Positions 1-23,847 of a DNA stretch of 23,847 nucleotides are shown piece by piece (the first letter of the stretch is position 1; each line of letters begins with the position of its first letter). The translations under genes and the position numbers were made by a program. Under the pieces are notes generated by a model. It did not search any database. It was not told the origin of the DNA and was given only the letters and a program-made list of their open reading frames with translations. This DNA is from Candidatus Altiarchaeota archaeon (GTDB lineage: Archaea; Altiarchaeota; Altiarchaeia; IMC4; SCGC-AAA252-I15), in NCBI GenBank assembly GCA_043813075.1, contig JBDRLL010000026.1, forward strand, positions 1 through 23,847, given 5' to 3'.

Positions 1-968
1 CCACAATATGGATGAGATACCCAAACGCCATAATACTGCCAGTGTACACCATATTATTCATCCAGAATATCAGGGAGAGCAGGAGAGAATACATTATCGG
101 ATCAACACTCAGGATAGCAATGGGGGCCACAATACTGATAATACCGTTACTTTACTACAATAACATGGTATATGGAGGTTATCTAAATACAGGTTTCGAA
201 TACCCACAATATCCCAGGGAAGGATTAACAACACGCAGCGGACTAAAATCAGTATCAGGCTCACCAAACCAGCTTATCAAACACACACTAATGCTCCCAA
301 TCATCGGAACACTAGCATTTCCAGCACTAGCATTCGCAGCACTAGGACTACTAGCATCAATAAGAAAAAAAGAGAAAGGAATATTTATTTTGATAACACT
401 AGCGACAAGCATAATATTATTCGTCTTCTACGGTCGCCTACAGACAACAGGTGGAGCGTACAGTGACTTGGGCCCTGAGTCGTCGTTCATCAGGTATCTG
501 CTGCCCATGTTCGCGTTGCTAGGTGTATTTACTGTGGAGGGCTTGAATGTGGTGAAGGCCAGGGTAGGCAATGCCGTAGGCGGCCTGTTGTTTGTGGGTT
601 TGGTTGTTGGTAGCGTGCTTGCCACAGTCTTCATCCCGTATGGCGGTTTGTTGTACACTTACAATCAGAAGGTTTATTACATGAGTGTGCGGACTAGTGT
701 TTTGGAGAAGACTTCGCCGGATGCGGTCGTCTTCACCGGGTTCTGGGATAAGGTGATATATCCGGATAGGACGACTTTTATCTACTGGTATCCGCCGGAG
801 CGGGAGGAGAACATTAGGGTGATCGGGGAGCTGTTGAAGGCCGGGACGCCAGTCTACTTGCTTGAGGACCGGGATGACATGACGCAGGACGAGTACATTC
901 TGGATAATACGGTGAACAGGGTTATCGACGGGGACATACGGTTGTATGAGATTATGGGTGTGAAGTAG
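1..968 (+). CDS. Polytopic membrane protein, probable GT-C fold glycosyltransferase (GT39/ArnT/PMT-like), 5'-truncated by window edge
   Basis: Frame is open upstream of ATG 12 (ACA ATA TGG ATG AGA). About 6 hydrophobic segments, 'YNNMVYGG' loop, 'RYLLP' motif typical of GT-C enzymes, soluble C-terminal domain; lies next to a glycan cluster. Confidence 0.6.
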   Translation, partial: TIWMRYPNAIILPVYTILFIQNIRESRREYIIGSTLRIAMGATILIIPLLYYNNMVYGGYLNTGFEYPQYPREGLTTRSGLKSVSGSPNQLIKHTLMLPIIGTLAFPALAFAALGLLASIRKKEKGIFILITLATSIILFVFYGRLQTTGGAYSDLGPESSFIRYLLPMFALLGVFTVEGLNVVKARVGNAVGGLLFVGLVVGSVLATVFIPYGGLLYTYNQKVYYMSVRTSVLEKTSPDAVVFTGFWDKVIYPDRTTFIYWYPPEREENIRVIGELLKAGTPVYLLEDRDDMTQDEYILDNTVNRVIDGDIRLYEIMGVK

Positions 969-2237
969 TCATACGGTTATGTTCATCTCCTGTAGTTGTT
1001 GCCTGCTGAATCTGGTCATCCGGTATATGGTGGACCTCTTTTTTTGTTCGGCATTCATTTCCGGGTTCCAGAAGTCCCATACTATCTCTCCGCCGCGGGT
1101 TATCTCGAAGGCGTGGCCTTTGGTGGATTCGGTGATGAGTATGTTTCCGTTGGGTAGTGGTTGGCTGCCTCCCATGCCTTCGGAGTAGAATGATTTCGGG
1201 GGGTTGGCTGTGTACTCCCAGACGATTTGTTTGGTGAGGGGGTTGAGTTCTATTATGCGGGAGTAGTTTCTGCTTAGGCCGTTGTCGTATATGAGGAGGT
1301 TTCCGTTGTCCATGAGTGTTGGCTGGTGCGGTCCCTGCAGGTCGTCCTGGCCCCAGCTCCATACTATCTCCTCCTTGTCCAGGTCGACTACTAGTATTAG
1401 GTCGAGGAATCTGACTGCAGTCAGCGCGTTGCCTTCCACTGCGAAGCCGGTGATGTTGCGGTGGACTATTTCTATGGTGTTGGTGTGGAAGATGTCGTAT
1501 CTCTCGTTGGATACGATGGTTTTCCCGTCGACTTCCCTTATCTTCGGGCCCACGTTTTCACCGTACTCGTTTGTCACAATCTTCTTCAACAGCTCCTTCT
1601 TCGGCAGGTCATTGTCTTTCACGAACACGAGGTCGTGGAGGGAGATGTTCTTCAGTAGTGTGCCGTCCTCCAGCATCACCTGGATTTCATTGTTCTTCGC
1701 CTTCGTGAGACCGTATTCCGGGAGGTCGAGCATGGCGTACTCGTCGCGGAGGACGTACAGCCTCCCGCCCTTTGAAACGTCGATGTCGTGGTGGAATCCG
1801 TCCTTGAATTTAAATAGCCTGTTGGAGTCCCAGTCGTACTTCCAGAGGTTGTATTGCACTAGGAACACGTTCCCGTTGTCTGCGAGTTCAACATGCTTCC
1901 ACGGTTCTGTTGGGACATTAAAATCCCATGAGTGGACTACGCGCCCGTCCATGTCAATCAGGTAGGCTTTAGTCATCGTGTTGGAGGCGTAGAAGTTCAA
2001 GCCGTCGTAGGCGTTCCTCCTGTCGTAGTACGTGACCCCAGACTTGTTCAAGTCCTCCGGGCTGACGTCAGCCCAGCTCGCGTACCCCAAGTCCACGAGA
2101 CGCTCCGTTGAAGGGTCGGCGCTGGGTGAATCACGCCAGTAGCCTGCGAGTAGCGGGTGTATGGCGTATGCCGCGAGCCCGGTGAACGCGAGCAGGAGTA
2201 TGATGGACGATGCGAGTATCCTAGTCCTGGCTTTCAT
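969..2237 (-). CDS. Arylsulfotransferase (ASST) family beta-propeller protein, N-terminal membrane anchor/signal
   Basis: Motifs FHHDID, DIFHTNTI, GPHQPTLMDNGNLLIYDNG, SRIIELNP, GGSQPLPNGNILITES, IYR match ASST family patterns; hydrophobic N-terminus. Confidence 0.85.
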   Translation of the reverse strand: MKARTRILASSIILLLAFTGLAAYAIHPLLAGYWRDSPSADPSTERLVDLGYASWADVSPEDLNKSGVTYYDRRNAYDGLNFYASNTMTKAYLIDMDGRVVHSWDFNVPTEPWKHVELADNGNVFLVQYNLWKYDWDSNRLFKFKDGFHHDIDVSKGGRLYVLRDEYAMLDLPEYGLTKAKNNEIQVMLEDGTLLKNISLHDLVFVKDNDLPKKELLKKIVTNEYGENVGPKIREVDGKTIVSNERYDIFHTNTIEIVHRNITGFAVEGNALTAVRFLDLILVVDLDKEEIVWSWGQDDLQGPHQPTLMDNGNLLIYDNGLSRNYSRIIELNPLTKQIVWEYTANPPKSFYSEGMGGSQPLPNGNILITESTKGHAFEITRGGEIVWDFWNPEMNAEQKKRSTIYRMTRFSRQQLQEMNITV

Positions 2238-2270
2238 TGTTAATCAAGGGTGATGATGCAATAAAAATTT

Positions 2271-3377
2271 CTAGATTATGGATTCGAGCAGCTTCAGGTG
2301 CTGTCCGGCCACGACGTCTGGCTTGAACCTGTCAGCCCACTCCAACAGCCCTTGCTCAGGGAAATCCCTGCCACCCATCATCTCAAGGATCGCTTCCCGT
2401 ATCCCCTCCACACTGTTCTCCCGCAGCAGTATGCCTGACACCCCGTCTGAGACGGCGTCGGGTATGCCGCCGGTCCTGCTGGCGACCACCGGCCTGCCGC
2501 ACGCGTTAGCCTCCACGTAGACTATGCCGAAGCCCTCGTAGTCCCCGGAATCCGGCAGCTCACACGGCGTTAGTATGAGGAAGTCGCATAGGGGATAGTA
2601 TTTCAGCAGCCCGTTGTCAGAGACCTGGCCTGCGAACACCACCCTCCCGGATATGCCGAGCGCTGACGCATGCTCCATGAGGCTATCGCGTTCCGGGCCG
2701 TCGCCGACGATATAGTAGGTGTATTCACGGTCTATTGTGGACAACGCCTCCAGCACCTGGCGGAATCCCTTCCGCCCCACAAGCCGTCCTACGCTCAGGA
2801 GGACGCTGCCGGAGAGCCTGCTCCGCTCTGAGGAGACGTCTGGAAGGGCCTTGAAGCGGTCCACGTCGACGGGGGGGTTAACCACCTCCATCCTGCCTGC
2901 GAGACCGCACCTTAAGGCGGTATCACGGGTGTAGCGGCTGTTGGCGATTAGCAGTGAGGCGCGTGCCACTAGACGCTTCAACAGCATCTTGCCGGGATTA
3001 ATGCTCCTGGGGTTCGCCCACGAGTAGAAGTCGAGGCCGTTCAGCATGCACGCATACGGGACTCTAGTGAGGATACTGTACCAGGCGGCGGTGAACATGG
3101 ACGCGTTGCAGTCCACGCTCAACACCGCGTCAAAGTCTCTGCCGAGATTCTCGACCACCCTCCTGGCGTTCACCAGCCCGATGAGAGAGCCGGTGTGGAA
3201 GGGGAGGCTGGGTGTTGGACTCATCAGCGGATGCACTCCCTTGGACGCCGGCAGGCTGGAGTCGGTAACAACCGAGACATCATGCAGTCTGCCGAACTCC
3301 CTCGCCAGGAGCACCGCGTTGTTCACGTGGCCGCCGACTTTGGGGGCGTAGTCGTAGGAGACGATGAGGATCCTCAT
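2271..3377 (-). CDS. Glycosyltransferase family 4 (GT-B)
   Basis: MRILIVSYDYAPKVGG start, ANSRYT, LSVGRLVGRKG, EGFGIVYVEANACGRPVV (E-x7-E) motifs. Confidence 0.93.
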   Translation of the reverse strand: MRILIVSYDYAPKVGGHVNNAVLLAREFGRLHDVSVVTDSSLPASKGVHPLMSPTPSLPFHTGSLIGLVNARRVVENLGRDFDAVLSVDCNASMFTAAWYSILTRVPYACMLNGLDFYSWANPRSINPGKMLLKRLVARASLLIANSRYTRDTALRCGLAGRMEVVNPPVDVDRFKALPDVSSERSRLSGSVLLSVGRLVGRKGFRQVLEALSTIDREYTYYIVGDGPERDSLMEHASALGISGRVVFAGQVSDNGLLKYYPLCDFLILTPCELPDSGDYEGFGIVYVEANACGRPVVASRTGGIPDAVSDGVSGILLRENSVEGIREAILEMMGGRDFPEQGLLEWADRFKPDVVAGQHLKLLESII

Positions 3378-3386
3378 GTTAAGACA

Positions 3387-4820
3387 TTAAAACCAGTGTT
3401 TAAACACTGGAGACAGGTCGCTGCAAAGGCCTTCCACCATCCTCCTGTTGAGTAGGTGGTTCAATAGCGCGAACAGCAGCGTGTATGCGACAGCCTTCAC
3501 CATCAGCGAGGCGTGCGCGTTGTCGAACGGCAGGATGAACACGAAGGCTGGGAGGGCTGAGATGAGGAAGTTCACTGTGATGACTGACAGCATGCGGGAG
3601 TAGTCTGCTTTCAGTATCCCCGCGACCGCCTTAAGGCTGGCGGAGACGCTTATGACGTTGGATACTGTGGCAGCTATCGCCACGCCCAACGCACCAACGT
3701 ATATGGTGGACGGGAAGACGAGGAGGGTGAAGGACACCAGCTGTATGAGCGCGTAGTATGCGACCAGGCGGGGCTTGCCAGCAGCCTGGAATACGCTGCC
3801 TGTCGTGGCGCCGACGCTCCGCACCATCCCGTACAGGCAGAGCACCCACGCGAGGAGGACTGACGGCAGCCACTTGGAGCCGATGAAGAGGATTATGAAG
3901 TCCTTGTACAACCCCATTATGAGAAAGCCCGCTGGGAAAGACAGGAGCGTGACGTAGGATAGCTTCTTCACGTAGGCGTTGCGGAAGGACTTGACGTCAG
4001 ACTTCATCCTGCTGTAGACTGGGAACATGACCCTGCCCACAACATGCGTTATCTGGGTTGCGGGGATATTGCCGAACATGTAGGCTAGGGTGTAGTAGCC
4101 GAGTATGGAGGCTCCGAACATGCGGCCTATTATCGCGTCATCCAGGTTGGCGTTAGCGAAGAGTATGATGTTGGCGGAGATGAGGGGCATGCTGTATGAC
4201 AGCAGGCTCCTCGCCGAATCCATGCTGAACGAGAGGGAGGGAATCCACCGCGAGTAGGACCACATCGTGACCACCCTCACGAGGGAGGACGCCACGTAAC
4301 CCCACACGATGCTCCACAATCCGAAGCCAGCCCACGCGAGGTACAGTGACACGATAGCGTAGGAGACTGTCGATATCACGTCAGGCATCATCCTGGCCTT
4401 GAACCTCAAGTCCCTCTCAAGCAGGGAGGCGTGGACAACACCCAGAGAGTCTATGACGAGAGTCAACGCCAGCACCCTCACCACCAGGGTGACGTCAGCC
4501 TGGAAGAAGCCGGAGACCACGGGAGCGGACAGATAGATGATGGCGTACAGCAGCGACGCTATGGCAGGCTGCATGACGAACGCTGAGTCAGCGCCCCGAC
4601 GCCCGCCCTTACCGTATATCAAAGCCTGACCCACCTCATGATTCCGGAAGAGGCCGAGGGTGTTGACCACCAGGAGGCCTATGGCTATGAGCCCGAAGTC
4701 CTCAGGCAGGAGCATCCTCGCCAGCACTATCTTGACTATGAACTCTACGGCACGCACCATGAACGTGCCTGACATCATCCAGAATGTGCCTGAGACTGCG
4801 GTCGACTTCAAGTCGGTCAT
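3387..4820 (-). CDS. Oligosaccharide flippase (Wzx/PST, MOP superfamily)
   Basis: About 12-14 TM segments; 'VLARMLLPEDFGL', 'GFGLWSIVWG', 'LGYYTLAY', 'FPVYSR', 'GSKW' motifs of WzxC-like flippases. Confidence 0.9.
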   Translation of the reverse strand: MTDLKSTAVSGTFWMMSGTFMVRAVEFIVKIVLARMLLPEDFGLIAIGLLVVNTLGLFRNHEVGQALIYGKGGRRGADSAFVMQPAIASLLYAIIYLSAPVVSGFFQADVTLVVRVLALTLVIDSLGVVHASLLERDLRFKARMMPDVISTVSYAIVSLYLAWAGFGLWSIVWGYVASSLVRVVTMWSYSRWIPSLSFSMDSARSLLSYSMPLISANIILFANANLDDAIIGRMFGASILGYYTLAYMFGNIPATQITHVVGRVMFPVYSRMKSDVKSFRNAYVKKLSYVTLLSFPAGFLIMGLYKDFIILFIGSKWLPSVLLAWVLCLYGMVRSVGATTGSVFQAAGKPRLVAYYALIQLVSFTLLVFPSTIYVGALGVAIAATVSNVISVSASLKAVAGILKADYSRMLSVITVNFLISALPAFVFILPFDNAHASLMVKAVAYTLLFALLNHLLNRRMVEGLCSDLSPVFKHWF

Positions 4821-5953
4821 AAGACCACCCCAAGCCTGGAGGACACTGCGTCCGTGAAATCTTTCACAATCCTATCGAGGGAATACGTCTTAGCCCGCTC
4901 AACACAGCGGGAAGACAATTCACGATAGTAGGGGTCATCATCGAACATCCTGTTGACCGCCTCAACCCACGAGCCCGTATTCAAGTCCAACACAACACCA
5001 GCGTCACCCACCACATCAGGCAGCCCGCCCATACCTGACACCAACGCTGGTATGCCGCTGACCATCGCCTCCACCGCCACGCGGCCGAACGGTTCAGGCC
5101 AGACGGAAGGCATGACGACTATGCGGGAGCGGGAGTATACTTCCCTGACGTCATCAACCATGCCCACGCATTCGACGTTCGGGAGGAGTGATGCCTTCTT
5201 CCTGAATCCCTGTTCGCCGTCGCCGGCCACCATGAACCTGCGTTCAGGCATCCCCCCAGCCATCTTCAACACGAGTCCGCTACCCTTCTCCCTCCGGGGG
5301 TTGAAGAACGCGACGCAGTCCCCGTTACTCCCGGACACCCTGTATCGCTCAGGGTCTATGAACGGGGGAACAACCGGGGAGTCCACTCCCGAGAACTTCT
5401 TGACGACACGCGACATGTACCCGCTGTTGGACAACACAAGGCCCGCACCCCTCAAAGCGTCCTCGTGGAGGGACTGGGTCCGCCTTATGAACGGGTAGTG
5501 GAATGGCTTCAACAGGTCGGTGTAGCAGGACCAGCATCCCCTGCTGCAAGCGAACGGATCCACCCTGAAGAAGCCGTCGGGACAGAAGTGCTCGTAGCTC
5601 CTCGCGAACACGACAGACTTCACGCCATGCCTCCTGCAGGCGTCAACGACAGGGGGCGTGAAGTCCAGTTGAGTCAGAACCAGGTCAGGCTCGAAGTCGA
5701 GTATGTGCTCTGACACAACACGCTTGAACCAGTCCATCCTCCGCATCAACGCAAGCCAATAGTATGCCGGCGGCGTGGAAGCCATCTTAACCACGTGAAC
5801 CCTCACGCCATCCTCGACCATGAAGTCGTCCCCACCGCCAGTGCACAGGACCCGCACACTATGGCTACCGGCGAGACGGGACAATAGGGTCCGCACAGAC
5901 TCCTCAGCCCCCCCATGACCCAGGTAATTCCTGGCAGCGAAAAGTATCCTCAT
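4817..5953 (-). CDS. Glycosyltransferase family 4
   Basis: GGAE N-terminal motif, 'HFCP..C..C..C' insert, EKG, EPFGRVAVEAMVSGIP; 4-bp overlaps (ATGA) with both neighbours. Confidence 0.92.
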   Translation of the reverse strand: MRILFAARNYLGHGGAEESVRTLLSRLAGSHSVRVLCTGGGDDFMVEDGVRVHVVKMASTPPAYYWLALMRRMDWFKRVVSEHILDFEPDLVLTQLDFTPPVVDACRRHGVKSVVFARSYEHFCPDGFFRVDPFACSRGCWSCYTDLLKPFHYPFIRRTQSLHEDALRGAGLVLSNSGYMSRVVKKFSGVDSPVVPPFIDPERYRVSGSNGDCVAFFNPRREKGSGLVLKMAGGMPERRFMVAGDGEQGFRKKASLLPNVECVGMVDDVREVYSRSRIVVMPSVWPEPFGRVAVEAMVSGIPALVSGMGGLPDVVGDAGVVLDLNTGSWVEAVNRMFDDDPYYRELSSRCVERAKTYSLDRIVKDFTDAVSSRLGVVL

Positions 5954-7047
5954 AACACGCCCTCATAAACCCTCATCGTCTTGCGCGCAGCCTCATCCCA
6001 CGTGAAGCCGCCAGCCCGCTCCACACCCCGCCCGGACAGCCTGCCAGACAGACTATCGGAATCCAGGACACTCCGCAACGCGTCAGCCAACCCGCCCTCA
6101 TCAAGAGGATCCACCATCAGGCCGGCGTCACCCACCACCTCCGGGAGACTGCTACTATTGCTGCACACAACAGGCGTACCGCACGCCATGGCCTCCAGCA
6201 CAGGCAGCCCGAACCCCTCGTAGAGGGAGGGGAACGCGAACACGCTGGCGAGACTATACAGGCCGGGCAGGTCCTCGCGGGGCACGTAGCCTGTGAACAA
6301 GACACGATCCTCCAGGCCGAGTTCAGAGACCATGCGGAAGAAGCCCTCATACTTCCACCCCCGCCTGCCGACCAGCAGAAGCCGGTGTTCCACGCCCGAG
6401 TCCACGAGAATCCTGAATGCCTTCAGGAGCGTGGGTATGTTCTTCCGCGGCTCGAGAGTCCCAGTGTAGAGTATGAACGGGAAGTCGAGGCCGTACTTCC
6501 CCCGGACGCCTGAGCCGTCCGTCTTCCTGAACACTGGGTCAACGCCCTCGTGTATGACGGTGACAATCGACTCGTCAACATCATAATGCTCGAGAAGGTC
6601 CTTCCGCGTGTTCTCGCTCACAGCGATGATGGCGTCAGAGGCCGCGAGCTCCCGAGGCTTCACGAGCCGGTGGTTCAATGAGACCGCGAGCTTATGGGCT
6701 CCGGGAAAGAGTATGCCGGTCAGATCATGGACTGTGTAGACCTTACGGAAGCCGCCACCCCCAATGGGGATGAAATCACAGAGTCCGTGCACCAGGCCGA
6801 CGCCGGTCTTACCTATGATCTTCGGGAGACGCAGGTGATTGCTCAGAGTATTCAGCACAGGCAGCCGGGTGTACCTGCGCCTCTCTGAGAAGCCGCAACC
6901 GTCCAGGGAATACCAGAGGCCGTCGTATGAGACGCCCACATACTCGACATCCGGGAAAACCCTCCTCAAACCGGACTCGAGGCCTGATGCGTAGGTGTGA
7001 AGGCCAGTAGCCTCAGGATCCACTGCGCCAAGCAAGCCAACCCTCAT
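5950..7047 (-). CDS. Glycosyltransferase family 4 (MtfB/WbaZ-like putative mannosyltransferase)
   Basis: TVHDL, AVSENTRKDL, GTLEPRKN, FPSLYEGFGLPVLEAMACGTPV, SSLPEVVGDA. ATG at 7047 (TTG 7050 alternative). Confidence 0.93.
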   Translation of the reverse strand: MRVGLLGAVDPEATGLHTYASGLESGLRRVFPDVEYVGVSYDGLWYSLDGCGFSERRRYTRLPVLNTLSNHLRLPKIIGKTGVGLVHGLCDFIPIGGGGFRKVYTVHDLTGILFPGAHKLAVSLNHRLVKPRELAASDAIIAVSENTRKDLLEHYDVDESIVTVIHEGVDPVFRKTDGSGVRGKYGLDFPFILYTGTLEPRKNIPTLLKAFRILVDSGVEHRLLLVGRRGWKYEGFFRMVSELGLEDRVLFTGYVPREDLPGLYSLASVFAFPSLYEGFGLPVLEAMACGTPVVCSNSSSLPEVVGDAGLMVDPLDEGGLADALRSVLDSDSLSGRLSGRGVERAGGFTWDEAARKTMRVYEGVL

Positions 7048-7090
7048 CAAAGAAGATATCAGATTTCCAGGATTAATAACAGTTGAACAG

Positions 7091-7132
7091 GGTTTAAACC
7101 AGCTTTTATAAAAGACTGCATCATAATATAAA
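7091..7132. promoter_or_regulatory. Divergent archaeal promoter region
   Basis: Palindromic CTTTTATAAAAG (7103-7114), GGTTTAAACC (7091-7100) and TAATATAAA (7124-7132) between the divergent GT operon and the 7150 gene. Confidence 0.5.
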
Positions 7133-7149
7133 CAGTGGGTGGTTGGGCT

Positions 7150-8571
7150 GTGAAACGCAAGATGGACGCCGTCAGCCGCCAGTACATACTGAAGACAGGA
7201 GTGATGCTGCTGCTACTAGCGAACTTCAGCCTCACAGTCAACGCAGGACCCATAGGCGACGCCGCGCTCGGCACCAGCAGATTCTACTGGATACTCATGA
7301 TGGTGGCACTCCTCTTCCTCGCAGTCATAATCGTTGCTGAGAGAAGGTCGAAGCCCATCGAGATACTGGGCCTGTCCTACGACAGGAAGACGCATAAGCT
7401 GGAGCTGACCATCAGGAACAACAGCACTAGGGGATACTGCATCAAGACCGCGTTAAGGCACGTGAAGCCCGCCGCCAATCCGGATGGAGCAGCGTCATCG
7501 GAGGGAAGGGTGTCGATGGCTTCCGCCAGCGCGTCAAGACCGAGGAAGATGTTCGACCTCCTCTGCGAGGACGACAAGCCGGTCTTCGTCAAGCCAAGGG
7601 AGACCAAGACGCTCAACTACGGCCTGATACTGCCGCAAGACCACGTCAACTTCGAGAACAACAAGAACGTTGAAGTCCACATCTCCTACGGCGAAGACAT
7701 GATGCACTTGAGCGACAGGCTGGATGAGGACGACCGCATAGACTTGATAAGGGATGCGCCGGCAGACGCCTTATTCACGAACGATGAGATCTCTGAGGCA
7801 AGTGATATGATGAGGGAACTCCTCCCAGACGCGGACCCGGCGTTCACACAAAGCGAGGTGGACGACGCCGTCAGGATGGCTGGGGGGATGCTACAACCCC
7901 AAGAACGCGTGTTCACCATAAGCGAGGTTGAGGAGGCCAGGCGGATGGCGAGAGAACTCTGCAAGAAGCCTGAGGAAACGCCAGCTCCTGAAGACAATCC
8001 CCCCGTAAGCCAGCCTGCCCCAGAGGATGACGCCGCTATGGCAAAGCAGATAGTCGACACCGTCATACTGGTGAAAGACCTGTCGGAGGCTGTGGAGAAC
8101 ACTCCGGACGAGCTCGTGTCACAGCACATGGAGGTGGGTGAAATATCCGAGTGGGTGAGGAACATAATCCAGGACCACCAGCTCGCAGACAGGATAGACT
8201 CCATCAGCGGAGACCCGCATCACGTGAAGAAGAGCCTGCTGGGGATACTGGACGAACACCTGGAGTCGAAGAAACACCCGTACCTCAGGAGGGTCAGGCA
8301 CGACGAGTCATTCAGGCTGATGCTGGACCACGGGCAGATGATGGGCGAAGTATTCCTGCTCGAAGACCTGCTGGCCTCGATACACGACAGCACAGACAGG
8401 ACCATAGAATTCCACACCAGGAACGGCAACGACTTCGCCAACTGGATAAGACACTGCGTGGGAGACACGCTCCTCGCCGACGCGCTGGAAGAATGCAGGG
8501 GAGACGCGAAGAGGCAGAGGAGGCAGATGATAGAGACGCTGAACGCGAGGATAATGCAGTTAAGATACTAG
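7150..8571 (+). CDS. Membrane-anchored hypothetical protein with internal helical repeats and two C-terminal DUF5752-like repeats
   Basis: Two N-terminal hydrophobic segments. C-terminal 'FHTRNGNDFANWIRHCVGDTLLADAL' and degenerate 'HMEVGEISEWVRNIIQDHQLADRI' resemble the NDF-x-x-W motif of DUF5752. Start uncertain (GTG 7135/7150 or ATG 7162). Confidence 0.65.
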   Translation: MKRKMDAVSRQYILKTGVMLLLLANFSLTVNAGPIGDAALGTSRFYWILMMVALLFLAVIIVAERRSKPIEILGLSYDRKTHKLELTIRNNSTRGYCIKTALRHVKPAANPDGAASSEGRVSMASASASRPRKMFDLLCEDDKPVFVKPRETKTLNYGLILPQDHVNFENNKNVEVHISYGEDMMHLSDRLDEDDRIDLIRDAPADALFTNDEISEASDMMRELLPDADPAFTQSEVDDAVRMAGGMLQPQERVFTISEVEEARRMARELCKKPEETPAPEDNPPVSQPAPEDDAAMAKQIVDTVILVKDLSEAVENTPDELVSQHMEVGEISEWVRNIIQDHQLADRIDSISGDPHHVKKSLLGILDEHLESKKHPYLRRVRHDESFRLMLDHGQMMGEVFLLEDLLASIHDSTDRTIEFHTRNGNDFANWIRHCVGDTLLADALEECRGDAKRQRRQMIETLNARIMQLRY

Positions 8572-8906
8572 TCGCCCTCCTTCTCACGGGATATCGCCAG
8601 CTCCCTCACAATCTTCGCCAGATCCACGCGCAACTCCTCCAGATACACGTAGACCCTGAAGGTCAGGTAATACGCCCCCAACACGCTGACGACAAGTATG
8701 AAGTCGAGGGGCCGGTCGATCCCCACAGCCTTCGATAAGACCTCGAACTGGTCTGTGAACAAGAGGAACAGTATCACCGTAACCCATGAGATAGTCCAGA
8801 ATAGGAACATGCCCGGACTTATCCTACCGTCCCTGAGACGGAGGAAGACCCTGCTCAACGCGAACAGGCTGAACAATATGCCCGCCAGGGTCATGACGTC
8901 AATCAT
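8568..8906 (-). CDS. DUF2304 family small membrane protein
   Basis: 112 aa, 3 TM, 'FW', 'GIDRPLD', C-terminal 'LAKIVRELAI' typical of DUF2304; translationally coupled to a GT2, the usual context. Confidence 0.85.
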   Translation of the reverse strand: MIDVMTLAGILFSLFALSRVFLRLRDGRISPGMFLFWTISWVTVILFLLFTDQFEVLSKAVGIDRPLDFILVVSVLGAYYLTFRVYVYLEELRVDLAKIVRELAISREKEGD

Positions 8907-9577
8907 CGCCCACCACCAGGCCTGTGCAACAACATCCTCCAGAGTATCCTGAAACCATCGTAGACATTAGTACCCTTACTAATTGAATGGCTGGTATATA
9001 TTACCTCCACCGGAACCTCCCGCATCACAAGACCCTTCCGTCGGACCTCCAGGAGAATCTCGGAGGAAACCTCATAACGGTTGGACTTCACCCTTATGGA
9101 ATCCACAGCCCTCCGGTTGAACGCCCGCAACCCGCTCTGGGAGTCGGAAGACCACACGCCAAACAACAGGAACGTGAGCACGTTAAGAAGACCGTTGCCG
9201 ACCCGCTTCACCAAAGGCATGCGCGCCAGATTGATCTTGCGGACGCCGATCACGACGTCAGCGTCAGACAAAGCATCAACCAGCTTCACAACCTCGCCGG
9301 GATTATGCTGGCCGTCAGCGTCAAATGTCACGACAACATCATAACCCTCCCGCCTGGCAACCTCGAAGCCGGTGGATACCGCAGCACCATAACCCATGTT
9401 CAATGAATGCCTGACCAAACGAAACCCAGCATCACGCGCCAGACGCACCGTATCATCCAAACTCCCATCATCCACAATCAAGACGTCATAGGGAAGCATG
9501 GAGAGGGAATCCAACACGCCAGCTATAGAAGAGGCCTCATTAAACGCGGGAACCACCAGCAAAACCCTGGAAGCCAT
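8903..9577 (-). CDS. Glycosyltransferase family 2, DPM1-like polyprenol-phosphate glycosyltransferase
   Basis: VPAFNE, VDDGSLDDT, NMGYGAA, TFDADGQH, DSQSGLRAF. ATG 9577 preferred: TTTATATA box 21 nt upstream on the minus strand (9599-9606). Confidence 0.92.
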   Translation of the reverse strand: MASRVLLVVPAFNEASSIAGVLDSLSMLPYDVLIVDDGSLDDTVRLARDAGFRLVRHSLNMGYGAAVSTGFEVARREGYDVVVTFDADGQHNPGEVVKLVDALSDADVVIGVRKINLARMPLVKRVGNGLLNVLTFLLFGVWSSDSQSGLRAFNRRAVDSIRVKSNRYEVSSEILLEVRRKGLVMREVPVEVIYTSHSISKGTNVYDGFRILWRMLLHRPGGGR

Positions 9578-9616
9578 ACAAGATAAATAATTACAAAGTA
9601 TATAAACCATTCCGGA

Positions 9617-9627
9617 TTATAATTAAA
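9617..9627 (+). promoter_or_regulatory. TATA box for the structured element/tRNA-Gly transcript
   Basis: TTATAATTAAA starting 25 nt upstream of the element at 9642; no other TATA box before the tRNA. Confidence 0.5.
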
Positions 9628-9641
9628 ACCGCCATAAAAAC

Positions 9642-9726
9642 GCGCCCATTGTCGAACGGCCCAGCCCGTTCACGCCTGAGGGCGGCTTCGGCCATCCCGG
9701 CCTCAGCCCCCCGGAACATGGGTGCC
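9642..9726 (+). ncRNA. Putative tRNA-like structured RNA (or tRNA pseudogene) upstream of tRNA-Gly
   Basis: Closing stem GCGCCCAT/ATGGGTGC; internal stems GAACGG/CCGTTC and CTGAGG/CCTCAG; GGC-TTCG-GCC hairpin; 5' end duplicates the tRNA-Gly 5' end. Confidence 0.45.
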
Positions 9727-9736
9727 AAGAAAAAAC

Positions 9737-9807
9737 GCGCCCATGGTCTAGTGGTATGACTTCAGCCTTCCAAGCTGAATGCTCGGGTTCGAGTCCCGAT
9801 GGGCGCA
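9737..9807 (+). tRNA. tRNA-Gly (anticodon TCC)
   Basis: Cloverleaf: GCGCCCA/TGGGCGC acceptor, D loop AGTGGT, TCAGC-CTTCCAA-GCTGA anticodon arm, TCGGG-TTCGAGT-CCCGA T arm, discriminator A; CCA not encoded. Confidence 0.97.
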
Positions 9808-9966
9808 CACCTTCTTCCTTCACGATAGGAAAGCACGGCTTTCCCGCGCCCAAGAAGGCTTCGCCTCCTTTGGGGAAAGAAAAAGACTGTACCAGAAATA
9901 AACGCATCCTGTGTCACCGAGCGATAGCGAATGTGGCACACTGGAGTGAACCGACAGTGTCGGCTC

Positions 9967-9982
9967 CCCGACGGGCGCATAC
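9967..9982 (+). repeat. Degenerate direct repeat of the tRNA-Gly 3' end (att-like)
   Basis: CCCGACGGGCGCATAC vs CCCGATGGGCGCACAC (9795-9810), 14/16 identical. Confidence 0.55.
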
Positions 9983-10101
9983 TACTTTTCTTTGAGCCTT
10001 ATGTACGCTGGTTTTCTCTTAAATTTCTCATACCCCATTGGAGATTCGACCCCGTTATTCGGTTTTATTGGCTTTCTTTTGCGTTCCCTGGCGTGTTTTA
10101 G

Positions 10102-10133
10102 TTTATTAATGTGTATTTACATTGTATTTACAT
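10102..10133 (+). promoter_or_regulatory. TATA box plus tandem palindromic operator
   Basis: TTTATTAA (10102-10109) followed by TGTATTTACAT x2 (10112-10122, 10123-10133), each with TGTA-N2-TACA symmetry, ending 2 nt before ATG 10136. Confidence 0.65.
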
Positions 10134-10135
10134 AA

Positions 10136-10930
10136 ATGGAAGCTTTAGTTAAGGATTGCCGTCGTATGGGCAATTCGGCTGCTGTGTACGTGCCGAAGGA
10201 TTGGGAGAATAGAAAGGTACTTGTTAGGCTATTGTCTCCGAGAGAGTTAGCTTTGGATGCTTTGCAGGAGCATATGCCTTATGTTATGGGAGCTTACCTT
10301 TACGGCAGCTTCGTTAGGGGGGAGGAGACGCCTGAATCCGATATTGATGTTCTAGTGGTTGCCAGCAGGAAGTTTGAGGTCCGAAAGCAGCCGTTACTTG
10401 ATATTGTAGTGGTTACTCCGAGCGAGGTTGATTCAATCCTTGAGAAAGACCCCGTCCAATTAGTGCCAATAATCGCTGAAGCAGAGCCGCTGCTGAACGA
10501 TGCGTTACTACAGGATTTAAAAGGTAGGAAAATCTACCCTGCAAGGTATATGAAGCTTATCAAAGACAATAACAGAATACTCAAGGAAAACAAAGAGCTT
10601 ATAGAGAAGAAGGCTAAAATCGGCGCGGTCATATACTCGCTTATGATTAGGTTGAAGGCAATCTATCTTGTAAGGAAGCTTCTTTCAAGCGAAAAATACA
10701 CCACTGTAGGGTATACACAGTATTTGTTAAGCCAGGGATTGGACGAAGAAGGTTATAATGGGCTCAACAGAGTGTACAGGGCAATAAGGGATGACAAACC
10801 ACTGCCTTCGGAGGTTGTCGAGATGGAGAATATCCTACTCATGCAGCAGATTTTAGAAAGAGAAAACAGTAGTTTAAAAGAATTAATTGAAGATGGCGAA
10901 AAGAAGCAAGCGAATCAAAAAGAAGATTGA
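10136..10930 (+). CDS. DUF2080/AbrB-like N-terminal domain fused to a minimal nucleotidyltransferase (Pol beta superfamily) and helical C-terminal domain
   Basis: 'RRMGNSAAVYVPKDWENRKVLV' (AbrB-like) and 'GAYLYGSFVRGEETPESDIDVLVV' (GS-x10-DxD NTase motif). Confidence 0.85.
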   Translation: MEALVKDCRRMGNSAAVYVPKDWENRKVLVRLLSPRELALDALQEHMPYVMGAYLYGSFVRGEETPESDIDVLVVASRKFEVRKQPLLDIVVVTPSEVDSILEKDPVQLVPIIAEAEPLLNDALLQDLKGRKIYPARYMKLIKDNNRILKENKELIEKKAKIGAVIYSLMIRLKAIYLVRKLLSSEKYTTVGYTQYLLSQGLDEEGYNGLNRVYRAIRDDKPLPSEVVEMENILLMQQILERENSSLKELIEDGEKKQANQKED

Positions 10931-11090
10931 AAGCCTGAAAAAGCAGGTTGAGATTCACGAAAAGAAGATAGCAGACCACAAGGGCGTATCAGGCAAAGAG
11001 AAGGTTATCGGCTACTGGGCTAAAGAAATAGCCCAACGGAAAAAAGAGATAGAATTCGGACTGAACGTGCTGAAAAAGAAGAAAAAGTAA
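10893..11090 (+). CDS. Small very basic coiled-coil protein (65 aa), hypothetical
   Basis: ATG 10893 overlaps the end of the NTase gene; Lys-rich helical hairpin 'KKKIESLKKQVEIHEKKI...YWAKEI'. Confidence 0.75.
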   Translation: MAKRSKRIKKKIESLKKQVEIHEKKIADHKGVSGKEKVIGYWAKEIAQRKKEIEFGLNVLKKKKK

Positions 11091-11096
11091 TTAGTG

Positions 11097-11130
11097 GGTA
11101 TGACCACAAGTACAAAATTGTAGTCATACC
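11097..11130. repeat. Inverted repeat after the small basic ORF (terminator or binding site)
   Basis: GGTATGAC-C-ACAA ... TTGT-A-GTCATACC, 12 of 13 positions pair. Confidence 0.45.
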
Positions 11131-11254
11131 ACGGACCACCCCATAGCTCTGACTTCTGTTAGCCCTTTTTCTCGGTCGTCTGCCGGCGTCTTCGATCGGG
11201 CGCAACACAACAGACTCTTTTGATATTAAGCACTGCGTTTTCATATTCTTAATC

Positions 11255-11974
11255 ATGAAGTTCATCGACTGGATGCACTACGACTTCCCCCTCAATGAAG
11301 CCATAATCGGCGGCGGCCACAGCAGGGAAGTCTGCGGGTATGACGGCATGGACCCGCCCCAGAAGCATCCTATCGGCATCAACCCGTCGATAAGATACGA
11401 GGCAGTGAAGAACGCGCTGGACGACACTTCAAGGGTCAACACGAGGCTATGCCACCACGGCTTCTTCCAGACGGACGCCAAGAGGCCTGAGAGGAGGGAG
11501 ATACTCGAGACCCTCGCGGGGTCGGACGTCTTCAGCCTCTGGTTCAAGCTGGCAGTAAAGCTGGATTACAGGATGGGGGCGATACCGGAGAGGTACTTCA
11601 AGACTCTTGTGGAACACAGGTTCGTCGTATCGCCGAGGGGGATAGGGGAGGACTGCTACAGGACATACGAGGCACTGCTCTGCAAGGCGATACCCATAAT
11701 ACAGGAGCCGGTGATGGAGGGGTCGTTCATAACTGAAAAGTATTCAGGACTACCGGTGGTATACACCAGGGACTACAGTGAACTCTCAAGGGAATACCTG
11801 AACGGGCTGTACGACGACATCCTGGAGACAGACTACGACTTCGATAAGCTCTCGCTCACCTACTGGACTGGAAAATCCCCGACATTAAGAAGACAAATGG
11901 AGTACTGGCTCAGATTCCACGACAACACATCATGGTACAGCGTGCTCGGCATGGACGATAGCAGGGAACGCTGA
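11255..11974 (+). CDS. Exostosin (GT47)-like glycosyltransferase domain protein
   Basis: 'Y..L..HRFVVSPRGIGEDCYRTYEALLCKAIPII...YSGLPVV' matches the F-x-x-x-P-x-G...R-x-Y-E-A-L...IP motif of the exostosin family. Confidence 0.7.
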   Translation: MKFIDWMHYDFPLNEAIIGGGHSREVCGYDGMDPPQKHPIGINPSIRYEAVKNALDDTSRVNTRLCHHGFFQTDAKRPERREILETLAGSDVFSLWFKLAVKLDYRMGAIPERYFKTLVEHRFVVSPRGIGEDCYRTYEALLCKAIPIIQEPVMEGSFITEKYSGLPVVYTRDYSELSREYLNGLYDDILETDYDFDKLSLTYWTGKSPTLRRQMEYWLRFHDNTSWYSVLGMDDSRER

Positions 11975-12141
11975 TGGACGATAAATGCCTGTGAAAGCCG
12001 TCAGACAGCCATTTTTAAAGAGTAAACACATAAGATTATTGGTTATTCCCAGGAGGGAAGTAGTTTAGTTTACGAGAAAATCCAACCGATTTTTTCCTAG
12101 CTATCTTACTTTACATTACCTTCTAAACCGAATAAGGAGAG

Positions 12142-12477
12142 TTGATTAATCTGGCGAAAGGATGGAGAAACCCCCATACAAACAAGAGGGGATCGTTTGA
12201 CAAGCACAACCGTAAAAACAATGGCGGGGAAAGAAGAAAGCTCCTGGACATGTCACGGCAGAAATACTTCAGATTCGATCTTGAGGACATGCTCGACGAA
12301 TTCAGCATAGCAGACAACAAAAACACGATATCCGCGACAATAGTCAACAAGATGACGACACAGTCGTTCGACGACACGCTAGACTACGTGGGAAGGCTCG
12401 TGGAAAACGAAACGCTCAACAAGGAGAAGGCAGACAAGCTTAGAAATCTCTTACAGAGGTACTCCAAGTGGAGGTAA
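12142..12477 (+). CDS. Hypothetical protein (basic N-terminus, helical C-terminus)
   Basis: 111-aa ORF with host-like codon use, preceded by AAGGAGAG; non-ATG start uncertain. Confidence 0.7.
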   Translation: MINLAKGWRNPHTNKRGSFDKHNRKNNGGERRKLLDMSRQKYFRFDLEDMLDEFSIADNKNTISATIVNKMTTQSFDDTLDYVGRLVENETLNKEKADKLRNLLQRYSKWR

Positions 12478-12500
12478 ATAAATAAAGGAGGTGGATGCGA

Positions 12501-12656
12501 ATGTCCAAAGATTTTGGTAGAAGACCGGACCGTGACATGCACGACGCAGTATGCAGTGAATGCGGACAACCATGCCAGGTACCATTCAAGCCAACGGAAG
12601 GAAGACCAATATACTGCAGAGACTGTTTCCAGAAGAAAAAACCAAGACGCTGGTAA
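12501..12656 (+). CDS. CxxC-x17-CxxC zinc-ribbon miniprotein (51 aa; not in ORF track)
   Basis: Hand translation MSKDFGRRPDRDMHDAVCSECGQPCQVPFKPTEGRPIYCRDCFQKKKPRRW; strong RBS GGAGGTG upstream; 'VPFKP..GRP.YC..CF' family signature. Confidence 0.92.
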   Translation: MSKDFGRRPDRDMHDAVCSECGQPCQVPFKPTEGRPIYCRDCFQKKKPRRW

Positions 12657-12721
12657 ACCCCACCTCAAGAACAGAAAGCAGTCATAACAAATTCTATTTC
12701 TTTATTTTAACCTTAACGCCA

Positions 12722-13369
12722 TCAAACACGCCCCTCCCTACGGGCCATAATCCGGACCGGCCAATACCTCTCAGCGTCAACCTGCCCGGAATCAACCATC
12801 TCCCGTATCTTCTGGAGGAACCTCGTCCCACCCATCTCGCCGGCACGCAAGTCCCTGTGAACGTGAGTGAAGCCTTCCTCATCCAGACGCCGCAGAGTGT
12901 GCTCATAATTCTCCCGGTACTCTGTCGCATAAAACCTGCCCTTCGGCACGAGTATCCTCCCGACCTCGCCGATCACCCTGGTCTTCGCATCATCAAACAA
13001 GCCCTGCATCACACCAGTATTCGCCTTCCAACCGAGATCCCACAAAGACACCTCATCACTCTGACCCAAAGGGAACATGTCCCTCCAGCCGACAAAATAG
13101 AACTCAGAGAACAGGAAATCCGCGTTAACAATACGGACAGACCCGCCGGGAATCCCAGCCAACTCCCGCAAAGCACCGCCCCAACGCAACTCCAGATTAT
13201 CCAGGCCAGACTCCACGCCACCCCGCATGCCAGGCCGGTCAATGCCGATAAAAACCTTGGACGCATGCCGGGGCCGTGAAGCCAGCTCCTTAAGACGGAA
13301 CGCGTCCTCATGACCCAAGTCAACAAAGTCAACAACCCTAGCCGGAGGCTCCCCAGTACGCTGCGACAT
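12722..13369 (-). CDS. Class I SAM-dependent methyltransferase-like protein (divergent)
   Basis: Rossmann strand pattern 'FVDLG', 'VFIGID', 'IVNADF', 'EVGRILVPKGRFY'; glycine motif I degenerate (DLGHED). Confidence 0.55.
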   Translation of the reverse strand: MSQRTGEPPARVVDFVDLGHEDAFRLKELASRPRHASKVFIGIDRPGMRGGVESGLDNLELRWGGALRELAGIPGGSVRIVNADFLFSEFYFVGWRDMFPLGQSDEVSLWDLGWKANTGVMQGLFDDAKTRVIGEVGRILVPKGRFYATEYRENYEHTLRRLDEEGFTHVHRDLRAGEMGGTRFLQKIREMVDSGQVDAERYWPVRIMARREGRV

Positions 13370-13404
13370 ACGCCCGTAAAGATATCAGGAGCTAGCGGAA
13401 TATA

Positions 13405-14565
13405 TTAGCAACGCCTGCCGGATGCGGCAGGCTTCATGCCGAACAAAACCCGCAGGACACTTAACCTCCGCACCAAAACCTCATACAACACCATTATCGC
13501 CGCGAGAGACACCGCCAAGAGGAGGAGGAACTTGGGGAACGCGTAGGAGACCCTGTCGGCGATGAACAATGCGACAACATCTATGACCGGCTGATGAAGG
13601 ATGTAGACCGGCAGCGAAGCCCCAGCGAGATAATCCAGGAACCGGTTCCTACAACTCAGATGCCGGCGTGCAAGACCCATGAAGCCGAGTAACAGCATCC
13701 AAGAGCCAAGGCTTCGGGAAAACATCAAGGCAACATAAGCCCAGGAGCCGAAAGAAAAATCAGCTATACGAGACACGTACACGAGAGGGCCCATGATGAA
13801 GGACGCGGCACCAAACAGAAAAAAAGACGCCGCACGCCTTGAGACCGCGGACTCGAACCTGCCGTCAGACACGAGCAGAAACCCGAAAAACATGAATAGG
13901 GGATAGGACAATAACGGCCACCCGCCATCCCTCACGTCGCCGAACGGACCCCCAGGATCCAGGACGGACGTCAGGACCCCGAACGGCAGGGAAAACAACA
14001 ACACCATTAACGGACTACCGAAGACGTAAGCCATCCCAGAAACCAAGAGCCTGCCAGCCCCAGACCGGAGGTACACGAACAACGGCAGCAACAGCAGGGA
14101 GTACGCGAACAGGTACTCGAGATACCATAAGTGACGGGCAGGCAACGCTAGAAACGGATACCCGCCGGAAAACAACGTGAGACCGGACACAAAATCAGCG
14201 TAATACGATGTGAAGGACGATGAACCCCCGGAGCCGATAAAACCAGCGTAATCAATGACAGGCACCATGACAAACAAGCCCACACCAATGAAAGGCACGA
14301 GCAGGCGCGAAACCCTCGACAACACAAAACCAGTGGGACCCCTAGACGCCAGGGAAAAAAACACGGCCGCACCCGAAACCATGAAGAACAAAGGCATCAT
14401 CCAGCCCGAAAAAAACACGACAAAAAAAGAGAACACCATCGCAGGGAAAGCCTTGCCGGAACCCCACGAGCCCACGTCAAAATACACCATACAATGAAAC
14501 ACGACCACGCTAAAAGTCGCGGCAACCCTAAGCCAATCCAAATCAAAACGACGACCACACGCCAT
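13405..14565 (-). CDS. Acyltransferase family 3 (OpgC/MdoC-like) membrane O-acyltransferase
   Basis: 'RRFDLDWLR', 'VFH', 'MPLFFMVSG', 'R..RLLVPF', 'HLWYLEYL', 'SLPVYILHQ'; about 10 TM. ATG 14565 preferred over 14709. Confidence 0.9.
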   Translation of the reverse strand: MACGRRFDLDWLRVAATFSVVVFHCMVYFDVGSWGSGKAFPAMVFSFFVVFFSGWMMPLFFMVSGAAVFFSLASRGPTGFVLSRVSRLLVPFIGVGLFVMVPVIDYAGFIGSGGSSSFTSYYADFVSGLTLFSGGYPFLALPARHLWYLEYLFAYSLLLLPLFVYLRSGAGRLLVSGMAYVFGSPLMVLLFSLPFGVLTSVLDPGGPFGDVRDGGWPLLSYPLFMFFGFLLVSDGRFESAVSRRAASFFLFGAASFIMGPLVYVSRIADFSFGSWAYVALMFSRSLGSWMLLLGFMGLARRHLSCRNRFLDYLAGASLPVYILHQPVIDVVALFIADRVSYAFPKFLLLLAVSLAAIMVLYEVLVRRLSVLRVLFGMKPAASGRRC

Positions 14566-14662
14566 GTAAACATATTCAAGCCAAGAAGAGAAAAACCCCA
14601 CCCCAAAAACAACAACCACACAAACCCAATTTATAAGAACAAAAAGCCAAAATAATAGCCAC

Positions 14663-14765
14663 GAACGGAATGCAAACGAGACATGCGTCTCGTTGCACAC
14701 GAAGAGCAAACTCTTCGTTGTGCTCCGTTCACACGCACGGCGTATTCAGCAAAGCGGAATACACC
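14663..14765 (+). other. Highly structured leader upstream of tRNA-Gln
   Basis: GAACGGA/TCCGTTC stem enclosing hairpins AACGAGAC/GTCTCGTT and ACGAAGAG/CTCTTCGT, then hairpin GGCGTATTC/GAATACACC; TATA TTTATAAG at 14630-14637. Confidence 0.5.
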
Positions 14766-14778
14766 ATAGAAAAAAAAC

Positions 14779-14902
14779 AGCCCTGTAGGGTAGTGGCCTA
14801 TCCTTCCGGTCTTTGGCGACCTTTAATAAAGGTCGACGAAAAAAAAAATCGACCTACGGTCGAAGTTAACCGGGGACGGAGGTTCGAATCCTCCCAGGGC
14901 TA
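14779..14902 (+). tRNA. tRNA-Gln (anticodon TTG) with 51-nt intron (14817-14867) at position 37/38
   Basis: AGCCCTG/CAGGGCT acceptor (A1-U72), CCGGT/ACCGG anticodon stem, CT-TTG-G|intron|A loop, GGAGG-TTCGAAT-CCTCC T arm. BHB motif: CTTT/GAAG helix, bulges GG|C and TT|A, outer helix GACC/GGTC. Confidence 0.95.
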
Positions 14903-14966
14903 AACTAGGGAAGGGTTACTGGAGGAACCCCTTTTCGTTTTTTGTAGTGCCTAACCAGATTGTAGT

Positions 14967-15119
14967 TTACGCTAGGAGTCTTTTAAGTTGTTCTACGTCT
15001 TCCTGCGTCAAACCGTTCCGCTCCAATCGTCTTTTCTCTTGGTCAGAAGCGTTCTCCCACAGTTGATTACCGCCCGCGCGTAGGCGGGCTCGATTCCATA
15101 CGACCTTGAGAAATCCAGC
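14967..15119 (-). pseudogene. Gene remnant (50 codons, no in-frame start)
   Basis: AGFLKVVWNRARLRAGGNQLWENASDQEKRRLERNGLTQEDVEQLKRLLA* reads like a protein C-terminus; preceded by in-frame TAG, with an out-of-frame ATG at 15126. Confidence 0.35.
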
Positions 15120-15302
15120 CTAACATATGCTTATGTGTTTTGATTGTTAGAACACACACGGTAGTGCCTAACTCGGAAAGGTTTGTTCTTGGGAGGATTG
15201 CGCGAGGGAAACCCCTTCATTTTAATCTGAACCCGTATTATCGCACCCCAATCCGGTATTAAATGTCGTGATTTTATTGCTGGCATTCCCGAATAATTTA
15301 CT

Positions 15303-16364
15303 ATGGGAGTGGTTAACAGCCTTAACCGGAACGAGCGGTTGTTTTTGTATGGTCTGGCCAGGCATCCGGGTTTGACTGACAGGGAGATTGGGGGGGAGAT
15401 GGGGCTCAGCAGGTCTACTACGACGTCGATCAGGAATCGGTTGGAGAGGCTGGGTTGTTTCTCGTATGTGAGGGTGCCTGACTTCGGCAGGCTGGGCTGC
15501 GAGCTCTTTAACGTCCATTACTCCCACCTTAATCCTCTTGCCGACCACGACGCCTGGTGGAAGGGCTTCCAGGAGACCAGGTACTTCAACAACATGTTCT
15601 TCTACGCGGGCTCATCCCATGATGACGTCATTATGACGGTCACCAGGAATTACACGGAGGAGAAGAGGGGTTTGGACGAGATACTGAGGCTGAACGAGTT
15701 GAGCGGCACATTATATGACGAACACCCCTGCAACATCTTCTTCCCCCTAAGCCTGTCCAAGATATTCCTCTTCCTAGACTTCTCGGACCTGATAGGAGAC
15801 TATTACAGACTGGGGAGGGAGCGGGAGGAGAAGATAGAGTTCAAAGTCCCGTCCAGGAAGCCGTTAAACCTGACATCCAAGGAGAAGGAGGTATTATACT
15901 ATCTCGTCAAGTACCCTGAAGACCGGGACGAGGACATAGCGGAAAAGGCGGGATGCAGCAGGCAGACCGTCAACAAGACGAAGACCAGCTTCGAGAAAGA
16001 AGGATTATTAACCACAAGGATTATCCCCAACCTCAGGAGCCTGGGCTTCGAACTCCTCACGTTCACCCACACCACATACAATCCAGCCACCCCCATAGAG
16101 ACACGGGCGGAGGGCATAACCCGGATTGTGAGGGACAGCAGCCAGTTCATGATCATATCGACGGACACGGAGAGCGTGCGGTTGTCGGCGTTCCGCGACT
16201 ACCACGAGCTCCAGAAGAAGTACACGTCTTTTATCAAGCACTACATGAAGAAAAAATATATCCTGCACAACCCCACGATAAAGGTGCATTCCATATCCGA
16301 CCCGAGATTCAAGGTTTACATGAACTTCCACAAGCCATTGAAGAGCATGCTCGAATTGAGGTAG
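15303..16364 (+). CDS. Tandem-duplicated Lrp/AsnC-like winged-HTH transcriptional regulator
   Basis: Two homologous halves: 'LNRNERLFLYGLARHPGLTDREIGGEMGLSRSTTTSIRNRLERLG..VPDFGRLGCEL' and 'LTSKEKEVLYYLVKYPEDRDEDIAEKAGCSRQTVNKTKTSFEKEG..IPNLRSLGFEL'. Confidence 0.8.
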   Translation: MGVVNSLNRNERLFLYGLARHPGLTDREIGGEMGLSRSTTTSIRNRLERLGCFSYVRVPDFGRLGCELFNVHYSHLNPLADHDAWWKGFQETRYFNNMFFYAGSSHDDVIMTVTRNYTEEKRGLDEILRLNELSGTLYDEHPCNIFFPLSLSKIFLFLDFSDLIGDYYRLGREREEKIEFKVPSRKPLNLTSKEKEVLYYLVKYPEDRDEDIAEKAGCSRQTVNKTKTSFEKEGLLTTRIIPNLRSLGFELLTFTHTTYNPATPIETRAEGITRIVRDSSQFMIISTDTESVRLSAFRDYHELQKKYTSFIKHYMKKKYILHNPTIKVHSISDPRFKVYMNFHKPLKSMLELR

Positions 16365-16374
16365 CGTTTTAATC

Positions 16375-17751
16375 ATGGATTCGATGACTCATTCCAGGCT
16401 GGCGGCGCAGGCGGGAAAGAGGTATATTGAACTGGGTTTAGGCGAGGGGCTGGAGGCTGTCAGGAGGACTACTAGGGCCTTCGAGTCCAGCCACATTATA
16501 GTCACCTACCCCCCGTATCAGGCGCTCGACCCGATAAATCATGAGGAGATAGGTGCCGGCGGCCGGGACATAGCGTTATACGTGCACATACCCTACTGCC
16601 TCAACAAGTGCGCCTACTGCCACTACGTGAGCGATGTCGCCGAGGACGAGAAAGAGCAGGATAGATACGTCGACTATCTGAAAAAAGAGGTGGAGCTGGT
16701 ATCACGGATATTCAATTTAAAAGACAAGAGGGTTGGCAGCGTCCACATCGGCGGGGGGACTCCGACAACACTCAAGACGCCAGTGCTCATAGAACTGATA
16801 GACAAGGTTAAAGAGCATTTCAGGGTGGATGAGAAGGCTGAGGTGACGCTTGAATCCTGCCCCAAGTCAATAATACGGCGTGTTGGAGAAGGCGGATTCG
16901 GCGGGCTGATAGACAAGGGCGTGTCGAGGCTGAGCATCGGCATACAGTCCTTCAACAACAAGGTGCTCAATATCGCTGGCAGGAAACACACCGGGAGACA
17001 GGCGAAACAGTCTGTAAAATTGGCGAGGGACGCGGGCTTCGGGAACATCAACGTAGACATGATGATAGGGCTGCCGGGACAAGACACCAGTAACATACAC
17101 CGGGACCTGGAATACTTAAGCATGCTTGAGCCGGAGTCGCTGACACTCTACCACCTCCGGCTCAAGTCAAGCGTGCCCATGTACGACCTACTGATGGAAG
17201 ACAGCGGACGCTTCCCGGACATAGAGTCCTCGCTGACCATGGACCTCATGTACAGGACATACCTGGACGGCCTCGGATACCACGAGGACCCGGTGAACTG
17301 GTTCAACAAGCAAAAAAAGTACGAGTACAGGCACCAGCTCGACAAGTGGGGTGACAAGACAGACCTCGTGGCCCTCGGAGTGGCAGGCTACTCCCACCTC
17401 AACAACACCCAATACTACAACCACTGTAGGCTGGAAGACTACTACAACATGCTGGATCAAAACCGGCCGCCCGTGCACGTGGGGAAGAAGATTCCGGCCG
17501 CGGAGCAGGGGAGGCGGCATGTGATATTCAGGATCAAGACCAGGGCGGGGGTAGACAAGAAGGAATACGCGGAGAAATACGGTGCCAGCATAGACGAGGA
17601 ATTCGCAGGAATACTCCAAACCCTGGCGGAACAAGACCTGATACACGACACACAAGACCACGTCAGACTCACAGACAAAGGCATCCTCTTCGCGGACGAG
17701 ATCGCCCGCCTATTCTACTCTCCAGAGGTAGACCAGAGGCTAGGACAATGA
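16375..17751 (+). CDS. Radical SAM enzyme, HemN/HemW-like (coproporphyrinogen III oxidase family)
   Basis: LYVHIPYCLNKCAYC (CxxxCxxC), IGGGTPT, RLSIGIQSF, NINVDMMIGLPGQ, GVAGYS and HemN_C tail 'RLTDKGILFADEIARLF'. Confidence 0.9.
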   Translation: MDSMTHSRLAAQAGKRYIELGLGEGLEAVRRTTRAFESSHIIVTYPPYQALDPINHEEIGAGGRDIALYVHIPYCLNKCAYCHYVSDVAEDEKEQDRYVDYLKKEVELVSRIFNLKDKRVGSVHIGGGTPTTLKTPVLIELIDKVKEHFRVDEKAEVTLESCPKSIIRRVGEGGFGGLIDKGVSRLSIGIQSFNNKVLNIAGRKHTGRQAKQSVKLARDAGFGNINVDMMIGLPGQDTSNIHRDLEYLSMLEPESLTLYHLRLKSSVPMYDLLMEDSGRFPDIESSLTMDLMYRTYLDGLGYHEDPVNWFNKQKKYEYRHQLDKWGDKTDLVALGVAGYSHLNNTQYYNHCRLEDYYNMLDQNRPPVHVGKKIPAAEQGRRHVIFRIKTRAGVDKKEYAEKYGASIDEEFAGILQTLAEQDLIHDTQDHVRLTDKGILFADEIARLFYSPEVDQRLGQ

Positions 17752-17900
17752 AGATCCAGAAGGCAGTGGAGTTACTAACCCTCATATTGAAGCGATAAAC
17801 AGGAGTAACTATGGCTTGGACCTTTTTGGGGTTTATCCCTCTTAGGGCTAAACTAGGGGGGGTTTAACGTTTATATGTGCGTTTTTATTTATTCTTAGAT

Positions 17901-18602
17901 ATGAGGGGGGGAATAGTCTTTGCGTTAATGTTGATGCTTGCGTTATTGGTTTTTCCGGGGGTAAGTGCGGACGTTATAACTCCGACTGTGACAAATGTTT
18001 ACTTCGAGCAGGGCGGTCAAGCCTATAATGGCGATATTGAATTTACTGTCCGGGGATACGGGTATAGTTACTCGGTTGGCCCTCGTGTTGAGAGAGAACC
18101 GGGGACTTACACTCCTGAAGTCGTATTCTCCTTCACGGGAACATATAGTGGGTATGGGGATAGGATCTATGAGACTTATTACAGGAATTACAGGCGCATA
18201 GATTATTATGAGTTAGAGGGCAAAACCGCTGACGGTAAAACATTTGTGATAAAGGATATTGAGAACATTCCCACAAACTGCAGCAATTCACAGCAATACG
18301 ATATTTCTGATGGAGAAGGCTATTACAAACAAACAGAGGAATACAACCAGTGTATGCGAGAAGAGTCTCATTCCCATAATTTGTGTAAACAGTATCTGCA
18401 GGAGATGGATGAGGCAGATTTTATAAAAGACGATAACGGCTATCCCGTCGATCGAGTTTGCGAACTTAGATTTGATTTAGATACCGCCCGATGGGATGGG
18501 CAGGTTGTTCCGGAGCCGACACCCGGACCCACTCCAGGACCAAAAGGATTTTGGGGCAGGATTAGTTGCTTCTTTAAGAGGATGTTCGGCGGAAGCTGTT
18601 AA
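17901..18602 (+). CDS. Secreted hypothetical protein with Pro-rich linker and amphipathic C-terminal tail
   Basis: Signal peptide MRGGIVFALMLMLALLVFPGVSA|D; C-terminus PEPTPGPTPGPKGFWGRISCFFKRMFGGSC. ATG 17901 preferred over GTG 17877. Confidence 0.75.
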   Translation: MRGGIVFALMLMLALLVFPGVSADVITPTVTNVYFEQGGQAYNGDIEFTVRGYGYSYSVGPRVEREPGTYTPEVVFSFTGTYSGYGDRIYETYYRNYRRIDYYELEGKTADGKTFVIKDIENIPTNCSNSQQYDISDGEGYYKQTEEYNQCMREESHSHNLCKQYLQEMDEADFIKDDNGYPVDRVCELRFDLDTARWDGQVVPEPTPGPTPGPKGFWGRISCFFKRMFGGSC

Positions 18603-18603
18603 A

Positions 18604-18948
18604 ATGCTGTATGAAACAAGATTTCTAATCTCACTCTTCTTAACCCTGATTATTGAAGTCCCAACCTTATTTTTTCTCATAAGATTTTTCCATGAAAATA
18701 AGAGGATATCTTCCAAAAAAATCATCTCTTCCGGAGTAATTGCTTCAGCCCTGACATTACCTTATCTCTGGTTCGTCTTACCCCCATACATTAATTCAAA
18801 TTACTACATATACCTTGGGGAAGTCTTAATTCTATGCCTGGAGGCCCTGATATACAACCAATTGTTAGGATTAGATATTAGAAAATCCTTCTTTGCATCT
18901 CTTGTCTGCAATCTCAGTTCATTCGTAATTGGGCTGATGATAGTCTAA
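18604..18948 (+). CDS. Small 4-TM membrane protein with intramembrane Glu residues
   Basis: ATG 1 nt after upstream stop; 114 aa; motifs 'LTLIIE', 'SALTLPYLW', 'GE....LE', 'CNLSSF'; AT-rich. Confidence 0.75.
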   Translation: MLYETRFLISLFLTLIIEVPTLFFLIRFFHENKRISSKKIISSGVIASALTLPYLWFVLPPYINSNYYIYLGEVLILCLEALIYNQLLGLDIRKSFFASLVCNLSSFVIGLMIV

Positions 18949-19062
18949 AGTGCTTCTTCCCGCCACGGCCCTGGCTTTTCCGACCCGCATATACAACCCG
19001 CTAAAGAAGTTTTGGCGGTATCCTGGATGTTATTCGCGTTAGTGAAAAACCCGGAGAACCGA

Positions 19063-20349
19063 TCATTTGCTTAGATCATACCTGCTCCTAGCGCCCACCT
19101 GGGACAGGCATCGGAGCGAGCCGCCGCCGCCAATGTACTCGTAAAATCCGCTTATCATACTCACGTCATAGCCGAGGGACCTGTAGACTTCAGCGGCAGC
19201 CGAGTCGAGGGTCGGTATGCCGTAGGATGGCATGTAGACTTTCCTGACGTGACCGCCCTCCGGGCTGACGTAATTCTCCTGCAGGACGTTGTTGTATGTC
19301 AGCGCCGCCCTAACCGGATGCCCGGCAGTCTCCGGCAGGGGGATGTATGGGATCCAGCGGACTTCAAGCCCACGAGCCTCCAGCGACTTCTTGTATTCCT
19401 CAAGGCCTTCGCGTATTCCGGGAGTCTCCTTGACTAGCCTGGCCCAGTAGTCTACCGTAGGCTCCATCCCCGTTGCCTTGCGGAACCCGTTCGCGTCCAC
19501 AACCTGCTTGAGTAGGACATCATTGAGCATGTAATCCCCTTCTTCATGATTCAGCTTGCCCAGGAGTTCAGCGCCAAGCAGCGGGTTGCCGACGAGGACG
19601 ACGTTACTCCTCTCCCTCCCGCCATCGTCCACCGGCCCCAGGGGAGTGAACCACATGTCCAAGTGCGGTTTGAACAGGAGCCTGCCCCGCCTTCCGAGCG
19701 GGAGGTCTATTACCTCAACGTTCTTGCCTGAAGTCTCAGCCAGCTTAACCCTCACCTCATCCATAGTGACGTGGCGTTGCTGGACCGACTCTGAGGCAAA
19801 GACGTTGGACACGAAGAGCGTCCTGTCGTTGCTGGTGGCATAACCCCCGGTAGGGAAGAGCCTCCCGTAGTCGCCGGCCGCGTCCACGCCAAAGAACCTC
19901 CCATCCTGTCTGAGAATCTCTGGGAAACCCTTCTCATTGAACCAGTCGACGTTGTGGGGCCTCAATGCCGTGCCTGAAGGGGTCTCGTAGGGCGCGAAGA
20001 GCTCACGCATCCACACCATCTCCATCGCACCGAGGCCTGTGAAACGGTAATTCCTGTCTGAAAGACCGTTCTCAGCGAGATGCTGCCTGAACCTCTCCTC
20101 CTGCTCCTGGCCTTTAGAGACTATAGTGTATTCCACGTCAGAAGGCATCTGGCGCATCAAGGACTTTATGAAGTGGGGGACGGCTTTCTCGTGGACTCCG
20201 AGAAACAGGTGGTGTATCCTGCCGTGCGTGTCGGACATGAAGCGGGCGTTCTCGAGGGGGATGTCGAGGGGTAAGACCAGCTGGCGCGAATCGAATTCAG
20301 GCGCCGTGAACCCGGCCCTGGAGAAGGGAATGCCACCATCAGTCTTCAT
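19063..20349 (-). CDS. Pentein superfamily enzyme (agmatine deiminase/peptidylarginine deiminase-like)
   Basis: WMRE (cf. WxRD), GG, HLD, TYNN, 'YMPSYG' and C-terminal GGGSLRC with catalytic Cys. Confidence 0.75.
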   Translation of the reverse strand: MKTDGGIPFSRAGFTAPEFDSRQLVLPLDIPLENARFMSDTHGRIHHLFLGVHEKAVPHFIKSLMRQMPSDVEYTIVSKGQEQEERFRQHLAENGLSDRNYRFTGLGAMEMVWMRELFAPYETPSGTALRPHNVDWFNEKGFPEILRQDGRFFGVDAAGDYGRLFPTGGYATSNDRTLFVSNVFASESVQQRHVTMDEVRVKLAETSGKNVEVIDLPLGRRGRLLFKPHLDMWFTPLGPVDDGGRERSNVVLVGNPLLGAELLGKLNHEEGDYMLNDVLLKQVVDANGFRKATGMEPTVDYWARLVKETPGIREGLEEYKKSLEARGLEVRWIPYIPLPETAGHPVRAALTYNNVLQENYVSPEGGHVRKVYMPSYGIPTLDSAAAEVYRSLGYDVSMISGFYEYIGGGGSLRCLSQVGARSRYDLSK

Positions 20350-20390
20350 ACTTTACTAATAGAGTGTATTCCAGTAAAAACACGCTTAGA

Positions 20391-21503
20391 CTATGCTGGC
20401 GGCTGGCATCTGCCGCCCACGCACAGCCAGCCGGGGGCGTGAATGTCTGCACAGTATATTCGGATTGAGTCGCACATCATGCCGTTACAGTATCCCTCCT
20501 CCACATAGTCGCCAGCTCCAGAGCACACGTCGTTCACGCCATGTGTTACAAGCGCGTCCCCGTCGCTAGTGTAGTAGTAGCATTCTCCGGTAACATCAGG
20601 GTTCTGGCCGCCGTCAGTATCCTCGCAGGGTGGGAGAGTTGTCGTCGTGGTTGGGGCGATAGTCGTCGTAGTAGTGGGCGCACGGGTGGTTGTTGTTGGG
20701 GCGCGAGTAGTCGTCGTGGTGGTTGGGGCGCGAGTCGTGGTGGTTGGGGCGCGGGTCGTGGTGGTGGCCAGTGACAGAGTCGTGGTGGTTGGGGCGCGGG
20801 TTGTTGTCGGCGCGATAGTAGTCGCGGCCCCGCCGCCGGCTGGCAGGGTGGTTGTGGTCGCGTTGCAGCAGCAGTATTCCGGCTGGCACTGGCTGTCACC
20901 CAGTTCAGCGCGGACGTCGTCGTCCACACACTTCTTGGAGTTATGGCAGTACCATCCCGGATGACCCTTCTCCATGCACGCGTCAACGCAATCCACTATG
21001 CTTGCGTTAACGCACTTGCCGACCACACACGCCTCCCAATCCTTGCATGAATTATAGGCCTCTAACTTGGATTTCATGACGCAATCGGACTCGACAGTCC
21101 CCGGCTTCCTGCACTGCGGAGTCTCGTAGTACATTACAACGTCGCCACGATAGCATTTAGTGTAGTTGACCGCATCACCACAATCCTTGCTCATAGTGCA
21201 CGCTATCTTGAGTGTCGTGGAAGTGGAAGTGGTCTTCACTGTGGTCACAGGCTTGAGCGTTGTCGTAGAAGCCAGCGTAGTGGTGGTGTCAGGCTTCCTT
21301 GTCGTGGTGGTAGCCTCCTCGTCACCGTCGCATATCATGTTGCTGTTCCGGTCCAGGCAGCAGTCATCGGCAAAACGGATGTAGGGGGGATTGCAGTTGA
21401 CTGTTAATCCTGGTTTCCCGCCGGAAGTCTCCCCTGGAGGCGAGATGCAGCCGCAGAAGAGCAAGACCAACACAAGGCACATTAAATGCCTGTATGAGTT
21501 CAT
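20391..21503 (-). CDS. Cys-rich, Thr-rich (mucin-like) surface lipoprotein
   Basis: Lipobox-like 'LLFCGC'; modules CNPPY...CCLD..N.ICD, C....DCG, CEDTDGG; two Thr-rich linkers. ATG 21503 preferred. Confidence 0.8.
   Translation of the reverse strand: MNSYRHLMCLVLVLLFCGCISPPGETSGGKPGLTVNCNPPYIRFADDCCLDRNSNMICDGDEEATTTTRKPDTTTTLASTTTLKPVTTVKTTSTSTTLKIACTMSKDCGDAVNYTKCYRGDVVMYYETPQCRKPGTVESDCVMKSKLEAYNSCKDWEACVVGKCVNASIVDCVDACMEKGHPGWYCHNSKKCVDDDVRAELGDSQCQPEYCCCNATTTTLPAGGGAATTIAPTTTRAPTTTTLSLATTTTRAPTTTTRAPTTTTTTRAPTTTTRAPTTTTTIAPTTTTTLPPCEDTDGGQNPDVTGECYYYTSDGDALVTHGVNDVCSGAGDYVEEGYCNGMMCDSIRIYCADIHAPGWLCVGGRCQPPA
20632..20860 (-). repeat. Intragenic tandem repeat encoding T(3-6)-R/I-A-P
   Basis: Repeated GTGGTTGGGGCGCG-like units on the + strand; protein TTTRAPTTTT...RAPTTTTRAPTTTTTTRAPTTTTRAPTTTTTIAP. 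Confidence 0.85.
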
Positions 21504-21625
21504 AGTACGGTTTATCAATCAGACTCATCGAATAAAAAAAGGGGGGTTAATACACAGACACTCGTTCACACTCCAATCTCCCGGAGAATAGGGTAATTTA
21601 TTTGCGCACTATTTCAGTTCATATC

Positions 21626-23158
21626 ATGAGGAGTGTGCTGGCGCTTATATTATCGCTGATGCTGGCTGCAGGATGCATGAGCGGGTCTGACCCCGAATCG
21701 GGCGTGAGTGCTGAAGACTGCGACGTCAAGCAGGGTGATGAGAAGCTGTTCTGCATCGCCAGCGTTACTGGAGACTACTCCCAGTGCGAGAGGATTCAAG
21801 TCAGGGTTTTCAGGGAGACATGCTACAGCATGGTGGCTGAGAAGACGGGGAACCCCGGACTCTGCGACGAGATAAACACTTCAGTCGGCGGGAGGGAGAC
21901 CCACGCCATCAGAGACCTCTGCATACTGAGGGTGGCCACCAAGAACCAGGACCTGAGCCTCTGCGACAGGATAACCACTGAAGAGGGAAGGAATGACTGT
22001 GTGGGCGAGATAACCAGGGGCAGCGAGTACTGTGAAGACTATGAGACGCAGAAGGAGAGGGACATGTGCTACCTCATGCTGGGAATGAAAAACTACGACC
22101 CTGACGCGTGCTCGATGATACAGATGGACCAGAACAGGATAAGCTGCATAAAATTCGCTGCCGCAGGCAGGAGAGACAAGGAGATATGCGGTAGGCTCGG
22201 CGACCAACAGCTCATTGACGACTGCGTTAAGACTGTGATAAGCGTCGTGTCGAGGCCGAAAGACATCGTCATCAAGGCTGAGAGGGATGGGAACCCGCAC
22301 GAGTGCGGTAATATAGTCAACGACTTCACGAGAGACAGCTGCTACGACAAGATAGGGAGGGATTTCAACAACACCGACTCCTGCAGGCTCATAAGCAGGC
22401 AGGACAAGGCCGACGACTGCGTGCTCCATGTGATGCGGGGGAGGGAGGACATTGCCTTGTGCGGAAGCCTCAAGACGCAGACAATGAAGGACAAGTGCGT
22501 GCTGGCGGTGGTAAGGAGGGATAATGCGAGCGGCCTGTGCGAGACGATAGGGACGGGAGACTATGCCGACGAATGCTACCTCCACCTGGGCACCGTGAAC
22601 AAGAATCCAGCGATTTGTGGTATGATAGAGGACGAGAACGACGCTGACTTCTGCCACATCAATATTGCAGGGAAGCTCGGCGACACCAGCCAGTGCGAGA
22701 AGCTGAAGGTCTTGGACGTCACGTCATGCTACGTGATTGTTGCCGTGGAGCAGCATGACACTGGAATATGCTCCAGCATGAGTGACGTGAAGAAGGCGGA
22801 CAAATGCTATGAGGGCGTTGCTGTAGCGCACAACGAGACGGGCGTGTGCGGGATGATCACCGCAGGATTCGACAGGGGCAGGTGCATTGCCAACATAGCG
22901 GAAAGCATGGGTGACGAGGCCTTGTGCGACAGCATATCCGACGACTACTGGAAGTCCAAGTGCAAAGACAGGTTCACTAGAAACGATGCCGTGAGGATGA
23001 AGGACCTGGAATTGTGCGAGACCATAGGCGACACCCTCATCAAGGACGACTGCATTGAAACCATAGCGAGACGCACGAAGAACCCTGAAGCCTGCGGTAG
23101 GATAACCACAGACTACGTGAGGGAGAGCTGCGTCAGGGACGTGAAACCCCAGGGATGA
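21626..23158 (+). CDS. Lipoprotein with about 18 Cys-pair helical repeats (C-x2-I-x5-RD-x-C)
   Basis: Lipobox 'LAAGC'; about 26-aa repeats such as CERIQVRVFRETC, CDRITTEEGRNDC, CGRITTDYVRESC. ATG 21626 preferred. Confidence 0.85.
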   Translation: MRSVLALILSLMLAAGCMSGSDPESGVSAEDCDVKQGDEKLFCIASVTGDYSQCERIQVRVFRETCYSMVAEKTGNPGLCDEINTSVGGRETHAIRDLCILRVATKNQDLSLCDRITTEEGRNDCVGEITRGSEYCEDYETQKERDMCYLMLGMKNYDPDACSMIQMDQNRISCIKFAAAGRRDKEICGRLGDQQLIDDCVKTVISVVSRPKDIVIKAERDGNPHECGNIVNDFTRDSCYDKIGRDFNNTDSCRLISRQDKADDCVLHVMRGREDIALCGSLKTQTMKDKCVLAVVRRDNASGLCETIGTGDYADECYLHLGTVNKNPAICGMIEDENDADFCHINIAGKLGDTSQCEKLKVLDVTSCYVIVAVEQHDTGICSSMSDVKKADKCYEGVAVAHNETGVCGMITAGFDRGRCIANIAESMGDEALCDSISDDYWKSKCKDRFTRNDAVRMKDLELCETIGDTLIKDDCIETIARRTKNPEACGRITTDYVRESCVRDVKPQG

Positions 23159-23188
23159 TTGATATAAACAGGATTCCTAGTATAGAAC

Positions 23189-23847
23189 ATGCCTGAACCA
23201 AGGTACGTGCACAGGCGGATTGAGAATGTCGACGACACCGTGATGATAGGCTTCGGCATGCCGGAAGCCAAGGAAGCCCCTGCGCCGGAGAGGAGGAAGC
23301 CTCCTGTAGTGCCAATCGAATACAAGTACGGTCCAGACACTCCTGAAAAAGTCAGGGAGAGTGTCAGCCGCCTTGTGGGTAGGCTGTTCGATGAGGGGGC
23401 AGTCCAGGAAAGCCTCACCCCCATAGACCCTGCGAGGGGGATAGGGGTCTTAAAGCTTAATAAAGTGGTGGTGGAGGGGCTGGTGAGCGACGACGACCGG
23501 CTCGCCAAGCTGCCGAGGGTCGACAGGGACAATGGAGTGCTGACGCTACCATTCGGCAGGGAGACTCCGGAGAGGGACGTGCTTGGAGCGCTCGTCACAG
23601 CCTTAAGGCAGCCGGAGAGGCCTGCGGAATTCGAGCTGAATCCCATAGGCAGGCAGCTGCTTGACTCTGGAGGAATAAGTGCAGCGGATTTGGAGCGTTC
23701 CGAAGACAACGCGAGGTGGAGGCGATTCAAGCCCGACAATTACTCTGGCGGGAGGAGCGTTAAGACAGACGTACCTGAAGTCGAGTGCGGAGGGCTGAAG
23801 TTCGACCAGATCAAGGACAAGGGTGTTGTGAGGAACTACGTGCTGCA
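23189..23847 (+). CDS. Hypothetical protein, 3'-truncated (weak SelO-like motif)
   Basis: Open frame from ATG 23189 to window end (MPEPRYVHRRIENV...YSGGRSVKTDVPEVECGGLKFDQIKDKGV); TATA-like GATATAAA at 23161-23168; the listed 23113-23739 minus ORF is its antisense shadow. Confidence 0.7.
   Translation, partial: MPEPRYVHRRIENVDDTVMIGFGMPEAKEAPAPERRKPPVVPIEYKYGPDTPEKVRESVSRLVGRLFDEGAVQESLTPIDPARGIGVLKLNKVVVEGLVSDDDRLAKLPRVDRDNGVLTLPFGRETPERDVLGALVTALRQPERPAEFELNPIGRQLLDSGGISAADLERSEDNARWRRFKPDNYSGGRSVKTDVPEVECGGLKFDQIKDKGVVRNYVL

Follow-up and report, generated by a model that had tools for sequence, protein, structure and literature searches.

The window analyzed here, a stretch of 23,847 nucleotides from a genome placed in the archaeal order Altiarchaeales, contains an intronless tRNA-Gly(UCC) gene. 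According to ARAGORN, run on the whole assembly, it is the only gene for the UCC glycine isoacceptor, and tRNA-Gly(GCC) is likewise encoded once. Upstream lies an A/T-rich promoter-like stretch with two TATA-like boxes (Table 1), the first of which (9599-9606) may instead serve a divergent GT2 gene that starts at position 9577 on the minus strand. Between promoter and gene, six leader bases and the first 12 bases of the tRNA occur a second time, so that a spare target copy, X' (AAAAACGCGCCCATTGTC), precedes the functional copy, X (AAAAACGCGCCCATGGTC). The two form the direct repeat AAAAACGCGCCCAT[T/G]GTC and are identical at 17 of 18 positions, which is beyond chance and bears out the statement of an initial annotation that the insert begins by copying the start of the tRNA. 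They enclose a two-hairpin insert of about 69 nucleotides that starts exactly at 9654, where its head hairpin abuts X' at distance 0, and ends at about 9722. The interval of 77 nucleotides between the repeat copies holds neither an ORF nor an integrase-bearing element.

Table 1. Features around tRNA-Gly(UCC), in positions of the window
Feature	Position	Strand	Basis or remark
Promoter-like A/T-rich stretch; TATA-like boxes at 9599-9606 and 9617-9624	9599..9628	+	Sequence reading; putative promoter
Spare target copy X' (6 leader bases and tRNA-Gly bases 1-12; T for G at tRNA position 9)	9636..9653	+	
Head hairpin of the insert: GAACGG / loop CCCAGC / CCGTTC	9654..9671	+	Fold; head-only model, 13.4 bits
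Insert body: ACGCC linker, second hairpin with symmetric UC/UC internal loop, element 3' end ..GGAACATGGG	9672..9722	+	Fold; alignment with G012, G002 and trpE-site copies
Strand ATGGGTGC, with two alternative pairing partners, X' (9642-9649) and the 5' strand of the actual tRNA (9737-9744)	9718..9725	+	Folding
Functional target copy X	9731..9748	+	
tRNA-Gly(UCC), without intron	9737..9808	+	ARAGORN; Rfam tRNA model, 70.2 bits
Second hairpin-headed insert behind tRNA-Gly; head variant GAGCCGAC-ACT-GTCGGTTC	9821..9966	-	Head abuts the spare tRNA 3' end
Spare, diverged tRNA-Gly 3' end (versus 9795-9820)	9967..9993	+	Local alignment, score 23

A scripted check of 30 loci (L006-L035) recognized the 5' end of tRNA-Gly(UCC) in 23, namely in this genome and 22 relatives; it was not recognized in L008, L015, L016, L019, L026, L032 and L035. 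The upstream repeat of tRNA bases 1 to 12 is present in 5 of the 22 relatives and absent from 17. One of these repeat-less loci (G010) has, by reading of its start, the same divergent neighbor as the window; the identification as GT2 comes from a scan of the window gene only, to which the G010 neighbor was matched by reading. A BLAST search with 9560-9830 against 40 relatives returned the tRNA part only and no copy of the element, and homologous inserts were recognized by reading the regions upstream of the relatives' tRNA-Gly genes. In two relatives, G012 (L021) and G002 (L014), a hairpin follows directly after GTC at tRNA position 12/13, the same junction as in the window, with the head stems GCACGC/GCGTGC and GGACGG/CCGTCC, respectively. 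Aligned over their full length to the window insert, they are identical at 60 of 99 and 59 of 93 positions. The duplication in G012 measures 52 nucleotides and includes the A/T-rich promoter region, with a TATA-like box as far from the spare copy as in the window; a decayed version of this duplication is found in G002.

Other structures were seen at the same gene in further relatives. An unrelated two-hairpin insert with a 16-nucleotide target duplication sits at tRNA-Gly position 12/13 in G038 (L028, 1413-1500), which suggests that elements of several families land here recurrently. Two exact tandem units of 103 nucleotides lie upstream of tRNA-Gly in G006 (L024, ~1297-1502), each containing tRNA-Gly bases 1 to 25 and a CTTTCTTTCTTT / AAAGAAAGAAAG hairpin module that also occurs inside the tRNA-Gly introns of several relatives (L022, L023, L025 and L031) and behind tRNA genes. 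In G020 (L007, ~1286-1400), a truncated tRNA-Gly-like copy, with a D-loop insertion of about 60 nucleotides and without a 3' acceptor strand, stands 217 nucleotides upstream of the intact gene.

Hairpins of this kind head the members of a repeat family, here called E, whose canonical head is GNACGG-CTCGCT-CCGTNC-ACACGCG. The pattern GNACGS-N6-SCGTNC-(0-2)-ACGC matched 41 times, in 15 of 49 genomes of Altiarchaeales, against 9 matches for a reversed-pattern control; one match, in G004, looks false. A head-only covariance model found at least seven further E copies in this genome, with scores of 25.5 to 46.3 bits. In an alignment of 45 heads, 17 of them distinct, from which the copies of the window, G012 and G002 were left out, 96% of the cells in the head helix are paired, three of six pairs have changed on both sides, and the covariation score was reached by none of 500 shuffles. 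Since the search pattern fixed most stem positions, this information comes mainly from pairs 2-17 and 6-13. Behind the head, a second hairpin varies in sequence and keeps its pairing across copies. The exact 24-nucleotide head occurs in 28 stretches of a species-representative genome collection, mostly from Altiarchaeota, with the remainder in a few MAGs labelled Thermoplasmatota, Nanoarchaeia/Nanoarchaeota, Woesearchaeota, Methanosarcinales or Euryarchaeota and in several labelled "uncultured archaeon"; it occurs in 21 metagenome contigs as well, and viral contigs gave no match to it. Rfam has no family for the window copy or for six loci with canonical copies, and full-text literature searches, whose coverage excludes subscription journals, returned no description of such elements. 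E appears to be a family of very small mobile elements, carried by uncultured archaea, that has not been described before.

Individual copies show additional features. In many of them (e.g., L057, L066 and L059), the head sequence GGCTCGCTCCG can pair with a nearby downstream CGGAGCGAG(T/C)C; this hairpin is longer than the head hairpin and excludes it, so that two alternative folds are built into E. A MAG labelled Thermoplasmatota (G049, L117-L121) has five heads within a longer shared sequence, which in three of the five copies reaches upstream and more than 150 nucleotides downstream; comparison by eye of the ORF lists of two copies revealed no obvious shared gene. On the minus strand of the window, 19112-19123 matches 12 nucleotides of the head core exactly (CGGCTCGCTCCG), with the rest of the head absent, which is probably chance.

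A duplication test covered 62 distinct copies with enough flank, 55 of them with a canonical loop, after eight had been dropped for a short flank or N. A direct repeat of 15 to 95 nucleotides, with the upstream copy ending no more than 3 nucleotides from the head, accompanies 31 of the 55 canonical copies, as opposed to 1 of 97 control positions chosen at random within the same loci. The shortest distances from head to repeat are 57 to 67 nucleotides, and E proper is thus about 60 nucleotides long. At the trpE/trpG junction of this genome, a 63-nucleotide element separates two 62-nucleotide copies of the target; G004 has the sequence once and uninterrupted, with 25 nucleotides at the junction as opposed to 150 in this genome. 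The extra 125 nucleotides equal 63 of E plus 62 of duplication, and this empty site confirms that insertion was accompanied by duplication. Most targets are tRNA loops or gene ends. Insertions at tRNA genes are found in D-loops (positions 12-21), where the anticodon loop begins (32/33), at 3' ends and on the T-loop side of antisense tRNAs; in protein genes, they lie within the first or last tens of bases. At targets read from their flanks, one duplicate always leaves the gene intact. Our data establish the family, its target duplications, its insertion behavior and an empty site.

These observations bear on whether the window locus could be the remnant of an integrase-mediated event (attL/attR) with a deleted interior, or simply a tandem duplication of tRNA-Gly in decay. 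In archaeal tRNA genes, inserts flanked by partial tRNA duplications are classically taken as the sign of an integrative element (PMC3293823). Nevertheless, the same insert of some 60 nucleotides is found at numerous unrelated targets, where duplications measure 15 to 95 nucleotides, no ORF would fit into the 77 nucleotides between the copies, and the interior is not tRNA sequence. We regard both of these origins as highly improbable.

The assignment of the window copy itself to E follows an indirect route. Its head stem is a perfect 6-bp helix, its loop matches CTCGCT at two of six positions, and it reads ACGCC for ACACGCG. The head-only model gave it an E value of 0.041 within the window, where a partial chance-like match scores higher, and a genome-wide head-only search at E values up to 10 did not list it. 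The body of the window copy aligns to that of G012 with a score of 24 (shuffles, 11.9 +/- 2.0; 1 of 500 as high). The bodies of G012 and G002 in turn align to canonical bodies with scores of 52 (18.7 +/- 2.0) and 33 (18.6 +/- 2.3), respectively, neither of which was reached in 200 shuffles. Compared directly with canonical bodies, the window body is not significantly similar, with 100 of 200 and 87 of 300 shuffles scoring as high in two tests, and its membership therefore rests on the link to G012 and G002, on an insertion site common to all three, on the hairpin and on the duplication next to it. The two-hairpin plan agrees with membership as well. The copy displays what characterizes E elsewhere: a target duplication that ends exactly at the head (18 nucleotides, 17 identical, distance 0), a sequence relationship, albeit via G012, and filled and empty sites, with the tRNA-Gly locus free of any upstream repeat in 17 of 22 relatives and the trpE/trpG site empty in G004. 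From these sequence comparisons, we read the window copy as an old, worn member of E and the copies in G012 and G002 as clear members.

Taken together, we consider it very probable that the 84-nucleotide element in front of tRNA-Gly(UCC) is an insertion scar, left when an E element landed in this gene with duplication of its target, and that it now serves as a structured pre-tRNA leader. In such a history, a noncoding, two-hairpin E element of about 63 to 69 nucleotides would have landed between bases 12 and 13 of the tRNA, and the duplication would have taken in the 6 bases ahead of the gene together with its first 12 bases. The downstream duplicate would have rebuilt an intact tRNA gene, X' (9636-9653) and E (9654 to ~9722) would have remained in front of it, and the sequence between E and the tRNA would have shrunk in this genome to about 14 bases devoid of a TATA box.

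This history also offers an explanation for the tRNA-like appearance of the locus. The stretch from 9642 to 9726 (85 nucleotides) has a predicted best fold of -43.1 kcal/mol (z = -3.2; 1 of 200 shuffles equally stable), composed of a terminal stem of 8 to 10 bp, the GAACGG/CCGTTC hairpin and a long second hairpin (GGCU-UC-GGCC...GGCC-UC-AGCC) that recurs in the G012 copy. In the closing stem, whose third pair is G3-U, ATGGGTGC (9718-9725) pairs with GCGCCCAT (9642-9649). The initial annotation had proposed a tRNA-mimic noncoding RNA, that is, a functional small RNA cut by RNase P and RNase Z and perhaps recognized by AlaRS through G3-U70. Such a reading draws on the 8-bp acceptor-like stem with its G-U pair, on the stable fold, and on the position directly 5' of a tRNA within one transcription unit. 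The GAACGG/CCGTTC hairpin named in the annotation lies at 9654-9671 as described, and its helix is supported by covariation in the family. The interior pairing proposed alongside it (CTGAGG/CCTCAG with a C-UUCG-G hairpin) reaches -30.7 kcal/mol, compared with -43.1 kcal/mol for the best fold, and it is the best fold that recurs in G012. No alternative cloverleaf was detected by ARAGORN, which reports only 9737-9808, and the Rfam tRNA model (RF00005), like all 4227 families, is silent on 9636-9730 even at E values up to 10; D, anticodon and T arms are all missing.

AlaRS-type acceptor identity consists of G3-U70, usually together with A73 as the discriminator. The G-U pair that had been taken for this identity is indeed present in the window, but the discriminator is C, and in both G012 and G002, pair 3 is G opposite A, which makes G3-U70 private to this genome. 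The insert does possess the complementary 3' strand ascribed to it, but the 8-bp closing stem exceeds chance only marginally (p ~0.04 against shuffles, before correction), and by sequence reading, closure falls to five pairs in G012 and four in G002, where the predicted 85-nucleotide fold draws a longer, interrupted one. Half of the closing strand belongs to the element itself, as the ATGG of ..GGAACATGG aligns with the conserved 3' end of the trpE-site copies (..TGTTCGTGGA). Among 32 family copies with duplications, only two, one of them the window copy, have a spare copy whose complementarity to the remaining insert attains p <= 0.05, which is the chance rate, and a pairing between tail and spare copy was accordingly rejected as a family trait. 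A functional tRNA mimic is, in our judgment, extremely improbable. What the insert has in common with tRNAs and tRNA-like structures, though it lacks their arms, is a terminal stem of 7 to 8 bp with a tRNA-identical 5' strand, a likeness that exists because the target was duplicated. A remodelled tRNA-Gly duplicate, the other reading offered initially, describes the first 18 bases correctly, but the interior is a hairpin-headed insertion element and not derived from a tRNA. Similarly, the homologs and the covariation that had been named as a check both exist, but they belong to a mobile-element family rather than to a tRNA-like gene. The 8-bp closure with its G-U pair, private to the window copy, would be either chance or a secondary adaptation that shields the true 5' strand from X'.

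With respect to expression, E and the tRNA are only about 14 bases apart (9723-9736, ending in AAGAAAAAAC), the 50 bases before these are rich in G+C, and sequence reading found no A/T-rich box within 9672-9736. Since there is no TATA box between E and the single tRNA-Gly(UCC), transcription would have to start upstream of X', where the stretch at 9599-9628 is the only candidate promoter for insert and tRNA alike. Judged from the sequence, the tRNA would be transcribed from the promoter upstream of X', and X' and E would form a structured 5' leader of about 95 to 105 nucleotides; the insert is thus most likely transcribed as part of the precursor and then removed by RNase P, with the cut predicted at 9737. 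Because several duplications reach 30 to 50 nucleotides upstream of the tRNA, their boundary was not retained as a candidate for the 5' end of the transcript. Of the listed sequencing runs, none from RNA and one from DNA contains part of this stretch; contigs of the DNA run stop at 9581 and otherwise cover the tRNA alone.

Folding of the whole precursor complicates this picture, with a competing arrangement predicted at -80.4 kcal/mol versus -72.9 kcal/mol for the native one; in the former, the tail is bound to the true 5' strand, and X' to the tRNA 3' strand. A simple leader model does not explain this predicted misfold. The leader could instead have been exapted: after loss of the inner promoter, the 3' end of the insert would have evolved complementarity to X', freeing the true tRNA to fold, and the closure would be adaptive. 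Consistent with this, the full 8-bp closure and the loss of the duplicated promoter are combined in this genome only, and folding indicates that X' and the tail can otherwise trap both acceptor strands of the tRNA. However, the argument concerns a single genome, the p value of the closure is the uncorrected one, and the true 5' strand is just as good a partner for the tail, a pairing that wins at equilibrium (probability ~1) and is the opposite of protection. We consider exaptation an unlikely, minority reading beside the insertion scar.

The E head is also found at the start of tRNA introns. It opens introns at the canonical position in tRNA-Arg(GCG) (L075) and in tRNA-Trp(CCA) (contig 11 of this genome). 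ARAGORN accepts neither gene as it stands and accepts both once the intron is removed in silico, with 80 nucleotides taken out yielding tRNA-Arg(GCG) and 171 nucleotides yielding tRNA-Trp(CCA). This raises the possibility that the window insert itself behaves like an intron, in which case X' would supply the tRNA 5' strand, and E together with the second target copy would be removed by the splicing endonuclease at equivalent positions of the repeat. The shared head and the predicted equilibrium fold of the precursor, which is exactly that arrangement, both fit. Against this stand the lack of a bulge-helix-bulge motif evident to the eye at the boundaries, where archaeal introns have one, the presence of U9 in place of G9 in X', and the retention by G012 and G002 of a separate promoter before the intact copy; RNase P processing of an intact downstream copy is, furthermore, the simpler route. 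Splicing at this locus is accordingly an improbable alternative, and we retain the insertion scar with a leader removed by RNase P.

Introns of about 70 to 180 nucleotides at the canonical position of tRNA-Gly(UCC) were observed in L017, L021, L022-L025, L027, L029, L031 and L034; such an intron is present in G001, of the same genus, and absent from this genome and from G002, and intron and upstream insert vary independently of genus. ARAGORN reports only 21 tRNAs in this assembly, which is 89% complete, and standard detectors probably miss many tRNAs of this genome on account of long introns or inserts.

How E moves can be approached by comparison with known systems. Its traits are one precise end at the conserved hairpin, a variable far side, no target consensus, landing at loops or stem-loop borders, and duplications of 15 to 95 nucleotides. 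This combination is not known to fit any transposase class. SINEs and other products of target-primed reverse transcription have one precise end, a variable other end or tail, duplications of variable length and no target consensus, and by analogy the traits of E most resemble such target-primed copying. However, E lacks an A-rich tail, and RVT_1, the reverse transcriptase partner that a SINE-like retroposon would have in the same genomes, occurs in 6 of 49 genomes, in 1 of 15 with E, and not in this genome (89% complete), with all of these counts drawn from incomplete MAGs. Palindromic elements derived from IS200/IS605 rely on a Y1 transposase and insert without target duplication; E has duplications, and Y1_Tnp was found in 17 of 49 genomes and 5 of 15 with E among these incomplete MAGs and is absent from this one (89% complete). 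Casposon- or Cas1-type integration produces a fixed duplication of about 14 to 15 bp, and Cas1, present in 11 of 49 genomes and 2 of 15 with E among the same incomplete assemblies, is missing from this genome (89% complete). None of these three candidate mobilizing enzymes co-occurs with E among the incomplete MAGs, and it is possible that a host-enzyme route or an unrecognized factor moves E.

Similarity to small repeats is likewise partial. MITEs, REP/BIME and the Rickettsia palindromic elements are small, noncoding, hairpin-forming, multicopy and tolerated at gene ends; in MITEs, terminal inverted repeats go together with a short target duplication of fixed length, and REPs have no target duplication. 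E shares the general traits but differs from MITEs and REPs in having one conserved head at a precise junction and duplications of 15 to 95 nucleotides, and comparison of its ends by eye revealed no terminal inverted repeat. Among archaeal tRNA genes, Fujishima et al. (2010) reportedly found related short sequences as introns in different tRNAs of Thermoproteales, implying mobility, and are said to describe neither target duplications nor leader or trailer insertions. In contrast to such intron transposition, the E head marks both intron starts and insertions whose target is duplicated.

The closest parallel in print comes from Caldiarchaeum subterraneum, where a tRNA-Thr 5' fragment accompanies a 1.8-kb insertion that encodes a recombinase (PMC3293823), a case likewise put forward as relevant to the gain of tRNA introns and the fragmentation of genes. 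The two cases have in common a directly repeated tRNA 5' end flanking an insert before an intact tRNA. The window insert differs in being about 69 nucleotides long, noncoding and headed by a conserved hairpin, and E differs in also landing at the ends of protein genes, with duplications of very variable length.

Considering these comparisons, we put forward as a tentative and decidedly speculative proposal that E is a new kind of archaeal mobile DNA that has neither a reverse transcriptase nor an IS200-type transposase nor a Cas1 of its own to move it and generates duplications of 15 to 95 bp. The landing site would decide the fate of a copy, be it as a canonical tRNA intron, as the structured leader or trailer of a pre-tRNA, or as an innocuous tail on a protein gene, and the leader copy described here would have evolved its acceptor-like closure since its tRNA depends on read-through. 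If this were true, E-type elements would be a direct source of archaeal tRNA introns, whose route of arrival remains open according to a 2026 preprint (10.64898/2026.10.13.758758). Independently of this proposal, E is a defined family, with sites both filled and empty, that lends itself to tests of intron gain, tRNA gene fragmentation and an unusual insertion chemistry: one and the same head is found as an intron start, as a D-loop or anticodon-loop insertion and at tRNA 3' ends, and the duplications preserve the interrupted gene. There is also a practical warning, in that such inserts convincingly mimic tRNA-like or split-tRNA-like signals before real tRNA genes.

Two further inserts were observed in the window. 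The one behind tRNA-Gly (Table 1) has the border between T-loop and T-stem of this tRNA as its landing point. The other, at 14663-14765, has an E-type head (GAACGG...CTCCGTTC ACACGCA) with two extra hairpins nested in its loop and lies 13 nucleotides upstream of an intron-bearing tRNA (14779-14902) that Rfam finds and ARAGORN misses. Since the sole TATA-like box (14630-14637) is upstream of this insert, the tRNA behind it also seems to be read through the insert.
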